DNA of 64,000 nucleotides, taken from the NCBI GenBank assembly GCA_023267375.1, contig JAHFNJ010000003.1, forward strand, positions 28,579 to 92,578. Reading direction: 5' to 3'. Positions 1-64,000 of the stretch are shown here, piece after piece. The notes under the pieces are model-generated. The model did not search any database. It had not been told where the DNA came from and worked only from the letters and a program-made list of their open reading frames with translations. Both the position numbers and the translations under genes were made by a program. The stretch is from Candidatus Nomurabacteria bacterium (GTDB lineage: Bacteria; Patescibacteriota; Minisyncoccia; Phycocordibacterales; UBA9973). How positions within the stretch are numbered: position 1 is the first letter of the stretch; every line of letters starts with the position of its first letter.

Positions 1-223
1 ATAGGAGACCAACCTGTCTCACGCACCTACCATCACTTATACTTTCGACGAAGAAAATATAAACGATTTTTCACACATTACTGTGTGGATTGGACTATAA
101 CTTCATCCTTTCGGATGTTTGACATTTAGTCTCTACGGGCATTTATTTTATGAATTTCACAGAAGAGGCAAGTAACTAATTTTACTCACCTTCAAAAATT
201 TAAATTACTAAAAAGTAATTTCG

Positions 224-298
224 TGGGAGCTACCGGGATCGAACCAGTGACCTTCAGATTATCAATCTGACGCTCTGGACCAGCTGAGCTAAACTCCC
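224..298 (-). tRNA. tRNA-Ile (anticodon GAU), discriminator A73, CCA not encoded
   Basis: Reverse complement GGGAGTTTAGCTCAGCTGGTCCAGAGCGTCAGATTGATAATCTGAAGGTCACTGGTTCGATCCCGGTAGCTCCCA folds as a canonical cloverleaf: 7-bp acceptor, D-stem GCTC/GAGC, anticodon loop TTGATAA, T-loop TTCGATC. It lies inside the 23S insertion. Confidence 0.85.
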
Positions 299-526
299 AA
301 TAACAAAGAACAAAATTTTCCTCTGTGAAACTCACAAAACTTATTTCCCTCGGTATTACCCTCGCTTGCGCGTTCGGGTTCCACCGATACTAGTCAACTT
401 CCTACACTATATTTCTATAATGCACCGCCGTGAAGAACGCCACAGCATTCTTACGGTCTAATCTCTTGTTTTAAAAACAATTGCTTTCACAATCTCTCGA
501 CGGGTTCAAACGGGTTCAGAACTCTA

Positions 527-600
527 GTTGCTAGGGGCTAGTTGCTAGGGGCTAGTGAAATTCACTAGAACCTAGGCACTAGAAACTAGAACCTAAAATG
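527..600. repeat. CTAG-rich ~75-bp repeat, copy 1, containing palindrome CTAGTGAAATTCACTAG
   Basis: Its reverse complement aligns over ~70 bp at ~80% identity with 39165-39237 (ttaggttctag…ttctagtgaattYcactagcccctagYaactagcccctag). Confidence 0.6.
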
Positions 601-917
601 CTGAACGGTTTGAACCCAGCTCGCGTATCTTTTTAATTGGCGAACAGCCAAACCCTTGGTAGCTTCTCCACCACCAGGATAAGATGAGCCGACATCGAGG
701 TGCCGAACTCCGCCGTCGCTATGAACGCTTAGGCGGAACTAGCCTGTTATCCCTAGAGTAGCTTTTATCCCTTAATCTTCCACCGCGTCTAATGCGGATG
801 GTCGGTTCACTTGGTTCTGCTTTCGCACCTGCTCGTCATGTACGACTTGCAGTCAAGCCAGCTTGTGCCCATACACTATCGGCACGGTTTCCATTCGCGC
901 CTAGCTGACCTTTAAAG

Positions 918-959
<42 letters not shown>

Positions 960-1267
960 CCCACCAGAAACTGTCTCTTCGAGTTTTTGCCTCGAGGATT
1001 AGAACATATCATAAAATAGAGTGGTATTTCACTGACGAGTAGAATACAGCCGAAACCGTAAACATCAAACCTCTCCCACCTATGCTACGCAATTTTCCAA
1101 TATGCTCAATATCAAGTTGCAGTAAAGCTTCTAGGGTCTTTTCGTCTATCTGCAGGTAACCGGCATCTTCACCGGTACTGTATTTTCACCGAGCTATTCT
1201 CCGAGACAGTTCCCCAGTCATTACACCATTCGTGCACGTCTGAACTTACCAGACAAGGAATTTCGCT

Positions 1268-1470
1268 CAACTATTCCTCTCAGTTGGACTCTCTCTTCAT
1301 CCCGATCGAAATCGGGAGCATGGCGTTGGTCTCTCGTTAACCATGAACGGACTAGCTGCACATTGCTGCGCAGTAGGTAGCGTTGTTTGTTGTAATGATT
1401 TTAAATTAATTGTTTATCGTTTTCTATAACAGTCCCAGTCCTTTGGTGCACATATAAATACATGTACCAA
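1268..1470 (-). other. ~203-nt insertion in 23S at the L1931-equivalent site; putative small group I intron or IVS
   Basis: E. coli-contiguous 'GGTCCTAAGGT|AGCGAAATTCC' is split: plus strand has 'gaatttcgct' (to 1267) then 203 nt then 'accttaggaccgttatagttacggcc' (from 1471). On the RNA strand the upstream exon ends in U and the insert ends in G. Confidence 0.45.
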
Positions 1471-1505
<35 letters not shown>

Positions 1506-3056
1506 CAGGGCTTGTATCAGTCAGCTGTTCTCTGCCTTGCGGCAGAAAACAACCGCCGATAGTTAACCTTCTGGCATTGGTCAGGTGTCACCCCCTATAC
1601 ATCCTCTTACGAGTTCGCAGGGAGCTGTGTTTTTGATAAACAGTTGCCAGGGATACTTTCGCTGCGGCCCCCCGCTACTTTAGATACTTCTATCATAAAG
1701 TAACGGAGAGTTTTTTGTCTCTTACTTTCTTACTCTCCCACTTTTTGGAATTACCCAAAGTAGCGGGGGGCAAGCCTTATTCCGAAGTTACGGCTGCTTT
1801 TTTGCCGAGTTCCTTGGAGAATACTCACTCGTTCGCTTTGGTCTACTCGACCTGACTACCTGTGTCGGTTTACGGTACGGTTTCTGAAATATTAAGCTTA
1901 GAGATTTTTCTTGGAAGCGTGCTTTATAGAATCATCATGGGCGAACCCACAAATTTATGCTCTGCTTGAATCTTCACATTAAAGTGATTGTATCCGGATT
2001 TTCCTAGACACCATTCTTACAGCACAAACAGAAATCCAATAATCTGCTCTATATACTACACTCCGTCCTCCCATCGCATATTTTAGAAGTCATGGAATAT
2101 TAACCATGTATCCATCGGGTGCGGCTTTCGCCATCCCCTTAGGACCGACTAACCCTTGGCTGATCAACATCGCCAAGGAAACCTTAGTCTTTCAGCGTGC
2201 AGGGATCTCACCTGCATTGCGGTTACTTGTGCCAACATTCTTACTTCCGCACGCTCCAGCATGGGTCACCCCTTTGCCTTCAACGCAGAGCGGAATACTC
2301 GCCTACCACTTATTCCGACCTAAGTCGGAAAAAATCCTCAGTTTCGGTACTATACTTAGCCCCGATTATCTGCGGTGCGAAATCTCTTGATGAGTGAGCT
2401 GTTACGCTTTCTTTCAAGGATGGCTGCTTCTAAGCCGACCTCCTCATTGTTTAAGAAATTTCACCTCCTTGACTTGCACTTAGTATAGATTTAGGGACCT
2501 TAAATAGAGATCCGGGCTGTTTCCCTTTTGACTAACGGAGCTTAGCCCCCGTAGTCTAACTGCTATGTTTTAACTTCTGGTATTCGGAGTTTGATAGATT
2601 TAGCGAGATTTCTCCCTGTCCAAATCTTCCAGTGCTCTACCCCCAGAGGGAACACATAACGCTAGCCCAAAAGCTATTTCGGCGAGAACCAGCTATTACC
2701 AGGTTCGATTAGCTTTTCACTCCAACCCACAAGTCATCCGAATGCATTGTACGACATACCGGTTCGGACCTCCTCTACCATTTCTGGTAGATTCATCCTG
2801 CTCATGGGTAGCTCACCTGGCTTCGGGTCTTATGTATGCTACTTATTGTTCGCGCTATTCACACTCGGTTTCCCTATGACTCCATTTTTTTAAAAACTTA
2901 GTCAGCAACATACATAAACTCGTTGGCTCATTCTTCAATAGGCACGCCGTGACGGTCTGCACTTCACGCAGAAAAAATTCTGCACAAAGTGCAAACCGCT
3001 CCGACTCCTTGTAAGCACATGGTTTCAGATCTATTTCACTGTCCTTATCGGACTAT

Positions 3057-3092
<36 letters not shown>

Positions 3093-4174
3093 ATCTCTAA
3101 GAGTATTTAGCCTTGCCGGTTAGTTCCGGCGGATTCCTCCGAGCTATTCGTGTCTCGAAGTACTCAAGAACGACAACAGAAGAGTCAGTAATATTTTCAC
3201 GTACGGGGCCATCACCCTCTTTGGCGTTGCTTTCCAGCAACTTCCGTTAATATACTGTTTTGTAACTCTCCTCGAATAAACGATGTTGTCGCCTTACAAC
3301 CCCGATTCTTTTTCTTGCGAAAAACAATCGGTTTGGGCTTCTCCGCTTTCGCTCGCCGCTACTTACGGAATACAAATTTGTTTCTTTTCCTCCAGGTACT
3401 GAGATGTTTCACTTCCCTGGGTGAGCGTCACTCTCTTGCGAGAGTAATTACTGAGGTTTACTCAGTAGGGTTTCCCCATTCAGAAATCTCCGGATCAAAG
3501 GTTACTCGGCACCTCCCCGAAGCTTATCGCAGCCACGTTACGTCTTTCATCGCCTCTTAGAATCTAGGCATCCACCATATGCTCTTGTTTCCTATTAGGA
3601 AACTTAAAAACCACATATATTTCTACAGACCGCTCCGTAGAGTATATGCATACACTTTACTTTTTTTGCCCTATCCTCGATGCGTCTGAAAAGACCCTAA
3701 AAACTTCCTGAAAATACAAGAAGTAATTGCACCGGAATAGGATTTACCCAACATTATTGCTTTTAAAAGCAATAATGTTATGGCTTATTTGTCAAAGAGA
3801 CTGGCATTCGATCATTATCACTACTTACTAAAAACTTCAGCCGAGGGAACTAAAAAATCGCCTTTCGGCGACATCTCAAAACGCAAGGTTTTGATTAGTA
3901 TCGCCTCGGTTTCTGTAATTTAGAAGTAATATTCATACAGCCCAAAGAGTATATAGGAAGCGAAAAGCGATGTCAAGTTTCTCTCGGTAGTCCCACCAAA
4001 AAGCACGAATATCTGCCTGCTGGCAGATTTCTCTACTCGAAACGCCTTTCTGCGTAAGGCTTTTTGCGGGACTACCTCGCTCTGGTGAGCAGAGCCTTAT
4101 TTCTTGATTAATGACTTCGATTAAGTTATCCACCATTTTATTCACATGCACAAATCTCTCTTTTTATGGCAAGC

Positions 4175-4204
4175 AAAAACCCCCTCTTTCGAGGGGGTTT
4201 TTGT
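4175..4204 (-). terminator. Rho-independent terminator hairpin (bidirectional) downstream of the 4226..4912 gene
   Basis: aaaaaccccctctttcgagggggttttt. Confidence 0.6.
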
Positions 4205-4225
4205 GAGGATTCAAATAAGAAAGAA

Positions 4226-4912
4226 TTAGCCTCGGTGCATGTCGCCTTTTACTTTTTCGATAGCGCGAGCAGCAGCTTCCTTTCCACCAAGACCGAACGC
4301 CAAACCGCCAGCGATGGCAAGCATAGCAATGATACCAGTGAAGAGTACCTGCATGAACTGTGCAGCAATACCGAGTTCAGACAAAGCGATGATGAGAGCG
4401 AAAATCCAGATTGCGTAGTAAGTGATTGTGCCCATCATGTTTGCGCTGTGTACGTTTGCAGCTTTTGCACTGCCAGTCACAACCTTCTTCATAGATTCAG
4501 CAACAACACTTGCAACGATCAAGATGAGCGCAGCAATGATAACCTGTGGAAGATAGTTCAACACTACTTCGCGAAGGAAATCATTAACTTGTGTGAGGTG
4601 AAGTACTTCAAGAGAAGTCATCAAGAACACAACGACGATGAACCACTTAACGAGACCGCCAATAAAACCGCCGACATTCAATTTCATACCAGCGCGAGAA
4701 AGCATTTCACTAGCACCAGCACTTTCAAAAAGTTTATCGATTTTGAGCGCGCTGATGACCTGTGCGAGAGCCTTGCCGACAACTGAGCCCACCATCCATC
4801 CTACGATGAAGACGATGACGGCGATAATAAGATTTGGTACGAAGCCAATAAATCCCAACCAAAGAGATTGGAGAGATGTAGTAAAGACTTCACCCCATGT
4901 GTTAATCAACAT
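4226..4912 (-). CDS. Multi-pass membrane protein with MscS-like conserved TM-helix repeats (putative mechanosensitive channel family)
   Basis: 228-aa ORF with several hydrophobic helices, GxxxG-rich; terminator immediately downstream. Confidence 0.55.
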   Translation of the reverse strand: MLINTWGEVFTTSLQSLWLGFIGFVPNLIIAVIVFIVGWMVGSVVGKALAQVISALKIDKLFESAGASEMLSRAGMKLNVGGFIGGLVKWFIVVVFLMTSLEVLHLTQVNDFLREVVLNYLPQVIIAALILIVASVVAESMKKVVTGSAKAANVHSANMMGTITYYAIWIFALIIALSELGIAAQFMQVLFTGIIAMLAIAGGLAFGLGGKEAAARAIEKVKGDMHRG

Positions 4913-5080
4913 AAATGGTATATGTTCTCCCTCCTTACAAGGAGGGTCAATAAGCCGTAAGCCTATTGCGATTATTAATAAAACTCAGAGCCTTTCTCAA
5001 AAACAACTATTTTTGCTAAAGGCTCCAAATACCTTAAAGTTCGACCTTTGAAAGTATCGTAGTTCTATTATACCAGCTTT

Positions 5081-5698
5081 TTAGGCCTTTTTTAAAGCGT
5101 GTGTGGAAAACTCCCGAGAGTCTATAAGGCGCTCATGCGGATAGTCAAGGATGTCCCGAACGAGCTTGTCGTACATATTGATACGATAAATAAACTCTTG
5201 TGTTTCGAACATGGCATACGAAAGCTCTTTGCCAATTTCTGCTTCGAGGTTTTTTACCGTTTGTTCGATGAGGTTTTTCTTAAGGTTATCGCCGACAATC
5301 AATATATCCGCACGACTATCTTTTTCATGCAAAAAAACACCGGAAATAAGCATGAGCTTGATCTTCCCTACTGACTGGAAGCGCTTCATAAGCTCATCTT
5401 TCTGGAGGAATGAACCGTCGACTAAAAGGTCTTGGATATGCCTGCGATATTTAAAATCAGGATTGAATACCCAACCTGGGACGCGTTTACTTTTTGTTTT
5501 GCCTTCTTTAATAACCGTTCGCTTCTTAATAAACTTGATACTTGCGAGCGATGCAAGCTCTCCACGTGCTGTTTTAGAAGACACTTTAGTGCGTACTGCA
5601 ATCGTAGCAGTATCAAATCCAATATCTGGATTCAAAAGAAACAACCGCATTATTTTCACCCGTGCAGGCGAGCCGAATAGTTTTCCGAGGATTTCCAT
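5081..5698 (-). CDS. Hypothetical protein with N-terminal winged-helix-like region (possible regulator)
   Basis: 205-aa ORF; N-terminus 'ARVKIMRLFLLNPDIGFDTATIAVRTKVSSKTARGEL' resembles MarR/ArsR-type wHTH. Confidence 0.45.
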   Translation of the reverse strand: MEILGKLFGSPARVKIMRLFLLNPDIGFDTATIAVRTKVSSKTARGELASLASIKFIKKRTVIKEGKTKSKRVPGWVFNPDFKYRRHIQDLLVDGSFLQKDELMKRFQSVGKIKLMLISGVFLHEKDSRADILIVGDNLKKNLIEQTVKNLEAEIGKELSYAMFETQEFIYRINMYDKLVRDILDYPHERLIDSREFSTHALKKA

Positions 5699-5767
5699 GG
5701 CGATAGTATACTCCCCCTTAAGAGTTTTGAAAAGTATTAGCCGTCTCAGGAATAGGGCTGCGCTTGG

Positions 5768-6463
5768 CTAAGCTTTTGTGGCTTCTACTGGATCTTTTAC
5801 GACTCCGGTGTAGGCATATATTCTATTTTTATCTTTACTCCATGTAATCTTGTTTTCATCAAAAACAGGAGTAAGTTCGTACTTAACCTGATGTGATTCT
5901 GGTGCGTTACTGGTTCTGAGTTTTATATACTCATCAAAAAGCATTTCACCCACAAAAACCATTTCTCCTTCTTTAACTTTTTCATTGAATAACTCTTCCT
6001 TCATCTTACATGAGTTATACCATGACTCATGGTACTCTTTCTCATATTTAGTATTTATTTCATTTGCTTTTTGAAGTTGCTCGCCGGTTGGGTTGTTAGG
6101 GGTCTTTATATAACGATATGAAATGATATCCTTTACATTATTTGTCTCGCCATATACGGGGCTAGTTTGTATACGATAGCCATTTTCCATACTTGCTACA
6201 TAGAAATCAACATCGTCAGGATTAAATGTCTCAGTTTTAAATAATTCTTCCGCAAGACCATTTTCTATAAATTCTTTGATTTGTTTATCATCCCTTTCAT
6301 TACTCGCAGAAGCTCTAAGCTTCTGCCATTCTTTACTCAACTTTTCTTTTTGTTTCTGTACCGTCGTCCCATAGATAGGATTTTCTCGTAAATTCTTTAT
6401 TGTCTCTTTTACAAGCTTATCAGCTTTCTCAAAAAGATTTTCTAGTGGTGGTACCTGTTCCAT
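5768..6463 (-). CDS. Hypothetical protein
   Basis: 231-aa uninterrupted ORF, coding-like composition, no recognisable motif. Confidence 0.4.
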   Translation of the reverse strand: MEQVPPLENLFEKADKLVKETIKNLRENPIYGTTVQKQKEKLSKEWQKLRASASNERDDKQIKEFIENGLAEELFKTETFNPDDVDFYVASMENGYRIQTSPVYGETNNVKDIISYRYIKTPNNPTGEQLQKANEINTKYEKEYHESWYNSCKMKEELFNEKVKEGEMVFVGEMLFDEYIKLRTSNAPESHQVKYELTPVFDENKITWSKDKNRIYAYTGVVKDPVEATKA

Positions 6464-6520
6464 ATAAATTTATATTAAAGTAATAATATTATCATTATAA
6501 ACTAGAAGATGCATGCACGT

Positions 6521-8158
6521 CTAATGCCCATAAAACCCTCGCGCAACCGCATCTGGGAGCATCATGAGTGTCGCGCCTTTTTCTTGGCAGAGTTTGATTA
6601 TCATCTCATCATTACGTGAACCAGAAGTTGAAAGGATCGTGGTGACACCAGCATTGATGAGCGTTTCTGGACCATCAGGAAATGGGAAGAAGCTATCGCT
6701 GTAGGCGACCGCACCAGAGAGATCGAGTTCACCCTCTCCTAAAAGTGTAGCAGCATTTTTTGCGCGAGAAATTGCGAGCAGTGCTGCCCCGACGCGGTCC
6801 TGCTGTCCTACACCATTACCGTACAAGCGATTATTTTTCACAATTGAAATAGTGTTACTCGTACTTGTGGAGCCAATTGCCCACGCTAAAATAATATCTT
6901 TTTTTATTGCATCAGATACCGTCGCGCCATTTGCAGAAAATTGAGAATCAGAAAAATCGATTACGAACGTATAGTTTGGTTGCTGTAAAAATCCACCACG
7001 CACATAGCGCACGCGCGTTGCCGTATCCAAACTTTTTTCACCAAGCATCGCCAAATCTTTATTTTTCAAAAGCCGGCACTTCCCGCCTTTGCGTGCCAGT
7101 ATTTCAATCGCTTCGTTCGTAAACGACGGCGCAATAATTGTGTCGAGCAATCGTTTGCCTGCCCCCTCCCCCATCCGCCATTCACGGAGCACTGTTGCTT
7201 CACTCGCGCCGATTTCAAAATTTGCCATGAACGATCCGCCGAAGATTGCTTGCAGATCTCCTTCGGTGACTTTTTTAATTACCTCTTCTGCATTCTCTCC
7301 ATATGCAGCACCGCAGGCATTACCATGCTTCACCGCGATACCAAGCTTTGGCACAGATTTAAAATTACGTTCAAAACCAGCCGCCATGTGGGTGATACTT
7401 TGAAGCATCCGATCAAGATCACAAAAATTGTTATATGAAGGTTCCGTACCTTCCACGAGTTCGAATTTATCTAAAGAAAGCGGGTCAGTATTTTTTTCTG
7501 CATACAAGCCAGCCGGTGTCTGCCACGCATTCTCACCATATTTACACGATGCTACTTTTTCTCCAAAAATCGCAGCGTAAGTTCCCTTCGCGTGATACGC
7601 CCCTGATGCGAATGCGTATTTTGAAACGGTGTACTCTGCTTTCGCGGCGAGCATGGTTATAAATGCAGCAGCATCTTGCTCGCCATTTTTCAGCCACTCG
7701 ATTACTTTTTGACGATCGTTTGCATCGCACACAACAATGCGTCGTCCTTTTGCAGCGGAGCGAATCATCGTCGGTCCGCCAATGTCAGTATTTTCAATAA
7801 CTGATTCTGGTGTGGCATCGGCTTTCGCAATTTCTTTTTCAAGCGGATAAAAATCACAGCAGAGCAAATCGATGCGTGGCATATTGAGAGCAGCAAGCTC
7901 TGCTTCATCTTCCGGAATCGGACGTGCCAAAAGTGCAGCGTGGAATTCACGCGAGAGCGTAACCACACGGTGTCCTAAAATAGGCTTCCCCACGCGGTCA
8001 GCTAAATCAGTAACTGGTACGCCATTTTCTTTGAGCACTTTTGCAGTGCCGGTCGAAGACATAATATCCCAACCAAGCGCTACTAATTCTTTGGCAAAAT
8101 CGACGATACCTTCTTTGTTGGAAACAGATAGAAATGCGGTTTTTTTCGCGATATTCAT
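6521..8158 (-). CDS. purH: Bifunctional AICAR transformylase / IMP cyclohydrolase
   Basis: 545 aa; N-terminal MGS-like domain ('AFLSVSNKEGIVDFAKELVALGWDIMSSTGTAKVL'), AICARFT core ('GIAVKHGNACGAAYG'), typical length. Confidence 0.8.
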   Translation of the reverse strand: MNIAKKTAFLSVSNKEGIVDFAKELVALGWDIMSSTGTAKVLKENGVPVTDLADRVGKPILGHRVVTLSREFHAALLARPIPEDEAELAALNMPRIDLLCCDFYPLEKEIAKADATPESVIENTDIGGPTMIRSAAKGRRIVVCDANDRQKVIEWLKNGEQDAAAFITMLAAKAEYTVSKYAFASGAYHAKGTYAAIFGEKVASCKYGENAWQTPAGLYAEKNTDPLSLDKFELVEGTEPSYNNFCDLDRMLQSITHMAAGFERNFKSVPKLGIAVKHGNACGAAYGENAEEVIKKVTEGDLQAIFGGSFMANFEIGASEATVLREWRMGEGAGKRLLDTIIAPSFTNEAIEILARKGGKCRLLKNKDLAMLGEKSLDTATRVRYVRGGFLQQPNYTFVIDFSDSQFSANGATVSDAIKKDIILAWAIGSTSTSNTISIVKNNRLYGNGVGQQDRVGAALLAISRAKNAATLLGEGELDLSGAVAYSDSFFPFPDGPETLINAGVTTILSTSGSRNDEMIIKLCQEKGATLMMLPDAVARGFYGH

Positions 8159-8343
8159 AGGGCCAGTATAACAAAAAATCCCTGGATGACCAGAGATTTT
8201 TTGCTTATTCGGATTATTTCAATGTAACCTTGTCACAGATATTTTGTTCGCCGTCGCTCACAAAATTCTGCGACCCCGGCTCGGTATTTTCTTCTACTGA
8301 AGAAAATATACCTGCGCCCGAAAGGTCACCTAAAATAAGTTCC

Positions 8344-8730
8344 TTATTTAAGTGTGACCTTTCCTCCCGCCTCTTCAATCTTCTTCTTCGCATCTTCTGC
8401 TTCAGCTTTCTTCATACCTGTTTTAAGCATAGAAGGAGCATTGTCAACGAGATCCTTTGCTTCCTTAAGACCCAAACCAAGCATTTCCTTAACTACTTTC
8501 ATCACGCCGATTTTCTGATCGCCAGATGAAGTAAGTTCAACGTCAAAACTGTCTTTCTCTTCAGCTGCAGGACCAGCTGCAGGACCAGCGACAGCAACTG
8601 CTTGTGCTGATACGCCGAATTTTACTTCAAGCACTTTTACAAGTTCGTGCAAATCAAGCACAGACATTCCTTCAATCTTATCAACGAGTTCCTTGAATTT
8701 TGCAGGAACTTCTACTTTTGTTTCTTCCAT
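8344..8730 (-). CDS. rplL: 50S ribosomal protein L7/L12
   Basis: 128 aa, Ala/Pro-rich hinge plus C-terminal domain '[15 protein letters not shown]…[21 protein letters not shown]'. Confidence 0.9.
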
Positions 8731-8846
8731 AATTTTTTAGTATGTTAGTAAATTAGTAAGTTAGTATGCTAGATGAATGCATTTTGCATTTTCTAGATTA
8801 CTAGTTTACCAGCTTACTAAATTACTTTGATTTAATAATTTGTAAT

Positions 8847-9335
8847 TTACACTCCCTTATCCGCAATTGCTTTCAAACCAACAACCAATCCTTGAATTGG
8901 CGAGTTGATAAGATTGACGAACATTCCGCGAAGCGTATGCATCGATGGAATCATTGCAATAGCAATCATTTCATCTTTTGCTTTATATGCTCCGTCAAAA
9001 ATACCGCCGACAATTGCAATTGCATCTTTGTGTTCCTTTTGGAACGCGTACACTTCACGTGCTGGAGCAAGTAAATCTGCGCCATAAGCAACAGCAACTT
9101 CACCATCAAGCGAAGGCATTTCACCACTAACTCCTTTTGTTGCGAGAGCGCGCTTCATGAGCGTCTTCTTAGCAACACGCAAACCTACTCCTCCTTCGCG
9201 CAATTTTGAACGAAGTGCCATAGTGTTTGCTACTGAAAGTCCGTGAAAATTTACAAAGACTGCTGAGTTCGCACCGGCAAAAAGGGTGTCGAGCTCTTTT
9301 ACTGTTTCTGCCTTTTTCTGTTTAGTAACTGGCAT
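8847..9335 (-). CDS. rplJ: 50S ribosomal protein L10
   Basis: 162 aa, immediately upstream of rplL in the conserved order; L10-like sequence. Confidence 0.85.
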   Translation of the reverse strand: MPVTKQKKAETVKELDTLFAGANSAVFVNFHGLSVANTMALRSKLREGGVGLRVAKKTLMKRALATKGVSGEMPSLDGEVAVAYGADLLAPAREVYAFQKEHKDAIAIVGGIFDGAYKAKDEMIAIAMIPSMHTLRGMFVNLINSPIQGLVVGLKAIADKGV

Positions 9336-9546
9336 AATATAGTTCTTTTTGTTTCTTAAAATAAAACAACCCCGGATGGGGTCGGTAGGATCCTGCCCAA
9401 CAAGTGAGCAGAATATTTCGACCTCGGAAGGATTTACTGCCCGCCCGCACTGCGTTCGGGTACACCTTCTTTCTTTGGCCTACAACAGGATATTATCGAT
9501 TTATGATGGATTTGTCAACACACAGAAAACAGTGGCATTTCATGAA
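9336..9546 (-). promoter_or_regulatory. Long structured 5' UTR of rplJ; candidate L10-leader autoregulatory RNA
   Basis: ~210-nt non-coding GC-richer segment (ccccggatggggtcgg…cccgcccgcactgcgttcggg) upstream of rplJ; L10 leaders are widespread. Not modelled. Confidence 0.25.
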
Positions 9547-11211
9547 CTACGAGGCGGTGCTCTCGCAATCTAAAGGGTACTTGTTTGCTTCGTCGTATAT
9601 AAACAACGGAGGGGTTGAAACAATGGGGCCACAACTATTACCTCCCCCATCTTCCGCAATGCCAACTGGCCAAATAAGTGGTGCCATATATGTTCCAAAA
9701 TTATTATTCATAAAAATATTGTGCTCGGCAGTGATACCCATACGCAACAACGCCCCCTTAGGAAGAATAGCGAATTCAGCAGGATGTCCACCAGGAAGCA
9801 GTGCAATGCCTTCTTTCGGATGGGTAAATATATTGCCAATAAATTTATTATTGGAAAAATCAGCGCTTATTTTTGACCAATACCCATACCCATCTGAATA
9901 AAAAAAGACGAACGGGGCAAACGTATCATCGAGTATATTATTACTGAAAATAGTATCCGTAATAGTAAGTCCATACCATCCGCCAATACCGCACTGTCCG
10001 GCATTTGAAATCAAATTACGATCAACAACCGAGTGAGTAAGTGATCCGATCGTCTCGATACCGCAATCATACACATTATGTATCGTATTGTCTGAGATCG
10101 TATCATTGGTCTCATTCTCAAGAAGCACGCCATCGTCAGATCCTACTTTCATTGTACGATCGCCAGGCGAACTGCCATCAATAGTATTCTCGCTGACGTG
10201 ATTCAATGATCCCCCACTTAACCACACCGGCGCAAAACTTTCATCTGAATACAGTGGAAGCGTGATGTTATTATTTTCAACAGAAACTCTCGAAGCTTTT
10301 GTTGCCTTAATCATTCCATAGACAGTATTTGATACTACGACAACGTCGCGTGAATTATTTTTTATCTCAAGTGTTGCTGAATGAACAGGATCATTCCGAC
10401 CAATTGCACATGAGCGAATTGTTACATACGAAACAGCGTCAACAACAATCGACGGAACATCCTTTGCATAAATACTATTCCCTTCACAATCTATTGCCAC
10501 AGAATCACTCGCTACATGCAGACACGGAGAAGTGTCTCGAGAGATAATATCTCTTGTAAGGACATAGCTCCCAGGCGTATCGATGGTTTGACACGAAGAG
10601 ATAGTTCGTGGTTCAACAATAGTCATTATGTTGCCCGACAACAGCACTCCTTCGTCAAAAACGAGGCTGGTCAAATTGCTCCGCACATCTGTTGCCGTCA
10701 TACCATTGTAAGCAAAACCTACCGACTGCCCGACATCACCGACCACATCCCCTCGTAATTCAAATGACTGCGTTGTTCCAGCAGGAATCAAAATATCGAG
10801 TCCCGTAAAATCACTGTTAGAACTACCAGAAAGAGTTGCTCCAACTTGTTCTCCTTTATGATGGAGCGTCAAATGAGCAACAGTAGCGTGGCCGACTCCA
10901 TCTGAGTAGGACTTAAAAGACAAGCTATTGAGGCGAATCCCACAGCTATTTGCTTTGATATCAAGTGTGATAAAACTGAAACCTGGTGTACCAATAGAAA
11001 TAGCTTGCGCGGTTGCTGTGTTTTTATTAAGGGTAACTATTGCAGCAGGAAACGAAGGACAAGAAACTGATTCTCCTGTGGCAAAATTCTGAAGTACTAA
11101 CTTTACAAACGAACTGTCTCTAGCAAACACAATAAGAAGAATCATAAAGATGCCGACCAAAAGAGTCATTCTTCTGAAATTTATGGGTGGAGTATTTTTT
11201 TGATTATCCAT
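9547..11211 (-). CDS. Membrane-anchored secreted protein with right-handed parallel beta-helix (pectate-lyase-fold) repeats
   Basis: 554 aa; N-terminal TM 'MTLLVGIFMILLIVFA'; repeated 'N-N-I/F…' beta-helix rungs (SNNILDD, SNNKFIGN, MNNNFG); many Cys. Confidence 0.55.
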   Translation of the reverse strand: MDNQKNTPPINFRRMTLLVGIFMILLIVFARDSSFVKLVLQNFATGESVSCPSFPAAIVTLNKNTATAQAISIGTPGFSFITLDIKANSCGIRLNSLSFKSYSDGVGHATVAHLTLHHKGEQVGATLSGSSNSDFTGLDILIPAGTTQSFELRGDVVGDVGQSVGFAYNGMTATDVRSNLTSLVFDEGVLLSGNIMTIVEPRTISSCQTIDTPGSYVLTRDIISRDTSPCLHVASDSVAIDCEGNSIYAKDVPSIVVDAVSYVTIRSCAIGRNDPVHSATLEIKNNSRDVVVVSNTVYGMIKATKASRVSVENNNITLPLYSDESFAPVWLSGGSLNHVSENTIDGSSPGDRTMKVGSDDGVLLENETNDTISDNTIHNVYDCGIETIGSLTHSVVDRNLISNAGQCGIGGWYGLTITDTIFSNNILDDTFAPFVFFYSDGYGYWSKISADFSNNKFIGNIFTHPKEGIALLPGGHPAEFAILPKGALLRMGITAEHNIFMNNNFGTYMAPLIWPVGIAEDGGGNSCGPIVSTPPLFIYDEANKYPLDCESTAS

Positions 11212-11240
11212 GTAGATTGATTATACAATTTAAGTACACA

Positions 11241-11266
11241 AAACCCCACCGATTGGTGGGGTTTTG
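11241..11266 (-). terminator. Terminator hairpin downstream of the giant surface protein gene
   Basis: aaaccccaccgattggtggggtttt. Confidence 0.6.
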
Positions 11267-11288
11267 AAAAATCTATTATGAACAAAGA

Positions 11289-14200
11289 TTATTGATGCAG
11301 CCCAGCGCTTCCGCACGAATGATTGATCAATCCACGAGTGATTGGACCAACCAATCCATCTTGTATGGTACCGAGGAATGCCTGCATTCTCTTAATAGCA
11401 CCATCTGTCAACGGACCAATGATTCCATCGATCGGTCCTGGATTAAACCCAAGACGCTGCATGTGAGTCTGCAGAATTGCTGCTTCGGTCACGATACCTC
11501 CAGTGTAAGAATTAAATTCTCCATTCTTTGACGGAGCACGTAAGTTTTGAGTAAGAATCAAATCTGCAGAACACTGCCCTGAAGAATCAGAATTTGTTGG
11601 AGTGTTTTGCGATGGAGGGAGAGCTCCGCACGCTTTTCCTGTTGTTGAACTAAATAGATTTCCAGCAACACAACCCGTATCAGGAGTTGTTGGAGATGCT
11701 ACGGGAGGGGTAACAACACTACTTCCACTACTACTTCCTCCACCTCCTCCACCGCCTGATGACTTATGAATAGTGAAGGTAAATGTCGAAACAGAAGAGG
11801 AAACTGATCCTGGATAACACGCAATTGCTTTGATTGTAGTCGTTGCTGTTACCGATATCGCACTAGAATAGACAGTACCGCTACCACATGTTGGATTTGC
11901 TGGACTTGAACCACTATTGTAACGCATCGAGGAAACACCTGCCCCACCAGAGAGTGTTATTGATTGATTTGAAGTATATGTTCCCGCAACTGGACTTGCA
12001 GTCGGTGCACTTGCTGGACTAATCGTATAGGCAAATGTTGCCACTGCCGACTCACCTCCCGTATAACACGCAATCGCTTTGATTGTCTTTGTGGTTGCAA
12101 CAGAGATCGGGAATGTCGTACTTCCAGTCGAACATGTTGGGGTTGTTCCATTTACGGTATAGTGGATACTTGTCGAATCAGTTGCTGAAAGTGTTACGCT
12201 TTGTGTCTCATAGTAGGTGCCTTCTTCCACATCAGTATCAGGAGCAGCAAGCACCCCAGCAACAGTGATCTCATCACTGTCTCCTGTAATACCCGCATCG
12301 CCAAACTTAGTAGCAGTAATCACAATTCCCTCTCCTTCAGCAGTGAAATTTTGTCCAGTAAATGTTTTTGTACCTTCATCTTCTGAAACAAACGTATACG
12401 TGTTCGTAATATTTCCCGCAGTGACAGGATCCATGTCGATAACAAAATGACTTGTATCTGCGGTGGCACCATTATCAGAACTCATGACGTTTCCATATTC
12501 ATCCTCTGCTGTCACTGTCATTGTAAAGTTCTCATTCATCGCGAGTGTCGTTTTTGAAGTTTCAACAGTGTAGTGGTGAAGCGCAGCATGACGCACGGTG
12601 ATAGCTGATTGTGTACCCGTTGCATCTTCATCTTCAGAATCAGTGGCGGTCAATGATTGTTCGCCAGCAGTGTAGAAAATCACTCCATTTTCTCCGCTGA
12701 ACGTCGCCGAACCGTGGTCGCCAACTTGAAAGGCGTAGCTTGTCGGATAGATGCCCGCCTCTTCATCGCTTGAAGAGAAGTTGACCGTGCCAGTGTAATC
12801 TGTTTTTAAGTTGTTATCACTATCATATGCATTCACGGTAAACAAACTTCCTGCTCCAGCCGCAACAGGATCAACTGCGTCGGTGACAGTAAAGTGGTCA
12901 ATTGCACCCAGAGTTACTCCAAGTGTTGTGGTGTCAGAAAGTTCGCCATAGTCAGCAGACACAGTCCACTCTCCAGGAACCTCAGCATAGTAGACATTGT
13001 CATCCCAATCTCCACCTGCCCCACCTTCTATGGATATATCTGAATCATCGGTCACATCACCGATAAAGTTTTCATCTGCATCGTATGCATCAACAGTAAA
13101 TTCTTCACTGTCATCAGCTGAGATTGTGTCACTGTCTGGCGAGAGAACTATATAGCTAGGATCACCAGGATCAACATCCAGCGAGACAGAATCAGAGAGT
13201 TCTCCGTATTCACCGGTCACAGTCCATTCACCAGAAACTTCAGCAGTGTATACATTATCAGTAAATGATCCGCCAGCACCCATCGAAATACTAAAAGTTG
13301 TGTCATCAGTTACTTCATCAATATCATTGCCGTGTGAATCATATGCTTCTGCATGGAATGTTTGCGTATCATCAGCACTGATCGTGGTGTTGTCTGGAGT
13401 AACAATAATATAATCAGCAGTACCAGGACTTACGGTGAGCCCCGTGGTGTCAGTAAGACCGTTGTAATTAGCTTCTATAGTCCACTCCCCAGCATTATCC
13501 GGGTTGTATACATTATCTGTAAATGAGCCACTAGCACCTTCGGAAATAGTAAAGGTTGACTCAGTAGTCACATCCCCTAATGAGTTGTCATATGAATCAA
13601 AAGCCTCAACTGTAAACGTAGCTGTCTCATCAGCGGTAATAGTACTGTCGTTTACAGTAAGAGTAATGTAGTCGTAATCTTCATCGTTGGTAATAACATC
13701 TATTGATGCAGTTTCAGTAACCTCGCTGTCATCTGCTTCAATATCAGCCCCACCCACTACATGACCAGTAAATAGAGCGCCTTTATTATCTACATCAGCA
13801 ACAAGATCACCATCTACGATACCTCCAGTCTTGTTTATGAGCGCCCAATCAACTGCTGGATTTGACACAAAGTTGCCATGCTGGTCTCGATACACTGAAT
13901 ACACATGAATCGATCCGCCTGGATACACATCATCAGAACCAACATCATCAGCATAATAACTATCATTATCATATTCAACATGAAGAGAGTCAGTAGCTCC
14001 AGCTGACACATCAATCCAAACAGAATCACTGTGTCCGCCATAATTTGCAGTAACAAGCCACTCGCCTACCCACTGTGGATTGTATACGTTGTCAGTAAAC
14101 GAACCTCCCGCTCCTTCTGAAATATCAAAGCTTGCATCTCCAGATACGTCCCCGAGATCGTTGTCATACTGGTCGTATGCATGCACTGTAAATGTCGCGA

Positions 14201-14804
14201 GGCCATCTGCTGTAATCGTTGAATCATCAACAGAAAGATTGATGTACCCATAATCTCCAAAACTTCCTTCATCAGGAGTCGTAGTAACAGTATCGCAAGC
14301 AGGCGTCGTATCAACACCTGTCTTTACACAAATTTCTTGATCGTCTACAGAATAGGGATTTCTGATGCCCTGATTTATCTCAAATGAAATGAGTCCGCCA
14401 TTTAAATCGATACTACTATCGAGAGTAATTTTAATCGTGGTTGAATTGAGCCGAACAACAGAAGATACTGGATAGAGCCCCTCATCTTCCCCTTCACCAA
14501 CAGAAATAAATCCATCCCATGCACAACCAGCACTACAGATAACATCCGCCACATCGCCGAGTGAGCCATTGTCGCCATCATTCAAATCGTACCCACCTGG
14601 GAATATAATAGAGATCGTCTTTGTTTTAGTACTGACATCTGTCGTAAATGAAAAATTGTAATCGCTATAATCCCCGACCATAGCATCATCTGCGGAAATC
14701 GTCACATCAGCAATCACCGCTTTTGCACTACGTGCAAAAGAAAGTACTGCCACCATCGAAAGCACAAAGATAGCAGAGAACAGAAAAAACTTTTTATGTA
14801 ACAT
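11289..14804 (-). CDS. Giant secreted surface protein: signal peptide, 5 tandem ~78-aa Ig-like repeats, two CHB_HEX_C-like domains, Gly/Ser linker, C-terminal peptidoglycan-binding domain
   Basis: 1171 aa. Signal 'MLHKKFFLFSAIFVLSMVAVLSFARSAKA'. Repeats 'TI(T/S)AD…TF(T/H)V(E/H)A(Y/F)D…GDV…SEGAGGSFTDNVY…GEWT'. 'TTIKAIACY…TFTFTI' ×2. 'GGGGGGGSSSGSS'. C-terminal 'LGFNPGPIDGIIGPLTDGAIKRMQAFLG…DGLVGPIT' (PG_binding_1-like). Confidence 0.75.
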   Translation of the reverse strand: MLHKKFFLFSAIFVLSMVAVLSFARSAKAVIADVTISADDAMVGDYSDYNFSFTTDVSTKTKTISIIFPGGYDLNDGDNGSLGDVADVICSAGCAWDGFISVGEGEDEGLYPVSSVVRLNSTTIKITLDSSIDLNGGLISFEINQGIRNPYSVDDQEICVKTGVDTTPACDTVTTTPDEGSFGDYGYINLSVDDSTITADGLATFTVHAYDQYDNDLGDVSGDASFDISEGAGGSFTDNVYNPQWVGEWLVTANYGGHSDSVWIDVSAGATDSLHVEYDNDSYYADDVGSDDVYPGGSIHVYSVYRDQHGNFVSNPAVDWALINKTGGIVDGDLVADVDNKGALFTGHVVGGADIEADDSEVTETASIDVITNDEDYDYITLTVNDSTITADETATFTVEAFDSYDNSLGDVTTESTFTISEGASGSFTDNVYNPDNAGEWTIEANYNGLTDTTGLTVSPGTADYIIVTPDNTTISADDTQTFHAEAYDSHGNDIDEVTDDTTFSISMGAGGSFTDNVYTAEVSGEWTVTGEYGELSDSVSLDVDPGDPSYIVLSPDSDTISADDSEEFTVDAYDADENFIGDVTDDSDISIEGGAGGDWDDNVYYAEVPGEWTVSADYGELSDTTTLGVTLGAIDHFTVTDAVDPVAAGAGSLFTVNAYDSDNNLKTDYTGTVNFSSSDEEAGIYPTSYAFQVGDHGSATFSGENGVIFYTAGEQSLTATDSEDEDATGTQSAITVRHAALHHYTVETSKTTLAMNENFTMTVTAEDEYGNVMSSDNGATADTSHFVIDMDPVTAGNITNTYTFVSEDEGTKTFTGQNFTAEGEGIVITATKFGDAGITGDSDEITVAGVLAAPDTDVEEGTYYETQSVTLSATDSTSIHYTVNGTTPTCSTGSTTFPISVATTKTIKAIACYTGGESAVATFAYTISPASAPTASPVAGTYTSNQSITLSGGAGVSSMRYNSGSSPANPTCGSGTVYSSAISVTATTTIKAIACYPGSVSSSVSTFTFTIHKSSGGGGGGGSSSGSSVVTPPVASPTTPDTGCVAGNLFSSTTGKACGALPPSQNTPTNSDSSGQCSADLILTQNLRAPSKNGEFNSYTGGIVTEAAILQTHMQRLGFNPGPIDGIIGPLTDGAIKRMQAFLGTIQDGLVGPITRGLINHSCGSAGLHQ
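12880..14230. repeat. Intragenic tandem repeat array (~234-bp units ×5) encoding the Ig-like repeats
   Basis: Repeated peptide units are visible in the translation; approximate boundaries. Confidence 0.5.
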
Positions 14805-14999
14805 AAATAATTACCTAAAACAATTAACTCTTAAAAAAGACCTAACCATACTTTTTAAATAAAATAAATACTTTTTTAATTTTAACACCTAATCGATGCT
14901 CTGACTCCTAAAAATGTGGATAACCCTCGGTTAATGGATTTATTACTACTGCCCTACTGAGAATGCCCCAGAAGCCCCTTTGTCGCTACTCTCAGTAAA

Positions 15000-16487
15000 A
15001 TGATTAATGAGAAAAAGGATGACAATACCCAAAATAAGCATACAAAGAAAACTGAAAAGGATTTTGAAAAAATGTTTGGTAACCATGCAATGAGTATACT
15101 AAAAAAGTGTACTTTTACGAACACAGCTCCTGTGGTACGCTGTGGTCATCCTCATATGTTACGCTCACTTATCCGCCAGAATAAAGCAGGTATCATCCTC
15201 GTTGGAGACATCACCTTATTTGCACTGTCTCTTGTGTTCACCCTTCTCCTTCGCTATGGAAATACGGCTTTCGCCGCAGTGTGGAAAGAGCACTTCTCCC
15301 CATTCCTCGTACTCCTCTGTGTCTGGATCTTCGTTTTTTATATTGCCGGTCTGTACACGTACACGACATTTCGAACGACGATCGACAACGCAAAACTTTT
15401 TGGCACAACACTTCTCGTAAATTTTTTCCTCTCCATCGGCATCTTCTATGCATTCAGCGACTTCTTTCAGTTAACACCAAAAATAAACCTCGTTATCTTC
15501 ACACTGCTCTTTGCTGTCTCTGATGGGCTCTGGCGCTACCTTCTCGCTCGAATACTTTCATCAAAACATCGACGGGAAACAATTCTTTTTGTCGCAACAT
15601 CACCGCTTATCACTGTAGTGCAGGAACACCTTACATCCCATCCGCAACTCGGAATAGTTTCACATACGTTTACTGGATCTGATTCCCTTTCCACTGCTGT
15701 AACACAAAAGAGATGCGACACTGTTGTCGTCGATGCGGCAATGATTAAAAATGCACCCGTAGCGAAATCACTCTATGAATTATTTGCACATCACATTAAA
15801 GTGCAGACACTTGGCGACTTTTATGAATCACTCTTCAATCGTGTGCCACTGAGTGAAATTGAAGAAGAGTGGTTCGTGCAAGAAATGGGACAGAAAACAG
15901 ACGTGTACGGCTCACTCCGACAACTCTTCGATACTGTTTTTGCTATTACCCTTGTGATTATCTTGTCCCCACTTTTTTGTATCGTTGCAATCCTTGTAGT
16001 ACTCACATCACACGGACCTATTATTTACCGACAGCAACGCATTGGAAAAGATGGCGAAGTATTTACGCTCTACAAATTTCGCAACATGTATCACCGCGCT
16101 GAAAAAAATCCTGATGCAACAAACGGCAATCCGACCTGGTGGCAATCTAATGACGCACGCGTAACCCCTGTCGGAAAACTCTTACGAAAAACACACCTCG
16201 ATGAACTGCCCCAACTGTTGAATATCATCAAAGGTGACATGCTCTTAGTCGGCCCTCGCCCAGAACGCCCAGAATTTGTAGCGACACTTGAAGAACAAAT
16301 CCCCCACTACATGATTCGCCACATCATAAAACCGGGGATCACTGGCTGGGCACAGGTACAGTATCACTATGGCGGATCGGTTGCAGCAAGCGCAACTAAA
16401 CTTGAATATGATATTTACTACTTAAAACACCGATCGTTTGTGCTCGATGCACTCATTCTTCTAAAGACACTCCGCCATTTTTTCTAA
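15000..16487 (+). CDS. Polyprenyl-phosphate sugar phosphotransferase (bacterial sugar transferase, WbaP/CpsE-like)
   Basis: 495 aa; N-terminal TM helices; C-terminal Bac_transf domain 'LRQLFDTVFAITLVIILSPLFCIVAILVVLTSHGPIIYRQQRIGKDGEVFTLYKFRNM…LLVGPRPERPEF'. True start may be internal. Confidence 0.8.
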   Translation: MINEKKDDNTQNKHTKKTEKDFEKMFGNHAMSILKKCTFTNTAPVVRCGHPHMLRSLIRQNKAGIILVGDITLFALSLVFTLLLRYGNTAFAAVWKEHFSPFLVLLCVWIFVFYIAGLYTYTTFRTTIDNAKLFGTTLLVNFFLSIGIFYAFSDFFQLTPKINLVIFTLLFAVSDGLWRYLLARILSSKHRRETILFVATSPLITVVQEHLTSHPQLGIVSHTFTGSDSLSTAVTQKRCDTVVVDAAMIKNAPVAKSLYELFAHHIKVQTLGDFYESLFNRVPLSEIEEEWFVQEMGQKTDVYGSLRQLFDTVFAITLVIILSPLFCIVAILVVLTSHGPIIYRQQRIGKDGEVFTLYKFRNMYHRAEKNPDATNGNPTWWQSNDARVTPVGKLLRKTHLDELPQLLNIIKGDMLLVGPRPERPEFVATLEEQIPHYMIRHIIKPGITGWAQVQYHYGGSVAASATKLEYDIYYLKHRSFVLDALILLKTLRHFF

Positions 16488-16502
16488 TACAACCTATCGC
16501 AA

Positions 16503-17309
16503 TCACCTACCTATAGTTCGATAAAGTTTTGCACGTGAAAAGAAATATGAATGTTTCCTAAATAAGTACAGTAGACCAGCGAGATGCTTTAGTGCGAGTA
16601 ACGGCTTCCGGTAAGAAGCGCGCTGTGCATGATGGATGACAATAGCACGTGGACAAAAAATCACTTTGTAGCCCGCCTTCCAGACACGTATGCAAAAATC
16701 AACATCTTCTGGGGCATAAAAAATATGCTCGTCAAAAAACCCAACCTCCTTAAAAAGCTCCTTCTTCATACACCAGCACGCAGAAATACCGTAATCAGGA
16801 TACGTAGTGACATTTCCCTCGTACAACTCATCTCGCACGAGCGCGCCATGAAAAATTCCAAACAGTGAGTAACTAGCACGCAAGACCTTCGTCACAATAG
16901 TTGGAAATCGTTTTATAGATTCTTGTACAGATCCATCAGGGAAAATAATTTTTGGACAGATGATTCCCGGCATTTCATGCTTCCCTAGTTCCTCAATCAT
17001 TGCAGAGAGAGCGCCAGGAGTAGTTTCTGTATCCGCATCAATGCATATAACATACTCCCCTGTTGCCTGTGCGATGCCAACATTCCTTGGGTATGTGGTG
17101 CCTTTATTGCTCGTGTATTTTGTGAGATGAATTGACGCATTACTTGAATACGCTGTCTCAACAATAGAGACAGTACTGTCGGTTGATCCATTATCAAAGA
17201 TAAGAACTTCAGTCTCTAGCCCTGACGCCTTAGCATCTGACAACAAGCTATCGATACATTTTTTAATATACCGCTCGCTGTTCCACGTAAGAATAATGAT
17301 TGATATCAT
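16503..17309 (-). CDS. Glycosyltransferase family 2
   Basis: GT-A motifs 'ISIIILTWNSERYIKKCIDSLL…LIFDNGSTD…DADT'. Start trimmed to Met 'MISIIIL' to remove overlap with upstream gene. Confidence 0.75.
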   Translation of the reverse strand: MISIIILTWNSERYIKKCIDSLLSDAKASGLETEVLIFDNGSTDSTVSIVETAYSSNASIHLTKYTSNKGTTYPRNVGIAQATGEYVICIDADTETTPGALSAMIEELGKHEMPGIICPKIIFPDGSVQESIKRFPTIVTKVLRASYSLFGIFHGALVRDELYEGNVTTYPDYGISACWCMKKELFKEVGFFDEHIFYAPEDVDFCIRVWKAGYKVIFCPRAIVIHHAQRASYRKPLLALKHLAGLLYLFRKHSYFFSRAKLYRTIGR

Positions 17310-17325
17310 ACTCTGAAAGTATACC

Positions 17326-18234
17326 TTATGATTTACGAAAAAGACTCCGATAAAAAGTGGCTGCGATTCCAGATACATTCGCGAGTGTGCAAAGATAGGA
17401 AACGCCCATCATTTTTATAAGCGGATATGAAATATCTTTCCTTCCCCATTTTGTAATGAGCCCAGGCAATCGAAATGCGAGGATCGGCAAAAACAAACTC
17501 GCAATTCGTGCGCTAATCCAAAACACATTCTTACCTCTTCCCTGCCACACAGCTACACACCCCCGGCCAACACGAAAATGTTTTTCAAGTAATTCTTTAC
17601 AATTCCTTGTTGGATGAAATACCACAACCGAAGCGTCGTACACAAGGGATTTTCCACCTTTCCATGCATTATTTGTCCAAAGTGCATCTCCTCCCGAAAC
17701 CGCCGTATCAGGGAATAAACCAAGTTCTGTAAAAAGAGTCTTTGGTATAAAAACGTTCGCAGTCTGTGCCGAATGACGCAATGTAATAAATAACTCATTA
17801 TTTAAATTGATGAGCGAGTCGAGCAGTTCAGCACTTGTTTTTTTCTCAGAAAAAAGAAATTCTATTTTTCCCCCAACAATACCGCCTTGTTCTTGCGACA
17901 CCCGAGCAATGCCTCGAGAAATCCAATCAGGCTTTGCGACACAGTCGGCATCAGTAAAAGCAAGAATACTCCCCTTTGCAACTGCAATACCTCGATTTCT
18001 CGCCACATATGAATTGCGCGCTTTGCTTTCTTCAATACGCGTAACTGGGTATGCGGCTGCTATTGTGTTCGTGGCGTCAGTTGATCCATTATCAATAATA
18101 AGTATTTCGTACTTCTCTTTCGGATACTCTTGCGCCAGTAGAGACTCGATATTTTTCGCAATATAGTTCTCTCCGTTATATACAGGAACGACAACTGAAA
18201 CAAATGGCAATTCTTCATTAGACGACATGTTCAT
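17326..18234 (-). CDS. Glycosyltransferase family 2
   Basis: 'VSVVVPVYNGENYIAKNIESLLAQEYPKEKYEILIIDNGSTDAT…DADC'. Confidence 0.75.
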   Translation of the reverse strand: MNMSSNEELPFVSVVVPVYNGENYIAKNIESLLAQEYPKEKYEILIIDNGSTDATNTIAAAYPVTRIEESKARNSYVARNRGIAVAKGSILAFTDADCVAKPDWISRGIARVSQEQGGIVGGKIEFLFSEKKTSAELLDSLINLNNELFITLRHSAQTANVFIPKTLFTELGLFPDTAVSGGDALWTNNAWKGGKSLVYDASVVVFHPTRNCKELLEKHFRVGRGCVAVWQGRGKNVFWISARIASLFLPILAFRLPGLITKWGRKDISYPLIKMMGVSYLCTLANVSGIAATFYRSLFRKS

Positions 18235-19234
18235 GTTCTCGTGCGGTAATTTTTGTAAATAAATAATCGCGATTACACAACGTAATCAATGCTCCGACAA
18301 AAATAACAAATGATGATACAAGCACAATTGGAAGCGAGAGTACGAGTCGCCCAATTGATGTCCAACGTTCCCTGACGATGTAGTACGAGCGGAGGAAAAA
18401 TTTATATACTTTAAATGCAACAAAAAAACCAAGATTAAAAAAACGGCGAGCGAGAGAATATTTTTCAACGACCGTCCCGTCGGGTGAAAAATAAAAATCA
18501 GCTTTCACTATTTCGTCCGCGCCAAAAATGAGCATCCGGTACCACCAATCCCAAAAATTGCCAGGCGGGGCATGGTACCCTTTTGCATGGGGAGCCTGCA
18601 CAATAGAATAACCACGACATTTGAGTAACCGTATCCATTCGGCAATACTTGAACGATAGAGCGGCAGTTTCGTAAAAAACGGCACCGAAAGCATCACGTC
18701 TTTTTTAATAGCAAAATTATTCAAATAAAAATTCCGCGCAAAACGAGGATACGCATTGTTACTCGTGATGTTCGACATCCAGATCAGCTGAATAGCCATT
18801 GTATATATAGACACAACTCGTATCCGCGTCTCCCCCGCAACAATACTTGCACCCGGGGCCCACATAAAAGTGTAGAGCATATTTTCGAGCCATGTTTTGT
18901 CATACACAACATCCGAATCAGCAAATACAACAATGTTCCCCGTCGCACGTTCTGCCCCGCGCATTTTTGCTCCGGTATATTCAAGGTCCCCCGACTCTAC
19001 ACAAACAGCAGCCCAAGGATACTTCGTGTGTAAAAGAGTAATTGTTTCTGGCGATACATGACCACCGGCAATAAGCAGCACTTCTTTTGCTTGAGTAATC
19101 GGATAGGTCTGCTCTTTCAATGAATCGAGTGTCTGCTCAAGATCGGCGATCCCAGCCATGCCAAGATTCTCCGTTTCAACAACGATAGAAAAGCTAAGAC
19201 TCTCGAGCTGTTCCTTAGTAGGACGGTATTCCAT
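18218..19234 (-). CDS. Glycosyltransferase (GT-A-like) with C-terminal TM segment
   Basis: 338 aa; 'FSIVVETENLG…LDSLKEQTYPI…FADSDVVYD'; hydrophobic C-terminus. Confidence 0.6.
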   Translation of the reverse strand: MEYRPTKEQLESLSFSIVVETENLGMAGIADLEQTLDSLKEQTYPITQAKEVLLIAGGHVSPETITLLHTKYPWAAVCVESGDLEYTGAKMRGAERATGNIVVFADSDVVYDKTWLENMLYTFMWAPGASIVAGETRIRVVSIYTMAIQLIWMSNITSNNAYPRFARNFYLNNFAIKKDVMLSVPFFTKLPLYRSSIAEWIRLLKCRGYSIVQAPHAKGYHAPPGNFWDWWYRMLIFGADEIVKADFYFSPDGTVVEKYSLARRFFNLGFFVAFKVYKFFLRSYYIVRERWTSIGRLVLSLPIVLVSSFVIFVGALITLCNRDYLFTKITAREHEHVV

Positions 19235-19297
19235 ACGCGAAAATGGCCCTTATTATACCATGGTTGCTTTTATCCCCCTCTCCTCTATAATTGGGAA

Positions 19298-19714
19298 ATG
19301 ACTTATGAAATAAATACTCAGGATGCCATCAGTGAGACGCTCGACGGCGAAACAATTGTTATAAACCTAAAGAGCGGAAATTACTACAGTTTAAATGAAA
19401 CTGGTACGCTCGTATGGACCTACATTGTCGAAAAGTACAGCACCGAATCCATGGCCGCAACCTTGGCAAGCCACTATGGCGCAGACACAAGTACTGTTGA
19501 AAAAGCTATTGCAGACTTTATCGAGACCTTACAAAAGGATTCGCTTATTCAGGAAACAACCCAAACAAATAACTCTCCAATACCTTCACCAACAACAGAG
19601 AAAAAATTGTTCGTTGCTCCAAAAATCGAAAAATACGAAGATATGCAGGAAATGATTATGGCTGACCCCGTACACGATGTTGATGAAATGGGCTGGCCTA
19701 ATTTGAAAAAGTAA
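19298..19714 (+). CDS. PqqD-family (RiPP-recognition-element-like) protein with ~65-aa C-terminal extension
   Basis: 'LDGETIVINLKSGNYYSLNETGTLVWTYIVEKYSTESMAATLASHYGADTSTVEKAIADFIETLQKDSLIQE' fits PqqD/RRE pattern; tail ends '…DVDEMGWPNLKK'. Confidence 0.7.
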   Translation: MTYEINTQDAISETLDGETIVINLKSGNYYSLNETGTLVWTYIVEKYSTESMAATLASHYGADTSTVEKAIADFIETLQKDSLIQETTQTNNSPIPSPTTEKKLFVAPKIEKYEDMQEMIMADPVHDVDEMGWPNLKK

Positions 19715-19718
19715 GCGT

Positions 19719-20399
19719 ATGGAACACCCCCTCATCTCTGTTATTATCCCAACGTTCAATACAGGGAAATACATATCGGAAGCAATTACTTCTGTCTTTG
19801 CACAAAAGTACCCGAACATAGAAATCATTGTTGTTGATGATGGCTCGACCGACAACACCCTCGAGGTACTTAAAACATTTGGTGACACCATAAAAGTCAT
19901 TTCTCAAAAAAATACCGGACCTGCAGCTGCGCGAAACACTGGATTGCGAAACGCACGAGGCACTATTGTTGGACTCCTCGATGCTGATGATATTTGGACA
20001 GATGACTGCATCGAGAGCTTGCTCCCCTACGCGCTTAGCGATGAGTACGACTTTGCTCGCGGCATTACCAGATATTTCAAAGATGAAAATGGTACCCGTA
20101 TCTTCACCGACAAACTCTGGATAGAAGTACAAATGGGAACAGCATTATACAAAAAAACATTTCTCGACAAAGTAGGACCGTTTGATGAGACGATGCACTA
20201 CGGCGAGGATATGGATTGGAATATGCGCATGCTCGATCTAGGTGGCAGAGAAAAAAGAGTTGAGAAGATAGTGCTCTCGTACCGCAGACACGACACGAAT
20301 ATGACAAATGATAAAGAGCGCACTAAAAATGGTCTCCTTGAAGCATTTCGAAAACGAATCGATCGGAAAAAGACACAAAAACTGCATGACAAACAGTAA
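19719..20399 (+). CDS. Glycosyltransferase family 2 (short GT-A-only)
   Basis: 'ISVIIPTFNTGKYISEAITSVFAQKYPNIEIIVVDDGSTDNT…LDADDIW'. Stop overlaps start of next gene. Confidence 0.8.
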   Translation: MEHPLISVIIPTFNTGKYISEAITSVFAQKYPNIEIIVVDDGSTDNTLEVLKTFGDTIKVISQKNTGPAAARNTGLRNARGTIVGLLDADDIWTDDCIESLLPYALSDEYDFARGITRYFKDENGTRIFTDKLWIEVQMGTALYKKTFLDKVGPFDETMHYGEDMDWNMRMLDLGGREKRVEKIVLSYRRHDTNMTNDKERTKNGLLEAFRKRIDRKKTQKLHDKQ

Positions 20400-21483
20400 G
20401 AATCAAACAAAACATTTAAGCACTGACAATTACACCATCGTGCGAAAGAACTATTTTGACACAATAGTTGTTCCTGCATTGTCATCACTGCAAAAAAAGA
20501 CAGAGCCGATCATAAAAAACTACATCATCGCAGGAAAAAAAGTGCACTTAGTATTCTACTCCCCTATTCTTTCAGAGAAGATGTCGCACGCCCTCGAACA
20601 CCATAGTGGATTTTCTGGCGACCAAGGAGATCTTACGGTTCATCTCTGGGACTCAATAACAACAGAAACTAAAATGATGTCCCCATGGAGCAAGCCCGAA
20701 TACTCAGATCGGCAAACCAACGCGCAAAATACAATTGGTGATGCACATTTTTTGGGGGTCTATCTCTTCGGCGAAGAAACACTCAACCTCTACAACAAAG
20801 AAAATAAAGTGGCCTATTTTTGGACACGCGATGCAAACGTACTGCCTGATTGGATAAGTGCCGCCCCACTACGTACCCTCTTGCACTGGTTTTTATCAGA
20901 CTACAATATTCACCTTGTGCATGGCGGCGTAGTCGCAAGTGGTGGTAACGCGATACTGCTTGGCGCAAAAGGCGGATCCGGAAAATCAACAACGGCACTC
21001 TCCTCATTGCTCTCTGGTATGGACTATCTTGCTGATGATTACGTGGCAATTGAGATCGGAGAAAAAAATATCGCCTATAGCTTATACAACTCAGTGAAGA
21101 TAACTCCGAACACACTGAATGTCTTTCCGGAACTCTCTGAAAAAATATGGAACAAAGAAACCGTTGGCGGCGAATTAGATCTCGGAAAAGCTATCGTCTT
21201 TATGTCGAAATTTTTTCCAAAACAAATGGTGGAAAAATCAGAGCTGGTCGCTATATGCATTCCCACAATCAAGAATGAGACAAAAATTGTTCCCGCCAGC
21301 AAGCTTGCCACAATGCTGGCGCTCGCACCAACCATCCTTTTCCAACTGCCGCTTGCATCAAGCTCAAAGATGTCCGACTTAAAGGAAATCATCGCTACAA
21401 CCCCCTGCTATTTCCTTGAATTAGGGCCCGAGATCCGCAAGGTTCCAGAGGTACTTCAAGATTTTTTAAAGCACGCCAAATAG
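20386..21483 (+). CDS. HPr kinase/phosphorylase-related P-loop kinase (HprK-related kinase)
   Basis: 'HLVHGGVVASGGNAILLGAKGGSGKSTTALSSLLSGMDYLADDYVAI' matches HprK C-terminal Walker-A region. Start set to ATG 20386, which overlaps the upstream stop by 14 nt. Confidence 0.7.
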   Translation: MTNSKNQTKHLSTDNYTIVRKNYFDTIVVPALSSLQKKTEPIIKNYIIAGKKVHLVFYSPILSEKMSHALEHHSGFSGDQGDLTVHLWDSITTETKMMSPWSKPEYSDRQTNAQNTIGDAHFLGVYLFGEETLNLYNKENKVAYFWTRDANVLPDWISAAPLRTLLHWFLSDYNIHLVHGGVVASGGNAILLGAKGGSGKSTTALSSLLSGMDYLADDYVAIEIGEKNIAYSLYNSVKITPNTLNVFPELSEKIWNKETVGGELDLGKAIVFMSKFFPKQMVEKSELVAICIPTIKNETKIVPASKLATMLALAPTILFQLPLASSSKMSDLKEIIATTPCYFLELGPEIRKVPEVLQDFLKHAK

Positions 21484-21489
21484 CATATA

Positions 21490-22206
21490 ATGGCAGGTAT
21501 GGAACAAAACCCCCTCGTGAGCGTTGTTATGCCTGTCTACAATGCCGAAAAGTACGTTGATGCGGCACTTCAAAGCGTTTTTGGCCAAACCTACAAGAAT
21601 CTTGAAGTAATTTGCGTCTACGATAAATCAACCGACAAGTCACTCGACAGGCTAAAATCTTATGGAGATAAAATCCATCTTAGAGAGAACGGCGAGAAAC
21701 TTGGCATCGGCGGAGCACGCAATAATGGCATCGAAATTGCACAGGGGGCATTTCTCGCGTTCATGGATGCCGACGATATTTGGGAGCCACAAAAAATCGA
21801 ACGGCAAATTGAACAGTTTATAAAAGACCCGACACTGGATGTCAGTTTCACCTACATGCAATGTTTCTTAAGCGAAGATATCCCTGAAGAGGTAAAAAAA
21901 ATTCGCTACTGTAACCCTGATCCAATGCCGGGATACCTCGCTGCTGCCGCAGTTGTAAAGACCACCTCATTTCACAAAGTTGGATTATTCAATCCAAAAT
22001 GGAGGGTTGGCGAGTTTGTTGATTGGTCAAAGCGAGCAAAGGAACTACATCTCAAAATGGATATCATACCAGAAACACTACTACGACGAAGAATCCACGA
22101 AACAAATACCGGCGTCACTGAACGTCCATCGAGGAATGATTACATCACGATTATGCGAGAATCTTTGCAGCGAAAAAAGAACAAGGATAAAGAACATGAC
22201 TCCTAA
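21490..22206 (+). CDS. Glycosyltransferase family 2 (short GT-A-only), paralog of 19719..20399
   Basis: 'VSVVMPVYNAEKYVDAALQSVFGQTYKNLEVICVYDKSTDKS…MDADDIW'. Confidence 0.8.
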   Translation: MAGMEQNPLVSVVMPVYNAEKYVDAALQSVFGQTYKNLEVICVYDKSTDKSLDRLKSYGDKIHLRENGEKLGIGGARNNGIEIAQGAFLAFMDADDIWEPQKIERQIEQFIKDPTLDVSFTYMQCFLSEDIPEEVKKIRYCNPDPMPGYLAAAAVVKTTSFHKVGLFNPKWRVGEFVDWSKRAKELHLKMDIIPETLLRRRIHETNTGVTERPSRNDYITIMRESLQRKKNKDKEHDS

Positions 22207-24595
22207 ACTACCATTCCCAAAAAGTTTCCCGACGAAAGAAGAAACCAAGTTTCTACAGATGCTCTTGTCGAACGATTCAGATTTTCCAAAACTCTGGAAG
22301 GAATGGAAGGACACTGTTGTTTGGGAAGAGCTCGATCCGGCCACTTCTCGATTGCTCCCACTCGCCTATTTGCGAATTAAGAAACTCAATATTACTGATG
22401 AAATTACTGCTCGCGTAAAAGGAATCTACAAATCCGCGTGGGTAAAAAATCAGCGGCTCCTGCATGTAGTAAAACAAGTGGCAGAAACCTGTGACAAAGA
22501 ACACATCCCACTCATGCTCTTGAAGGGCATGCCGCTCATCCTTGAAGTCTATCGCGATCCTGGTGCACGTTTTTTGGGCGATGCAGATATTTTGATTCCA
22601 CCAGAACATGGACCACGCATCATACAGCTATTGAAAAAGAGTGGCTGGAGCTATGCTCATCCATGGGTCGCCGACAATCACAACCCAGTACCGAGCGTCT
22701 TCACAGTAATTAAATCAACAGAACTTGTTGATCACATGGGAGTCGAAATGGACGTCCATTGGAATATTTTTGCGGCCAATCACGGCGTCACGCTTCCGCG
22801 CGTTTTTCTGTTGGGCAAGATGCCTACGTTTGCGTTCCGAGAATACTTCTGGAAACACACTATTCCGATGACGGTAGATGGTGTTCCCTGCAAGCGGCTA
22901 TCCAACGAAGACATGCTCATTCATATCATCGTGCACGGAGCCGAAGGTAACACCCACCGCGCACTCCGCTGGGTTACTGATGCGATAACAACGATCAACA
23001 CACTCCCTATCGACTGGGAGGTAGTTATCAAACACGCCGAGCAATTCGGGTTTGCGATAGAACTCAAATTGGGCTTTGCCTACATCACAAAACATTTTGA
23101 TACTCCGATTCCCGATTCATTCATGCAACAACTTTCCCTGCTCCCCATTACAAAAGCAAAGCTACAAAAATATTACAAAATTGCAAATACCGAACACTCG
23201 AGGCGCATCAACATCCTCGGAAATATTCCCCTGCTCTGGTATGCCTATTTTAAATTCGAACCAGGTGTCTCATTCCCAAAAAATATCTTTGGATTCTTTA
23301 CCTACCTTCGTAAATCGTGGGGGCTTGAAAGCTATCGGAAGGTCGTTGCCTTTGCGATACATCACTACAAACGAAAATTGGAAACAAAAGATCCGACATT
23401 ACTCGATGGCACAAAAAAAGCGTTCTTCGATAGCGCCTATATCATTTCGGGTAAAGCAGTGTCGTTCATGGCGTCATTTGCCGTTATTACCGTATTAAGT
23501 AGAGCACTCCCGCGCGAGACTGCCGGCTCATACAACTACATAATCGCCACACTTGCCATTGTGAGCATTACCACACTCCCCGGAATGAATAATGCTTTGA
23601 CGAGAGCGATCGCAAAAGGCAATCACGGCAGCCTCCCGCATATGCTCCGAAAACGCCTTACATGGGGAATACTCGGTTCCGTTATCGCACTCATTATCGG
23701 CGTAATCTCATGGGCACAAGGAAATACTGCTGTTGGCATTGCCTTTCTCGTTGCAGCGCCGTTTGTCCCCCTGACTGACACGTTCAGCACATTTGCACTC
23801 AATTACTGGCAAGGTAAAAAACGTTTTGATAAAAGTGCGCTTATGGGAGCACTGTACTATGTCTTGCTCGCCCTCCTCTCACTTCCTGTTATTATCTTTT
23901 CACACAACCTGATTATCATCGTCCTGGGTGTCATGATCGCCCAAACGGCCTCAGGATTGCTCATCTACAGAAGCATCAAAAAAGAATCGGGAGAACGAGA
24001 TCATGCGTCTGAAAAACTAGGAATACACCTTACCTTCATCCAGGCATTGCATACCATCGCAGCACAAGCAGACAAAATTATCATCTGGCATTTATTCGGC
24101 GCATCGTTCACTGCGATATATACATTTGCTTCAACTCCGGTTTCAAAAGCAAACCAAATGATTCCGATTGGCATTATCTCACTCCCCCATTTAAGCCAGC
24201 AAGAGTTTACTCCACCACTGAAACGTCAGATGCTCAAAAAAACCTTCGCACTCTTTTTGGTTTCGTTTCCCCTGACACTTGCCGTCATCCTTCTAGCACC
24301 ATTTTTATATAAAATCTTCTTCCCTTCATATCCAGAATCAATCAGATATTTTCAATTCTTAATGATGCCGGTCGCGCTCGCTCCGATGGCAATATTGAAA
24401 TCATCATTTACTGCATTCAATAAAACAAGAGAACTCTACCTGAGCGAGACGAGCGGAACGATTATACGGATACTGTTGATGCTTATCTTTGCTCTCTTCT
24501 TCGGACTATTCGGTATTGTCATAGGTATTCTCATTTCCGCCGTCATCGATTTATGCATAACACTACTACTTTTCACGCGCGCAAAAACAGTCTAG
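22196..24595 (+). CDS. Fusion protein: N-terminal NTP_transf_5-type nucleotidyltransferase plus C-terminal polysaccharide flippase (MOP/Wzx-like)
   Basis: N-terminal 'LLKGMPLILEVYRDPGARFLGDADILIPPEHGP' (PF14907-like); C-terminal half has ~12 predicted TM helices typical of Wzx/PST exporters. Start set to ATG 22196, which overlaps the upstream stop by 11 nt. Confidence 0.65.
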   Translation: MTPKLPFPKSFPTKEETKFLQMLLSNDSDFPKLWKEWKDTVVWEELDPATSRLLPLAYLRIKKLNITDEITARVKGIYKSAWVKNQRLLHVVKQVAETCDKEHIPLMLLKGMPLILEVYRDPGARFLGDADILIPPEHGPRIIQLLKKSGWSYAHPWVADNHNPVPSVFTVIKSTELVDHMGVEMDVHWNIFAANHGVTLPRVFLLGKMPTFAFREYFWKHTIPMTVDGVPCKRLSNEDMLIHIIVHGAEGNTHRALRWVTDAITTINTLPIDWEVVIKHAEQFGFAIELKLGFAYITKHFDTPIPDSFMQQLSLLPITKAKLQKYYKIANTEHSRRINILGNIPLLWYAYFKFEPGVSFPKNIFGFFTYLRKSWGLESYRKVVAFAIHHYKRKLETKDPTLLDGTKKAFFDSAYIISGKAVSFMASFAVITVLSRALPRETAGSYNYIIATLAIVSITTLPGMNNALTRAIAKGNHGSLPHMLRKRLTWGILGSVIALIIGVISWAQGNTAVGIAFLVAAPFVPLTDTFSTFALNYWQGKKRFDKSALMGALYYVLLALLSLPVIIFSHNLIIIVLGVMIAQTASGLLIYRSIKKESGERDHASEKLGIHLTFIQALHTIAAQADKIIIWHLFGASFTAIYTFASTPVSKANQMIPIGIISLPHLSQQEFTPPLKRQMLKKTFALFLVSFPLTLAVILLAPFLYKIFFPSYPESIRYFQFLMMPVALAPMAILKSSFTAFNKTRELYLSETSGTIIRILLMLIFALFFGLFGIVIGILISAVIDLCITLLLFTRAKTV

Positions 24596-24601
24596 TACTT
24601 T

Positions 24602-25039
24602 ATGAAAACACCCAAGAAAAAACAAAAAATAGTCGGCTTCACCTGTGGCGCATTTGACCTCACGCACGCTGGGCACTACCTCATGTTTAAGGAATGTAAA
24701 CGTCAGTGCGATACGCTCATTGTTGGATTACAAATAGATCCTTCGGTTGATCGTCCGAATAAAAACAAACCAATACAAAGCTTGAAAGAACGTAAAATAC
24801 AGCTCGCTGCGTGTAAGTACATTGATACGATTGTGACCTACAAAACAGAGAAAGGACTCCTCGCTCTTCTTAAAAAAATAAATCCAGACATTCGCTTTAT
24901 GGGGGCTGACTGGAAAGGAAAAGAAAATTACTCAAGAGACAGGCTCCCTGACATGAAAGTCATCTATAACAGTCGCAAACACACCTACTCATCAACAAAT
25001 CTGCGAAAACGCATCGTCGCAGCAGAGAAGAAAAACTAG
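24602..25039 (+). CDS. Cytidylyl/adenylyltransferase-like nucleotidyltransferase (TagD / HldE-domain-II family)
   Basis: 145 aa; 'VGFTCGAFDLTHAGHYLMFKECKRQCDTLIVGL' is the (H/T)xGH nucleotidyltransferase motif. Confidence 0.7.
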   Translation: MKTPKKKQKIVGFTCGAFDLTHAGHYLMFKECKRQCDTLIVGLQIDPSVDRPNKNKPIQSLKERKIQLAACKYIDTIVTYKTEKGLLALLKKINPDIRFMGADWKGKENYSRDRLPDMKVIYNSRKHTYSSTNLRKRIVAAEKKN

Positions 25040-26061
25040 CGCTCCTGATTCTTTTTGAGCTCCCATCCCCAAGCAGTTTTTACAATGTCTGCCAAAGAAT
25101 ACTTCGGCACCCACTGCAGTAGAGAAGCCGCTTTACTCGCGTCAGCGTATGCGATTGGCATGTCCCCCGCTCTTCGTGCTCCAACCTCGTAGGGAACCTT
25201 TATATTATTTTCTGTTTCAAATGCACTGATTATTTCCTTAACCGAAATACCCTTTCCTGTTCCAATATTAAAAACATCATAGAATGAAGAAGTTGCAGCA
25301 TCAAGATGCTCAAGTGCGGAAACATGCGCCTTCGCCACATCGGCAACATGGAGATAGTCTCGCACACAGGTGCCATCTGGGGTTGCATAATCGTCACCAA
25401 AAACAGTAAACGGTTTTCCAGTCTTCACCGCATCCGTGACCACCGAAACAAGATTTTCTGGCGCCTTATCTGTATTTTCCCCAAGCAAACCTGATGGATG
25501 TGCTCCTGCTGGATTGAAGTATCGCAAAGTGATTGCCTTACAACCCTCTGTATTTTTTACGTAGTCTTCAAGAAGCTGTTCGCCGAGTAATTTTGTCATA
25601 CCATAGGGAGTTCCAGGTTTTATCGGACTTATTTCGGCATACGGAGGCACCGTTTCAGGATCATAGACCGCACACGTTGAAGAAAATATAAAATGAGAAG
25701 TCTTACATAGTTTAGAAATAAGAAGCGCTCCTAGTAATCCATCAACATTATTTTGGTAATATGCCAGCGGGTTTTTTAAAGAATCTGGAACTGACTTAAA
25801 CGCCGCGAGATGGATAATTGCATCAAATGTCTTCCCCTGAAACACCTCTTCGAGTTTTTTGTAATCACACAAATCGATCTCAATATTTTCAATCCTCTTG
25901 CCAGTTATTGTTTCAATTCGCTCAAAAACCAACGGGTTAGAATTTGAAAAATTATCAATCGAAACAACATCGTACCCTGCAGCAACAAGCTCCACGATTG
26001 TATGGCTTCCAATGTACCCCGCCCCGCCAGTGACGAGAATTTTTTTACGAGTGTTTATCAT
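25036..26061 (-). CDS. galE: UDP-glucose 4-epimerase
   Basis: 341 aa; 'KILVTGGAGYIGSHTIVELVAAGYDVVSIDNFSNS', YxxxK, full-length SDR extended family. Confidence 0.85.
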   Translation of the reverse strand: MINTRKKILVTGGAGYIGSHTIVELVAAGYDVVSIDNFSNSNPLVFERIETITGKRIENIEIDLCDYKKLEEVFQGKTFDAIIHLAAFKSVPDSLKNPLAYYQNNVDGLLGALLISKLCKTSHFIFSSTCAVYDPETVPPYAEISPIKPGTPYGMTKLLGEQLLEDYVKNTEGCKAITLRYFNPAGAHPSGLLGENTDKAPENLVSVVTDAVKTGKPFTVFGDDYATPDGTCVRDYLHVADVAKAHVSALEHLDAATSSFYDVFNIGTGKGISVKEIISAFETENNIKVPYEVGARRAGDMPIAYADASKAASLLQWVPKYSLADIVKTAWGWELKKNQER

Positions 26062-26095
26062 ATATTCTTATAAAAACAACTATATACTAGTCTCC

Positions 26096-26131
26096 ATAAA
26101 AACAAAACAGGTGCTACACATGCAGCACCTG
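26096..26131 (-). terminator. Terminator hairpin downstream of 26151..27044
   Basis: aggtgctacacatgcagcacct followed by a T-run on the minus strand. Confidence 0.5.
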
Positions 26132-26150
26132 CTTCTCTTCAAAAAATGAT

Positions 26151-27044
26151 TTAATAAAACTCGGTTACAACGACAACCCCAGAGCTACCGTTACCACCAC
26201 TTTTTATCGCACCATTACAATTGCCACCACTACCACCAGAGCCAAAATTAGAAGCTGGTAAACCATTAGCAGCAACAGCAATAGATCGTGATGGAGCACC
26301 ACCACCAAAGAAGGAAGAACCTCCACAATAAGTTGGTTCAGCTGAACCAACGGCTCCACCACTACTTTGCCCGCTGATATTTAAATCACCACCAACACCG
26401 ATACCTCCCTGAGATCCATCAGAATTTTTAACAGCAGCAGTCTGCCCAACTCCTCCTTTTCCACCAGTAGCAGAGCAATGAGCACCGAATGAAGAAGTTC
26501 CCCCATCACCGCCAGCTGTTATTGGAGCTCCTCCAGTACCACCGATCCCAACTGAAACAGTTTCAGTCGCGCTAAGTGAACTAGCAGCAATAATTTTTCG
26601 GGAATAACCAGCACCGGCTCCAGCGCCACCACCATATGACTGACATCCGCCGCCGCCTCCGCCTCCGCCAACCAATTCGACGAGTATATACTTAACACCA
26701 ACAGGTTTTGTCCATAGTGTATCTGCTGTATAAACATGGATAGTTGGAACTTGGGTCGCACTAACCGTCCCACACATGGTCAGCCAGACTGATCCGGTGT
26801 AATAGTTAAGACAGTTTTCATCGAGATTATAGATAATGAGTCCTTGGGACAATTTCGGAAAGGCATTCCGTTGGGCCGTCGTAACACGAGGGGCAAGAAA
26901 CCCCTTGTCGATCGCCGAAGCATCGAGTATTGCAGAACTATCTGGTTTTGCTCCAGTAGCATTAACACTGACACCTTGAGCATATACGGGAACCGTATAC
27001 AACGAGCAATACAATAAGAAAGAAAGTACAATAATCTTTTTCAT
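26151..27044 (-). CDS. Secreted glycine-rich repeat protein
   Basis: 297 aa; signal peptide; N-terminal 'KGFLAPRVTTAQRNAFP…GLIIYNLDENCLNYYTGSVW'; long Gly-rich C-terminal region including GGGGGGGG. Confidence 0.6.
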   Translation of the reverse strand: MKKIIVLSFLLYCSLYTVPVYAQGVSVNATGAKPDSSAILDASAIDKGFLAPRVTTAQRNAFPKLSQGLIIYNLDENCLNYYTGSVWLTMCGTVSATQVPTIHVYTADTLWTKPVGVKYILVELVGGGGGGGGCQSYGGGAGAGAGYSRKIIAASSLSATETVSVGIGGTGGAPITAGGDGGTSSFGAHCSATGGKGGVGQTAAVKNSDGSQGGIGVGGDLNISGQSSGGAVGSAEPTYCGGSSFFGGGAPSRSIAVAANGLPASNFGSGGSGGNCNGAIKSGGNGSSGVVVVTEFY

Positions 27045-27155
27045 GACATTATTTTGTTTTGAAAGTTAAAACTATTTTTACTCTATAATACCACCAGCAA
27101 CAAAGAACCTCAAAACCACTTGGTGGTTATGATAGAATTTCCTTTTATATAAAAA

Positions 27156-29060
27156 CTACTGAGATCCAGTTATTCTCTTAAACTCCGCGAGATACGCACT
27201 TGATGCGGAGATATTCGGATTCAACTCATACGCTTTCGTAAAATACTCTTTCGCTTTTTCGAATTCCCTCGTATAGGTAAAGAGCTGTCCATAAATCCAG
27301 TAACCACGCGGATCAGCCGGGGCAAGCGCCACTGCTCTGTCGGTATAAGATAACGCACGAGCAATAGTCTCTTCTGAGTAGTCACCACTTATTGAAATAT
27401 CTGCATTCATGAGATTTGCGCATGCAAGCCAGAGACGATGATTGTAGGTGGCAGTATCAGCAACCAAATCAACTTGCTGCAAGAGTTCGAGCGTCTGCTC
27501 GTGAACACGCGAAGCTTTCACAGGGTCAGTCTGTAATTCTTTCATTTTCGATTTTACGTCTTTGTATTTAAAGTCAACAATATAGCCGACATCACTGCCA
27601 TTCCCCATTGAAGATATGGCAGTGAGGGTACTTGGATCATTCCCTAGAACACCAAGCATCTTTCTTGCTTTGTGTGCCGGCTGGTGGACAAAAAAGATAT
27701 AGGCAGGAATGAGGATAATAAAACAAGCGCTGGCAATAAAGGTGCTCTGCTCTCGTAAATCACGAGGTAGCTTCTTTGGGTCGAGCACCACAGGCAACTG
27801 TCCAGCCAGCACGCCATAGAAGGCAAAGAGGGCAACATACGTCGTCGGGGTATCGAACACCACCATATCTTGCAAAAAATAAGCGAAAAACATTCCGACA
27901 AAGAGAGAGAGTTCCCCTTTCGAGAATCTGTCTTTTTTAAAGAGTAGATATGGCAGGTATAAAAATAGCGAAAGAAACAAAAGATACAGAAGACCTCCGG
28001 GAACACCCCCCGCAACAAAAAATTCAAGGACGACATTGTGTGGGCGATCAATGTCTGGTTCATTAGTAATTCCAGGCTCAAGGATTTTTGGGTCAAAATA
28101 TTTGGAAAAGACAATATTAAAATTATCGAGCCCCCAACCAAAAAGCGGTCGTTCTTGTATCCCTTGATAAGCCGTATGCCAAAAAATGAGGCGTCCACCA
28201 TGTACGGCAGTGCTGAATTTTTGATGCAGGCGTGAACTTGGAATCAAAACAAGGATTCCCAAAACGAGAACACTGATGATACTTATAGCAATGAGTGAGA
28301 AGCCAATAATTTTCTTTTTCTTATTTAGACTTAACGCAAGCCATAAGAAGCAAGCAAAAATACTTCCAATAAATACTGAAGCGGCGGCGGCCCGTGCGCC
28401 AATCATAAAAAGTACACTCACAAAAAGAATGCTGCCAAGCAGATACCATAGTTTCGTGCGCCAGTATTGAGCACTGAAGAAAAGAATACTGCCGGCAAAA
28501 AAAGCAAACACGAGGTATGCACCAGTATATGAAGAATTGCCCGTGAGGCCTCCTCGTCGAGCTGCTTGGCCTAAAACCTCTGGAAAGAATGTCGACAAAG
28601 CAAGAACAACTCCAGACAGAAAGAACGCGGTAAGTACTTTTTTAAGAAAACCAACTCCTTCTTTCCTTGCAAGCGAAGCAACCATGAGTCCAAAGAAAAA
28701 ACAGTGATATAAAAAGATAAGTCCGGTACCACGCAAAAACGATGACCAGAAAGCTGTATTAGGATTTTGAGAAAAAGCTGCACTTACTGAAAGCCATACC
28801 AAAAGAAGTAATGGTACCGTAAACACGAGAAGCTGCTTTTTCGAGAGCCGATAGCGATTATTAACGGCAAGCAGATAGACCCAAAACACGAGCATCGCTT
28901 CCACAAGCCCCATAAAGAAAAAGCTTTTTGAAGTTGTGAACGGAAATAGTCGATGTGGGATGACAATCAACGGTACCGCAAAAATCCCAAGAAGTGCCAA
29001 GAAGGCAAAGATATCTTCCATAAACCCCCCGCGACTGCTGTATCTACTGTTCTGTGGCAT
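27156..29060 (-). CDS. O-antigen-ligase-like polytopic membrane protein with C-terminal TPR repeats
   Basis: 634 aa; ~12 TM helices with Wzy_C-like loop region; C-terminal TPR-like 'KAKEYFTKAYELNPNISASSAYLAEF'. Confidence 0.6.
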   Translation of the reverse strand: MPQNSRYSSRGGFMEDIFAFLALLGIFAVPLIVIPHRLFPFTTSKSFFFMGLVEAMLVFWVYLLAVNNRYRLSKKQLLVFTVPLLLLVWLSVSAAFSQNPNTAFWSSFLRGTGLIFLYHCFFFGLMVASLARKEGVGFLKKVLTAFFLSGVVLALSTFFPEVLGQAARRGGLTGNSSYTGAYLVFAFFAGSILFFSAQYWRTKLWYLLGSILFVSVLFMIGARAAAASVFIGSIFACFLWLALSLNKKKKIIGFSLIAISIISVLVLGILVLIPSSRLHQKFSTAVHGGRLIFWHTAYQGIQERPLFGWGLDNFNIVFSKYFDPKILEPGITNEPDIDRPHNVVLEFFVAGGVPGGLLYLLFLSLFLYLPYLLFKKDRFSKGELSLFVGMFFAYFLQDMVVFDTPTTYVALFAFYGVLAGQLPVVLDPKKLPRDLREQSTFIASACFIILIPAYIFFVHQPAHKARKMLGVLGNDPSTLTAISSMGNGSDVGYIVDFKYKDVKSKMKELQTDPVKASRVHEQTLELLQQVDLVADTATYNHRLWLACANLMNADISISGDYSEETIARALSYTDRAVALAPADPRGYWIYGQLFTYTREFEKAKEYFTKAYELNPNISASSAYLAEFKRITGSQ

Positions 29061-29092
29061 ACGCTGATTCTAACAGACTTGGCTAGAAAACA

Positions 29093-29118
29093 AAAAACCA
29101 CCCGAAGGTGGTTTTTTG
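29093..29118 (-). terminator. Terminator hairpin downstream of 29136..31148
   Basis: aaaaaaccacccgaaggtggtttttt. Confidence 0.65.
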
Positions 29119-29135
29119 TTAAACTAGCGAACTAG

Positions 29136-31148
29136 TTAAGCATCAAGCGTGTCTGACAAAGTGTCATAGTCGCCTGCTGGAGCTAGATCAAGAGTTTCAT
29201 CAGCGCCAGATCCGTCTGTATTGTAACCAACTTGTGTAAGTTGGAGGTGTACATAGTGACCAGCAGTAATGGTTCCGATCTGTTCAGACATAGTTGCAGT
29301 GAAGGTCTTTGTATCACCTTCATCAACAGTGTAGTAACCAGAGAAATCAGTATCTGAAGCACTTGAAGAAAGTGTTGAAGCAGATTCTGTTCCTGCAGTT
29401 GTTACACTACCAGCAGTTTCATCATACATAGTGTATGAGAGACCACTTGCACCAGCGATAGTTGCACCCTGTTCGATTGCCTTCGGAATGTAGAAGGTAT
29501 CGCCGAACGCACTAACATCGAAGCTTACTTTCCATGCCAACTTGGTGTTTTCACCAGCATTGTTGGTAGTAACGATTGGATTTGAACCAATCACTTTGAA
29601 GTTAGAGACAGTAAGACCTGTTGCGTAGAGCTGCATAGTGTTACCACTTGGAGTTCCACTAACATTACCAATGTCATCGCCAGTATCAGCATCTTCGAAA
29701 TCATTTTCATCGGCTGCTGAAGTAGCGTAGATGGTGTCACTGTTTGCGTAACCACCAGCGTTTTGTGACTTGAATTTGATCTTAACAGTTACTTTCATTG
29801 TATCACCAGCATCAATAACGACGTCGTCGTCTTCAATGTCAGTGAAGTTAAATGTAGTACTTGAATCAGCGTCTGGAGTATCATCGGTTGAGTACGTAGT
29901 ACCATCAATTACGAGTGTGATGTCATCAACGATTTCATCGTTGTCTGAACCACCTGTAGTGATTGTAACTGGGAAGTTATCAATCTTTACATCGCCGCCA
30001 TCAGAATCAGCTTTGATTTTGAAGACTGCAATTGTTTCTGTGGTTGAAGATGTTTCATCAACCTGGAGCGTTCCCGCTGCAGGAGTTGAAGAATCCTTGG
30101 TGATAGTAAGGTCAGAGTTTGCACCTGAAGCTTCAAGTGAGAAACTAGCTGTACCAGTACCATTGTCTACAGTGTTGATGCCAGCACCGTCAACGAAGCG
30201 AAGGCCTGTTGAAGAGTTTGTGTCATCAATGTATACATCCCAATCTTCGCCATCATCAATACCATCGATTGAATCAGTTACGTCAGCAGCAACTGTAAGT
30301 TCAGCGTGTACGCCTTCCTTGAAGTTTGCAGCAAGACCACTCATACGAACGCGGTAGATGCCTGAGCCTGAAGATGTTTCATCCCAGTCAGACTTTGATG
30401 AAGAATCCATAGAACCGAGTTCTTTTGAACCATCCATCAAGTAAACTGTGTCAAAAACTTTCCAAGGCTTAGTCTCATCGTTACCACCATTTGCTTCGAA
30501 TACGATGTCAGCGCGTGTGAGCTGAGCATCAGCATCCTTCACAGTGAATTTGATGGTTGCAACATCTGCCTTTGAAGCACCTTCCTTAATAGAAGTGTCA
30601 TCAGCTGAAGTTGTCTTTACGTTTGAGATTGAAGTTTCGCCACCAGAAAGATTTCCTCCTGATGATGAAGTGTTTGAATCACACTTTGTTCCAGTTGTTG
30701 AACTGTAACCAGCTGTTGATGAACAACCTGCTGGGAGACCTGCTGAAGGACCTGAGTTACAAGCCATACCAGTTGTTGTACTGTAGCCTGAAGCTGAAGT
30801 ACAACCTGCTGGGAAGTTACCTGAAACTGAAGTTCCGCCATTAAGTACTGCCATAGAAGCAGGACCAACAACGCCGTCAGCTGTAAGACCAGCAGCAGCT
30901 TGCCATGCCATAACTGCGGTAGCGGTCTTTTGACCGAATGAACCGTCAGTTACGAGTGCAGGGTTAGCATAACCACCAGCATTCAAGATTTTCTGTAATT
31001 CCATTACTGCTGTGCCGGTTGAACCGACGCGGAGTGTTGGAGGAGTAAATGTATATGCACTTGCTACAGAAGCTGCAGCAAGAACAGCAACAAATACTGC
31101 CAATCCGAACACTGCCTTAGCAGCTTTAGATTTTAGTAAATTACTCAT
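29136..31148 (-). CDS. Secreted surface protein: N-terminal peptidoglycan-binding domain, Cys-containing repeats, Thr/Ser/Asp-rich beta-rich region
   Basis: 670 aa; signal peptide; 'LRVGSTGTAVMELQKILNAGGYANPALVTDGSFGQKTATAVMAWQAAAGLTADGVVGPASM' (PG_binding_1-like); repeats 'AGC(T/S)S(A/T)(S/A)GYS(T/S)TTG'. Confidence 0.65.
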   Translation of the reverse strand: MSNLLKSKAAKAVFGLAVFVAVLAAASVASAYTFTPPTLRVGSTGTAVMELQKILNAGGYANPALVTDGSFGQKTATAVMAWQAAAGLTADGVVGPASMAVLNGGTSVSGNFPAGCTSASGYSTTTGMACNSGPSAGLPAGCSSTAGYSSTTGTKCDSNTSSSGGNLSGGETSISNVKTTSADDTSIKEGASKADVATIKFTVKDADAQLTRADIVFEANGGNDETKPWKVFDTVYLMDGSKELGSMDSSSKSDWDETSSGSGIYRVRMSGLAANFKEGVHAELTVAADVTDSIDGIDDGEDWDVYIDDTNSSTGLRFVDGAGINTVDNGTGTASFSLEASGANSDLTITKDSSTPAAGTLQVDETSSTTETIAVFKIKADSDGGDVKIDNFPVTITTGGSDNDEIVDDITLVIDGTTYSTDDTPDADSSTTFNFTDIEDDDVVIDAGDTMKVTVKIKFKSQNAGGYANSDTIYATSAADENDFEDADTGDDIGNVSGTPSGNTMQLYATGLTVSNFKVIGSNPIVTTNNAGENTKLAWKVSFDVSAFGDTFYIPKAIEQGATIAGASGLSYTMYDETAGSVTTAGTESASTLSSSASDTDFSGYYTVDEGDTKTFTATMSEQIGTITAGHYVHLQLTQVGYNTDGSGADETLDLAPAGDYDTLSDTLDA

Positions 31149-32232
31149 AATATAAACTTATAACGCGAACCTCGAGTACATCAGTCCCCTTACGGAGACA
31201 ATAATATAGACACGAGATCCGCAATGCGCGGTTAGATTATTTTCGACGCGTCCGCAACGCTCGATAATAAAAATTATAGTTGAGCGAAGCAAAACAAAAA
31301 ATAATGTGGTGCGCATTTATTGAACGTAATCCAAAGTTTGCACTTTGGATTATTTTTCTAACCATTCTTTTATATCTTGCGATACAAAAGAAACAGTTGA
31401 CTAAATAATGCGTCGCGTGCACGCGATGATGAATCGCACGCACACAACCTACAATCTGCCGTGTCGACATGGCAAATGAATCGTGATCATGAAACGAAAT
31501 TATTTTATTCGGCCTATCTCCGAACACAAAAATAATTTGTATCGCAACACAACCATGGATCATTATTAAACTTCATAACAAAAATAAATTTTTATCATGA
31601 AGTTCCCACGGAGTCGAAGCACGGGAAACAAAATACGAACAGAAGTTATTTGGTATTAACAACGTCTGCACTTTTCTGTTTTCAATGATCGCTCCGTTTC
31701 GCAAATGCCTTTTAGTACTCACTATAGTTCCTATCACTAAAGAGAGTGACAAAAAGCACTGCATACATAATAGCATAATGCGGCGAACCGCACGATACTA
31801 CGCTGTACCAACATTATATTATCACGTGCTTGTAACAGCAAGACAACACAATGTGGATAATCGTTTTTCGAACAAAGCACGAGAGAAGTAATTCCTAAAT
31901 TCAAACCCCTACGGTCTAAACAAAACTGCTTAGACACGAGGAATGAGTTGTCTAGGTATCACCACTTCGGGCAGTGCTCGAAGTTGATATAGTCTCATAT
32001 TTTAGGCTTAAAATCAATGGGTAATTAAGAAAAGACGTACTCTCCAAAATCACCTGATTCATAGATCATATAAACCTTATCGAGACTACACAGGTACTAA
32101 CGTTAAAAATAAGGCTAAATTACAGGTGAAATACTATTACACCACACATTATTAGATATGTCTAAATAGCAAAACGGTGGCCAAAATTATTTGTAAGCCA
32201 CCGCTTCTTTCAATAAGACACACCTCAAATTT

Positions 32233-33138
32233 TTATGAAAGCGCGTATCTACTCCAGCGCTTACTCCCCTTTTTCTTAAGGACACCCTCAGCGACTAATG
32301 TGTTAAGTTCTCGCTGAATTGTCTTTTCACTGCAATCAGAAATGACCGTAGAAATATCTTTGATCATCACCTCTTTCTTGTCCTTTATAAGTCTTAAAAT
32401 ATTGTTACGTCTATTTATTTTTAGAGCGATGTCTGATTGGCGATCTTTTACTAAAACAGCTCCTTCCGGACGACGAGCCCCCGCACTCTGTCCATTTACT
32501 TTGCTTTGTTTTTGGTAAAGGACATTGTCCTTTACGTTCTGCTTTTGCTGCACTGGAGTAGCAGGAAGTTGCTTTTCAGTGTTTGTTTTTTCCTCAGAAA
32601 ATGACGAGAAAAAACCTTCAGGAATGACTGCCGTATTCGGTCCCTGGCTCGCAAAAAAAGAATCTTGAAAGCCGCTCTTTTTATTAAGCTCTTCCTTCTC
32701 TTCAATGCTCTTTTTGAGGAGCAAAAGTTCGTTGCCCAAGATCGCACTATTCATCGAAGAAATGATCCCGACCAGCCCTGCAACTTCAACCAACGCCACT
32801 ACCTCATTTATTAAACTTTTACTTTCTTCAAAACGAAACATCTTTACCAAAGCACGCTCTTTCGCAAGCACGCGCATGTCTGATAAGAGGCTTACCCCGA
32901 GCGTTCGCAACCGGAACTTTATCGGCTCACCATCTTCAAGACAGTCGGTCACCATATAGAGGGCTGTGAGTAGCTTCTGGGTCCGCTTAAACAGTGTATC
33001 AAAAAATATCTCTTTATTTTCAAGGTTATTATCTACGACAAGAGGAGTTTGTCCTTTACTGTCTACGCCCTGTGGGGTTGTGTCTTTTTGATAGTCCATG
33101 AGTTTGGTGGGTGTCTTTTTACTTATGAGACATCCCAA
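32233..33138 (-). CDS. Hypothetical protein with C-terminal DeoR-like winged-helix DNA-binding domain
   Basis: 301 aa; C-terminal 'ILRLIKDKKEVMIKDISTVISDCSEKTIQRELNTLVAEGVLKK'. Confidence 0.5.
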   Translation of the reverse strand: MGCLISKKTPTKLMDYQKDTTPQGVDSKGQTPLVVDNNLENKEIFFDTLFKRTQKLLTALYMVTDCLEDGEPIKFRLRTLGVSLLSDMRVLAKERALVKMFRFEESKSLINEVVALVEVAGLVGIISSMNSAILGNELLLLKKSIEEKEELNKKSGFQDSFFASQGPNTAVIPEGFFSSFSEEKTNTEKQLPATPVQQKQNVKDNVLYQKQSKVNGQSAGARRPEGAVLVKDRQSDIALKINRRNNILRLIKDKKEVMIKDISTVISDCSEKTIQRELNTLVAEGVLKKKGSKRWSRYALS

Positions 33139-33302
33139 AATGCCCGCTCATTATATATCGGACAACCCCTCAAGCGCAAGCACGTGCGGGTATACTTTGA
33201 TAAGCTTTTGCGGGCCCGCGTTTTAAATAAAAATGAGTATATTTTTATTTATTTTTTAAAAAGAAAGTGCATCGCAATATGATATAATTACCTAACAAAA
33301 AT

Positions 33303-35531
33303 ATGGCGAACAACAAAAAAACTTCTAAAGATTCAGCGGCAAACGGAAAAAAGAAATCAAAAAAAGAGCGCGCTGATAGCGGCAGCGGATCTCGTTTGAG
33401 TGTCGAGACTCGCCACAGTATTTGGGCTATCGTTTCGTTTTTAATTGCCCTCTTTTTGATCGTTGCTGGCTTCGGCGGCGGCGGAGCTGCTGGCAATTTT
33501 TTCTACCTACTACTTGCCTCCCTTTTTGGCTGGGGATACGTTTTCTTGCCAATTGTCTGCATTCTTCTTGGCGCATCTTTTGTACAATCACTACGACCAA
33601 ATATCGCGCTCGTGCACACCATAAGCTCTGTTGTTTTTCTACTATCAGGACTCGGTATTATTGATGCAACACTTCCAGAAAAAGCGGGTGGTGGATATAT
33701 CGGTAAACTTGTTGCCTACCCCTTTGTGCGACTATTCGATCAAACAATGGCGATCGTTATTTTGGGCGCACTCTTTGTTATTGCCCTGATCGTTCTCTTT
33801 AATCGCCGACCAGAACTTCTCCCAATTATTCGTCGCATTATTTCTTTCTTTAAATGGAATCGTAGAGAAGCAGGGGAAGCAATGGCTGAAAATTATGAGG
33901 ACGAAGAAGATGAGGAGGACATCGAAGATGAGGAAACAGAAGAAGTTGACGAAGAGGAAGAAGCACCCGCCACAGTCACTGCTCAAAAAACTGTTCCAGC
34001 TGCTCCGATCAGCGAAGAAGAAGAGTTTGAAGTCGCATCGAAGCTCCGAACAAAACCGTCTAAAGTAAACACGACCTACAACGCTCCCCCACTCGACCTG
34101 CTTGAGGTAGACAAAGGAAAGCCGAATACTGGCGACATTAAAGCAAACTCAAATATCATTAAACGCACGCTCATGAACTTCGGTATCGAAGTTGAAATGG
34201 ATGAGATCACCGTTGGACCGTCAGTCACCCGCTACGCCTTGAAGCCAGCCGAAGGGGTAAAACTGTCACGTATCGTCGGCCTTCAAAACGACCTGGCGCT
34301 CGCACTTGCGGCTCACCCGATCCGTATCGAAGCCCCGATTCCTGGTAAATCACTCGTGGGTATCGAAATCCCAAACCGCACCAAATCAACTGTTGGCTTG
34401 GGCACGCTCTTGGGTGATGAAAAATTCCGCCTCGGTGAGAAGCCGCTCCTTGTGGCTCTCGGCCGCAATATTTCTGGCAAATCACTCTTTGGCAACCTCG
34501 CCAAAATGCCCCACCTTTTGATCGCAGGTGCGACTGGTAGTGGTAAGTCCGTTACTATTCACTCTATTATTACATCGTTGCTCTATCGTAACGGTCCAGG
34601 AGAAATGCGCTTTATCATGGTTGACCCAAAGCGTGTTGAACTTACGCTCTACAACAAGATCCCCCACCTGCTCACTCCAGTGATTACTGATGCCAAGAAA
34701 ACGATCTTAGCGCTCAAATGGGCGGCAAAGGAAATGGATCGCCGTTACGATATTTTGGAGACAGAAGCCTGCCGTGACATTGAATCTTATAATGCAAACC
34801 GTAACGCGAGCGGCAACCGTAAGCAAAATGGCGACGACATGGAAGCAATGCCGTATATTGTCATTGTTATTGATGAATTGGCAGATATTATGAGTTCCTA
34901 TCCACGCGAATTGGAATCAGCTATCGTTCGCCTCGCCCAAATGTCTCGTGCAGTCGGTATTCACCTTATCCTTTCGACTCAACGCCCTGAAGTAAACGTC
35001 ATTACCGGACTCATCAAGGCAAACGTTCCAGCTCGTGTGGCCCTCAAGGTTGCCTCTCAGATCGACTCTCGTACCATCTTAGACGCTGGTGGCGCTGAAA
35101 AACTCTTGGGTGCCGGTGATATGCTCTACTCTTCTGGAGAAGCCCAGCCTGAACGCTTACAGTGTGCATACATATCTGAAACCGAAGTAAAGAAAGTAGT
35201 GAAGTATTTGGCTGACAATAACCAAGATGACGGGTCTGAGATTACGCTCTCGGGCACTAATTTGAGCCCTGATAAATCTATTTTTGAAAGTACCCTCGAT
35301 GATGAGGCTGAAGCTGACGATGATTTATACGAAGAAGCCCGCCAAACAGTTATTGAGACTGGCAAGGCATCAACCTCATTTCTCCAGCGAAAACTAGGCG
35401 TAGGCTACGCTCGTGCTGCCCGTTTGATCGATATGCTTGAAGAACACGGTGTCGTCGGTCCGGGTAATGGTGCCAAACCTCGTGATGTTCTTGAAAAAAC
35501 ACCGAGCGAAAGCACTGAAGGATTTCAGTAG
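33303..35531 (+). CDS. ftsK: DNA translocase FtsK/SpoIIIE
   Basis: 742 aa; N-terminal TM helices; acidic linker (EDEEDEEDIEDEE); motor 'LIAGATGSGKSVTIHSIITSLL'; C-terminal gamma domain 'STSFLQRKLGVGYARAARLIDMLEEHGVVGP'. Confidence 0.9.
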   Translation: MANNKKTSKDSAANGKKKSKKERADSGSGSRLSVETRHSIWAIVSFLIALFLIVAGFGGGGAAGNFFYLLLASLFGWGYVFLPIVCILLGASFVQSLRPNIALVHTISSVVFLLSGLGIIDATLPEKAGGGYIGKLVAYPFVRLFDQTMAIVILGALFVIALIVLFNRRPELLPIIRRIISFFKWNRREAGEAMAENYEDEEDEEDIEDEETEEVDEEEEAPATVTAQKTVPAAPISEEEEFEVASKLRTKPSKVNTTYNAPPLDLLEVDKGKPNTGDIKANSNIIKRTLMNFGIEVEMDEITVGPSVTRYALKPAEGVKLSRIVGLQNDLALALAAHPIRIEAPIPGKSLVGIEIPNRTKSTVGLGTLLGDEKFRLGEKPLLVALGRNISGKSLFGNLAKMPHLLIAGATGSGKSVTIHSIITSLLYRNGPGEMRFIMVDPKRVELTLYNKIPHLLTPVITDAKKTILALKWAAKEMDRRYDILETEACRDIESYNANRNASGNRKQNGDDMEAMPYIVIVIDELADIMSSYPRELESAIVRLAQMSRAVGIHLILSTQRPEVNVITGLIKANVPARVALKVASQIDSRTILDAGGAEKLLGAGDMLYSSGEAQPERLQCAYISETEVKKVVKYLADNNQDDGSEITLSGTNLSPDKSIFESTLDDEAEADDDLYEEARQTVIETGKASTSFLQRKLGVGYARAARLIDMLEEHGVVGPGNGAKPRDVLEKTPSESTEGFQ

Positions 35532-35536
35532 AACTC

Positions 35537-36013
35537 ATGCGAGCAACCTTTAAACACCGCTTGGGAATAACACTGGTTATCGTTTTGTTCATCCTCATCG
35601 GCTATTACGCCTTTGCACGAAGTGCTGCTGTGCGACAAGGGGTTACTCTCACGGTCGCAAGCATTACTGATGGAGAAACAGTCACTGATGGAACACTCCA
35701 TGTAGCAGGAACAGCCAAAAATGCTACTAGACTATCGTTGAACGATGGACCGATCCTTATCGACCAAGAAGGTGCCTTCAACGAACAATTGCTGCTTCTT
35801 CCGGGGTATAATATAATTACCTTAAAAGCGGAAGATCGTTTCGGAAAAAAAGCACAAAAAATATTCCGCGTGCTCTATACCCCACTTACTACCGACATAC
35901 CGATTCAAGAACAAGCACCAGCAGAACCAGTCACTCCATCAAGCAATAATCCATCAGCGGAAACAACGCCATCACAAACCGATGGCACAGGAAGCATCAT
36001 TATTAATAATTAA
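35537..36013 (+). CDS. Hypothetical membrane-anchored / secreted protein
   Basis: 158 aa; N-terminal TM; Pro/Thr/Ser-rich tail. Confidence 0.45.
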
Positions 36014-36024
36014 GCAACAAGTAT

Positions 36025-37083
36025 ATGGCATTCAACAAACCAAAGAAAGAAAAAGTTTTAAAAACATTAGGCACAACTGAAATTGAAGATACGATCAAAT
36101 CGATTCAGACAAAATTCGGCGAGGGAGCAATCATGAAATTGGGAGATAGCCCGAAAGTTGATCTTGATGTCATCCCTACTGGATCATTAGGCCTTGATAT
36201 GGCACTCGGTGTCGGCGGTGTTCCCCGCGGACGTATTATTGAAATTTTTGGACCAGAATCATCTGGTAAAACAACACTCGCCCTCCATATTGTTGCCGAA
36301 GCACAAAAGAAAGGTGGTGTGTGTGCATATATTGATGCTGAACATGCGATGGATCCTGATTATGCAGCAAAACTCGGTGTAAAGATAAACGATCTGCTTA
36401 TTTCTCAACCAGACACTGGTGAACAAGGACTCGAAATTACCGAATCACTCGTCCGTTCAGGAAAGATTGATGTCATCGTCATCGACTCTGTTGCCGCTCT
36501 TACTCCAAAGGATGAAATCGAAGGCGATATGGGGCAATCACACGTAGGAAAACAAGCTCGCTTGATGTCACAAGCACTCCGCAAGCTCACAGCGATTGTT
36601 GCTCGCTCAAAAACGCTCGTCATTTTCATAAACCAAATCCGTATGCAGATCGGTGTCATGTTCGGCAATCCTGAGACTACCCCAGGTGGTAAGGCACTTA
36701 AATTCTATACATCAGTGCGTTTAGATATTCGTCGTATCGCCCAGATCAAAAAAGGTGAAGAAGTAGTTGGCGGTCGTACACGCGTGAAAGTTGTGAAAAA
36801 TAAAGTCGCTGCGCCATTCAAGCAGACTGAGTTCGATATCATTTACGGCGAAGGAATCTCCCGCGAAGGCGAACTAATGGCGCTTGGCGAAAAGCTTGGC
36901 ATTATTGAGAAATCAGGCGCTTCGTATTCATACAAAGATAAAGAAGGTGCGAAGGTTCCGATGGGTCGCGGGTATGATGCAACACGCACCTGGCTCAAAG
37001 AAAATCCTAAAGTGGCAAATGAATTCATGAAAGAAATTAGAAAGCGGTTTGGGGAAATACAGGTAGCAAGTACAGGAGAATAG
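36025..37083 (+). CDS. recA: Recombinase A
   Basis: 352 aa; '[48 protein letters not shown]…IVIDSVAAL'. Confidence 0.95.
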
Positions 37084-37087
37084 GAAC

Positions 37088-37127
37088 AAAAAGACTGTTG
37101 TTGATTAAATCAACAACAGTCTTTTTC
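37088..37127. terminator. Bidirectional terminator between recA and the convergent lipoprotein gene
   Basis: aaaaagactgttgttgatttaaatcaacaacagtcttttt. Confidence 0.7.
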
Positions 37128-37148
37128 ATAGTTGGTGACAGATATTAA

Positions 37149-37688
37149 TTATCGGTCAAAGATTCCATTTCCATTTACCCCAGGGAAAGAATACTCCCCA
37201 AACATTATTGGTCTACTTAGACTAGGACAAGCTCCCTGGCCACCCATCGTATCATCACCATCCACTATTATTTTTACAAAAGTGAAGGATGAATTACCAT
37301 CCACAGACTCCCAGCCTATTGCTATTGGGATCCTGTAGTGATACTTCCCTGGCGTATCATCTGAAGAACCAGGTATTCGCTCACGCTTGGGGTGCATCAC
37401 AACAGTAAAAATAAAATCCCCTGTTACAATTGTATCCTTGAGCAGCGGGACTGTCGTACCAGCACTATCCTCCCAGTCATACGCGAAGGTGATTTTTCTT
37501 GTATACGCATCGGGCGAAATAGTATCCATGTCCACATAATTAGGATGTACTGAGTGCGACTTGCATACTTGGTATACAATACGTCCTTCTGTCAGCGGAT
37601 CAGGAAAAATAATTTGATCAAATTCTTTCTTCTTACAAGAAGAAAGAAGAGCAATCGCAATAGCGGCAAACAATATGAAGTTTTTCAT
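37149..37688 (-). CDS. Putative lipoprotein
   Basis: 179 aa; lipobox-like 'LLSSC' after a signal peptide. Confidence 0.5.
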   Translation of the reverse strand: MKNFILFAAIAIALLSSCKKKEFDQIIFPDPLTEGRIVYQVCKSHSVHPNYVDMDTISPDAYTRKITFAYDWEDSAGTTVPLLKDTIVTGDFIFTVVMHPKRERIPGSSDDTPGKYHYRIPIAIGWESVDGNSSFTFVKIIVDGDDTMGGQGACPSLSRPIMFGEYSFPGVNGNGIFDR

Positions 37689-37860
37689 CTGTGAGTAGTT
37701 TGGGAAAGAGCCTTAAAGCCTTTCTGGTTTATTTGCTATTACTTTATCACATTTTATGTAGTATGTCAATATAACATAAAATGTGCCCCTAGCAGAAAAA
37801 AAGAGCCTGCAACATTGTCGTTACAAGCTCTTTTTCATTTTTACGATGCGGCCGCGCTAT

Positions 37861-38130
37861 TTAGTGCCCGCCCTTGCTGGTAAACACCTCCTTCATTGCC
37901 TGAATGCTCAGTGTCTGTGCCAACAAAAGTGCTCCTTCTTCCGGAAGCTTCAATTCCTTTGCCAGGTGACGTACTGAATGCTTTGTGTGATGGGAGATTT
38001 CGACTCCTTTTTCTATAAGCACCATTAGTACCAGCCGGCGGAGAAGTTTGTTTTCCTCTTCAAGGGTAAGCTTTCTCCTCTTCGTTTTTTTTGATTTCGG
38101 CTTTCTTTTTGCCGAATTTGCAGTTGCCAT
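37861..38130 (-). CDS. Small highly basic hypothetical protein
   Basis: 89 aa; N-terminal 'KRKPKSKKTKRRK'. Confidence 0.35.
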   Translation of the reverse strand: MATANSAKRKPKSKKTKRRKLTLEEENKLLRRLVLMVLIEKGVEISHHTKHSVRHLAKELKLPEEGALLLAQTLSIQAMKEVFTSKGGH

Positions 38131-38323
38131 AATCGTCTGTATTTAGTTTTATCCCTGTCTTTCAGCCCTAGGGATGGTTAGGCTTAATATCTGCTTCGTA
38201 TTATAAACTATAATACATATACTGTCAATATATCTCGTTGGACAATCCTACCCCCATTTTGTATACTCTCCCATGTACGTTAGCCCTCCGGGCTATTTTT
38301 ATTACTAGTTTTTAAATACGTTT

Positions 38324-38902
38324 ATGGCATTACTTGAATACAACGAAATTAAACAGGGTAAGGTTATTATTTACGAAAACGAACCATGTGAGGTCATGGA
38401 GTCTCATGTCGCTCGCACTCAGCAGCGCAAGCCGCAAAACCAGACCAAATTGAAGAGCTTGGTTTCTGGTCGCACCTACAATGCAACCTTCCAAGGATCT
38501 GATATGGCCCCAGAAGCCGAGATCGAGAAGCGTGAAGTAAAATTCCTCTATGCAAACCGTGGTGAATACTGGTTTTCTGATCCGAACGACCCAAAAAACC
38601 GTTTCAAGCTTGATGAAAAGCTTATTGGTGATGGTGTTAAGTTTTTGAAAGACAATATCCTCGCAACTGCCATGGTCTTCGATGATGATGGTGAAGAAAA
38701 GATAATTAAAGTTAAATTACCGATCAAGCTCGAATTTACCGTCAAAGAAGCTCCCCCATCAATGAGAGGAAATACAGCTTCGGGAGGCGGAAAAGTTGTT
38801 GTTCTCGAGAATGGGACAAACATAAACACTCCGATGTTTATCGAAGCTGGAGATAAAATCATCGTCAACACAGACACTGGAGAATACGTTGAACGCGCGT
38901 AA
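38324..38902 (+). CDS. efp: Elongation factor P
   Basis: 192 aa; three OB-like segments typical of EF-P; length matches. Confidence 0.75.
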   Translation: MALLEYNEIKQGKVIIYENEPCEVMESHVARTQQRKPQNQTKLKSLVSGRTYNATFQGSDMAPEAEIEKREVKFLYANRGEYWFSDPNDPKNRFKLDEKLIGDGVKFLKDNILATAMVFDDDGEEKIIKVKLPIKLEFTVKEAPPSMRGNTASGGGKVVVLENGTNINTPMFIEAGDKIIVNTDTGEYVERA

Positions 38903-38917
38903 CTACCCTTAAAAAAC

Positions 38918-38947
38918 AAAAACCCTCGACATTAGTCGAGGGTTTTT
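38918..38947. terminator. Bidirectional terminator between efp and rpsR
   Basis: aaaaaccctcgacattagtcgagggttttt. Confidence 0.7.
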
Positions 38948-38958
38948 GTTTTTAGTGC

Positions 38959-39159
38959 TTATCGAGCAACGTACGGGAGAAGTCCCATGAATCGTGAACG
39001 CTTGATAGCGAGCGCGAGTTTACGCTGATTCTTCGCAGTAATACCCGTGCGTCGGCGTGACATGATGCGGGCATTCGGCGTCAAAAATCGCTTGAGGATT
39101 TCCAAATCCTTGTAATCGATATGCTTTATATTATTTGCTGAAAAGTAATCTTGTTTCAT
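38959..39159 (-). CDS. rpsR: 30S ribosomal protein S18
   Basis: 66 aa; '[29 protein letters not shown]'. Confidence 0.85.
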
Positions 39160-39164
39160 ACTTA

Positions 39165-39237
39165 GGTTCTAGGTTCTAGGTTCTAGGTTCTAGTGAATTC
39201 CACTAGCTCCCTAGTAACTAGCCCCTAGTTAACTGTT
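39165..39237. repeat. CTAG-rich repeat, copy 2 (tandem ttctagg ×4 then palindrome CTAGTGAATTCCACTAG then cccctag units)
   Basis: Aligns with the reverse complement of 527-600; sits in the ssb-rpsR intergenic spacer. Confidence 0.6.
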
Positions 39238-39688
39238 AAAATGGAATATCTTCTGGGTTTGACTCTTCTTCAGGATATTCAATCGTATCGAGCTCTCCGA
39301 TATCTGCTTTGGGAGCTTTTGAATCCCCCATTCCAGATGGCGCTCGGCTTCCCGAACCTTCCATGCGCGGACCAAATTGCATACGGTCAGCTACAATTTC
39401 AGTGCGATACTTCTTTGAACCATCCTTATCATCCCAGCTTCGTGTCTGAATGCGGCCTTCAATCAAAACTGAGCTCCCCTTTTTCAAATATTGCGCGGCA
39501 ACTTCTGCTTGGCGTCCGAACATCACAATATTGTGATAATCTGCCTGCTCTTTCTTTGCACCGCTTTGGTCTTTCCAGACCCGATTGGTCGCTACAGAAA
39601 ATGTTGTTACCTTAATACCCGATGGAAGCGCGCGCATCTCAGGGTCGCGAGTAAGATTTCCGATAATGAATGCTTTGTTAAGATACAT
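39236..39688 (-). CDS. ssb: Single-stranded DNA-binding protein
   Basis: 150 aa; OB fold; Gly-rich linker; acidic tail ending 'DIPF'. Confidence 0.9.
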   Translation of the reverse strand: MYLNKAFIIGNLTRDPEMRALPSGIKVTTFSVATNRVWKDQSGAKKEQADYHNIVMFGRQAEVAAQYLKKGSSVLIEGRIQTRSWDDKDGSKKYRTEIVADRMQFGPRMEGSGSRAPSGMGDSKAPKADIGELDTIEYPEEESNPEDIPF

Positions 39689-39746
39689 AGTTTATGTTTC
39701 GTGTTATTTTTATAATGTATTCTACTTGCACGTTTAGACTCTTTAT

Positions 39747-40253
39747 TTATGCGGCAACTTCTTCGGATACGAGTGCCTCAATTTGTTTGTCGATTTCTTC
39801 TTTGTTTATCTCAGCTGGTGGGACAGTGGTACCATCTTCAGCTTTTGTCGTTGTACGGCGCTTGGTGTCGCGACCATACGGACGTTTTGAAGACATAGTG
39901 CTTCCTCGAACAGTCTTGATAAGGAGGAAACGGATCAATTTATCAGAAAGTGCGAGCTTGTCGTGCAATGCTGCCACTTTTTCTGGATCAAGATCAAACT
40001 TGAGCCATCCGAAATATCCAGTCGTGAAATATTCCTTCTTGTTGTTAATAGTTGCTTCCATCTCGTACGCGAGCTCGATCAAACGTGGATACTCTTCCGA
40101 AATAGGGAGAGCGCCAAATGAGAGAACGAGGTCCTTGAGAGCGGTTGCTTCAGCGGCTACGTTTTCTTCCAGAATTCCTGGAACAAAGAGGTAACCAAGT
40201 TCGTAGACTCGGTTACTACCGACTTCTACTTTTGTCTCTGTGTTTTCTTCCAT
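39747..40253 (-). CDS. rpsF: 30S ribosomal protein S6 with long C-terminal extension
   Basis: 168 aa; S6-like core 'YELGYLFVP…GWLKFDLDPEKVAALHDKLALSDKLIRFLLIKT'; classic rpsF-ssb-rpsR order. Confidence 0.7.
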   Translation of the reverse strand: MEENTETKVEVGSNRVYELGYLFVPGILEENVAAEATALKDLVLSFGALPISEEYPRLIELAYEMEATINNKKEYFTTGYFGWLKFDLDPEKVAALHDKLALSDKLIRFLLIKTVRGSTMSSKRPYGRDTKRRTTTKAEDGTTVPPAEINKEEIDKQIEALVSEEVAA

Positions 40254-40400
40254 GTAATAGGCCTGTTTTACCAGGCAAAATGCTAATAAAGTGAGTATTT
40301 ACAATAAAGTAAAGCTCGTTCCGTTATGGACCAGGGCGTCCACGACTTCAGGGTCGGGACGAACGGAAACATGTCGATATTACTATAGAGAGGCCTCTTT
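40254..40400 (-). promoter_or_regulatory. Structured rpsF 5' leader (candidate S6:S18-binding leader RNA)
   Basis: 'gctcgttccgtt…gggcgtccacgacttcagggtcgggacgaacggaaac' has stem potential; rpsF leaders are a known motif class. Not modelled. Confidence 0.25.
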
Positions 40401-40402
40401 GT

Positions 40403-40437
40403 AAACCCCCACACCTAAAATTTTAGGTGTGGGGGGG
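40403..40437 (-). terminator. Terminator hairpin downstream of the tatD-like gene
   Basis: aaacccccacacctaaaattttaggtgtggggggg. Confidence 0.55.
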
Positions 40438-40454
40438 GTAAAGGCGCAGGTGGC

Positions 40455-41249
40455 CTATAAACCGAAGACTCGAGAAGCATTTTCCAAGAGCACTTTTTGT
40501 ACAGTTTCAAGGCTTTCTCCCTTTATTTCAGCGATTTTTTTGACTACTTCTTCCACCATCCATGGCTCGCAGGTCTTGCCGCGATACGGTAATGGTGCGG
40601 CAAATGGGGCGTCTGTCTCGGCCATCAATGATTCAAGTGGTAAAAATTTGATAACCTCATCATAATCACGCGCAAAGGTTATGGGACCATCAAATGAGAC
40701 CGTCCAACCTTGGGCAACAATTTTCTTTGCAATAGAAACATCGCCGACGAAGAAATGAAAATTACAGGTAAGATTTTGATGTTCTGAAAGAATTTCGAGC
40801 GCTTCTTCGTACGCATCCATTGTTCCTTTTGAAGGCCGGCAATGGAGCATGAGTGGTTTTTTTAATTCTACTGCCAACTCAATGTGTTTTTTAAATAGTT
40901 CTTTTTGTCGTCCTATCACTGTAGCCGCCTTCTCGCCAGCTGGTAGTCGAAAATAATCGAGTCCACACTCCCCGATCGCAACCACCTTAGGACTCTGTGC
41001 GAGCTCACGATATTTTTCCATATCAAAAACTTCTTCTTCATTATCGTTTGGATGCAGACCAACAGTGGCACCAACGACGATGTCTGGAAACTGCTCCGCT
41101 GTTTCAATAGCTTTCTGCGAAGTGGCGAGATCTGTCCCAACCGTAATGGTTCCAATCCCCTTTTCACGCATACGAACAACCAACGCTTCGGCGTTTTCCA
41201 AAAGTGGTGAAAGGTTTAAATGTGAGTGGATATCGATGTATTTATATTG
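40455..41249 (-). CDS. TatD-family metal-dependent hydrolase/DNase
   Basis: 'YIDIHSHLNL…GECGLDYFR…LMLHCR…ETDAPF'. Start trimmed to Met 'MQYKYIDIHSH'. Confidence 0.8.
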   Translation of the reverse strand, partial: QYKYIDIHSHLNLSPLLENAEALVVRMREKGIGTITVGTDLATSQKAIETAEQFPDIVVGATVGLHPNDNEEEVFDMEKYRELAQSPKVVAIGECGLDYFRLPAGEKAATVIGRQKELFKKHIELAVELKKPLMLHCRPSKGTMDAYEEALEILSEHQNLTCNFHFFVGDVSIAKKIVAQGWTVSFDGPITFARDYDEVIKFLPLESLMAETDAPFAAPLPYRGKTCEPWMVEEVVKKIAEIKGESLETVQKVLLENASRVFGL

Positions 41250-41424
41250 CATAAAAGAACAGTACCACAAAAACGTTCATAACTTAATAGAATAAGTAGC
41301 AGGCTCAGCTCCTTGGAGCGAATCTAGGGCTTTTGAAAAGCCTTGCACAGGCTAGCGAGCCGAGCAGAGAAAATTTCCAGGAGGAAATTATTCGTGCTTT
41401 TCAAAAGCTCTAGCTGAGCGTATT

Positions 41425-42867
41425 TTAATCTTTACGGGCAAAAAGCGGAGTCGCTGGCTTTTTATTTTCTTTAATAAGTTTTTTAAGTGTTGCATTAGTC
41501 TCAGGCATAATTGGGTTTAACATTCGAGCAATCGTATACAGTTGTACTACTAATTCAGAAATAATTGTTCTCCCTTTCTCTGCATCAACCTTCACTACTT
41601 TAAATGGCTCTGTTTCCTGGATCTTCTTATCGAGCATCTGAATTTCATTCCAAATATAATCGACTGCTTTCTGAATTTCAAATTTCTCGAGTAAATCAAA
41701 AAAGGGTTGTGGAATAGATTGCTCTGGGATTGATGGACACGAGTCAAGATGCTTCTCAGAGAGAGCCAGAATACGCGAAGCCAGATTCCCCAAACCATTT
41801 GCGAGGCCCGCATTGTACGCTTCTTTGAATTTTTCCATAGTCATATCCGAGTCTTCAAACGCGGAGAGTTCCCGCGCGACATAGTAGCGGAGCGCGTCAG
41901 TGCCGTATTCAGCGACAATATCGTATGGATTGATTACATTACCGAGTGACTTCGACATCTTCTGACCACCAGAATTGATGAAACCATCAATCACGATATG
42001 TTTTGAATTCGGTAGCCCTGCCGCCATCAACATCGCCTGCCACATCGCCGACTGCTGGCGAAGATTGTCTTTACCGCAGTATTGGACCGGTGTTCCATTT
42101 GCCCAGAATTTTTCAAAGCTTACAGTATCTTCTGGCCAACCGATTGTAGAGATATAGTTCACCAGCGCATCAAACCACACGTACATGACCTGTTCCGGAT
42201 CACCAGGCACTTCCACTCCCCAACTCATTTTTGATTTAAGACGTGAAATGGAAAAATCTTGCAGCCCTCGTGCCACAAATGCTTTTATCTCATTGAAACG
42301 AAAATCAGGCACAACAAAGTCGGGATTGTTCTCATAAAATTCAAGCAGTGGTTTTTGGAATGCTGAAAACTTGAAGAAGTAATTTTCTTCGTCAATAAGT
42401 TCAATTTCTTTGTTGGGGTGAATCGGGCAGCGACCATTATCATCGAGCTCGCTATCAGTCTTTTCAAGTTCGCAGCCAACACAGTATTTCACCTGATACT
42501 GCTTCTTGTAGATGTAACCGTTCTTTTCTACGCGTCGCCAGAATTCTTGCGCGGCTTGTTCGTGATGTGTGTCAGTCGTACGAACAAAATGAACATCTTC
42601 TGATATTCCCAAAAGTCCTTTGAGGCCGCGGAATTTCTCCGCATACTCATCAACATATTCTTTCACTTCCCTTCCGGCCTTCTTCGCATCAGCCAAAAGC
42701 TTCTGCCCGTGCTCATCGGTACCGGTATTGAAAAACACCTCATGGTCAGTGAGTTTTTTATACCGCGCAATAATATCCGCACGGATAAGTTCCATCGCAA
42801 ACCCTACATGAGGATCTGAGTTTACATATGGAAGTGTCGTAGTAATGTAAAATGATTTCTTTTCCAT
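41425..42867 (-). CDS. metG: Methionyl-tRNA synthetase (short form)
   Basis: 480 aa; 'TTLPYVNSDPHVGFA…FFNTGTDEHGQKL'; zinc knuckle 'CVGCE…GRCPIH'; 'KMSKSLGNVINP'. Confidence 0.8.
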   Translation of the reverse strand: MEKKSFYITTTLPYVNSDPHVGFAMELIRADIIARYKKLTDHEVFFNTGTDEHGQKLLADAKKAGREVKEYVDEYAEKFRGLKGLLGISEDVHFVRTTDTHHEQAAQEFWRRVEKNGYIYKKQYQVKYCVGCELEKTDSELDDNGRCPIHPNKEIELIDEENYFFKFSAFQKPLLEFYENNPDFVVPDFRFNEIKAFVARGLQDFSISRLKSKMSWGVEVPGDPEQVMYVWFDALVNYISTIGWPEDTVSFEKFWANGTPVQYCGKDNLRQQSAMWQAMLMAAGLPNSKHIVIDGFINSGGQKMSKSLGNVINPYDIVAEYGTDALRYYVARELSAFEDSDMTMEKFKEAYNAGLANGLGNLASRILALSEKHLDSCPSIPEQSIPQPFFDLLEKFEIQKAVDYIWNEIQMLDKKIQETEPFKVVKVDAEKGRTIISELVVQLYTIARMLNPIMPETNATLKKLIKENKKPATPLFARKD

Positions 42868-42880
42868 GAATCAGACGTAG

Positions 42881-43951
42881 TTAATTCGAGCTTCCCACCG
42901 CCAAGGTCTTTCTTCGTTCAATATCATCGGCATACTCCATAATAGCCACCGCGACAGGAACTGCAAGTATCAATCCCCAAAAACCTGCGAGTTTTGCCCC
43001 AATTAACACAGCAAGAATAACAATAAGTGGCGAGATACCAATAACCCGTCGAATCACCAATGGCTGGATCAGATATGTTTCAAACTGCTGCACAATGAGG
43101 TAATAGCCAGCAACAATAAGAGAAAGGGAGATACCTCCTTTTGTATACGCAAACGCGATCGCTGGAACCACGGCCAGAATGAGGCCAAATGGAATGAGTT
43201 CGCAGATCATTGCCAGCACCGCAATCAAAAGGGCGTACGGCAATCCGATGATAGCGAGACCTAGGTAAATAAGGACTCCGATCAACACCCCGAGAAGCAA
43301 CTGCCCTTGTATCCAAAGTGCGATTTTTCGTTCTGTTCTCGCCCATAAATTTATGGCGTACTCTTCTTTTTTCGCAGGAATGACAATACGCAAAAATTTC
43401 TCCACTCCTCGTTCTTGAATCGAAAGATAAAATGAGATGACAATAATAAGTATAACGTTTACCACGCCGCCGAAGACAACGGAGAGTGTTCCGAAAAATC
43501 CACTTGAAACACTTGAGACCATAGTGCGAGCGTTGGTCACAACATCAGAGAAAGAGAAGTTTTGTGAGAGAGACTGAACGACATTGCTTGCAGTATGTAA
43601 CGAAGAAGTCGTCTCAGCAGGGACATACTGATTAAGAATATCCGCAAGCGTAGACACTTCAGTAATAAGCATTGGCACAAAGAGATAAAACACTCCCGCA
43701 AGAAAACCAAGGACAACGATGTAGAGGAACACGACGGCAAATGTTCGATGTACTTTAAAACCGAACATTTTATTACGAATCATGCGATTCGTCGCCCGTT
43801 CTATAAACGACGCCAGTACAACAGAGGTAAGGATAACCAAGAGAAGATCCCGGAGAACAAAAAGGATAACAAGGATAAGGAGAAAGAAAATGACACGGAA
43901 AATTGTCCCGTTTGAGATTGATATTCTGACGCTTTTAGGAAGTTCTGGCAT
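42881..43951 (-). CDS. AI-2E (PerM/UPF0118) family membrane transporter-like protein
   Basis: 356 aa; ~8 TM helices; overall topology matches. Weak assignment. Confidence 0.45.
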   Translation of the reverse strand: MPELPKSVRISISNGTIFRVIFFLLILVILFVLRDLLLVILTSVVLASFIERATNRMIRNKMFGFKVHRTFAVVFLYIVVLGFLAGVFYLFVPMLITEVSTLADILNQYVPAETTSSLHTASNVVQSLSQNFSFSDVVTNARTMVSSVSSGFFGTLSVVFGGVVNVILIIVISFYLSIQERGVEKFLRIVIPAKKEEYAINLWARTERKIALWIQGQLLLGVLIGVLIYLGLAIIGLPYALLIAVLAMICELIPFGLILAVVPAIAFAYTKGGISLSLIVAGYYLIVQQFETYLIQPLVIRRVIGISPLIVILAVLIGAKLAGFWGLILAVPVAVAIMEYADDIERRKTLAVGSSN

Positions 43952-43996
43952 ACCTCCATAATAGCATAGAAGCCCTCCTCCGCTAAAAAACCTTAA

Positions 43997-45268
43997 CTAG
44001 AGGTGGAGCTCCGCCTCAAAGGGCGTCAGGTCTTCAAATGGCCCGATAACCGCGAGGTTGAGGCCCTTATCGACAAATATCTTCTTGGCGAGGCGACGAA
44101 TATCAGCGGCCGTAACTGCCTGGATTTTACGAGCAATCGCCTTAGGATCTTCAATCTTTTTCTTACGCATGATTTCTTGAGTACCGTAGAATTGTGCAAT
44201 AGCATCGCTTGATTCCAACCCTAAATCCATCATTCCGGTCATATAGTCTTTAGTTTTCTTGAGTTCCTCTTTTGAAACAAGCTCGGTCGTCATTCGCTTG
44301 CATTCAGAAAGAATTGCTCGAATAACTTCATTGATGCGCTTTGGATCTACCCCTGCGCTGATTTCAAAAAATCCATGGTCAGTATATGCATCGTTGTCAG
44401 CGCGGACATAGTACCCTACCCCCATCTCTTCGCGAATTTTCTGGAAGAGACGTGAACTCATCCCGCCAGCAAGCACTCCAGTCAACACAGAAATAATGGC
44501 ATTTTCTTTATTGAAAAAATCAAACGTACGAAATGCAATCACCAAGTGGGCCTGATCAGTCTTTTTGTACTTGATATGGATTGCTGGTTTTTTCTGACTC
44601 TCGACTACTTTCTGTTTTGCAGGTGGATTACCAGCAGGCATTGCATCGAAATATTTTTTCACCTGTGCCAGTACTTTTTTCTCATCGATATTCCCCGCTA
44701 CTACTACTGCGGTCTTCTTCGGCACATACTGTTTGGTGCGGTACTCACGCATGGCTTGTTCGGTCATTTTTTGAATATTTTCTTTGGTACCAATTACGCG
44801 CCATCCGGCCGGCGTATCGCCATAGAGCAACTCCATCGCCACCTCCTGCACTGTACGATGTGGCATATCCTCATACAGATTTATCTCATCGATAATGACT
44901 CCTTTTTCTTTTTCGAGTTCCTCTTTTTTGATAACCGGATTTAAATAGACATCTGCCACGATATCGATGAGTTTTGCGGTATGTTTCGAAACACTCTTTG
45001 CATAGTAGCCAGTAAATTCGTGCGAGGTAAAGGCATTCGATTCTGAACCAAGGGCATCGAGTTCATGTGAAATCGCAAGCGCGGTCGGGCGCTTTTCAGT
45101 CCCCTTGAAACACATGTGCTCAAGAAAATGCGAGACGCCATTTATTTCTTTTGTCTCATACTTTGAACCCGCTTCAACGAGCACCAATACCGTCACCGTC
45201 GGATTATCCTTCATCGGAATCGTGAGAATTCGTAAACCGTTTTTGAGAATTGTTTTTTTTAATTTCAT
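43997..45268 (-). CDS. M16-family zinc metallopeptidase (insulinase-like)
   Basis: 423 aa; inverted zinc motif 'HFLEHM' plus downstream Glu. Confidence 0.75.
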   Translation of the reverse strand: MKLKKTILKNGLRILTIPMKDNPTVTVLVLVEAGSKYETKEINGVSHFLEHMCFKGTEKRPTALAISHELDALGSESNAFTSHEFTGYYAKSVSKHTAKLIDIVADVYLNPVIKKEELEKEKGVIIDEINLYEDMPHRTVQEVAMELLYGDTPAGWRVIGTKENIQKMTEQAMREYRTKQYVPKKTAVVVAGNIDEKKVLAQVKKYFDAMPAGNPPAKQKVVESQKKPAIHIKYKKTDQAHLVIAFRTFDFFNKENAIISVLTGVLAGGMSSRLFQKIREEMGVGYYVRADNDAYTDHGFFEISAGVDPKRINEVIRAILSECKRMTTELVSKEELKKTKDYMTGMMDLGLESSDAIAQFYGTQEIMRKKKIEDPKAIARKIQAVTAADIRRLAKKIFVDKGLNLAVIGPFEDLTPFEAELHL

Positions 45269-45274
45269 ATACTC

Positions 45275-45709
45275 TTATTGAGGTAATTGATTGATAATTT
45301 TTGGCAATACTTGCTTCCAGCAACTGTGAAGTGGCTCTGGCAGCGCATCAAGTCTTGCCCAACGAATCTCATCAAATTTATGCGGTTCGCCATTCTGTAC
45401 TTGTTCCCGCTTTACTTCTACCAAAAAAATAAAGGATATCCAGTGCGTTTTTTTACCATTGAGCTCGCGAAACATATCATGATAACGCATGAATTCATAT
45501 TTGATTGGTTCTATACAATATTCTTCTTTGAGTTCCTTGAGAAGTGTCGCCTCGACAGTATCTCCCCAATCGACACTGCCACCGCCAAAATCCCACGTGC
45601 CGTGTTCATCGCGACAGTTTGTACTCCGCTTATTCATTACATAATTTCCTTTTCCATCGTGGCATAAGTATGAAACAGTTATGCCGATATAATCAATTCC
45701 TTTTTGCAT
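45275..45709 (-). CDS. NUDIX hydrolase
   Basis: 144 aa; Nudix-box-like 'GGGSVDWGDTVEATLLKELKEEYCI'. Confidence 0.6.
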   Translation of the reverse strand: MQKGIDYIGITVSYLCHDGKGNYVMNKRSTNCRDEHGTWDFGGGSVDWGDTVEATLLKELKEEYCIEPIKYEFMRYHDMFRELNGKKTHWISFIFLVEVKREQVQNGEPHKFDEIRWARLDALPEPLHSCWKQVLPKIINQLPQ

Positions 45710-45718
45710 ATAATTTGC

Positions 45719-45988
45719 TTACTCTTCTGACTTTGAATCCATAAAGTGCCTAGAGAAAAAAATCGCCGGACAAATTATAATGAGTGCAATAATCTTAAAA
45801 AATAATCGATCTTTTATGAAGTGATCAAGAAGCATAATCAGTCCGAAAATTAACCCGTAATAGATAACGAGATAAAGCCACCCTTTCCAGTTTCTAGGAA
45901 TAAATAGAATACTTTTATACCAAGTCTGCGGAAACCGTTGATCAACCGCATAAAACCATGTTCGCTTTTTCTTTTGTATTTCCTCCAT
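45719..45988 (-). CDS. Small membrane protein (hypothetical)
   Basis: 89 aa; two hydrophobic helices; tightly packed between neighbours. Confidence 0.4.
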   Translation of the reverse strand: MEEIQKKKRTWFYAVDQRFPQTWYKSILFIPRNWKGWLYLVIYYGLIFGLIMLLDHFIKDRLFFKIIALIIICPAIFFSRHFMDSKSEE

Positions 45989-45989
45989 A

Positions 45990-47312
45990 TTAATTTAACT
46001 TCTCTTTGATGTAGCCAACCAATTCATTCATTTGGACTCGTTCCTGTTCGCCCGTATCACGGTCACGAATAGTTACTGTGTCTAGCAGTTCAGGTTTTTC
46101 ACCAAGAGTATCGAAGTCGATAACGATACACCATGGCGTGCCGATTTCATCCTGACGGCGATAGCGCTTGCCGATATTGCCGTTGTCGTCCCACATCACA
46201 CGACCGAATTCTTGTTTGAGTGTCGTATAGACTTCGCGAGCTTTCGCTATGAGTTCTGGTTTATTTTTAAGAAGCGGAGACACCGCGCAAATCACCGGTG
46301 CAATGCTTGGCTTGAATTTCAGATATGAGCGCACTTCTCCACCCTTCTCGTCTTCTGCGTATGCAGAGAGGAGTAATGCGAGCACCAAACGATCAACACC
46401 GATCGAAGGCTCAATCACATGTGGTGTTATTTTTTCTTTTGCTTCTTCGTCTTGATATTCAACGTTGTGGTTTGATAAGTCAAAATTGCCGCGATACACC
46501 AAACCGAATAGTTCTTTCTGTCCAAATGGATACTCAAACTCGAAATCAATCGTGCGTTTTGAGTAGTGAGCGCGATCAGCTTCAGCAATTTCCACTTCAT
46601 GAACAAGCGAAGTATCCAAACCAAGCTCACTGACAAATTCGTTCAAATTTTTCTGCCATAAGGTAAACGCATCTTGCCAGTCACTTTCCTTTACAAAATA
46701 TTCCACTTCCATCTGCTCAAATTCACGAACACGGAAAATAAAATCACGCGGGGTTATTTCATTGCGGAATGCTTTACCAATCTGACCGATACCGAATGGC
46801 AACTTTGGATGAAACGAATCAACAACATTTTTGAAGTTGGTGAAAATACCCTGTGCTGTTTCAGGGCGAAGATATACAGTTGAGGCAGAATCTTCCACGG
46901 CACCAATTTTGGTTGAGAACATCATGTTGAACTGACGCGCTTCGCCGAGCGCACCGTCACAGTCAGGACATTTTGTAGGATCTTCAAGCTGGTCGGCGCG
47001 AAAGCGATGCTTGCACTTACTGCATTCAACTAACGGATCCGAAAATCCAGCCACGTGGCCAGAAGCCTTCCAGACCTCGCTGTTCATCAAAATTGCAGCG
47101 TCTACCTCATACATATCATCACGGCTCGCTACAAACTTTTTGCGCCACGCGTCCTTAATGTTGTTTTTGAGGGCCACGCCAAGCGGGCCGTAGTCGTAGG
47201 TTCCGCCCAGTCCCCCATATATCTCAGAGCCCGGAAATACAAAACCACGTCGTTTTGACAACGACACTATTTTGTCCATTAATTCATTATCTTCCTGTGT
47301 TTTTTTAGCCAT
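45990..47312 (-). CDS. glyQS: Glycyl-tRNA synthetase (dimeric class II)
   Basis: 440 aa; 'RRGFVFPGSEIYGGLGGTYDYGPLGVALKNNI'. Confidence 0.85.
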   Translation of the reverse strand: MAKKTQEDNELMDKIVSLSKRRGFVFPGSEIYGGLGGTYDYGPLGVALKNNIKDAWRKKFVASRDDMYEVDAAILMNSEVWKASGHVAGFSDPLVECSKCKHRFRADQLEDPTKCPDCDGALGEARQFNMMFSTKIGAVEDSASTVYLRPETAQGIFTNFKNVVDSFHPKLPFGIGQIGKAFRNEITPRDFIFRVREFEQMEVEYFVKESDWQDAFTLWQKNLNEFVSELGLDTSLVHEVEIAEADRAHYSKRTIDFEFEYPFGQKELFGLVYRGNFDLSNHNVEYQDEEAKEKITPHVIEPSIGVDRLVLALLLSAYAEDEKGGEVRSYLKFKPSIAPVICAVSPLLKNKPELIAKAREVYTTLKQEFGRVMWDDNGNIGKRYRRQDEIGTPWCIVIDFDTLGEKPELLDTVTIRDRDTGEQERVQMNELVGYIKEKLN

Positions 47313-47334
47313 TCGAAATTATATAGTTATATTT

Positions 47335-49278
47335 TTATCTGACCACTCGTTCAGCGTTCCCAAGAAATGCTGGATCATTTACCAAAAATGTATTGAGTGG
47401 TTTCTTTGAAAAAGAAAATACAGTATTAGTAAAAGTATCTGTTCCGGTCACCGATGTTTCATTTAAGAGAAGTGGGACACTCCCTACTTGGCTATCAGAT
47501 GGAGTAAGTCCAACCTGAAACGATACTTCTCGGGCCGCACCAGAAAAACCAGTGCCTTTCTCTACGGTACCAATCTTCCAATCGATAGTATTGGTTGAAG
47601 GATCATAACTTATATTTTCATTTTTGGGAAATACCATATTCTTCCACTTTACCACAGGTGGCAAAGTAGCCCGAGCATCGGCTTGTACAATACGATTCGC
47701 GGAGTTTGTTACTGTCCAGGTAATAGTATACGTAGATTCTTGTTCGGCTTTTGGTGGCAATGGACCTGTATTGGTGAATGGCCCAGTTGATCGTGAAGCA
47801 TGCGCGACAAGTTGAAAATCAGAATTCATTTTCACCACCTTATGTTCAAAGTTATTTACTTCTTGAACCGTACTACCACCGCTTGGCTCTTGCCCCTTGA
47901 TACTGACATCAATAACGATCTGGGGATTCACTAATGCAATGTTTGAAGAACCAATAAGTGGTAGAGACATGAGAGAAAAATCAACAGTACCAGTCTCCCC
48001 AGGCTCAATACTCGCAAATGAAGGGATTGTGTTACGGTCCCAAATAATTTCGTTGGTAAGAGAATTGTAAAATCCACTCGAGGTCTGCACTCCGGCTTTA
48101 TCAAACGCATTTCCAGATAGTGTTGCATGGATTTCTGCATTCATAATTTGCGTTGATAAATTATTAGACCAAGAAATCTTTCCCCGAATTGGTGATTGCG
48201 CAGAAGCAACTGTCTCCGCTTGGCTATTATCATTGATTGCAAGCTTTGCTTCAAGAAACGGTTTAGTGATCGAAATTGTCTGAAGCACTGAATTATAGAC
48301 AGTTGAAACAATAGGATTGCTGTTAACACTCCCTTCACCTGCATAGAAGTGGAACGATTTGTCTTCCCCACTATCAGCAATAATCGAACCAGTGATCGTA
48401 ATATTCTTTTCCACACCAGGCTCAAGATTACCAAGATCCCACACATTATTTCCGGTGATTGGTCGTGGATCTGATCTTTTAAAAACGAATCCTGGAGGAT
48501 ATTCTCCTTCAAGCACAATCCCCTGAGCAGGCTTCCCTGCATTCAGCGTCGCTTTAATTTTAAGTGTGATATCCTGATTTGCGTTTGCCGTTGTTGGAGC
48601 ATCGACAGAAAGTGTTAGTGGCGCAGAATTAATATTTACCTTATATGCTGTCTCTTTTATAAAAATCGCATTCGAGCCCTTGAGTCGATATTCGAGCGTG
48701 GCTTTGATATCTCGGGTACTTCCCTGTTCACCATAGAGTGTTACCTTCTCAACATCAGTCACCATCTGACCTGCCGCAATGGTGCCGAGCGATTTTCGAA
48801 TACGTACCGTATCAGCAACCACGTTTGGGTCACCACCTCCAGATTTTGGATATTCAATTAATAAGTCAGCACGATCAAGGGCAACGGCATTTTGATTTTT
48901 TATTTCTATTTGTAGTGGTAATTCATCGCCGCCATTCGTAAAAGCATTGCCTAAAATTTTTATATCAATATTTTGCGTTGAAACAGTATTTGTCCCACCC
49001 AAAAACATGTACGCAGCAAACGCCATTGCTGCAACAAAAAAAACGACAGCAACGACAAAAAATTTTTTAAATATAGAAGTTTTTGGCATGTAGTTCATAA
49101 ATTGTGGATGCTCGGTTGATTTCTCTTCCGTCCATGAAGCATTTGATCCGAAAGCAACACGATGTAGAACCCCTGGTCTTTTCCGAGGTACTTTTCGCTC
49201 ATCACTTGAATAGAGTTTCTGTTCAAGTTCCTCTATTGCTTCTGGTTCATGGTCTTCTCGTAAATCGAGTGTTGACAT
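47335..49278 (-). CDS. Large membrane-anchored extracytoplasmic hypothetical protein
   Basis: 647 aa; single N-terminal TM 'FFVVAVVFFVAAMAFAAYMFL'; beta-rich remainder. Confidence 0.5.
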   Translation of the reverse strand: MSTLDLREDHEPEAIEELEQKLYSSDERKVPRKRPGVLHRVAFGSNASWTEEKSTEHPQFMNYMPKTSIFKKFFVVAVVFFVAAMAFAAYMFLGGTNTVSTQNIDIKILGNAFTNGGDELPLQIEIKNQNAVALDRADLLIEYPKSGGGDPNVVADTVRIRKSLGTIAAGQMVTDVEKVTLYGEQGSTRDIKATLEYRLKGSNAIFIKETAYKVNINSAPLTLSVDAPTTANANQDITLKIKATLNAGKPAQGIVLEGEYPPGFVFKRSDPRPITGNNVWDLGNLEPGVEKNITITGSIIADSGEDKSFHFYAGEGSVNSNPIVSTVYNSVLQTISITKPFLEAKLAINDNSQAETVASAQSPIRGKISWSNNLSTQIMNAEIHATLSGNAFDKAGVQTSSGFYNSLTNEIIWDRNTIPSFASIEPGETGTVDFSLMSLPLIGSSNIALVNPQIVIDVSIKGQEPSGGSTVQEVNNFEHKVVKMNSDFQLVAHASRSTGPFTNTGPLPPKAEQESTYTITWTVTNSANRIVQADARATLPPVVKWKNMVFPKNENISYDPSTNTIDWKIGTVEKGTGFSGAAREVSFQVGLTPSDSQVGSVPLLLNETSVTGTDTFTNTVFSFSKKPLNTFLVNDPAFLGNAERVVR

Positions 49279-49336
49279 AGTGAGATTATAGCATAGGCAT
49301 CAATAGTATAAAGATGCCTATGTAATGTTACAAAAC

Positions 49337-49921
49337 TTACAATTGGGTCTCCCGAAGCGATTGATTGATGGCAGTGAGCATTTCGGCTCGCACCTTTGCC
49401 GCTTCCTCTATGAGACGCCCGTCGAGCGGACTTCTGACAAGAGCATCATTTTCTTTGGTGTGTGCCAAGTAACCCAGATGGTACAAAATCCGTAGAACCA
49501 CAACCACCTCAAAATGTTTTAGGTCGGTCGCTGTAAACTTTTTTTCAGAAAGAGCAGTAAATGTTTCCATGAGGTGATCGAACAATGCTTCGTTGGGTGA
49601 TTCCCCGTCATAAAGCCTGCCGACAAGCTTTATTATATTTTTAAAAAGTGGCGCAGTGTCACGCGAGAGCGATAACGAGAGAAAACTAGAAATCGGCTGC
49701 GCAGAAGTCACGCGCCAGACATCACGGCCGCGCACCAAATCGATTTTGGCATACGAAAAATCCTGGAGTGCAAATCGAAGTTTTGATTTTCCATGGCGTA
49801 TCCCCTGTGCGGCCGCGCGCACCATCCCCTCTTCGCGCGTCAAAATCGTCAAGAATTTATTTGCCTCGCCTGTCTCACGAGCATCAAAGATAATTCCAGT
49901 TGTGTGATAGATATGATGCAT
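49337..49921 (-). CDS. recO: DNA repair protein RecO (short form)
   Basis: 194 aa; N-terminal OB fold 'TTGIIFDARETGEANKFLTILTREEGMVRAAAQGIR…SKL'. Confidence 0.6.
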   Translation of the reverse strand: MHHIYHTTGIIFDARETGEANKFLTILTREEGMVRAAAQGIRHGKSKLRFALQDFSYAKIDLVRGRDVWRVTSAQPISSFLSLSLSRDTAPLFKNIIKLVGRLYDGESPNEALFDHLMETFTALSEKKFTATDLKHFEVVVVLRILYHLGYLAHTKENDALVRSPLDGRLIEEAAKVRAEMLTAINQSLRETQL

Positions 49922-50087
49922 AACTATATCCTCTGGTACAAAATATTAAATACGATGTTCATAATTTTTCTCACTTCTCGCCCCGTAGTCAGCTGAGCGC
50001 GCATTCGGCGCGAAGATGTACTACTGGGGTGATAAATGTGGTGCATGGTAGTAAGTACGATAGTGTTACTATTTCTTATTTTAAATA

Positions 50088-51308
50088 TTATTCGATAGAA
50101 ACTTTTTTATCAATAAATTTTTTTTCTTTTATATAATTAAAAAATGTCTTCATATACCCATCCCAAATCGGATCTTTTTCTAAATCAGCCAATGTCTTCC
50201 CTTCTTCTTTAAGCTTATATATATGTTTAACAAACAGATCTTTCACCCCAGCTTCTTCTAAAAGTGACGCGAGGTAGGTATTTTTGTTTAATTCAATTTC
50301 GTAGTCAGTCGCATTTATAGCGTCCCAGTTACGATACAGTTTCCGTAAAGCTGCTCTCTCTTTTTCAAATAATTCCCAATTAAAACTAGGGTTTCGCTCT
50401 TTTAGAAGAATTTCTCCTCGTCTATCTGCTGGCAAATATTTTTTTAAAAAGTCCATCACTGGAATTATTCCTTTTACCACCTTATGCGGCGGGATGCCTG
50501 TCTTTAAAAGTTGTTCCACCTTTTCTTTATTCAGAGTTCCATCTTTATTTAGAAATTGCCACCAAAATTTTGGCCCGGAAGCAAATGATTCTTCTTTTAT
50601 ATTCTGGAAACCAATAGCTTTAGCCAATTTTGTATCGAGCAACCATGATTCACCACTGATTACCGAAACTTGCGGAAAACGATCCACGATAGACGTGGCA
50701 ATTTTTGACATACTCTCTGAAAAAGAAATGGATTCATTGTTACCGTATTTAGTTTCATACAGTGGATCCAGATGAAGCTGCATTACACTACCATATTGCT
50801 GAAACTCAGCGGGTGAATCTTCTGATACATCATCAACAAAAAAACGAATGTTACCTATCGTACCCGAATCGAAGGATAATTCTTGATTATTTTCTGATGT
50901 GTTCTCGGGATGAAGAATCTTGTATTCTTTTGCTTTCTTTTTCTCTTCAAGCAACCAATCCATCGCCTTTTGTTTCCACGTAGCGGGATCAGTGTTATAA
51001 AAATCAATGATTTTATTCAGATTTTGTTCATAAAGACTATCCCATTCACCTTTCTCTTGGTCTCTTTCGTAAGCTGTAATCCACCCTGCAATATCTGCAT
51101 ATCTACTGATAATAAACTTGGGATCAAGTTTCGATGATATTGTTTCGCCCTCAATAGAGATAGTTGTCTCCTCAGGAAACGGGATTTGGCGCTTCAAAAT
51201 GCGATCAGCATATTCTAGCCGAAATTCAGCAAATTTTTCTTGCAAAAGATCTTGATGTTCTTCTAATGACTGCGTTCGTATTGGTTGTGAAATATTCTCT
51301 AAGCTCAT
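50088..51308 (-). CDS. Hypothetical protein (no recognisable domain), carried on a 1.44-kb insert
   Basis: 406-aa clean ORF; SD 'agaggagga' upstream; flanked by a duplicated recO 5' segment. Confidence 0.55.
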   Translation of the reverse strand: MSLENISQPIRTQSLEEHQDLLQEKFAEFRLEYADRILKRQIPFPEETTISIEGETISSKLDPKFIISRYADIAGWITAYERDQEKGEWDSLYEQNLNKIIDFYNTDPATWKQKAMDWLLEEKKKAKEYKILHPENTSENNQELSFDSGTIGNIRFFVDDVSEDSPAEFQQYGSVMQLHLDPLYETKYGNNESISFSESMSKIATSIVDRFPQVSVISGESWLLDTKLAKAIGFQNIKEESFASGPKFWWQFLNKDGTLNKEKVEQLLKTGIPPHKVVKGIIPVMDFLKKYLPADRRGEILLKERNPSFNWELFEKERAALRKLYRNWDAINATDYEIELNKNTYLASLLEEAGVKDLFVKHIYKLKEEGKTLADLEKDPIWDGYMKTFFNYIKEKKFIDKKVSIE

Positions 51309-51314
51309 AGTATT

Positions 51315-51413
51315 TTAGATTTCCTCCTCTCTTTTAATTTCTAATTTTTTTAATACAACTCCTGTCTCGCGAGCATCAAGGATGATACCGGTTGTGTGAT
51401 AAATGTGATGCAT
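51315..51413 (-). pseudogene. Duplicated recO 5' fragment encoding a 32-aa remnant/leader ORF
   Basis: 'MHHIYHTTGIILDARETGVVLKKLEIKREEEI*' against recO 'MHHIYHTTGIIFDARETGEA…'; 53-nt DNA match at 87% identity. Confidence 0.55.
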
Positions 51414-51416
51414 GAA

Positions 51417-51896
51417 TTAATTTGAAGCGTAGGTATGCATTATTATTTTTGCGTAGGTTGCGTAATCACTATCAACTACTTGGAAGAAATATGGCGCATC
51501 AACATGCTGCAGTGGTTGCGTTTTTTCATGAGAGAAACATGGCGCCTTTATTTGCGGATTTGTTGGACAGCCAGTCATCGTATAGAAAATATCAAGACCG
51601 CTCCAAATACACTGGCTACCTGTTGGGCATGGATGGTTGTAGAAACCAGTCACAGTAAACGTCGTTGTATACATCGAATTTGTATCTACAATCGTATATG
51701 TTTCTCCTTGCTTCACCGTCACCGTTTCACCTAAAGTAATAGTTTTTGCTAGGGGGGCAGGAGGCGTAACTACAGTATCTGTTCCCGGTACAGGTGGGAT
51801 GACGGCATTGTTACTATGAATGAGGCCGTAGACAATAACAACAATTGCTATCAAAAAAATACTTACTGATATAATTATTTTTTTATGATTTTTCAT
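51417..51896 (-). CDS. Membrane-anchored hypothetical protein
   Basis: 159 aa; N-terminal TM 'IIISVSIFLIAIVVIVYGLI'. Confidence 0.45.
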   Translation of the reverse strand: MKNHKKIIISVSIFLIAIVVIVYGLIHSNNAVIPPVPGTDTVVTPPAPLAKTITLGETVTVKQGETYTIVDTNSMYTTTFTVTGFYNHPCPTGSQCIWSGLDIFYTMTGCPTNPQIKAPCFSHEKTQPLQHVDAPYFFQVVDSDYATYAKIIMHTYASN

Positions 51897-51910
51897 ACAT
51901 GTAAATGTTC

Positions 51911-52513
51911 CTAGGAATTACCTTTTATATTTTCGACAAGTTCTGGAAATGTTTCTTGGCGAAAGTGGCCACGATCTGAAAAAGTAAGGAGCGTCGCTTC
52001 TGGAAAAACTTTTTTATATTTCAGGGCTTCAGCTGGCAGCACTGCAGTATCATCGTCACTTTGATAGATAAAAATCTTTGGGACTTGGGCAGATACATTT
52101 TCGAGATTCTCTTTGAGTTTAAAATCCCCTAGCGACTCAACCGACTCATCATCAAATGGCGCAGCTACTAAGTGCATACTCTCTATCTTTTTTAGTAAAG
52201 TATTCTCAGAGAGATACTTTGCCAAAAAGATGCCCCCAAGCGAGTGCCCCACAAGTGTCACACCGTCCTGTAAAAATGGGACAATTTTATCAAAAAATAT
52301 TTTCCACTCGAGATACTTCGCATTCATATCATTTGGCATCTCTGGAGTAATAACCTCATATTCAGGCAAATAGTCAGCCAACGTGCGTCGCCATCGTTTT
52401 CGAGTTATCCCCTCAAGAGTCAGTTCATAACTACGCAAAAAAGTAAGGTATGCTTCGTATGTATCAAAAACGTCTCCTCCGTGGATTATTAAAACTTGTT
52501 TCTTTTGGTCCAT
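51911..52513 (-). CDS. Alpha/beta-fold serine hydrolase (YdeN/RBBP9-like)
   Basis: 200 aa; 'VLIIHGG…', nucleophile elbow 'GHSLGG'. Confidence 0.65.
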   Translation of the reverse strand: MDQKKQVLIIHGGDVFDTYEAYLTFLRSYELTLEGITRKRWRRTLADYLPEYEVITPEMPNDMNAKYLEWKIFFDKIVPFLQDGVTLVGHSLGGIFLAKYLSENTLLKKIESMHLVAAPFDDESVESLGDFKLKENLENVSAQVPKIFIYQSDDDTAVLPAEALKYKKVFPEATLLTFSDRGHFRQETFPELVENIKGNS

Positions 52514-52517
52514 AAAT

Positions 52518-53096
52518 TTAGTTAAGTTTTAAAACTGCCTCCAAGACTTCTGGGAGCTCTAAACACTGATTCGTACTCCCGCTGAAATGCCCTCGTCCTG
52601 ATAATATTATAATTTTAGAACCAAGCTTGTCCCTATAGTCATCCACATTATCAAGAGGTACAAATGGATCATTATCAGAAAAAATAGCTACGCTTTTAGG
52701 AAGATGTGTTTTTACTTTTTCAAGACTAAGAGGTGTGGTCATCCATTCTTTTTGAACACTTTGCTCGGCATCATCGCTTCCTATATTCGTCAGTCGTTTA
52801 AAAAATCCTGCAACAAAGACAGCACCACCAACTTGCACTCCCTCAGGTAGGGCTTCCAGATAACGAGCAATAGTCTGACAACCCATACTGTGGCCAACAA
52901 AATACATATTCTCATCAGGAGTAGAAGCAACTTCTTGTAATTTAGGCACCCAATTATGAATGCGGGGAGTCGCTGCATCTGGAAGCTGTGGCACTATCAC
53001 CTCAAAACCTGTTGCTTCAAGTTCTTTTTTTAGCCAAGGAAACCAGCCTTCTTCTGGATACCCGTCCCACCCATGTACTATAAATACTCTTTTCAT
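52518..53096 (-). CDS. Alpha/beta-fold serine hydrolase (YdeN/RBBP9-like), tandem paralog
   Basis: 192 aa; 'VFIVHGWDGYPEEGWFPWL…', 'GHSMGC'. Confidence 0.65.
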   Translation of the reverse strand: MKRVFIVHGWDGYPEEGWFPWLKKELEATGFEVIVPQLPDAATPRIHNWVPKLQEVASTPDENMYFVGHSMGCQTIARYLEALPEGVQVGGAVFVAGFFKRLTNIGSDDAEQSVQKEWMTTPLSLEKVKTHLPKSVAIFSDNDPFVPLDNVDDYRDKLGSKIIILSGRGHFSGSTNQCLELPEVLEAVLKLN

Positions 53097-53740
53097 AATT
53101 GAATTTCTTTTATTTTATTTGCTAATGCATTTCCTAACGAGATATTACCCGCTTCATCTAAGTGAACCCCCTCACCATCGGCTGTAGTACAAAATGCTGC
53201 TGCGTCAAAAAACATATACTTTTCTTCCGCACAAAATGCCTTGTATATGTCTTTCAATTTCTTTGATTTATATTCTGCCTCTGACCCAAAAATAGTACTC
53301 ATTGCCTCATCAAGAACTACTTGATCACTGCGAATTACCGGCGGAGAAATAATCATGACTTTCGGTTCCATCTCAATAGATAAGTTTTTACACCAAATAC
53401 TTATCTCATCTTTATATTTTGGCAAACTCTGAGCAATTTCTTCGGTTGTCTTGGTATCTTTATTATTACAATCATTGGTCCCTAGAAAAATACACACGAG
53501 GTCAACAGGTAAATGACTCCCTAAAATTGGTCCAAATTGCGCTAGGCCATCTCTGTTAGGGAAAAATCCATTCTCACCGGAGAGGGTCCTTGCACGCAAC
53601 CCTTCATCAATTATCCGGTACTCACCTCCTAGTAATTGTTCAAGTACCCCTATAAAATTCTTGGCACGCTCATATCGCTTTGGAGTTTTAGGCATTTTCC
53701 CATAAACAAGAGAATCGCCATAAATAAGGATAGATTTCAT
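53093..53740 (-). CDS. SGNH/GDSL-family hydrolase
   Basis: 215 aa; 'ILIYGDSLVYG' (GDSL block I), 'GTND', 'DGVHLD' (catalytic His block). Confidence 0.7.
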   Translation of the reverse strand: MKSILIYGDSLVYGKMPKTPKRYERAKNFIGVLEQLLGGEYRIIDEGLRARTLSGENGFFPNRDGLAQFGPILGSHLPVDLVCIFLGTNDCNNKDTKTTEEIAQSLPKYKDEISIWCKNLSIEMEPKVMIISPPVIRSDQVVLDEAMSTIFGSEAEYKSKKLKDIYKAFCAEEKYMFFDAAAFCTTADGEGVHLDEAGNISLGNALANKIKEIQL

Positions 53741-53967
53741 GCTTCATATTTTACCACACCACACACGTTGACGAGACCCTGCTTCTGTCCTATTGTTAGG
53801 GAAAATCAAACCCTTAAAATCATTTCCGATGAAAAGCTTACGCGTCCTTTGGGAGAAATTTGCTTATAGACTATACGTCTTTTTCTCTAACCCACTCAAA
53901 ATGTGGACAACAGTACTTCTTATGATGGCTGCCGTCATTATTTGTACCTTAAAAGTGTTTACTATAA

Positions 53968-54000
53968 TCTAAAAACAGCGTCCCTCACCCGGACGCTGTC
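53968..54000 (-). terminator. Terminator hairpin downstream of the ASCH-HAD gene
   Basis: acagcgtccctcacccggacgctgt plus T-run on the minus strand. Confidence 0.55.
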
Positions 54001-54001
54001 A

Positions 54002-54931
54002 TTACAATAACTTCTCGATTGTTTCAAGCAACTCCGCAGGATTATCTAGAATCGCAGCCGGGTTCCCTTTTTGAAGTGTTTCTCGCTCTTGAAAACCCCA
54101 AGTGACGGCGATAGTCTTAACGCCACATTCTGTGGCATCACGAATATCTCCAAGCGTGTCGGTAATAAACACGACGTTAACCGGGGCAACTCCTTCTCGT
54201 TCTAAAATCATCTTAATTTTTTTTACCTTACTAATATGTACATCAGAACCTAAAACATCCTTAAAATAAGCTGCGGCCTTTTCTTTCTCCAAAAAAGTCC
54301 GGATGCTGCTACTCATACTTGAAGACACGATTGCGAGTATGTATTTCTGCGTGAGTACCGAAATAGTACCGAGTAAAATATCGTGTATGGAAAGAGTAAT
54401 TAATCCATTTTCATAATGAGTATCAAAATCTGGTGGACGTTTGTACCCCTCTTCTACTCGGAGTTTTTCAATCACCTCTTCCCAGCTGTAGCTCGTCAAT
54501 TCTTTATAGCGCTCTTTCGTCAGACCGCTATTCGCATCCTGGTGAATCTTGTAACAAAGATCAGCAGTATTCACGAGCACGCCGTCGAAATCGAATAAAA
54601 CTAATTTTTTTGGTTTACTTTGAAAATCAAAACCAATCAATTTAACAGTAGTATCGTCATCTATATTTTCATAATACTTACCAAGACTAGCGTACATTTC
54701 ATCCTTCGACGAATATTTACCATGCATATCCTCATTGGTTAATTCTCCGATGGTTTTCTCTATAAGAGAAGTGATTTTTGCAAAACCAAACTGTTCCCCT
54801 GTTTCAGAATTTACCAAGATGAGATCGTCCCCTATTTTTAAATCTTTATCATCGAATAAACGCCACGTTGAGCGCTTTTCTCCTGATACAATTTTTTGCG
54901 AAAGATCGTTGGTAAATTTAAGAACTTTCAT
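54002..54931 (-). CDS. ASCH (PUA-like) domain fused to HAD-family hydrolase
   Basis: 309 aa; N-terminal 'QKIVSGEKRSTWRLFDDKDLKIGDDLILVNSETGEQFGFAKITS'; C-terminal 'LVLFDFDGVLVNT…' HAD motif I. Confidence 0.6.
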   Translation of the reverse strand: MKVLKFTNDLSQKIVSGEKRSTWRLFDDKDLKIGDDLILVNSETGEQFGFAKITSLIEKTIGELTNEDMHGKYSSKDEMYASLGKYYENIDDDTTVKLIGFDFQSKPKKLVLFDFDGVLVNTADLCYKIHQDANSGLTKERYKELTSYSWEEVIEKLRVEEGYKRPPDFDTHYENGLITLSIHDILLGTISVLTQKYILAIVSSSMSSSIRTFLEKEKAAAYFKDVLGSDVHISKVKKIKMILEREGVAPVNVVFITDTLGDIRDATECGVKTIAVTWGFQERETLQKGNPAAILDNPAELLETIEKLL

Positions 54932-54942
54932 TTTTATGTTTT

Positions 54943-57900
54943 CTACTTTTCAATTGAAATCTCTGCCACACCAGCCTCAACAGAAATATTTTTTGCCGTA
55001 ACCGTTTTCTTGAGTTCGTCGCCAAACGTCGCCGCTAGTTCTTTGTATGAATCTGGGAGCTTAATATTGATGCTGTCGCTTGGCATTAAACCTTTCTGTT
55101 TACGCAAATCTTGAATAGCGCGCACAAGTTCACGGAAATCCCCTTCTTTTTTGAGCTCTGGAGTCATCTCGGGATCAAGTAGGACTTGGTCTTTCAGCGA
55201 ATCACTCTCCACGACTTCTTTCACATTGAGTTCATCTTTTAAAACATCTTTGAAATACGTCTCGAGTTTTATATTTGGCACAGTAACCTTCTGGAGTGGC
55301 TGACGAACAGGAATCCCAGCTTTTTGCCTTTCTTTTAGCCCCATAGATGCGAAGTCCCGAACATTACTCATTTGAGTAATTAATTCTTTTTCCACCTTCC
55401 CACCTTTAGGCCAACTGGAAAGATGCACACTTTCTGTATCTGATTCTGCCCGCAGTTTCAGCCATATATCTTCCGCGGCAAACGGCGCAGCAGGAGCCAT
55501 GATCTGCGCTACTGTTTTAAGCACAAAATAAAGTGTCTGTTTTGCGTCAGCATCCCCTTCTTTGATACGGTCACGTGAACGACGTAAGTACCAAGTAGAA
55601 AGATCATCGATAAAATCTCGAAGTGCACGCACTGGTTCCATAAGTTTGTAACCGTCCAAGCTCTCAGTGGTAAGCGCTACAAGCTGATTAAGTCGAGCAA
55701 GAATCCATTGATCGAGAACATTGCTAGTTTCTAGGTTATAGTTGCTAGTTTCTAGTGAAGGGTCACGATAGAGTTCATAAAATGCCAACACATTGTAGAG
55801 CAAACCGAATACCTGGCGATGCAATTCCATCACTGTTTTCTCATCGTAATTTTTTGAATCCCCTGGCTGGTTCACCGAGTACATCCAAAGGCGCAGTGTA
55901 TCAACACCAAATTTTTCAATCTGGAAAAATGGTTCGACAATGTTACCGATTGACTTCGACATTTTCTTGCCATCTTTATCGAGTAAGTGTCCTAAGCAAA
56001 TCGCATTCTTAAATGGCGTACCGCATTCCATAAGCGTACCGACAGCAAGCAGTGTATAGAACCATCCGCGGGTTTGATCAATAGCTTCAGAAATGAAATC
56101 TGCTGGGTAGCCATGTGATTTTTTGAGCAATCCACTCTTCGGCTGAAAGGTATCTTTGTTTTCAAACGGATAGTGATCTTGGGCAAACGGCATAGAACCA
56201 GAATCAAACCACACATCCATCACTTCTTTTACACGACGAAATTCTTTGCCGTCTTTTTCAAGCACCACTTCATCAATATATGGCCGATGCGGATCAAGCT
56301 CGTAGTTCTCATTGTGCGGAAGTGGGACGAATGGAACATCATAAAAAACAGCATTTTCAATGTAATGAAAATCTTTCTTTCCCCGGATCATATCGAGTGC
56401 CTGCTCAGCACTATACCCATGAGCACCAACGACCATGAGCCAAGCAGGTCCGCCATGGGTCACAATCAAAATATTTTTATTGCTGTATTTTTGTTCTAGC
56501 TCATATAGCAATTCACTTACGCGTTTACGAACATCGCTATATGATTCGCCTCCTGGAAGAACTGCAGAAAAATTATCCGCCGTCTTTGGAAATTTATCAT
56601 GATACTCTTTCCATGTCGTGCCACTAAACGTACCGACACGCATCTCGTGGAGCCGAGCATCCGTACTCACTGATTCCTCAGGCAAGCCAAGAACACCTCG
56701 TACGATATCTGTTGTTTCTTTCGTGCGTATAAACGGTGAGGCAACAATCAAATCTATTTTTTTGTTTTTCAATAACTCTGCCGCTTCTTGTACCTGCGAT
56801 TTTCCATGGTCAGTCAAATGATCGTTTACTGCATCTTGTTTATCGCTGATCAAACCTTGCAAATTATGCTCTGATTCACCGTGACGCATCACGATATAGT
56901 TATTCCCGCTTTTCTTTGTATATTTTTTGAGTGTTTCAAATGAATCAACAACAATGCGCTCGCCATCAGCGTTCTGCCACACTGGCATCGGTGTTCCCCA
57001 GTACCGCTCACGAGAAATCGCCCAGTCTTTCACCTCGCGAATCCACTCGCCGAAACGCCCTTCTTTGATATGAGATGGCTCCCAATTTATCTTTTCATTT
57101 TCAGCGACGAGATCATCCCGAAGCGCCGACATTTTGATGTACCACGAATCGCGTGCGTAGTAGATGAGCGGCGTCTTACAGCGCCAGCAATGTGGATAGC
57201 TGTGCGTGTATTGTTCTTTCGCAAAAAAGTTTCCGTGCTCTTGGAGATATTTCAACACCTCAACAGAAGTCTTGAGACCATTGTCTTCCCTATCTTTTGC
57301 TGGCATTCCCTCGAGACTACCCGTGCCTTTTATAAAATGTCCGGATTCATCAACGAGATGAAATTTCGGCAACCCAACTTTCGAACCAAGCTCGAAGTCG
57401 TCCTGACCGTACATCACGGCTGTGTGCACGATGCCGGTACCATCTTCGGTGTTTACGAAATCTGCCGCGTATACTTTGTATGCGTTTTGTAACTTATCGT
57501 CACCCTTATCCAATTCAGAGAGATATGGATAGAGTGGTTCATATTCCGTGCCACTAAGTTCTTTACCGAAATATCTACCTGATACTTCGTATAAGGTTTT
57601 TTCTGCTCCAGGTTTTGGAGATCCACTAAGAGTCCTTCCAAAAACACCATCACTATTTATTAACTCTAAACCAAAAATTTTATTGACCAAATCCCATGCC
57701 AGGATATAATTTTCTACACCTGAATTGTTTGTAACTTTTACTTTTACATAGTCGATTTTCTCACCCACAGCCAAAGCAACATTCCCAGGCAAGGTCCAAG
57801 GTGTTGTGGTCCATGCAAGAAAATAAGTATTCTCATTTCCGACTACTTTAAATTTCGCGATAACTGACAAATCTTTTACATCTGCATAGCCCTGCGCGAG

Positions 57901-58467
57901 TTCGTGCGACGAAAGGCCAGTTCCACAGCGCGGACACCATGGCACGACTTTGTAATCTTTGTAGAGCAGCCCCCTTTTATCGACATGCGCAAAGACATTC
58001 CAAAGCGATTCAACATAGTTTGTATCAAACGTGTAGTATGCAGATTTTTTATCTACCCAGTAACCGATACGGTCCGTAAATTTTTCCCACTCACCGATAT
58101 ATTCAAAAACAGAATCCTTACATTCTTTATTGAATTGAGCGATACCATACTGTTCGATTTCTTTTTTTGATTTGAGCCCAAGCTTTTTTTCAATCTGAAG
58201 TTCTACTGGTAATCCGTGAGTGTCCCACCCCGCACGTCGTCGTACGTGAAAACCCTGCATCGTTTTATAACGAGGAATGACATCTTTGAATGCGCGTGCT
58301 TCCAAGTGGTGGAGTGCTGGTTTGGCATTGGCTGTTGGTGGACCTTCATAGAACACAAATTCGTCATTGCCAGCATTTCTTTCAACCGACTTTTGAAATA
58401 TATTTTCTTTCTGCCAAAACTCCAAAACCGCTTCTTCTCGAAGCGCTGCTGCTGATTTTTCATTCAT
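54943..58467 (-). CDS. ileS: Isoleucyl-tRNA synthetase with an embedded histidine-phosphatase (PGAM-family) domain
   Basis: '…WDTHGLPVE…WAISRERYWGTPMP… [NYIVMRHGESEHN … ILIVTHGGP] …DVWFDSGSMP…KMSKSIGN…'. Start set at Met 'MNEKS' just after the T-box terminator U-run. Confidence 0.85.
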   Translation of the reverse strand: MNEKSAAALREEAVLEFWQKENIFQKSVERNAGNDEFVFYEGPPTANAKPALHHLEARAFKDVIPRYKTMQGFHVRRRAGWDTHGLPVELQIEKKLGLKSKKEIEQYGIAQFNKECKDSVFEYIGEWEKFTDRIGYWVDKKSAYYTFDTNYVESLWNVFAHVDKRGLLYKDYKVVPWCPRCGTGLSSHELAQGYADVKDLSVIAKFKVVGNENTYFLAWTTTPWTLPGNVALAVGEKIDYVKVKVTNNSGVENYILAWDLVNKIFGLELINSDGVFGRTLSGSPKPGAEKTLYEVSGRYFGKELSGTEYEPLYPYLSELDKGDDKLQNAYKVYAADFVNTEDGTGIVHTAVMYGQDDFELGSKVGLPKFHLVDESGHFIKGTGSLEGMPAKDREDNGLKTSVEVLKYLQEHGNFFAKEQYTHSYPHCWRCKTPLIYYARDSWYIKMSALRDDLVAENEKINWEPSHIKEGRFGEWIREVKDWAISRERYWGTPMPVWQNADGERIVVDSFETLKKYTKKSGNNYIVMRHGESEHNLQGLISDKQDAVNDHLTDHGKSQVQEAAELLKNKKIDLIVASPFIRTKETTDIVRGVLGLPEESVSTDARLHEMRVGTFSGTTWKEYHDKFPKTADNFSAVLPGGESYSDVRKRVSELLYELEQKYSNKNILIVTHGGPAWLMVVGAHGYSAEQALDMIRGKKDFHYIENAVFYDVPFVPLPHNENYELDPHRPYIDEVVLEKDGKEFRRVKEVMDVWFDSGSMPFAQDHYPFENKDTFQPKSGLLKKSHGYPADFISEAIDQTRGWFYTLLAVGTLMECGTPFKNAICLGHLLDKDGKKMSKSIGNIVEPFFQIEKFGVDTLRLWMYSVNQPGDSKNYDEKTVMELHRQVFGLLYNVLAFYELYRDPSLETSNYNLETSNVLDQWILARLNQLVALTTESLDGYKLMEPVRALRDFIDDLSTWYLRRSRDRIKEGDADAKQTLYFVLKTVAQIMAPAAPFAAEDIWLKLRAESDTESVHLSSWPKGGKVEKELITQMSNVRDFASMGLKERQKAGIPVRQPLQKVTVPNIKLETYFKDVLKDELNVKEVVESDSLKDQVLLDPEMTPELKKEGDFRELVRAIQDLRKQKGLMPSDSINIKLPDSYKELAATFGDELKKTVTAKNISVEAGVAEISIEK
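56341..56904 (-). other. Inserted histidine-phosphatase domain within ileS (residues ~543-730)
   Basis: Canonical branch-1 histidine phosphatase signatures 'VMRHGESEHN' and 'VTHGG', ~190 aa, between the IleRS WGTP region and the DVWFDSGS/KMSKS region. Confidence 0.7.
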
Positions 58468-58482
58468 ATTTTTTTCTTGCAT

Positions 58483-58760
58483 AAAAAAAACTCGTCCTCG
58501 CGTAACAATTAATGAATAATTGCAATGCAAGGACGAGTTTCTGCTCGTGGTACCACCTTACTTACTTCTCTTTACCGCTGTATCGGGCTTACCCGCTAGG
58601 ATCTACTCGCCAAATAGCTTTCTGCCTAGAGCCTGCCTGCCAGCAGGCAGGCTCGGAGGTGATTACTCTCCTTAAGCTGTAGTTCCATCATACGAATCAT
58701 CCTAAAAAAAAGCAACCCCATCCGATAAAGGATGGGGCGCAATACTGTTTACTGTGGGAT
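58483..58760 (-). promoter_or_regulatory. T-box riboswitch leader of ileS
   Basis: RNA strand contains T-box consensus 'AAGGUGGUACCACGAG' then terminator 'ACUCGUCCUUGCAUUGC…GCGAGGACGAGU' + U8; UGGU bulge predicts discriminator A, matching the tRNA-Ile in this window. Confidence 0.6.
58703..58738 (-). terminator. Terminator of gene 58766..59455
   Basis: ccccatccgataaaggatgggg plus U-run on the minus strand. Confidence 0.65.
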
Positions 58761-58765
58761 ACTTT

Positions 58766-59455
58766 TCAATTCGATTTGTAACCCACATCTTCAATCATAA
58801 CCACTAACCCCGGCAACACACTGCTGATGTTACTCATTCCTTTGTAAAGCTCTTCAATGGCTTTATTCACCTCAGGAAGCGCCTGCACAGGGAAAGAAGT
58901 CATGCGATCAATTAAAGCACTCCTGAATAACCACATGTTACCAAAAGTGATTGCGGTGGGATGTTTCTCCTGTAGGAAAATAGCAACATTTCTCAATTCT
59001 ACAGTAGGCAAAAACTCTCTTTCCAACTTGAGCGCATTTTTATAAATGGCTACAGTATTTTCTGCAAGTTGGTCAATTGTCTCAATAGAAGTCTGGGTCG
59101 TCCATAAAAAGTAGGCGTTCCGGAAAACTGCAACAATATCAGCTTGCAGTTGCCGAATATGGACATCTTCTTCCGAGACTAGTGTGTGCAGAAGAGTATC
59201 TAAAGATGCTTCTTCTTCACCTGCGGTCTTTTTGGAACTGAAACGTTTCCAGGGGATAAAGAACGCTGCGAGGTATGCCACGGCAACAATACCTGTAGCC
59301 AGTGGGTGCTCGTTTTTGGTTTGCCATGCAATTGCAAGCAAAACAACAGAAATAAAGAATTGGCTCCACTGAGTCTTGCGTGCAGTGCGAGAAGACACGA
59401 TAACGGGATTAGTTTTTTTCATAACGGGGGGGTTTTTGGTTTTAAAAATGAACAA
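58766..59455 (-). CDS. Hypothetical membrane protein; C7 homopolymer within codons 9-11
   Basis: 229 aa; two TM helices; 'NPPV' encoded by aaC CCC CCC gtt (59426-59432). Confidence 0.45.
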   Translation of the reverse strand: MFIFKTKNPPVMKKTNPVIVSSRTARKTQWSQFFISVVLLAIAWQTKNEHPLATGIVAVAYLAAFFIPWKRFSSKKTAGEEEASLDTLLHTLVSEEDVHIRQLQADIVAVFRNAYFLWTTQTSIETIDQLAENTVAIYKNALKLEREFLPTVELRNVAIFLQEKHPTAITFGNMWLFRSALIDRMTSFPVQALPEVNKAIEELYKGMSNISSVLPGLVVMIEDVGYKSN

Positions 59456-59559
59456 TTAAACGATTTATTTGACTTATTTCGCCAGTGATTGTAATACAAT
59501 TTTTAGGTAAAGTCAAGAACCCGCCTTTTGGGCAGGTTTGGATTGAAACTAAAGGGTTT

Positions 59560-61275
59560 TTACATCCTTTCGGGGGCAGTAATACCAAGGAGTGCAAGCC
59601 CACTCTCGAGGACCGTACCGACAGCTGTCGCCAAAGAGAGTTTATACGGGGTCGCATCACTATCATCTAAAATCTTGGTACTATCATAAAAACTACTCCA
59701 AGCACGGGCAAGACTGCCCAAATACGAAGCGATATGATGCGGCGCATATTCCCTGCTTGCACGTAATGCAGTATCGGGGAATCGTGAAAGCAATCGTTCA
59801 AGTACTGTTGTCTGCCATTCTTTTGGAAGTGACGCATCTACTGAAACCTTTTCATTCTGTGCTTTTGCAAGCACTGATTTTACACGCGTCGCACTGTACT
59901 GCAAATACGGCCCAGAATCACCTTCGAATGAAATAGATTTTTCGAAATCGTAAATAATATCTCCTCCAACGGCTTGGCGAAGTATCGAATATTTGAGTGC
60001 ACCGACTCCGACAATCGCACTGACAGTTTCTTTTTCTTCCGCAGTAAAATCACGATCAGCAATTTTTTCCATGATCATCGCTTTTGAATCACGCACAAGC
60101 GACTCGCCAGTAATGATATTTCCTTTTCGAGAACTCATCTTCCCTTCTGCAAAGCGCATCATACCGTGCGTAATATGCTTCATTTTTTCTGCGTACTCTG
60201 GCTTAAGCAATGACATCGCTTTTTCTACCACCTTCATATATTCAGCCTGTTCAACTGCTGTATCGACAATAGAAAGATCAAGATTTTGTTCTTTTGCAAA
60301 TTTGGTCATCGTGAGACCGATTTCTTTTGTCTCGTACGTAGGCAAACCTTGCGAGTTTATGAATACGCGTGTATGAAGCTTTGGATCGTACTTGTCAGCT
60401 TTGAACACAATCGCGCCATCACTTTCTTCAAACACTGGCCCGACATTTTCTTGTACTATCTTTTGCCCAATCGGCGCCATTTCGCTCTCGAAAAAGTAGT
60501 AGTCGAATTTTGTTCCAAGTATCGCGTATAGTTCTTCAAATGCATCGAGTGTTACCTTTCTCCCCCAGTCGTATACCTTATTTATTTCCTCATCGCTCTT
60601 TTCGTAGATTTTTTTATTGATCGCATCAATTTCTTTTTTTGTTTCAGGATCCTCCTCGTATGCTTGCGAACCTTGGGAATAGCACTTACCGATATATTCC
60701 GCTTGCGAAGATGCGGTTGTCAGTTCAGCCGGTGCTGGATTTTTTAGTAAAATATAAATCGCTTTTGCCACATGTGGACCAACATCACCTTGATAGTTTG
60801 CACGTACAGTTTTTGCTCCACTCCATTCGACGAGCCGTGCGAGTGATTCCCCGACCGCATTCGACATAAGGTGTCCAATATGAAATGGCTTGAATGGATT
60901 CGGTTGCGTATATTCCACCATCACTTTTTTGCCTTTCAGGCTTTCATTTTTCCCGAACTCTTTTCCTTCTTTCACAATTTGTCCGATAGTACCAGCAAAG
61001 AATTGCGGGGCAAGATAAAAATTGATAAACCCAGGACCAGCTACTTCCATTTTCGTGATATCCACTGGCTTATTCTTTTCAATTTCAGCCACGATTTTCT
61101 CAGCCAATTCACGAGGATTAACCCCTGCCTTTTTGGCACAGGCAAGCGCTATGTTCGTCGAAAAATCGCCGTGTTCCATGTCGGCTGGATATTCAAGCTG
61201 TATGGTTTCAAAGGGAATTTTAAGGTTTCCGAGAATCCCCTCTAACAATGTGATAATCATCTCTTTCATGCACAA
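59560..61275 (-). CDS. argS: Arginyl-tRNA synthetase
   Basis: 571 aa; 'HIGHLMSNAVGESLARLVEWSGAKTVRANYQGDVGPHVAK'; C-terminal DALR-like anticodon-binding domain. Confidence 0.85.
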   Translation of the reverse strand: MCMKEMIITLLEGILGNLKIPFETIQLEYPADMEHGDFSTNIALACAKKAGVNPRELAEKIVAEIEKNKPVDITKMEVAGPGFINFYLAPQFFAGTIGQIVKEGKEFGKNESLKGKKVMVEYTQPNPFKPFHIGHLMSNAVGESLARLVEWSGAKTVRANYQGDVGPHVAKAIYILLKNPAPAELTTASSQAEYIGKCYSQGSQAYEEDPETKKEIDAINKKIYEKSDEEINKVYDWGRKVTLDAFEELYAILGTKFDYYFFESEMAPIGQKIVQENVGPVFEESDGAIVFKADKYDPKLHTRVFINSQGLPTYETKEIGLTMTKFAKEQNLDLSIVDTAVEQAEYMKVVEKAMSLLKPEYAEKMKHITHGMMRFAEGKMSSRKGNIITGESLVRDSKAMIMEKIADRDFTAEEKETVSAIVGVGALKYSILRQAVGGDIIYDFEKSISFEGDSGPYLQYSATRVKSVLAKAQNEKVSVDASLPKEWQTTVLERLLSRFPDTALRASREYAPHHIASYLGSLARAWSSFYDSTKILDDSDATPYKLSLATAVGTVLESGLALLGITAPERM

Positions 61276-61322
61276 AAGTGTACCCTAGAATGGGTAAAAT
61301 AAAAAGCGGTAGATATTTTATA

Positions 61323-62246
61323 TCATATCCCCGCTTTCTCATCATTACTATTATTTTTTATGCGTACATCTCCCAATTGAGCACTTTGAAGTATTTTATT
61401 TCCTTCAATAAAACACTCTTTGTACTTGAGCGTTTTCTCATCAACAACTCCAGGAAAATCAGCATCCTGCAAAATATCACTGTGCCTCCTAAAAGCGCTT
61501 GAAACGAGCGGCGCCACACCAAAGACAAGGAGTGAAATTTCTTTATTTCTGAGATCAAACACTTTTCTTAATAGTGCACAAATGATTGTACGCGGATGCG
61601 ACACCTCACTCTTATTCGATATTTCACTGAAAAATCGCTCCGGATGAATGAAGTACCGTTCAGTCAAAAAATCAGTGAGTTGCTTAAGTGCATCAAAGAA
61701 TTCACCCGTAAAATGCTTCAGAAATTCACTCTTATCGTAAAACTGCCCCGTCGCATCAAGGGGAATCATTGCTCCACGCGAATCTGCAGTTTCAGTGATA
61801 AGCATCTTGGTTTTTAATTCCCCTGTCCCTGGATTATGATCATCAGTATCAATATATCCAAGTTCCTGTAACTTTTGGGAAATTTTCTTGTCGACAGGCA
61901 CAGCTAGTTCATGATACGTACTATGCTGTTCATACTCTTTACGACTAATCATAAAGAAATACCCCGTCCGCTCAGTCATGCTGAATTTCTCAAAAAGAGC
62001 ATTATACTCAGGTAGCGTGCATTCTCTTTTGAAAAACTGATGGAAATATATTCCAAAAAGACGCAGTAGTACATAGCGTTGCACAGAAGACAGACGCAAG
62101 AGATACGTATCACCTTCAACAATCAGGACTCCTGGATAACACTCAATTAATACACCGACGAAAATATCCAATAATTTTTCCGCAGTGAGATCTTTGTGTA
62201 CCGCAATAGATAGTGGTACTTTGATAACAAATTCATAGACTCTCAT
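61323..62246 (-). CDS. Hypothetical protein
   Basis: 307-aa clean ORF, no motif recognised. Confidence 0.4.
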   Translation of the reverse strand: MRVYEFVIKVPLSIAVHKDLTAEKLLDIFVGVLIECYPGVLIVEGDTYLLRLSSVQRYVLLRLFGIYFHQFFKRECTLPEYNALFEKFSMTERTGYFFMISRKEYEQHSTYHELAVPVDKKISQKLQELGYIDTDDHNPGTGELKTKMLITETADSRGAMIPLDATGQFYDKSEFLKHFTGEFFDALKQLTDFLTERYFIHPERFFSEISNKSEVSHPRTIICALLRKVFDLRNKEISLLVFGVAPLVSSAFRRHSDILQDADFPGVVDEKTLKYKECFIEGNKILQSAQLGDVRIKNNSNDEKAGI

Positions 62247-62306
62247 GTTGTCAATTTTTTACAAGTTTATTTTTCTTATTTCTACGCTAAAAAACGTAAA
62301 ATGTCA

Positions 62307-62342
62307 AAGCCCCGCGCTCGAGTATGAGCGCGGGGCTTTTTG
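62307..62342. terminator. Strong GC hairpin terminator between dut and the upstream gene
   Basis: aaagccccgcgctcgagtatgagcgcggggcttttt. Confidence 0.7.
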
Positions 62343-62382
62343 TCTACTTAGAACATTAGAAATTAGTTATTAGACATTTCTC

Positions 62383-62808
62383 CTACTTCTTCCCTGTCGA
62401 TCCCTCCCTTCCTTCCCCGCGGACTGTCTCCGTAAGATCGACGACTTCTTCAATATCGCAATGTTCAAATTTTTGGATAATCATCTGCGCAACCTTGTGT
62501 CCTTTCGGTAAAGTGTACGGCACAGTTGAAAGATTAATAAGATTCATGATGATCTCTCCGCGATAGCCAGCATCAATGACACCACCCATTGTTTTTAAAC
62601 CATGATTGAATGAGATGCTCGATTTATCCCAAATGAGTCCAACGTGTCCTTCAGGAATCTCCACCGCAATACCTGTGTGCACCCGCGCTTGTGCGCCTGG
62701 TGCAAAAACAACGTCTTCCGCCGCATAAAAATCCATCCCCGCATCGCCCGGATGTCCGTGCGTTGGCAATTTTGCATCGCTGTTTATTTTTTTAACTTTG
62801 AGTTTCAT
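62383..62808 (-). CDS. dut: dUTP diphosphatase
   Basis: 141 aa; 'PGDAGMDFYA…', 'GVIDAGYRGEI…' dUTPase motifs. Confidence 0.85.
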   Translation of the reverse strand: MKLKVKKINSDAKLPTHGHPGDAGMDFYAAEDVVFAPGAQARVHTGIAVEIPEGHVGLIWDKSSISFNHGLKTMGGVIDAGYRGEIIMNLINLSTVPYTLPKGHKVAQMIIQKFEHCDIEEVVDLTETVRGEGREGSTGKK

Positions 62809-63331
62809 ACATTTCTTTGATTATTTCTAGTTTAAGCGGAAACGAAAGGAGAAAATCTCCAGGTTTTTCTTTGGCCCATTTTTCTAAATCAGGCAGGTTC
62901 ACCCATTTGATTTCAGCTACTTCATCTTCCTGTAAGGATAATTTTTCCGAAGAATCAATCCTTACAGAATAGAAACTTACAAAACGCCGAGCTATCGCAT
63001 TTTCATAAAAAAGTTTTCTATAAAAAACAGGTCTGATGTTTTTTAAGCCAACTTCTTCTTCGGCTTCTTTCACAACAGTCGCATCATAGTCATAACCCTC
63101 ATCCACTGTTCCTTCTACGGCGGGACCCCACATATTAGGATCCAACTTTTTTGTTGCGTGTCGTTTCGCAATCAATACTTCATCTTTTTCATTAAAAATG
63201 TTGAGTGTAACAATACGACGAATATCCTCCCGGGTTGTCTCTTCGCGTTCTTTATAACCTATAATGTTGTCCTCCTGATCAACAATTGGAATTTTCATAG
63301 TAGATTTAATTGTAACATAATTTATATGCAT
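62792..63331 (-). CDS. NUDIX hydrolase
   Basis: 179 aa; 'GPAVEGTVDEGYDYDATVVKEAEEEVGL' Nudix box. Confidence 0.6.
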   Translation of the reverse strand: MHINYVTIKSTMKIPIVDQEDNIIGYKEREETTREDIRRIVTLNIFNEKDEVLIAKRHATKKLDPNMWGPAVEGTVDEGYDYDATVVKEAEEEVGLKNIRPVFYRKLFYENAIARRFVSFYSVRIDSSEKLSLQEDEVAEIKWVNLPDLEKWAKEKPGDFLLSFPLKLEIIKEMYETQS

Positions 63332-63384
63332 TGACTTTTATATATTGTATAGTATAATAGTACAAATACTAAATCCATACAGAT

Positions 63385-63753
63385 ATGAAAAATGTTCCCC
63401 AAAAAGGCTTTGACGCCTCTACAAACACCTTAAACGATAATAAGTTTATCGGTAGCACTGGAAAAGGTGCCGCGGATATGGACCCCATTGAAAGAAACTG
63501 TCATTTTTGCTTTTACAGAAATGAAGGAGAACCAAGTGATCCAATTTTTAAGCACACAGTGAACGGAAAAGAGGTGTTTGGCATCAATGCTGAACTTGAG
63601 CCAGGTGCCGGAAATTGCTCAATCGGTGAAGAAGGAGATACCGCAAAAAAACTCTTCGGATACACAGCACAAGATATCATGCCAACCAAGATTGATGGTA
63701 AAGAGGTTGGGAATTTTTGTTCCCATTGGTTTGATTTTCGCCGTGCAGAGTAG
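63385..63753 (+). CDS. Small Cys-containing hypothetical protein
   Basis: 122 aa; CxxC…C…C; terminator follows. Confidence 0.4.
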   Translation: MKNVPQKGFDASTNTLNDNKFIGSTGKGAADMDPIERNCHFCFYRNEGEPSDPIFKHTVNGKEVFGINAELEPGAGNCSIGEEGDTAKKLFGYTAQDIMPTKIDGKEVGNFCSHWFDFRRAE

Positions 63754-63772
63754 ACGATCTCAATTTAAACAA

Positions 63773-63815
63773 AGGGCTGGTGAATTTTTAATTCGTCAGC
63801 CCTTTCGTCTTTTAC
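63773..63815 (+). terminator. Terminator hairpin after 63385..63753
   Basis: gggctggtgaatttttaattcgtcagccc plus T-run. Confidence 0.5.
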
Positions 63816-63822
63816 AGCAGAT

Positions 63823-64000
63823 TACCTTTTTAAAACTTTTTTAACATTTTCATATACCATTCCATGAATCATTTCTCGTGACAACAACGCTCCATCTGGC
63901 GCACAATCAATTTTGGCAAAATTGTTGAGCTCTTTCACGAGCTTGAGTGCGCTCTGGCGAGAATTTTCCATAAACTGCATATCGCTCTCATGCACATCTT
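63823..64000 (-). CDS. C-terminal fragment of a gene running off the window end
   Basis: Open frame '…QFMENSRQSALKLVKELNNFAKIDCAPDGALLSREMIHGMVYENVKKVLKR*' to the window edge. Confidence 0.3.

Follow-up and report, generated by a model that had tools for sequence, protein, structure and literature searches.

In the window, by which we mean the whole stretch of 64 kb analysed here, from an uncultured and probably ultra-small bacterium, a likely member of the Patescibacteria (CPR), the 23S rRNA gene is interrupted after U2593 (E. coli numbering) by a group I intron which carries, in the orientation of the rRNA, a complete tRNA-Ile(GAU) gene. Considering its sequence features, this intron, devoid of an endonuclease gene, is probably spliced out of the rRNA, and the tRNA, housed in the terminal loop of its P6a helix, is probably released from it. 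Chance cannot account for the observation of an interrupted 23S gene with a tRNA-bearing insert. The following features define the locus:

605..3598, minus strand: 5' exon of the 23S rRNA gene, equivalent to E. coli 1-2593 (Rfam LSU_rRNA_bacteria, 2054 bits).
24..604, minus strand: group I intron of 581 nt after U2593 (site L2593), supported by homologous introns inserted at this position in 15 further loci and by covariation of its core.
1..23, minus strand: start of the 23S 3' exon, equivalent to E. coli 2594-2616, clipped by the window edge.
3948..3976, minus strand: promoter-like TTGACA-17-TATACT, agreeing at 11 of 12 consensus positions (consensus match only).

The 23S rRNA runs from 3598 to 605, is broken exactly after U2593 and resumes from 23 to 1. 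Blastn alignment of its 5' part with E. coli rrlH stops at window position 605 (E. coli 2593), and the segment from 23 to 1 (CGUGAGACAGGUUGGUCUCCUAU) is that of E. coli 2594-2616. The joined exons read GGGUUCAAACCGU followed by CGUGAGACAGG, colinear with GGGUUUAGAACGU followed by CGUGAGACAG in E. coli. The same 23 nt of 3' exon are found without change in the homologous locus L009 and with one different base in L007. As the window ends 23 nt into the 3' exon, its continuation is read from these relatives, in which the identical 3' exon runs on for ~300 nt and is followed by a 5S rRNA. These results agree with the initial annotation on a break at the L2593 site and on the affiliation of the first nucleotides of the window to the 23S, and displace the insert boundaries that it had proposed (612 to 28), both set 4-8 nt too far out, to 604 and 24. 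Two more insertions are present in the same gene, one of 203 nt at 1268-1470 (site L1931) and one at about 1675-1767. The Rfam scan of the 64 kb places the LSU_rRNA_bacteria match on the minus strand and gave no SSU rRNA; no tRNA other than the tRNA-Ile(GAU) was retrieved from the window by Rfam or ARAGORN. The promoter-like site precedes the 5' end of the 23S by ~350 nt and could, as a candidate, drive transcription of a 23S unlinked to a 16S gene.

The insert is a group I intron, judging from the arrangement of its sequence and of its predicted helices, which are as follows:

424..432, minus strand: internal guide sequence, CACG followed by GCGGU, adjoining P2 on its 5' side.
404..423, minus strand: P2 hairpin with a GAAA loop (MFE fold).
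393..398, minus strand: 5' strand of P3, GUUGAC, with its partner from 123 to 117 (GUCAAAC, one bulged A).
350..387, minus strand: P4 (UCGGU/ACCGA) and P5 (ACCC/GGGU) with the L5 hairpin CGC-GCAA-GCG (covariation and MFE fold).
137..349, minus strand: P6 (GGG 349-347 with CCC 139-137) and a long P6a (339 to 320 with 166 to 146), from inverted repeat I3 and covariation.
73..133, minus strand: 3' half of the core, with P7 formed by GAGACUA (133 to 127) and UAGUC (97 to 93), from the Rfam alignment with coordinates checked by script.
Inside this 3' half, minus strand: P3' from 123 to 117, P8 AUCC-GAAA-GGAU from 116 to 105, J8/7 GAAGUUA from 104 to 98 and P9 ACACA-GUAA-UGUGU from 86 to 73.

The intron starts with UCAGCA and ends with GGUAGGUG, its final base, G24, being the omega-G. 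A final U in the 5' exon and a final G in the intron are shared by all 13 distinct introns of the family presented below. The guide would form P1 with the 5' exon (U605.G428 wobble, G606-C427, C607-G426, C608-G425 and A609-U424) and P10 with the 3' exon (C432-G429 with C23-G20), and its first eight bases (CACGGCGG) are invariant in the 12 of 12 members covering this region. At the position of P2, the relatives possess another hairpin, such as UCGCA-UUCG-UGCGA in L009. Compared with the group I covariance model RF00028, as the initial annotation had proposed, the window intron presents a P3-P7 core, a U.G pair at the 5' splice site and a terminal G; it scores 41.5 bits (E = 7e-9), below the gathering threshold of 50 bits, with a 5' half that is mis-assigned owing to its 150-nt cargo. 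The cargo-less homologue L020 reaches 61.9 bits with the Rfam group I model, above this threshold of 50. In the Rfam Intron_gpI alignment of the window intron, AGACUAAA and AUAGUC are matched to P7 and J8/7 of the model, and the MFE prediction (z-score -10.7) recovers P2, P4-P5, P6/P6a, P8 and P9.

Conservation of these helices was evaluated on 11 introns. Because a whole-intron MAFFT alignment misaligned the 5' half of L009, the helices were extracted by sequence anchors and tested as a gap-free pseudo-alignment. Overall, 97.6% of the cells are paired and 20 of the 44 pairs change on both sides, in an alignment that slightly favours the model through the choice of the J3/4 length (2 or 3 nt) maximising P3 pairing and the removal of one bulged A from the window row. 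None of 500 shuffles reached the observed values, and just 28-42% of the cells are paired in versions with slid partners. Two-sided changes affect all six pairs of P3, where 100% of the cells are paired, and compensatory changes were found at three pairs of P4/P5 (91.9% of cells paired), at the seven pairs of distal P6a and at four of the five pairs of P9. P1, P10, P6 and P7 are invariant, so that covariation neither supports nor opposes them; for P1 and P10, this is explained by exons that do not vary.

The U and G at the ends, the guide sequence, the covarying core and the Rfam matches (sub-threshold in the window, above threshold in L020) all favour the first of the two readings initially put forward, a group I intron at L2593 with a co-transcribed tRNA. 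An intervening sequence of the RNase III type, which would be a simple extended stem in place of a helix tip (classically in helices 25 and 45), lacking a ribozyme core and excised with no ligation, was also considered and is contradicted by the group I core, by insert ends that do not pair with each other and by the site itself, which is the peptidyl-transferase loop. No homing-endonuclease ORF is present in the insert: the longest start-to-stop ORF touching it is just 47 aa long and overlaps the tRNA, consistent with the earlier statement that the insert encodes no ORF. The stop-free stretches of the family introns do not exceed 117 aa and are all antisense.

The 5' splice site is enclosed in another structure:

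502..617, minus strand: long hairpin around the 5' splice site (inverted repeats I1 and I7, MFE fold).

In this hairpin, the exon segment from 617 to 608 (GGGUUCAAAC) pairs with the intron from 511 to 502, and G606 to G601 pair with 519 to 514, which places U605 opposite A515 and not opposite a G. It is kept in 12 of 12 full-length members, the A or G at E. coli position 2588 of the exon covaries with a U or C in the intron, and many compensatory changes occur in the upper stem. This hairpin was rejected as the catalytic P1, as it pairs the splice-site U with an A and lies 50-200 nt away from P2. We infer instead that CACGGCGG provides the P1 guide, because it is invariant, abuts P2 and gives both the U.G pair and P10. 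The long hairpin is stable, covarying and partly in competition with P1, so that splicing may need a rearrangement or helper proteins.

The cargo slot corresponds to the terminal loop of P6a, from 319 to 167 in the window, and contains the following elements:

224..298, minus strand, i.e. the rRNA strand: tRNA-Ile(GAU) cassette (Rfam tRNA and ARAGORN).
167..221, minus strand: two hairpins located 3' of the tRNA, from 221 to 202 (UUUU loop) and from 190 to 167 (MFE fold).

The tRNA-Ile(GAU) previously recognised at 224-298, with four stems and A73 on the rRNA strand, is retrieved by Rfam (68.3 bits, E = 9e-13, threshold 29) and by ARAGORN as Ile(gat), with stems of 7, 4, 5 and 5 bp, all paired (21 of 21 pairs). 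It displays U8, A14, G18G19, U33, A37, A38, G53-U54-U55-C56, A58, C61 and A73, and was also aligned with E. coli ileV; CCA is not encoded, A73 being followed by CGA. Isoleucine identity in the E. coli tRNA depends on GAU, A37/A38 and A73, and also on C4-G69, U12-A23 and C29-G41. The U12-A23 pair is present in the window tRNA, and pairs 4-69 and 29-41 are A-U instead of C-G. Blastn against E. coli genomes gave no specific match to tRNA-Ile, the weak match being a plasmid tRNA-Thr (E = 0.6). A U-rich leader (319 to 299) precedes the tRNA, and a search for an internal promoter gave one weak consensus match from 434 to 406 (9 of 12 positions), which is the chance level. The first of the two hairpins that follow the tRNA is identical in L007 and has analogues in L009, L022, L026 and L031.

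In all, 15 homologous loci were collected, representing 12 further distinct introns, every one of them at L2593; the family search pattern did not demand a tRNA. The same intron was found in three datasets (L007, L019 and L023), and only two of the loci belong to named genomes, both of CPR bacteria. Another pattern, in which motifs of the group I core were combined with the T-loop of a tRNA, gave 16 matches in the genome collection, about the number estimated by chance (both patterns match the window itself); 14 of them are ordinary tRNAs with no rRNA nearby and L007 and L009 are the only true relatives. The scan for the intron family in viral contigs returned 0 matches.

Between the P6a strands, tRNA-like units are clear in 10 of the 13 distinct introns and aberrant in L025, and nothing fills the slot of L020 and L027, both of which have kept the core. 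Where filled, it holds one or two tRNA-derived cassettes, related to tRNA-Ile, Asn-like, Glu-like or of other types. The unit of L022 shows 80% full-length identity with E. coli tRNA-Asn and carries the anticodon AUU (A34), that of L009 aligns with tRNA-Glu and has an anticodon loop of 13 nt, and that of L021 gave a weak blastn match to an E. coli tRNA-Val (E = 0.1). Three introns contain tandem double units, the second ones being more degenerate; those of L009 and L031 still terminate with an acceptor-like stem and GCCA. Counted over nine units, pairing holds in 186 of 189 stem cells, and compensatory changes affect 18 of 21 pairs. The anticodons of the sister cassettes are AAA, AUU, ACA, AAC or GCC, or are replaced by loops of 6, 13 or 16 nt, and decoding-type selection on the anticodon was not found in these homologous cassettes, the fully canonical cassette of the window being the only one in the family. 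Most sister cassettes being unable to decode, the function at the family level would not be decoding. With stems preserved and anticodons decaying, what is conserved seems to be the need for the shape of a tRNA, not for any given decoder. The turnover of the cargo appears to be fast, since L022 and L025 have 23S exons 99.4% identical and unrelated slot contents.

The sequence of events that we favour would begin with transcription of the 23S rRNA from its own promoter, the intron and its tRNA, encoded on the same strand, being co-transcribed with it. The core would then fold and the guide (432 to 424), whose complementarity with the exons is visible in the sequence, would make P1, with its U2593.G428 pair, and P10, and splicing initiated by a guanosine would join U2593 to C2594 and restore the peptidyl-transferase loop. 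In either the excised intron or the precursor, RNase P would cut at the 5' end of the cassette and RNase Z or exonucleases would act at its 3' end, the CCA-adding enzyme would finish the tRNA and IleRS could charge it; the same cuts would expose the intron to decay. Across the family, the slot would be refilled with differing tRNA-derived units, and the GAU cassette of the window could be a recently converted copy whose decay is still to come.

A reading with the same anatomy, which we consider less likely, is that the unit of the window is not a working decoder and is kept only as a tRNA-shaped handle, its Ile(GAU) identity being incidental. Such a handle could possibly give RNase P and RNase Z an entry to linearise and dispose of the excised intron, provide a site for a tRNA-binding protein aiding folding, or act as a device against intron loss. 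The compensatory changes that keep the stems of the sister units while their anticodon loops are disabled point in this direction, as do the A34 of the Asn-derived unit, the degeneration of the second units in the three tandem introns and the replacement of the slot contents between the nearly identical exons of L022 and L025. Conversely, the unit of the window has every canonical feature of a tRNA and the anticodon usual for bacterial Ile, together with U33, A37 and A73. A simple handle and a tRNA gene are hard to separate here because any processing of the unit by RNase P and RNase Z would yield a tRNA that can be charged. We tentatively consider a broader formulation, in which the tRNA-shaped unit would be a selected domain of the intron (a handle for processing or decay dependent on RNase P and RNase Z, or a retention device), repeatedly refilled through gene conversion with tRNA genes of the host as donors and then disabled at its anticodon, and which here may be the tRNA-Ile(GAU) gene of the cell, possibly the only one.

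The second reading of the initial annotation, a 23S rRNA fragmented by tRNA punctuation, is not supported as the main mechanism, given that the tRNA-less members keep the same ribozyme core. In its general form, it supposes that the insert is never spliced and is removed without ligation by RNase P, RNase Z or RNase III, leaving a 23S permanently split at position 2593. The conservation of tRNA shapes whatever the anticodon is what would be expected from processing signals, the 5' splice site is buried in a stable hairpin with a U-A pair, and 23S genes of CPR bacteria carry known insertions which are not introns (PMC11270868). We nevertheless consider it very unlikely in view of the complete group I core, conserved with compensatory changes, the invariant guide that pairs with both exons and the G that terminates every member. 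Moreover, L020 and L027 retain this core without any tRNA, L020 even passing the Rfam group I threshold, and cleavage at the two ends of the tRNA would leave the rRNA pieces with intron tails of about 300 and about 200 nt in the peptidyl-transferase centre. Finally, although rRNA genes from metagenomes often break or are mis-joined, and although other assemblies of this organism stop within the 23S gene (the short contigs sharing the protein nearest to it, at 4226-4912, all break off there), the misjoining of a tRNA fragment into the 23S gene during assembly or binning is scarcely credible when 15 further loci, obtained in different projects and two of them in named MAGs, share this architecture and its conserved flanks on either side of the tRNA unit, and when the tRNA sits between the strands of a covarying P6a helix. 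Genes identical to the neighbouring ones are present in Logan SRR14366796 and ENA ERZ27279977.

The cargo known from the outer loops of group I introns consists of protein genes, those of homing endonucleases, and in rare cases of a second ribozyme; the I-CreI ORF, for instance, is located in L6. The spliced, tRNA-bearing intron that we propose has in common with other L2593 introns, those of the Chlamydomonas chloroplast (Cr.LSU with I-CreI), of Synechococcus/Thermosynechococcus and of CPR bacteria, the insertion point, a group I ribozyme and a cargo in a peripheral loop (PMC11270868; PMC1995217). It differs from them by the lack of the LAGLIDADG homing-endonuclease ORF that they carry, by its 20-bp P6a and by its tRNA or tRNA-derived cargo. 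Group I introns at position 2593 were already known in 23S genes of CPR bacteria (Tsurumaki et al. 2024, PMC11270868). The cyanobacterial L2593 introns possess P7.1/P7.2 (PMC1995217), which are missing from the present family, where P3' directly follows P7.

The co-transcription of a tRNA-Ile(GAU) with rRNA is also reminiscent of the tRNA-Ile(GAU)/tRNA-Ala(UGC) of rrn spacers (E. coli ileV-alaV upstream of rrlH). Those tRNAs are released by tRNA-processing enzymes, as we propose here, but they lie in the 16S-23S spacer, whereas the present one lies within an intron within the 23S, with no 16S or spacer tRNA in the 60 kb upstream. In the twin-ribozyme rDNA introns of Didymium and Naegleria, the GIR1 lariat-capping ribozyme matures the mRNA of a homing endonuclease. 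These introns similarly host a second self-folding RNA in a peripheral loop of an rRNA group I ribozyme, although the cargo is here a tRNA or tRNA-like, with no ORF. The recognition of a tRNA shape by RNase P and RNase Z whatever the anticodon is illustrated by mitochondrial tRNA punctuation, the MALAT1 mascRNA and the t-elements of plant mitochondria, to which the sister cassettes can be compared for their conserved stems and free anticodons. Those elements are eukaryotic or organellar and located between genes or at 3' ends, unlike the present units in the loop of a bacterial ribozyme, for which such processing is proposed. Intronic snoRNAs and the box C/D RNA of the archaeal tRNA-Trp intron are likewise small stable RNAs housed in introns, with differences in intron type, cargo and domain of life.

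The initial annotation considered a tRNA inside an rRNA insert to be very unusual. This remains appropriate in that full-text literature searches found no prior description of a tRNA as cargo of an rRNA group I intron, and a tRNA is never mentioned in the broadest survey available of insertions in rRNA genes of CPR bacteria (PMC11270868); however, it is not a one-off case, the tip of P6a being a recurrent slot. It seems that no family of rRNA introns has been described in which a tRNA, or a unit derived from one, is the regular cargo. Such a cargo would connect the splicing of rRNA with the enzymes that process tRNAs, in bacteria whose genomes are minimal, and constitutes a natural experiment on the role of RNase P and RNase Z, which may either dispose of the excised introns or halve them before splicing. 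It also suggests a route for the persistence of an intron without endonuclease, whose cargo could be useful or essential: if the cassette is the only tRNA-Ile(GAU) of the cell, correct translation would depend on a 23S intron and loss of this intron would be impossible. Concerning annotation, the practical outcome is that tRNA finders will predict, within the 23S of CPR bacteria, 'tRNA genes' whose anticodons are impossible, and that a real tRNA-Ile may be missed or masked as rRNA.

The tip of the 5' splice-site hairpin is occupied by a further element:

514..606, no strand assigned: CTAG-rich palindromic repeat (tandem and inverted repeats).

The CTAG-rich repeat formerly placed at 527-600 is real, with a larger extent and as one copy of a dispersed palindrome. 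Its 14-nt units, at 524-556 and 563-590, form the arms of a 46-nt inverted repeat (514-559/561-606). It is an unrelated palindromic element of the dispersed type: a second copy is located between ORFs at 39162-39228, with 89.6% identity over 67 nt, and a partial one at 55721-55759. Otherwise, the window is poor in CTAG, with 93 occurrences observed vs about 240 expected.

Across the 64-kb window, Rfam reports one bacterial LSU rRNA match, on the minus strand, and the colinear blastn alignment with E. coli K-12 rrlH stops at window position 605, the equivalent of E. coli U2593. The motif GGGUUUAGAACGUCGUGAGACAG begins at E. coli 2581, so window 23 (C) corresponds to C2594, and joining 605 to 23 gives a sequence (GGGUUCAAACCGU followed by CGUGAGACAGG) colinear with E. 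coli. With these exon ends the insert is 604->24 (581 nt). The initial annotation was right that the 23S gene is interrupted here, after U2593, but its boundaries (612->28) were a few bases too wide at each end; its description of an insert without protein gene agrees with a longest ORF of 47 aa in 604->24. Only 23 nt of the 3' exon precede the window edge that cuts it; in homologous loci the same exon extends for ~300 nt and is followed by 5S rRNA. The exons of the window are 72-95% identical to the 23S genes of related loci (designated L0xx, all outside the window), including those of the L007 and L009 MAGs. Placement of the host in Patescibacteria is indirect, drawing on these identities, on the CPR affiliation of the only named relatives and on the three insertions in the 23S gene.

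The organization of the insert is that of a group I intron. A permissive Rfam search gave a group I match at 226->71 (41.5 bits, E = 7e-9, threshold 50), best in AGACUAAA (P7) and AUAGUC (J8/7-P7'). The intron is bordered by the terminal U605 of the exon and its own terminal G24, and the following elements were delineated by sequence reading:

432->424, minus strand: guide sequence CACG-GCGGU, pairing with both exons
Minus strand: P1, 3' part of the guide with exon ACCGU, including a U605.G428 wobble
Minus strand: P10, 5' part of the guide with 3' exon CGUG
423->404, minus strand: P2, with a GAAA loop
398->393 with 123->117, minus strand: P3, GUUGAC with GUCAAAC
Minus strand: P4, UCGGU/ACCGA, and P5, ACCC/GGGU
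Minus strand: P6, GGG/CCC
339->320 with 166->146, minus strand: P6a, ~20 bp
Minus strand: P7, GAGACUA/UAGUC
Minus strand: P8, with a GAAA loop, and P9, with a GUAA loop

The minimum-energy fold (z = -10.7) recovered P2, P4-P5, P6/P6a, P8 and P9. Judged from its sequence, the window intron possesses all the features that splicing requires, including the P3-P7 core, the U.G pair at the 5' splice site and the terminal G.

Relatives were retrieved by two scans. A genome-collection scan for a tRNA T-loop combined with P7 and J8/7 returned 16 matches, about the number estimated for chance, of which two proved genuine, L007 from a Nomurabacteria MAG and L009 from a Parcubacteria-group MAG. Each has an intron at precisely this 23S site, with a tRNA-like unit at the corresponding position. 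A metagenome scan for the P6a 3' strand, P6 and P7, without any tRNA requirement, yielded 13 loci, all at L2593 (E. coli numbering) with the same flanking exon motifs. The distinct introns, window included, number 13 (306-812 nt), and the named relatives are exclusively CPR MAGs. The structure was tested on helices extracted by sequence anchors from the 11 distinct introns with a 5' half; this set excludes L022 (helix row identical to that of L009) and L024 (5' end cut). In an alignment where J3/4 length was picked for maximal P3 pairing and one bulged A was dropped from the window row, 97.6% of the cells are paired and both sides change in 20 of 44 pairs (P3 6/6, distal P6a 7/7, P9 4/5, P4/P5 3), P1, P10, P6 and P7 being invariant. 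None of 500 shuffles reached these values, and versions with slid partners had 28-42% of cells paired. Moreover, the shortest cargo-less member tested (L020, 314 nt) scores 61.9 bits, above Rfam's curated group I threshold. From this covariation and this score we conclude that the window insert and its relatives form a genuine group I intron family.

The terminal loop of P6a, between both P6a strands, constitutes a cargo slot, occupied in the window by a tRNA-Ile(GAU) at 298->223 on the minus strand. ARAGORN and Rfam agree on this gene, already noticed initially on the rRNA strand; it is the only tRNA of the 64-kb window and, at 68.3 bits, the best-scoring cassette of a family whose units range down to sub-threshold values. 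It is a canonical tRNA with unencoded CCA and single-stranded flanks; a U-rich leader lies on its 5' side and two hairpins on its 3' side, an arrangement found nearly base for base in L007. The guide and core layout, the covariation and the shared strand all support the initial suggestion of a group I intron co-transcribing a tRNA.

One or two tRNA-like units fill the slot in the window, L007, L009, L021, L022, L024, L026, L028, L030 and L031. L025 has an aberrant unit there, with an acceptor-like stem, and in L020 and L027, where P6a is just a short hairpin, the slot is empty. The tRNA-like units diverge strongly in sequence but keep the cloverleaf: across nine of them, 186 of 189 stem cells are paired, and compensatory types occur at 18 of 21 pairs. 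The L022 unit is 80% identical to E. coli tRNA-Asn over its whole length (E = 1e-8) and that of L009 aligns to E. coli tRNA-Glu, GCCA end included; the units descend from different tRNA types. Most anticodon loops are unusable, with AUU (Asn-derived unit), AAA, ACA or AAC as the anticodon or a length of 6, 13 or 16 nt; the D-loop GG and the T-loop C56 are missing as well from two units. The window cassette is the intact extreme of this series.

Four cassettes carry A34: L022 7772-7847 (AUU), L021 381-453 (AAA), L028 1403-1478 (ACA) and L030 428-501 (AAC). A single G-to-A transition separates each anticodon from the one that is standard in bacteria for that amino acid (GUU, GAA, GCA, GAC), tRNA-Asn ancestry being clear for L022 among the four; mutation bias or selection disabling decoding could be responsible. 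Tandem units occur in three introns (L009 ~2775-2870, L021, L031), the extra ones being more degenerate; those of L009 (CACUACC-G-CCA) and L031 (CCCCCUCC-G-CCA) end in an acceptor-like stem followed by G-CCA, that of L021 does not. L022 (7552-8152) and L025 (3828-4330) have 23S exons 99.4% identical and the same intron up to P6a, whereas their slots hold unrelated sequences and their P8 loops are different, so cargo turnover is faster than host rRNA divergence. Within the 160-nt P8 insert of L022, 18 nt match the 5' domain of its own 23S exactly. The L022/L025 sequences suggest that peripheral loops rapidly exchange or capture fragments of host RNA genes.

Since tRNA shape is conserved at the family level and the anticodon is not, selection has more probably acted on recognition by tRNA-processing or tRNA-binding factors than on decoding. 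That the window unit is likewise only a handle, and no decoder, is a serious alternative which we nevertheless consider rather unlikely; we lean towards a cassette that yields a chargeable tRNA-Ile. In the proposed mechanism, the pre-23S RNA would be transcribed from its own promoter, the intron would splice and the peptidyl-transferase loop be rebuilt. The tRNA body would be freed from the intron or precursor by RNase P and RNase Z (or exonucleases), the same cuts opening the intron to decay, and would be completed by the CCA-adding enzyme, needed because CCA is unencoded. A permanently fragmented 23S with tRNA punctuation, the other initial suggestion, would account for the conserved tRNA shapes; it is very improbable, as it leaves unexplained why the ribozyme core is conserved and covaries, why the guide sequence is invariant, why every intron ends in G and why cargo-less members exist. 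An assembly artefact is hardly conceivable for an arrangement that recurs in independent projects, with L007, L019 and L023 identical in three datasets.

Rfam and ARAGORN detected no 16S rRNA, 5S rRNA or further tRNA in window 3599-64000, the 60 kb upstream of the 23S gene, which accordingly lies outside a classical 16S-tRNA-23S operon; neither 16S nor another tRNA precedes the 23S gene in related loci that include upstream sequence. A promoter-like TTGACA-17-TATACT, a strong consensus match, is located at 3976->3948, ~350 nt upstream of the 23S gene.

CPR 23S genes are already known to contain group I introns at position 2593, usually accompanied by LAGLIDADG genes (PMC11270868); tRNA goes unmentioned in the text of that survey and in one supplement. 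Cyanobacterial L2593 introns harbor P7.1/P7.2 elements and a LAGLIDADG ORF, both of which the present family lacks (PMC1995217). A 2026 study of Patescibacteria describes the converse case, introns within tRNA genes (PMC13011429). Full-text literature searches retrieved no description of an rRNA group I intron that houses a tRNA or tRNA-like unit; it is the tRNA cargo that is without found precedent. Its closest analogues in concept are the spacer tRNA-Ile genes of rrn operons, twin-ribozyme introns with RNA cargo in a peripheral loop, tRNA-like processing signals (mascRNA, mitochondrial punctuation) and intron-encoded snoRNAs.

At the 5' splice site, a stable hairpin (window 502-617) joins 23S nucleotides 2581-2593, which belong to the peptidyl-transferase loop, to the 5' end region of the intron; in 12 of 12 full-length members nucleotides 2581-2590 pair with the intron motif GUYUGAAYCC. 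The splice junction pairs with the next intron segment, which places U2593 opposite an A. Covariation between exon A/G at 2588 and intron U/C, together with free covariation in the upper stem, indicates that the hairpin is real. Its overlap with P1 is limited to three pairs. The hairpin could act as a competitor that slows splicing, or a pseudoknot could form with its lower stem stacked under P1. Retaining the 5' exon and preventing misfolding of the peptidyl-transferase strand are other possible roles. The catalytic guide would be the invariant CACGGCGG adjoining P2. At the hairpin tip lies a dispersed repeat, the CTAG palindrome 514-606; the CTAG-rich repeat reported initially indeed exists, its units forming both arms of a 46-nt inverted repeat (514-559/561-606). 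A second copy (39162-39228, 89.6% identical over 67 nt) lies between ORFs and a partial one (55721-55759) inside a 1195-aa ORF. The window is otherwise poor in CTAG (93 observed, ~240 expected), and the palindrome looks like a small palindromic mobile or REP-like element.

A second insertion in the 23S gene, of 203 nt (1268-1470, minus strand), falls exactly after E. coli U1931, the classic L1931 intron site. The exon ends with AAGGU, the insert starts with UUGGUA and ends with AGUUG, and its Rfam group I match is weak (14.7 bits, E = 0.39) but spans it entirely; relatives have inserts of 0 to ~735 nt at L1931. The insert probably represents a group I intron that is compact or degenerate. Domain III/IV of the 23S contains, at ~1675-1767 (minus strand), a hairpin expansion of ~79-93 nt closed by a GC-rich stem (CCCCCCGCUACUU...AAGUAGCGGGGGG). 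Neither E. coli nor the related CPR 23S genes have this expansion, which resembles a helix extension of the intervening-sequence type. The gene carries three insertions, which is typical of CPR (PMC11270868).

Follow-up and report, generated by a model that had tools for sequence, protein, structure and literature searches.

A dispersed CTAG-heptad foldback repeat in a Paceibacteria genome and metagenome contigs, probably a gene-less miniature of intervening-sequence-protein cassettes

The window analysed here, a 64-kb stretch of DNA taken as a whole, comes from a Paceibacteria (CPR) bacterium and carries copies of a dispersed foldback repeat of about 72 nt, the CTAG family, in which two arms of about five CTAG units each, spaced at 7 nt, stand on either side of the 17-nt palindrome CTAGTGAAWTYCACTAG. 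One full copy lies in an insertion in the 23S rRNA gene, a second occupies the spacer between ssb and rpsR, and a half copy lies within the open reading frame (ORF) of IleRS. The features are listed below, with the support for each in brackets.

24..604, minus strand: 23S insertion hosting copy 1, 581 nt, at position L2593 (Rfam LSU alignment; sequence)
71-226: group-I-intron-like core within the 23S insertion (Intron_gpI match)
223-298: tRNA-Ile(GAU) within the 23S insertion
502..519, minus strand: outer inverted-repeat arm CUGAACCCGUUUGAACCC, partner of 601-617 (sequence and fold)
524..596, plus strand: copy 1 of the CTAG-heptad foldback element (TRF period 7/14 arrays 524-556 and 563-595; family HMM 71 bits, E 3e-20)
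552..568, no strand: palindromic core of copy 1, 17 nt, CTAGTGAAATTCACTAG (exact match on both strands; 0.06 expected)
601..617, minus strand: outer inverted-repeat arm GGGUUCAAACCGUUCAG (Rfam LSU alignment and sequence; pairs with 502-519 in the fold)
8737..8819, minus strand: another member of the same architectural class, with two period-8 arms of five TTAGTAAG-type units each (our own parse)
39162..39232, minus strand: copy 2, filling the 76-nt ssb-rpsR spacer (family HMM 74 bits)
39190..39206, no strand: palindromic core of copy 2, CTAGTGAATTCCACTAG (exact match)
55724..55760, minus strand: half copy in the IleRS ORF (repeat search, 83-86% identity over 35 nt; nhmmer E 1.4e-4)

An earlier note on this DNA had described a dispersed, non-coding repeat family with one copy in the 23S insertion and one in a ribosomal-protein operon spacer. 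The repeat is real and both sites are correct, the second being the ssb-rpsR spacer: copy 1 falls within the block it had marked (521-607), and the family now extends to two full copies and a half copy in the window, six copies on metagenome contigs, and diverged relatives. The similarity it had seen between the reverse complement of 527-600 and 39165-39237 is recovered as 60 matches in 80 columns of a global alignment (75%), or about 87% over about 69 columns, counted by eye, when end gaps are excluded, and its block of more than eight CTAGs as nine CTAGs in 521-607, with eight in 39160-39240. The accompanying claim that CTAG is depleted stands for this window against base composition (93 observed, 237 expected), but not against a trinucleotide Markov model (91 expected). 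Absent from that description were the IleRS half copy, the position of copy 1, which starts 8 nt into the insertion at E. coli 23S position 2593, the 17/18-nt inverted repeat that brackets this copy (601-617 and 502-519), and the finding by TRF that the arms of copies 1 and 2 are strict 7-nt CTAG arrays with the repeat unit AACCTAG/CTAGAAC.

Copies 1 and 2 lie in opposite orientation, and the palindrome occurs in the window only at their two cores (552-568 and 39190-39206), against a mean of 0.06 matches in 100 dinucleotide-preserving shuffles. The arms follow an XAG-N4 rule, with a longest chain of four to five units at 7-nt steps, and six of eight copies end in TTAGG...CCTAA, so that inverted termini are present. 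The 72-nt element contains no ORF.

At copy 1, the last nucleotide of the 23S 5' exon is U605, the counterpart of E. coli U2593, and the 23S sequence picks up again at 23 (CGUGAGACAGG). In the 23S genes of CPR bacteria, group I introns are known at L2593 (PMC11270868). [quoted passage not shown] Its G-rich arm comes first on the plus strand, and since the 23S rRNA and intron transcript is the minus strand, the copy is antisense to that transcript. The outer arm at 601-617 consists of the last 13 nt of the 5' exon and the first 4 nt of the insertion; directly after its partner at 502-519 stands GUCGAGAGA, similar to the junction of the ligated exons, GUCGUGAGA, and a period-10 repeat, ACGGGTTCAA, occupies 500-518 (TRF). 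Taken as a candidate P1 helix, the outer inverted repeat pairs the splice-site U605 with A, whereas the canonical partner is G; about 170 nt deeper in the intron, GCGGU offers an alternative guide sequence.

At copy 2, read on the minus strand, the ssb stop codon TAA is followed by CAGTTAA, three G-rich CTAG units, the core and four AACCTAG units, the last of which closes in CTAA, and then by GT and the ATG of rpsR (39157-39159). All seven spacer copies, copy 2 and six from metagenomes, lie between same-strand genes in this single orientation and repeat the same order (stop codon, G-rich arm, palindrome, AACCTAG arm, 1-4 nt, ATG), with no Shine-Dalgarno (SD) sequence at any of them. When near relatives of the family are included, the G-poor arm adjoins the ATG in 10 of 10 spacer copies, at a distance of 1-5 nt. 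A promoter or terminator reading of copy 2 was discarded, as a consensus scan finds neither inside it, and so was TAGAAC/CCTAAG before the ATG as a promoter, which is without the -10 T at position 6. By inspection, an SD-like motif stands at ribosome-binding-site (RBS) distance in few of 50 upstream regions in the window, and in many window genes a TATAAT box precedes the ATG by 6-8 nt, a hint that their mRNAs are leaderless.

The IleRS half copy combines half of the core with an AACCTAG-type arm and runs in frame within ORF 54943-58530, where it encodes the peptide SLETSNYNLETSN; the sole CTAG that would give an in-frame stop reads ATAG/CTAT. Homologues carry heptad-compatible peptides in the same loop, for example SLEPSAYRLKPTN and VESRKSNVESSN. 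Some homologues appeared to be split exactly at this loop, as a gene-splitting element might do, but the 'split' is a plain frameshift without an insert, on contigs (L208 and L209) that are full of frameshifts in many genes. Together with the spacers and the rRNA intron, this coding loop brings to three the kinds of site at which the CTAG element is found.

The repeat recurs in different genomes and is missing from the orthologous spacer of relatives. Further copies, for which the earlier note had proposed a wider count, were found as six matches to the core pattern on five metagenome contigs of 33-38% GC, compared with 42.6% in the window, and the core, the asymmetric arms and the unit numbers are common to contigs that differ in GC and in flanking genes; the family HMM adds diverged members (L162, L127b, L173 and the IleRS copy). 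For a comparison of the intron, the DNA examined contains no 23S copy from relatives, and metagenome contigs break off at the rRNA. Neither 185,579 GTDB representative genomes nor IMG/VR contain a match to the core pattern, and the IMG/VR result led us to reject a phage origin. Among 80 Paceibacteria relatives whose SSB is 63-77% identical, the ssb-rpsR spacer, with a median of about 24 nt, holds no heptad-CTAG cluster, and the single cluster met in these relatives (L162) lies upstream of ssb; insertion is inferred from comparisons at genus level or above.

In RNA form, the spacer copies fold at -28 to -32 kcal/mol (z -3.6 to -6.9), and their complementary termini can form a stem-loop. Copy 2 folds at -28.3 kcal/mol (z -3.6), with the last one or two heptads unpaired before the AUG, and copy 1 together with the outer repeat reaches a minimum free energy of -54.6 kcal/mol (z -9.7). 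In the hairpin, 4-bp CUAG helices alternate with 3x3 internal loops, a structure poorly suited to classical RNase III. For the family, the covariation term from RNAalifold is +0.39, nearly all hairpin pairs being invariant, and covariation accordingly provides no evidence for the 'RNA structural module' that had also been proposed.

The element has company in the same kind of location. About 25 of the 80 ssb-rpsR spacers exceed 60 nt, most of them with other inserted repeats and several with heptad or octad arms, and a TRF scan of 589 kb yields 54 arrays of period 7 or 8, of which about half lie no more than 15 nt from the ATG of an ORF of at least 60 codons. Within the window, the element at 8737-8819 has the near-palindromic centre ATGCATTTTGCAT, and its G-poor arm stops 6 nt short of the ATG of ORF 8344-8730. 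Together with the CTAG family, these belong to a wider, apparently undescribed class of heptad-armed insertions that fill short same-strand spacers of Paceibacteria.

Some members of this class carry a gene of the PF05635 family, the '23S rRNA intervening-sequence protein' (IVP), also called four-helix-bundle or Avd-like protein. In L201, such a gene (E 5e-37) is flanked by the arms TAGGGAA.../...CCTATAA, and nine distinct IVP cassettes share the order of a stop codon, period-7 (once period-9) NAG-N4 units and the ATG of the IVP gene. Most of the nine also have a C-rich arm after the IVP stop that adjoins the ATG of the next gene, the exceptions on the 3' side being L232, where the array is direct rather than inverted, and L237, which has none. 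The ORF-less element L127b provides a sequence link between the CTAG family and these cassettes: its 5' arm, TAGGGAATAGGTTGTAGTTTGTAG, differs from that of the L222 cassette at 2 of 24 positions by our own count, and its centre, GTAGTGAAATAC and then TAAAACC, recalls the L201 IVP ORF at its start and stop. Neither the 64-kb window nor the five metagenome contigs (L123-L127) contain a PF05635 gene. The family is itself abundant, with 7,515 of 8,000 candidate proteins from a word-indexed search matching at E<=1e-15.

The CTAG repeat shares its architecture with the IVP cassettes, and we conclude that it is a real, undescribed and most likely selfish family of DNA. Because the ORF-bearing members of the class carry a PF05635 gene, the family is read as probably a gene-less miniature of IVP cassettes, and it is filed as an ORF-less derivative rather than as a full intervening-sequence (IVS) member since it has no ORF of its own. 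With moderate confidence, we favour an ORF-less, IVS-type selfish foldback element that is co-transcribed and tolerated only where its G-poor arm lies beside a start codon. Such an element would spread as DNA, by whatever mechanism, be co-transcribed with the host operon or intron, and fold into a long interrupted hairpin that RNase III may trim, by analogy with rRNA IVSs. In mRNA spacers, selection would tolerate only the orientation in which the start codon is immediately preceded by an AACCUAG leader that is unpaired and poor in G, a leader that would matter because SD sequences are largely missing in this host.

The non-translational sites speak for this selfish reading, with copy 1 antisense in an rRNA intron and the IleRS copy in frame with its stop mutated. 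Against it count the lack of a consistent target-site duplication at eight copies, judged by inspection, and of any transposase, RAYT or other mobilising enzyme associated with the copies in the DNA examined; IVPs are not known to move DNA. The absence of an IVP gene from the window and the five contigs, the lack of a core match among the GTDB representatives, and a hairpin with invariant pairs that suits RNase III poorly weigh on the same side. The strict orientation and ATG-adjacent position could instead reflect a host function.

The closest known counterparts are the 23S IVSs with an S23p/IVP ORF (PF05635) of the Coxiella, Leptospira, Brucella and Xanthomonas type. In common with the CTAG element, they have complementary ends that pair into a stem-loop and, ahead of where the ORF lies, an arm with tandem heptamers, three to four of which precede the S23p ORF in Coxiella (PMC4990558); both are regarded as selfish, and both have copies within a 23S gene. 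They differ in that the 23S IVSs have a PF05635 ORF, which the CTAG family lacks although CPR cassettes of the same arm architecture carry one, and in that they lie in helix 9, 25 or 45, whereas CTAG copies mostly occupy mRNA spacers, with one antisense in the L2593 intron. The stem also differs, the Coxiella IVS having a continuous 28-bp terminal stem cut by RNase III (PMC4990558), whereas the CTAG arms are interrupted.

A host-used intercistronic signal for translation or processing, in which the AACCUAG heptads would serve as an SD-independent ribosome-loading or regulatory site or hairpin cleavage would yield a near-leaderless mRNA, seems to us unlikely, for all that it would explain. The single orientation of all ten spacer copies within a few nucleotides of an ATG without SD, the location of several of them in ribosomal-protein operons, the unpaired heptads before the AUG and the scarcity of SD-like motifs alongside frequent TATAAT boxes in the window are all consistent with it. 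So is the precedent of the TAACTGA repeats of marine Beggiatoaceae, Cyanobacteria and Bacteroidetes (MacGregor 2015, PMC4679880), 'forward' heptamer arrays that also lie a few nucleotides upstream of start codons in place of a recognisable RBS, also occur in ribosomal-protein operons with a patchy phylogenetic distribution, and in Beggiatoaceae were proposed as an SD-independent ribosome-loading or regulatory site. Their heptamer is nevertheless a different one from AACCTAG/CTAGAAC, and they are plain direct repeats of two to six or more units, without the second inverted arm and palindromic core of the CTAG family or any link to an IVP ORF. Moreover, the 80 relatives lack the element in the same spacer and make do with AT-rich spacers of 2-40 nt, copy 1 lies antisense in an rRNA intron, the IleRS copy is coding, and adjacency to an ATG is expected of any insertion into spacers as short as these.

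We also considered, as quite unlikely, the protein-binding array that the earlier note had listed, here for a ring-shaped protein that binds RNA or DNA and would read XAG triplets 7 nt apart, with the pentameric IVP as the candidate and the element as its operator or decoy; this proposal and the selfish reading are compatible. HutP is a hexamer and TRAP an 11-mer, and both read triplet repeats. The resemblance to the HutP site of the Bacillus subtilis hut terminator is a geometric one only: HutP binds two sites of three XAG with a 7-nt period around a linker or stem of 12-17 nt (PMC2425495), and the CTAG element has two such arrays around its 17-nt palindrome, but with about 5+5 rather than 3+3 units and as a dispersed repeat rather than at a single regulatory locus. 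Under the XAG-N4 rule, the longest NAG chain has five units in seven of nine IVP 5' arms (six with period 7, one with period 9) and four to five in CTAG-family arms, and shuffling an arm seldom reproduces its chain (50, 56 and 1 times per 5,000 for the arms of L201, L222 and copy 2, respectively). The PF05635 homologue structures 2GSC and 2RLD have five chains per entry each, and S23p is described as a homopentameric toroid (PMC4990558). Against the array, no IVP gene lies within the window, L226 has nine units and L237 four, other foldbacks of the class lack XAG altogether (for example those with ACGAAT octads or ATTTTCA heptads), and XAG on both arms comes for free because CTAG is itself a palindrome. 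A more explicit and tentative version, which we would call unlikely, makes the heptad arms operators of the pentameric IVP, each of the five subunits reading one XAG at 7-nt spacing; the IVP cassettes would then be self-regulating RNA- or DNA-binding modules in CPR operon spacers, and the ORF-less CTAG elements, with five XAG on either arm, trans-acting sites or decoys that couple the processing or translation of the downstream housekeeping genes rpsR, rplR, rpsN and mreB to IVP.

Very unlikely is a classical MITE or REP element mobilised by a transposase or RAYT. MITEs such as Correia, BOX and ERIC, like the Rickettsia palindromic elements (RPEs), are short, dispersed palindromes that occupy spacers and RNA genes and also lie in frame within protein genes, and the CTAG family resembles them in its inverted termini, its several copies at intergenic sites and its in-frame remnant in IleRS, the counterpart of RPE copies in protein genes. 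RPEs, however, measure 100-150 bp and are not made of tandem heptads, and MITEs come with a target-site duplication and a cognate transposase, neither of which was found for the CTAG family: no consistent direct repeat surrounds the eight copies by inspection, a non-exhaustive search of the DNA examined met neither an IS nor a RAYT related to it, and the protein of the ORF-bearing relatives is the four-helix-bundle IVP rather than a transposase. The earlier label 'MITE-like' is a loose fit, borne out by the inverted termini and by presence and absence among relatives. 'REP-like' does not fit, since the element has 72 nt with tandem-repeat arms in which CTAG is the repeated unit and not a terminal tag, in contrast to the 20-40-nt, GTAG/CGTC-tagged REP format given in PMC3733652. 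The arms also recall the cyanobacterial STRR, heptamer tandem arrays in non-coding DNA with units such as CCCCAGT, but those units differ and the arrays lack the foldback and palindromic core.

Chance low complexity or replication slippage, giving a simple-sequence repeat without common descent, has next to no probability: arrays of CTAG heptads are common in general, CTAGNNN x4 being an unspecific pattern with at least 120 stretches in viral contigs, but the recurrence of the 17-nt core, asymmetric arms and unit numbers across unlike contigs, the scarcity of the palindrome in shuffles, the metagenome copies and the family HMM matches already contradict it.

CPR/Patescibacteria genomes are usually called streamlined, and a full-text literature search found no paper on MITE- or REP-type repeats in them. 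The very short operon spacers of these bacteria emerge here as a habitat for diverse heptad-armed foldback insertions, a class tied to the abundant and unexplained '23S rRNA IVS protein' family. Such elements carry stop codons in every frame, lie directly against start codons and may be taken up into coding loops, and so will affect gene calling and spacer-based comparisons in CPR metagenome-assembled genomes. They also raise the question of how internal cistrons are translated in SD-poor bacteria with a 70-nt hairpin before an essential gene, and the IVP arms offer a rule, about five XAG units per arm for a pentameric protein. If true, the reading of these arms as IVP operators would provide a first molecular function for the very large PF05635 family.

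The CTAG-rich repeat pair reported in the earlier note is confirmed as real and far above chance. The reverse complement of 527-600 matches 39165-39237 at 60 of 80 global-alignment columns (about 87% identity over about 69 columns when end gaps are excluded, counted by eye), and the palindromic core said to be common to both copies matches the window at these two loci only, against 0.06 matches expected by chance. Nine CTAGs lie at the first locus and eight at the second, in a window where the tetranucleotide occurs 93 times against 237 expected from base composition. Both arms are period-7 arrays (TRF), and a repeat search of the window returned a third, partial copy with 83-86% identity over 35 nt.

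Copies of the CTAG element in the window
524-596, copy 1, in the 23S insertion; read on the plus strand as CTAGTTG CTAGGGG CTAGTTG CTAGGGG, CTAGTGAAATTCACTAG, AACCTAG GCACTAG AAACTAG AACCTAA
39162-39232, copy 2, in the ssb-rpsR spacer
55725-55759, third, partial copy, inside the IleRS ORF

The proposal of a dispersed repeat was borne out by further copies elsewhere, both as metagenome matches and as diverged members. The pattern GGTTCTAGTGAANNNCACTAGC had no match in 185,579 GTDB representative genomes, nor did the shorter core TTCTAGTGAANNNCACTAG in IMG/VR viral contigs; in JGI metagenomes, GGTTCTAGTGAANNNCACTAGC gave six matches on five contigs of 33-38% GC. These include copies between rplF and rplR and upstream of rpsN (both on contig L123), between proS and mreB (L124), and between a solute-binding protein gene and a small membrane protein gene (L127). 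All six, together with copy 2 between ssb and rpsR, lie between same-strand genes and in one orientation: the upstream stop codon is followed after 0-7 nt by the G-rich arm (TTAGGGA, CTAGGGA, CTAGGGG, TTAGGTG and similar units), the 17-nt palindrome, four AACCTAG-type units with a CTAA end and, after 1-4 nt, the ATG of the next gene. A family HMM built from eight copies added diverged members directly upstream of ssb in the relative L162 (E 2e-7), at L127:7561-7622 (hereafter L127b; E 6e-6), in IleRS (E 1.4e-4) and in the relative L173 (E 1.7e-4). The G-poor arm adjoins the ATG in all ten spacer copies.

Copy 1 lies within the 23S rRNA gene, which is on the minus strand of the window (Rfam). 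Because the gene aligns cleanly to the bacterial LSU model up to window position 605 (...GGGUUCAAACCGU, E. coli U2593) and restarts at position 23 (CGUGAGACAGGUUGGUC...), positions 604-24 form a 581-nt insertion at L2593 (E. coli numbering), a position at which CPR 23S genes are known to carry group I introns (PMC11270868). The copy begins 8 nt inside this insertion and runs antisense to the transcript of rRNA and intron. On either side of it stand GGGUUCAAACCGUUCAG (617-601, the end of the exon with 4 further nt) and CUGAACCCGUUUGAACCC (519-502). Together with this outer repeat it is predicted to fold into a 116-nt hairpin (-54.6 kcal/mol, z -9.7); should the outer helix be an extended P1, the splice-site U would stand opposite A, not G. 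The same insertion (24-604) holds a full-scoring tRNA-Ile(GAU) gene at 223-298 on the minus strand, as the rRNA (68 bits; ARAGORN agrees), an unusual case of a tRNA gene within an rRNA intron, with a group-I-intron-like core directly downstream at 71-226 (41.5 bits against a gathering score of 50). A second, 206-nt insertion in the 23S gene, at about 1265-1470 (minus strand; Rfam model position about 1953, about E. coli 1917-1931), lies between GGUCCUA and GAGCGAAAUUCC and has weak group I similarity (14.7 bits).

The third copy translates as SLETSNYNLETSN in a variable IleRS loop directly before the conserved LDQWIL motif, and the sole unit able to give an in-frame stop reads CTAT, not CTAG. 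Homologues carry heptad-compatible peptides in this loop (SLEPSAYRLKPTN, VESRKSNVESSN). At the same place, contig L209 (5935-5990) has a different in-frame palindromic insert, CCCCTCTCC..GGAGAGGGG, translating as PHPFAPLLDKERGWGEV, and palindromic elements may land in this loop repeatedly. The IleRS ORF (54943-58530, minus strand) also includes an inserted histidine-phosphatase-like segment (YIVMRHGESEHN...), and gene calls on L208 and L209 place PF00300 His_Phos_1 between tRNA-synt_1 pieces; judged by these sequences, this insertion seems conserved in the clade. Taken together, the rRNA-intron copy and the IleRS coding copy favour insertion at the DNA level over a purely translational signal. 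No consistent target-site duplication was seen at the copies by inspection, and no transposase associated with the element was found.

As an insertion test, we compared the ssb-rpsR spacer across 80 relatives, which resolves presence and absence at roughly genus level. The spacer is AT-rich with a median of about 24 nt (for example, taaATTAAATTatg in close relatives), no SD motif was seen in the short spacers, and none of the 80 has a heptad-CTAG cluster there, the only cluster being that of L162 upstream of ssb. The element touches both stop codon and ATG because any insert in so short a spacer must. Of the 80 spacers, about 25 are longer than 60 nt, most of them with other inserted repeats, and several of these are foldbacks of tandem 7- or 8-nt units, built from TAGAGCC (L173), AGATTTG/TAAAATC around a GAATTC centre (L175) or ACGAAT octads (L145, L160), with further foldbacks in L142, L199 and L196. 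At least three other insert families of 110-190 nt occupy the same spacer (L133/L147/L159/L178; L163/L194/L139/L204; L144/L172/L162/L202), one of them with CCCGT...ACGGG termini directly touching the rpsR ATG. By our own tally, TAG is the ssb stop codon in 13 of the 26 relatives whose spacers are longer than 60 nt, most with inserts, against 9 of 54 with short spacers; the stop codon of the upstream gene may often come from the insert.

The window has a comparable foldback at 8737-8819, between ORFs 8847-9335 and 8344-8730, with TTAGTAAG-type octads (five units per arm by our parse) around the near-palindromic centre ATGCATTTTGCAT, and its G-poor arm stops 6 nt before the downstream ATG. Across 589 kb of CPR DNA, TRF found 54 period-7/8 arrays, about half of them within 15 nt of an ATG that begins an ORF of 60 codons or more. 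Unit consensuses near an ATG, read as mRNA, have a C:G ratio of about 3:1 (own tally). Separately, 4.3 TTAGAAA heptads lie at 62348-62378, between ORFs 62383-62808 and 61323-62246 and just past the stop codon of the former. A different dispersed intergenic repeat of about 100 nt (...AAAAGCACGAATA..CCT.CTGG...TTTCTCT.CTCG...AAGGCTTTT...TTCGCTC...GAGC.GAGCCT) occurs in mutually inverted copies at 3990-4100 and 41300-41410 (76% identity, 153 aligned columns), one of them just upstream of the 23S gene.

On either strand, the CTAG element is predicted to form a long interrupted hairpin (-27 to -32 kcal/mol, z -3 to -7), which in spacer copies leaves the one or two AACCUAG units nearest the AUG unpaired. 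The hairpin alignment has no covariation, since every pair is invariant, and a consensus scan of copy 2 gave no promoter or terminator match. The element would be transcribed as part of the operon or intron that hosts it, and RNase III might trim its hairpin in the way it trims rRNA intervening sequences (IVSs); the hairpin's helices are 4 bp long with 3x3 loops between them, a poor RNase III substrate. The orientation bias could reflect selection for a G-poor, unstructured leader where SD motifs are little used. In 50 upstream regions read by eye, SD-like motifs at RBS distance are few and TATAAT boxes lying 6-8 nt ahead of the ATG are numerous (for example, genes 47335-49278, 45990-47312 and 19298-19714), as expected of frequent leaderless or very short-leader mRNAs. 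These upstream regions suggest that such mRNAs are widespread in the host Paceibacterium, whose SSB beside copy 2 best matches, at 63-77% identity, Paceibacteria MAGs (Nomurabacteria, Zambryskibacteria, 'Paceibacterota') of the CPR/Patescibacteria.

Among known systems, HutP and TRAP operators resemble the arms in geometry only. RPEs and MITEs are likewise palindromes in dispersed copies, able to insert into genes, but for the CTAG family no target-site duplication or transposase was found. TAACTGA heptamer arrays (PMC4679880) share its position, orientation and absence of an RBS, yet have their own unit sequence and no foldback. The 23S IVSs bearing S23p, or 23S rRNA IVS protein (IVP, PF05635), have the same architecture, and the family has homologous ORF-bearing relatives, although it differs in having no ORF, another location and an interrupted stem. 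In the literature searched, neither heptad-armed foldbacks nor IVP cassettes were found described for the operon spacers of CPR bacteria.

The ORF-bearing relatives are exemplified by the ssb-rpsR spacer of L201, where TAG GGAATAG GTTATAG GGGGTAG GGAATAG T leads into the ATG of a 119-aa ORF, and its TAA is followed by ACTATAA CCTACAA CCTATTC CCTATAA CCTACCC and the rpsR ATG. The ORF product belongs to PF05635, '23S rRNA-intervening sequence protein' (E 5e-37), and also matches bAvd less strongly. This family is very large, with 7,515 of 8,000 candidate proteins from a word-indexed search matching at E<=1e-15, and the source-given names of the matches are CPR groups. We examined nine distinct cassettes (L201, L222, L223, L210, L212, L226, L230, L232, L237), all between same-strand housekeeping genes: four in ssb-rpsR, the others upstream of recA, in the spacer of an ABC ATPase/permease or TPP enzyme/aldehyde dehydrogenase pair, or after a yqeY-like or ABC ATPase gene. 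A NAG-N4 5' arm directly precedes the IVP ATG in 9 of 9 (period 7, or 9 in L230), and in most a complementary C-rich 3' arm ends 0-5 nt before the next ATG; the 3' repeat of L232 is direct, not inverted, and L237 has no 3' array. The upstream stop is TAG in seven and often doubles as the arm's first unit.

The ORF-less CTAG element has this same layout, and L127b, which with a canonical copy flanks one gene on a single contig, bridges the two. Between its 5' arm (TAGGGAATAGGTTGTAGTTTGTAG) and that of the L222 cassette (TAGGGAATAGGTTGCAGGTTGTAG) we count 2 differences in 24 positions. The L127b centre, GTAGTGAAATAC followed by TAAAACC, resembles the opening codons of the IVP ORF of L201 together with its stop (TAGTATGAATAC...TAAAC), the remnant expected of an internal ORF deletion. 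In Coxiella, the IVS has a 28-bp, RNase III-cut terminal stem and three to four GACAGAT heptamers just upstream of the S23p ORF (PMC4990558). On the common layout, the L127b bridge and the Coxiella IVS, we place the CTAG family as probably an ORF-less variant of IVS/IVP-type cassettes.

The arms follow an XAG-N4 rule. Among the nine IVP 5' arms, six have a longest NAG chain of five units in 7-nt steps, L237 one of four and L226 one of nine, and L230 has five units at period 9; in CTAG-family arms the longest chain has four to five. Chains as long arose in 50 of 5,000 shuffles for L201, 56 of 5,000 for L222 and 1 of 5,000 for the copy 2 arm. The hexamer HutP binds two sets of three XAG with a 7-nt period, one on each side of a linker or stem of 12-17 nt (PMC2425495). 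Among PF05635 homologues with solved structures, the entries 2GSC and 2RLD each contain five chains, and a homopentameric toroid has been described for S23p (PMC4990558). By analogy, the roughly five units per arm are suggestive of a match to a pentameric IVP as the putative reader of XAG arms.

Follow-up and report, generated by a model that had tools for sequence, protein, structure and literature searches.

Group I introns at position 1931 of bacterial 23S rRNA (L1931) have been described as elements of 654–700 nt that encode LAGLIDADG proteins and are IC1-like but lack P2 (PMC1995217). Position 1931, under the name ‘23IS7’, is also a LAGLIDADG/group I site in CPR bacteria (Tsurumaki et al. 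2024, PMC11270868). The same study recorded 469 ORF-less CPR 23S insertions without an Rfam intron match, which are uncharacterized and for which excision as RNase III intervening sequences (IVSs) was suggested. A different line of work concerns the engineered ‘minimal catalytic domain’ of the T4 td and Tetrahymena ribozymes, a P3–P7 (P3–P9) core from which P5–P4–P6 has been removed (Ikawa et al. 2000, as cited in PMC2879505). According to that source, citing Ikawa et al., the td ribozyme without P4–P6 has roughly 1e-3 of full-length activity, and it is on such slow engineered deletions that the idea of P3–P7 alone as a minimal, perhaps ancestral, catalytic unit depends. In the open-access literature that we searched, we found neither a natural group I intron without P4–P6 nor an account of the L1931 family described here.

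Here, we analyze a short insertion in the 23S rRNA gene of a Candidatus Nomurabacteria bacterium, carried on a 64,000-nt stretch of contig JAHFNJ010000003.1 that we call the window. The insert shares its homing site with the LAGLIDADG introns of bacteria (Thermotoga, Simkania, Synechococcus) and organelles (PMC1995217) and with the CPR 23IS7 introns, but the LAGLIDADG elements encode a single-motif homing endonuclease in 650–700 nt, whereas the window intron is 203 nt long and has no ORF. Introns of the Synechococcus type at L1931 are IC1-like, lacking P2 but having a complex P5; the window intron, by contrast, has P2 and no P4–P6. In the I-ShaI intron (691 nt; PMC11270868), which we compared by description only, the ORF lies at 83–604, corresponding to what we call the C region of the window intron. 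RNase III-processed 23S IVSs resemble the window insert in being short, ORF-less insertions in 23S. However, an IVS takes the place of a hairpin tip (in helix 25 or 45), and its two ends pair into a long stem, whereas the window insert lies in a single-stranded junction, has ends that are unpaired with each other and contains a group I core and a splice guide. The engineered P3–P7 cores without P5–P4–P6 resemble the window element in architecture and show that the chemistry can outlive loss of the domain. Those forms were made by deletion in the laboratory and keep roughly 1e-3 of normal activity, whereas the window element is natural, has been conserved throughout a phylum-level radiation and binds its exons through additional helices that the engineered forms do not have. 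Our preferred reading, to which we assign a probability of about 0.62, is that the insert is an ORF-less, group I-derived intron that is probably removed by P3–P7 chemistry, with exon clamps replacing P4–P6.

Position and boundaries of the insertion

The 23S rRNA gene occupies the minus strand of the window (Rfam RF02541). In the RF02541 alignment, the LSU model passes over ~206 nt between ...CGGUCCUA, an upstream edge that can also be written ...AACGGUCCUA, and AGCGAAAUUCC downstream. Site numbers were computed by aligning the gene with E. coli K-12 23S (locus L063), and the alignment places a 203-nt insert, window 1268–1470 on the minus strand, exactly between U1931 and A1932, at the junction between helices 69 and 70/71. 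Across the insert, the plus strand reads gaatttcgct[1268–1470]accttaggaccg and the RNA strand reads ...CCUAAGGU|UUGGUACAUG...AAUAGUUG|AGCGAAAUUCC. We number the intron 1–203, with window coordinates equal to 1471 − i, and all features given below lie on the minus strand. The 5′ splice site follows U1931 (window 1471), and the last intron base, G203 (window 1268), which is invariant in 57 sequences, precedes A1932.

These boundaries agree with an initial annotation made from the window alone, which had described a ~203-nt insertion splitting the 23S at L1931, with an exon ending in U and an insert ending in G on the RNA strand. The same annotation was right to call this the second insertion in one CPR 23S. 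The other is a 581-nt intron (window 24–604) at about L2587 whose group I core is canonical (41.5 bits and E 4e-9 with RF00028, over window 71–226). The last base of exon 2 is window 605 (about U2587 in E. coli), and window 23–1 is the 23S resumed (CGUGAGACAGGUUGGUCUCCUAU), running off the window. The span of 505–3598 that Rfam assigns to the 23S with the full model is wrong at its 3′ end, where the 581-nt intron interrupts the gene. A tRNA-Ile(GAU) gene (223–298) lies inside the 581-nt intron.

An ORF search found nothing credible in the 203-nt insert, the longest overlapping ORF being 46 aa. Folded alone as a single sequence, the insert is undistinctive (z = -1.2). Folded with its flanks, it has z = -2.9, and a helix between the 5′ exon and an intron segment that we call B2 first becomes visible.

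Family size and distribution

A scan of one genome per GTDB species with the pattern ACGGTCCTAAGGT-N(188–218)-AGCGAAATTCC identified 62 loci, nearly all from Patescibacteria, with a 188–218-nt insertion at the L1931 junction. Because 62 species genomes have such an insertion at the same junction, the window insert is neither a chance feature nor an assembly artifact. By homology, 56 of the 62 loci belong with the window insert, and 6 (from Omnitrophota, Planctomycetes and one other group) are canonical small group I introns. We also scanned metagenomes with the 3′ signature of the family, AGGAAT-N4-G-AGCGAAATTCC, which gave at least 120 matches. Among the matches listed, ~14 are chance matches in coding DNA and the remainder are family members, so that metagenome contigs add at least 96 (approximately) relatives. 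In all, we analyzed at least 153 members from the genome and metagenome sets, almost all from Patescibacteria/CPR, with lengths of 189–461 nt that mostly fall between 197 and 226 nt. The 23S exons nearest to those of the window, at about 84–85% identity, are from Paceibacterota/Minisyncoccia MAGs.

In longer members, the surplus sequence sits peripherally, in the C region, P2, P8 or the P9.0 loop; one member, L106, carries ~160 extra nt in the C region. Several apparent departures from this pattern were rejected. Family members of 788 nt proved to be an artifact of a second GGTCCTAAGGT elsewhere in the 23S, with a true length of 222 nt. Members in which the guide and the S element are 25–30 nt farther apart, considered as carriers of a partial P4–P6, really have a longer P8. 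A candidate ORF-bearing relative (L132) comes from a contig that begins with an Illumina adapter, and it has a degenerate core and Pfam matches below threshold.

A purpose-built covariance model of the P4–P6-less core (R1) gives the window insert 64.4 bits (1286–1351) and finds one strong match per family locus. Over 0.76 Mb, R1 detected no P4–P6-less core at other rRNA sites, and its weak second matches are ordinary, P4–P6-bearing canonical introns at about L2587.

A secondary structure backed by covariation

Two tests of structure are concordant. Alignment A1, comprising 57 sequences with their exon flanks, was run through RNAalifold, and a hand-specified structure with pseudoknots was scored on the 57 sequences. 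In the latter, 90.5% of cells are paired overall, compared with 32–43% when partners are slid; both-sided changes occur in 36 pairs; and none of 500 shuffles attains any of five measures. RNAalifold independently recovers Pa, P2, P3, P8, P9.0, the exon:B2 helix and a GCU:AGC pairing. Compensatory change is abundant in Pa (1–12/17–28), P2 (97–104/109–117), P3 (126–130/148–152), P8 and P9.0 (186–189/199–202). The structure of the family is backed by covariation.

The 5′ part of the intron begins with Pa, a 12-bp hairpin of variable sequence that starts at intron base 1 (intron 1–28, window 1443–1470), is 92.7% paired and has both-sided changes in 10 of 11 pairs. Segment B1 (GGACU, intron 30–34, window 1437–1441) forms the 5′ strand of Pb, a long-range helix whose 3′ strand is segment D (AGUCC, intron 118–122, window 1349–1353). 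Pb is 97.5% paired, and B1 and D share compensatory pair types, of which there are four: GGACU/AGUCC, UGACU/AGUCA, UAACU/AGUUA and GGAUU/AAUCC. Next comes B2 (the GGGGACUGUUAUAG region, intron 35–47, window 1424–1436), an additional 5′-exon-binding segment, followed by the C region (intron 48–89, window 1382–1423), which is A/U-rich and contains the conserved motifs GAUAAACA and UCAUUACA. The C region varies in length, with extra sequence in some relatives and about 20 nt in the shortest members, and we found no pairing partner for it. We rejected the idea that the GAUAAACA motif imitates the 5′ exon from within the intron and pairs with B2, as the motif does not covary consistently with exon or B2 variants.

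Beyond the C region lie the guide (GCUACCU, intron 90–96, window 1375–1381) and the P2 hairpin (intron 97–117, window 1354–1374). All eight P2 pairs have both-sided changes, and in the G-N-A-A loop the G and both A residues are invariant. P3 (126–130 with 148–152, window 1319–1345) is 95.8% paired, has both-sided changes in 5/5 pairs and encloses J3/7 (UUAACGA) together with the 5′ strand of P7. In the P8 hairpin (intron 154–171, window 1300–1317), RNAalifold finds three pairs, two of them with many double changes; the P8 of the window has one extra base and is shifted in register in alignment A1. J8/7 (UGAAGAGAGA, which resembles an S element) and the P7 3′ strand GUCC occupy intron 172–185 (window 1286–1299). 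Window 1268–1285 holds the P9.0 hairpin (186–189 with 199–202), which is 97.2% paired, has both-sided changes in 4/4 pairs and carries the loop AGGAAU (193–198), and after it the terminal G203.

Pairing with both exons

Every base of the guide GCUACCU is complementary to the exons as joined, AGGU|AGC. Its ACCU pairs with the last four bases of the 5′ exon (AGGU, −4 to −1, window 1471–1474) to form P1, and its GCU pairs with the AGC at +1 to +3 of the 3′ exon to form P10. In the 57 sequences, P1 is 99.6% paired and P10, which RNAalifold recovered unprompted, is 100% paired. The P9.0 loop AGGAAU is complementary to +7 to +12 of the 3′ exon (AUUCCU; +1 to +12 correspond to window 1256–1267), and this pairing is 100% complete yet invariant. 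Because the exon bases in question are invariant, P1, P10 and the pairing of the P9.0 loop with the 3′ exon reflect conservation rather than covariation.

For B2, compensatory changes provide direct evidence of intron–exon pairing. B2 can pair with bases −18 to −6 of the 5′ exon (CUAUAACGGUCCU, window 1476–1488), which form the loop and 3′ strand of helix 69; the complementarity covers 13 positions in the window and is 92.8% paired in the 57 sequences. The exon segment bound by B2 is invariant in the genome set, and some metagenome lineages have helix 69 variants that are matched in B2: AUCGUCC occurs with GGGACGAUU, AUUGUCC with GGGACA(G/A)UU and AUCGUUC with GGAACGAUU. Across the at least 153 members, B2 covaries with exon positions −8 (C-G 148, U-A 3), −11 (G·U 87, G-C 15, C-G 12, U-A 8, G/G 29) and −12 (C-G 130, U-A 13, U·G 7). 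Among the matches listed, the exon type that pairs best with each B2 group is its own. This exon–intron covariation means that intron and rRNA helix 69 sequences co-evolve.

A group I core without P4–P6

P7 consists of G138–C185, a bulged A139, G140–C184, A141–U183 and C142–G182, and is 95.2% paired. This arrangement, a G–C pair beside a bulged A, is like that of the group I guanosine site. In the main type, P7 is invariant and has just four standard pairs, and it is extended to 6–7 Watson–Crick pairs in L014, L044 and L050 (GACUAUA/UAUAGUC) and in L027 (GGCCAU/AUGGUC). Across the family, J8/7 and the 3′ strand of P7 read GAAGA(U/G)AGAGUCC, which is near the classic S element, and GAGUCC is invariant. 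The Rfam group I model, RF00028, places the J8/7–P7 segments of two relatives discussed below (L047 and L074) on its own J8/7–P7. A P3–P7 pseudoknot with P8 and a guanosine-site-like P7 is thus kept. Despite repeated turnover of helices, the terminal G, GAGUCC, AGAGACCA, GCUACCU and AAGA are invariant or nearly so, which argues for selection on catalytic elements. Helices have been rewritten many times around a guide, terminal G, P7 site and J8/7 that do not change, so these bases presumably still act.

The interval from P3 to P7 consists only of UUAACGA (7–8 nt) and is gap-free in 52 non-redundant cores. The P4–P6 scaffold domain, regarded as universal, is therefore absent from the window insert, and its deletion accounts for the small size of the element. 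At the Rfam gathering threshold the insert has no match, and a permissive Rfam scan of window 1200–1540 found no match to RF00028 at E<=10 and no other credible family. As a positive control, a 194-nt insertion at the same site (L047) scores 50.3 bits (E 4e-12; gathering score 50) with RF00028, and a 278-nt relative (L074) scores 49.7 bits (E 7e-12) with P4, P5 and P6 aligned. RF00028 misses the window insert because P4–P6 is absent, not because the group I core is. The initial annotation had proposed a group I-related element, which the guide, the P3–P7–P8 core, the S-like J8/7 and the terminal G bear out; the covariance-model search that it offered as a check is negative with RF00028, a result that we regard as misleading, since the model fails for want of P4–P6.

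The 5′ splice site is unusual as well. To our knowledge, a G·U wobble is nearly universal at group I 5′ splice sites, but U(−1) lies opposite A93 in the window. An A occupies this position in 134 scored members, and a G is found only in L074 among the matches listed. J4/5, a part of P4–P6, reads the wobble in canonical introns, and for this reason the losses of the wobble and of P4–P6 fit together, an association drawn from one in-family sequence (L074) and six outgroup introns.

L074 (metagenome contig Ga0208246_1001964), a family member, has in common with the window intron Pa, B1/B2, Pb (GGAUU/AAUCC), a GNAA P2, an S-like J8/7 and a P9.0 with an AGGAAU loop. It differs in having a 57-nt P4–P5–P6 block, which lies exactly between P3 and P7 in alignment A2 and has no counterpart in the window, and in its guide, GCUGCCU, which forms a U·G wobble. 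Rfam treats segment D of L074 as an insertion relative to canonical J2/3. Because L074 has both the 5′ domain and P4–P6, the latter in its normal place, the 5′ domain is an addition rather than a relocated P4–P6. Most simply, the window type would have arisen from an L074-like ancestor by deletion of P4–P6 and a G-to-A change in the guide, with the ancestral state within the family read from the single sequence L074.

The control intron L047 (Omnitrophota MAG JAGOOP010000008.1) is a canonical small intron at L1931 that, like the window intron, has no ORF. The two have a homologous guide and P2 (GCUAGCCUGCUUUGG... in L047 and GCUACCUGCUUUG... in the window) and are alike in their R/S-type P7, P3′, P8, J8/7 (GAAGAUAUAGUCC) and terminal G. 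In contrast to the window intron, L047 has ~65 nt of P4–P6 between P3 and P7, a G·U wobble, a normal short P1 loop and a P9 hairpin, and it lacks Pa, Pb, B2 and the AGGAAU loop, all of which are present in the window intron.

Discussion

Our analysis shows the site of the insertion, its membership in a family, its helices and exon pairing, the absence of P4–P6 and descent from a canonical form. That the element is spliced, and in what manner, we infer from sequence comparison. The intron has gained a 5′ domain, comprising Pa from intron base 1, the long-range Pb and the 13-nt B2 on the 5′ exon. We propose that, while pre-23S is made, each exon would be held in two clamps, B2 and the guide on the 5′ exon, the guide and the P9.0 loop on the 3′ exon, for ~26 bp of clamping in total. 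These clamps could stand in for the docking and scaffolding provided by P4–P6 and thereby position the splice sites. The P3–P7 core could then direct guanosine attack after U1931, followed by exon ligation and release of the intron at its terminal G, with ...CCUAAGGU|AGCGAAAUU as the expected joined exons. A protein cofactor may assist. As the engineered td ribozyme without P4–P6 keeps roughly 1e-3 activity, the chemistry appears feasible, perhaps with the need for a helper protein. Unaided self-splicing may be too slow, given that engineered P4–P6-less ribozymes are about 1000-fold slower. More tentatively, and at somewhat less than even odds, the element could be a self-splicing ribozyme, which would make it the first natural group I intron seen to function without P4–P6 and the G·U wobble, with ~26 bp of clamping and the 5′ domain as substitutes.

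Other readings make different demands on the same features. Excision could be the work of host proteins, with the insert a catalytically dead group I relic whose RNA folds and holds the exons while proteins cut and join them, or only cut. The agents could be an RNase plus an RNA ligase, a maturase-like protein scaffold, or an RNase III-type activity that leaves a fragmented 23S. We regard this reading as unlikely, at something like one chance in five. It would suit the missing wobble pair, the failure of the Rfam model to recognize the element and the roughly 1e3-fold slower reactions reported for engineered P4–P6-less ribozymes (PMC2879505), and Tsurumaki et al. (PMC11270868) proposed CPR insertions without an intron match as possible RNase III IVSs. 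However, it is hard to see why an element excised by proteins should keep its terminal G invariant, or why it should have a P7 resembling the guanosine site, an S-like J8/7 and a guide that lines up the two exons at their junction. For RNase III in particular, no stem joins the ends of the insert; each end is instead held in a local, covarying hairpin, and L1931 is not a known IVS site, as 23IS2 and 23IS4 have been equated with IVS sites but 23IS7 has not (PMC11270868). The RNase III-excised intervening sequence that the initial annotation had raised as an alternative is likewise not borne out, as the 5′ end lies in Pa and the 3′ end in P9.0 without mutual pairing. We rejected such an IVS on the grounds that neither the single-sequence nor the alignment fold has a terminal stem and that the splice guide and terminal G are kept. 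In archaeal-type bulge-helix-bulge introns, a 4-bp helix forms between the two junction regions, and on either side of it a 3-nt bulge holds a splice site. We also rejected an intron of this type, as neither RNAalifold nor covariation reveals a helix linking the two junctions; the bases adjacent to the junctions are engaged in P1/Pa and P9.0/P10.

The insert might instead never be removed and persist in mature 23S as an expansion segment, in the manner reported for the Simkania L1931 intron. Although that intron provides a precedent at L1931 (‘An unspliced group I intron in 23S rRNA’, Everett et al. 1999, as referred to in PMC11270868), we consider retention of the window insert very improbable. 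Retention would leave the conserved splice guide, terminal G and P7 site unexplained, and CPR rRNA insertions are removed from transcripts according to the summary of Brown et al. 2015 given in PMC11270868. Moreover, with B2 holding helix 69 by its loop and 3′ strand and the P9.0 loop holding 1938–1943, these rRNA segments could not take up their ribosomal fold as long as the insert is present. Helix 69 forms an intersubunit bridge. Least probable of all, in our estimation, is a canonical group I intron in which Pa, Pb or the C region is an unrecognized equivalent of P4–P6, so that the domain would have been rearranged rather than lost. The ~90-nt 5′ domain is big enough to house such an equivalent and has conserved unpaired motifs to which no role is assigned, but L074 combines this domain with a canonical P4–P6 in the normal place, B2 and the guide are just ~20 nt apart in the shortest members, and Pa is free to vary in sequence and length.

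If the element is a self-splicing ribozyme, its long complementarity to the exons would also let it parasitize L1931 efficiently by reverse splicing, which might account for how it spread among CPR lineages with no homing endonuclease. The P4–P6-less family at L1931 plausibly accounts for part of the 469 insertions left without an intron match. As such elements are invisible to the standard Rfam model, censuses of CPR rRNA introns undercount group I-derived introns. More broadly, a natural, strongly conserved family without P4–P6 would give a biological test case for the idea that P3–P7 suffices as a catalytic unit, and would offer a ~200-nt system for asking how substrate clamping replaces a folding scaffold.

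A second 23S intron with a nested tRNA gene

Besides the L1931 intron, the same 23S gene carries a second intron of 581 nt (window 24–604, minus strand), inserted at about E. coli U2587/C2588. Canonical group I motifs are present in this intron, and window 71–226 matches the Rfam group I model RF00028 with 41.5 bits (E = 4e-9). Within it lies a tRNA-Ile(GAU) gene (window 223–298), detected by Rfam at 68.3 bits and by ARAGORN, which is flanked by a P6-like stem formed by UUUCACAGAGG and CCUCUUCUGUGAAA. An rRNA intron harbouring a tRNA gene is an unusual arrangement. Insertions at about L2587, ranging from 250 to 933 nt, occur in 69 of the 91 fetched loci that have both exon motifs, and among these 91 loci one further case of the nested gene was found: the 933-nt insertion of L084 (contig Ga0247841_10008574) also holds a tRNA-Ile(GAU), and the nested tRNA is therefore recurrent. 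The 5′ part of the 581-nt intron additionally contains two tandem 14-nt repeats, CTAGTTGCTAGGGG in 2.4 copies (window 524–556) and CACTAGAAACTAGG in 1.9 copies (window 563–589).

Setting of the 23S gene

Rfam places the end of the 23S at position 505; this end is wrong, because the 3′ exon restarts after the 581-nt intron, at window 23, and leaves the window at its start. Across all 64 kb of the window, no 16S or 5S rRNA gene scores high enough to pass the Rfam gathering threshold, and the 23S thus appears to be unlinked from the remaining rRNA genes. Relative to E. coli 23S, the gene also carries three helix expansions, all on the minus strand: 53 nt at about position 1729 (window 1695–1748), which forms a long self-complementary stem, 43 nt at about position 286 (window 3255–3298) and 32 nt at about position 555 (window 2950–2982).

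Other features and relatives of the L1931 intron

The 5′ domain of the L1931 intron contains two conserved unpaired motifs, GAUAAACA (window 1411–1418, intron 53–60) and UCAUUACA (window 1391–1398, intron 73–80); a pairing partner for either was sought and none was found. In the main type of the family, P7 is followed by the invariant non-Watson–Crick oppositions C143/A181, A144/G180 and A145/A179.

L032 (JANMZN010000445.1), labelled as a Segetibacter sp. MAG, has an intron almost identical to that of L033, from a Nomurabacteria MAG, and a 23S that shares 82.6% identity with the CPR 23S of the window; the contig is probably of CPR origin, assigned to a Bacteroidota MAG through mis-binning. The 1571-nt contig L132 (ERZ650310 NODE-20225) begins with Illumina adapter sequence and encodes two ORFs (139 and 175 aa), downstream of which lies a degenerate copy of the family 3′ end. 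Its Pfam matches, to a PvuRts1I-like endonuclease N-terminal domain (E = 1e-3) and to zinc ribbons, are all sub-threshold. L132 is either an ORF-bearing relative or a chimera.

Helix 69 and the L1931 5′ exon

The stem of 23S helix 69 is near-universally GGCCGU...ACGGUCC. Some CPR lineages have variant stems, GGCGAU...AUCGUC(C), GGCAAU...AUUGUCC or ...AUCGUUC; among the matches listed, these occur in L066, L071, L072, L080, L096, L120, L123, L127 and others. The stem covaries both inside the rRNA and with the L1931 intron.

In L039 (NZBM01000015.1) and L067, the exon upstream of the L1931 intron reads AGCAAACGGUCCUAAGGU instead of CUAUAACGGUCCUAAGGU, which points to another element inserted ~14 nt upstream, near L1917. 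The B2 segment of both introns (AGGACCGUUAUAU), which pairs with the 5′ exon, still complements the uninterrupted exon, implying that this pairing would be possible only once the near-L1917 element is gone. Such a dependence would fix the order of splicing in these two loci.
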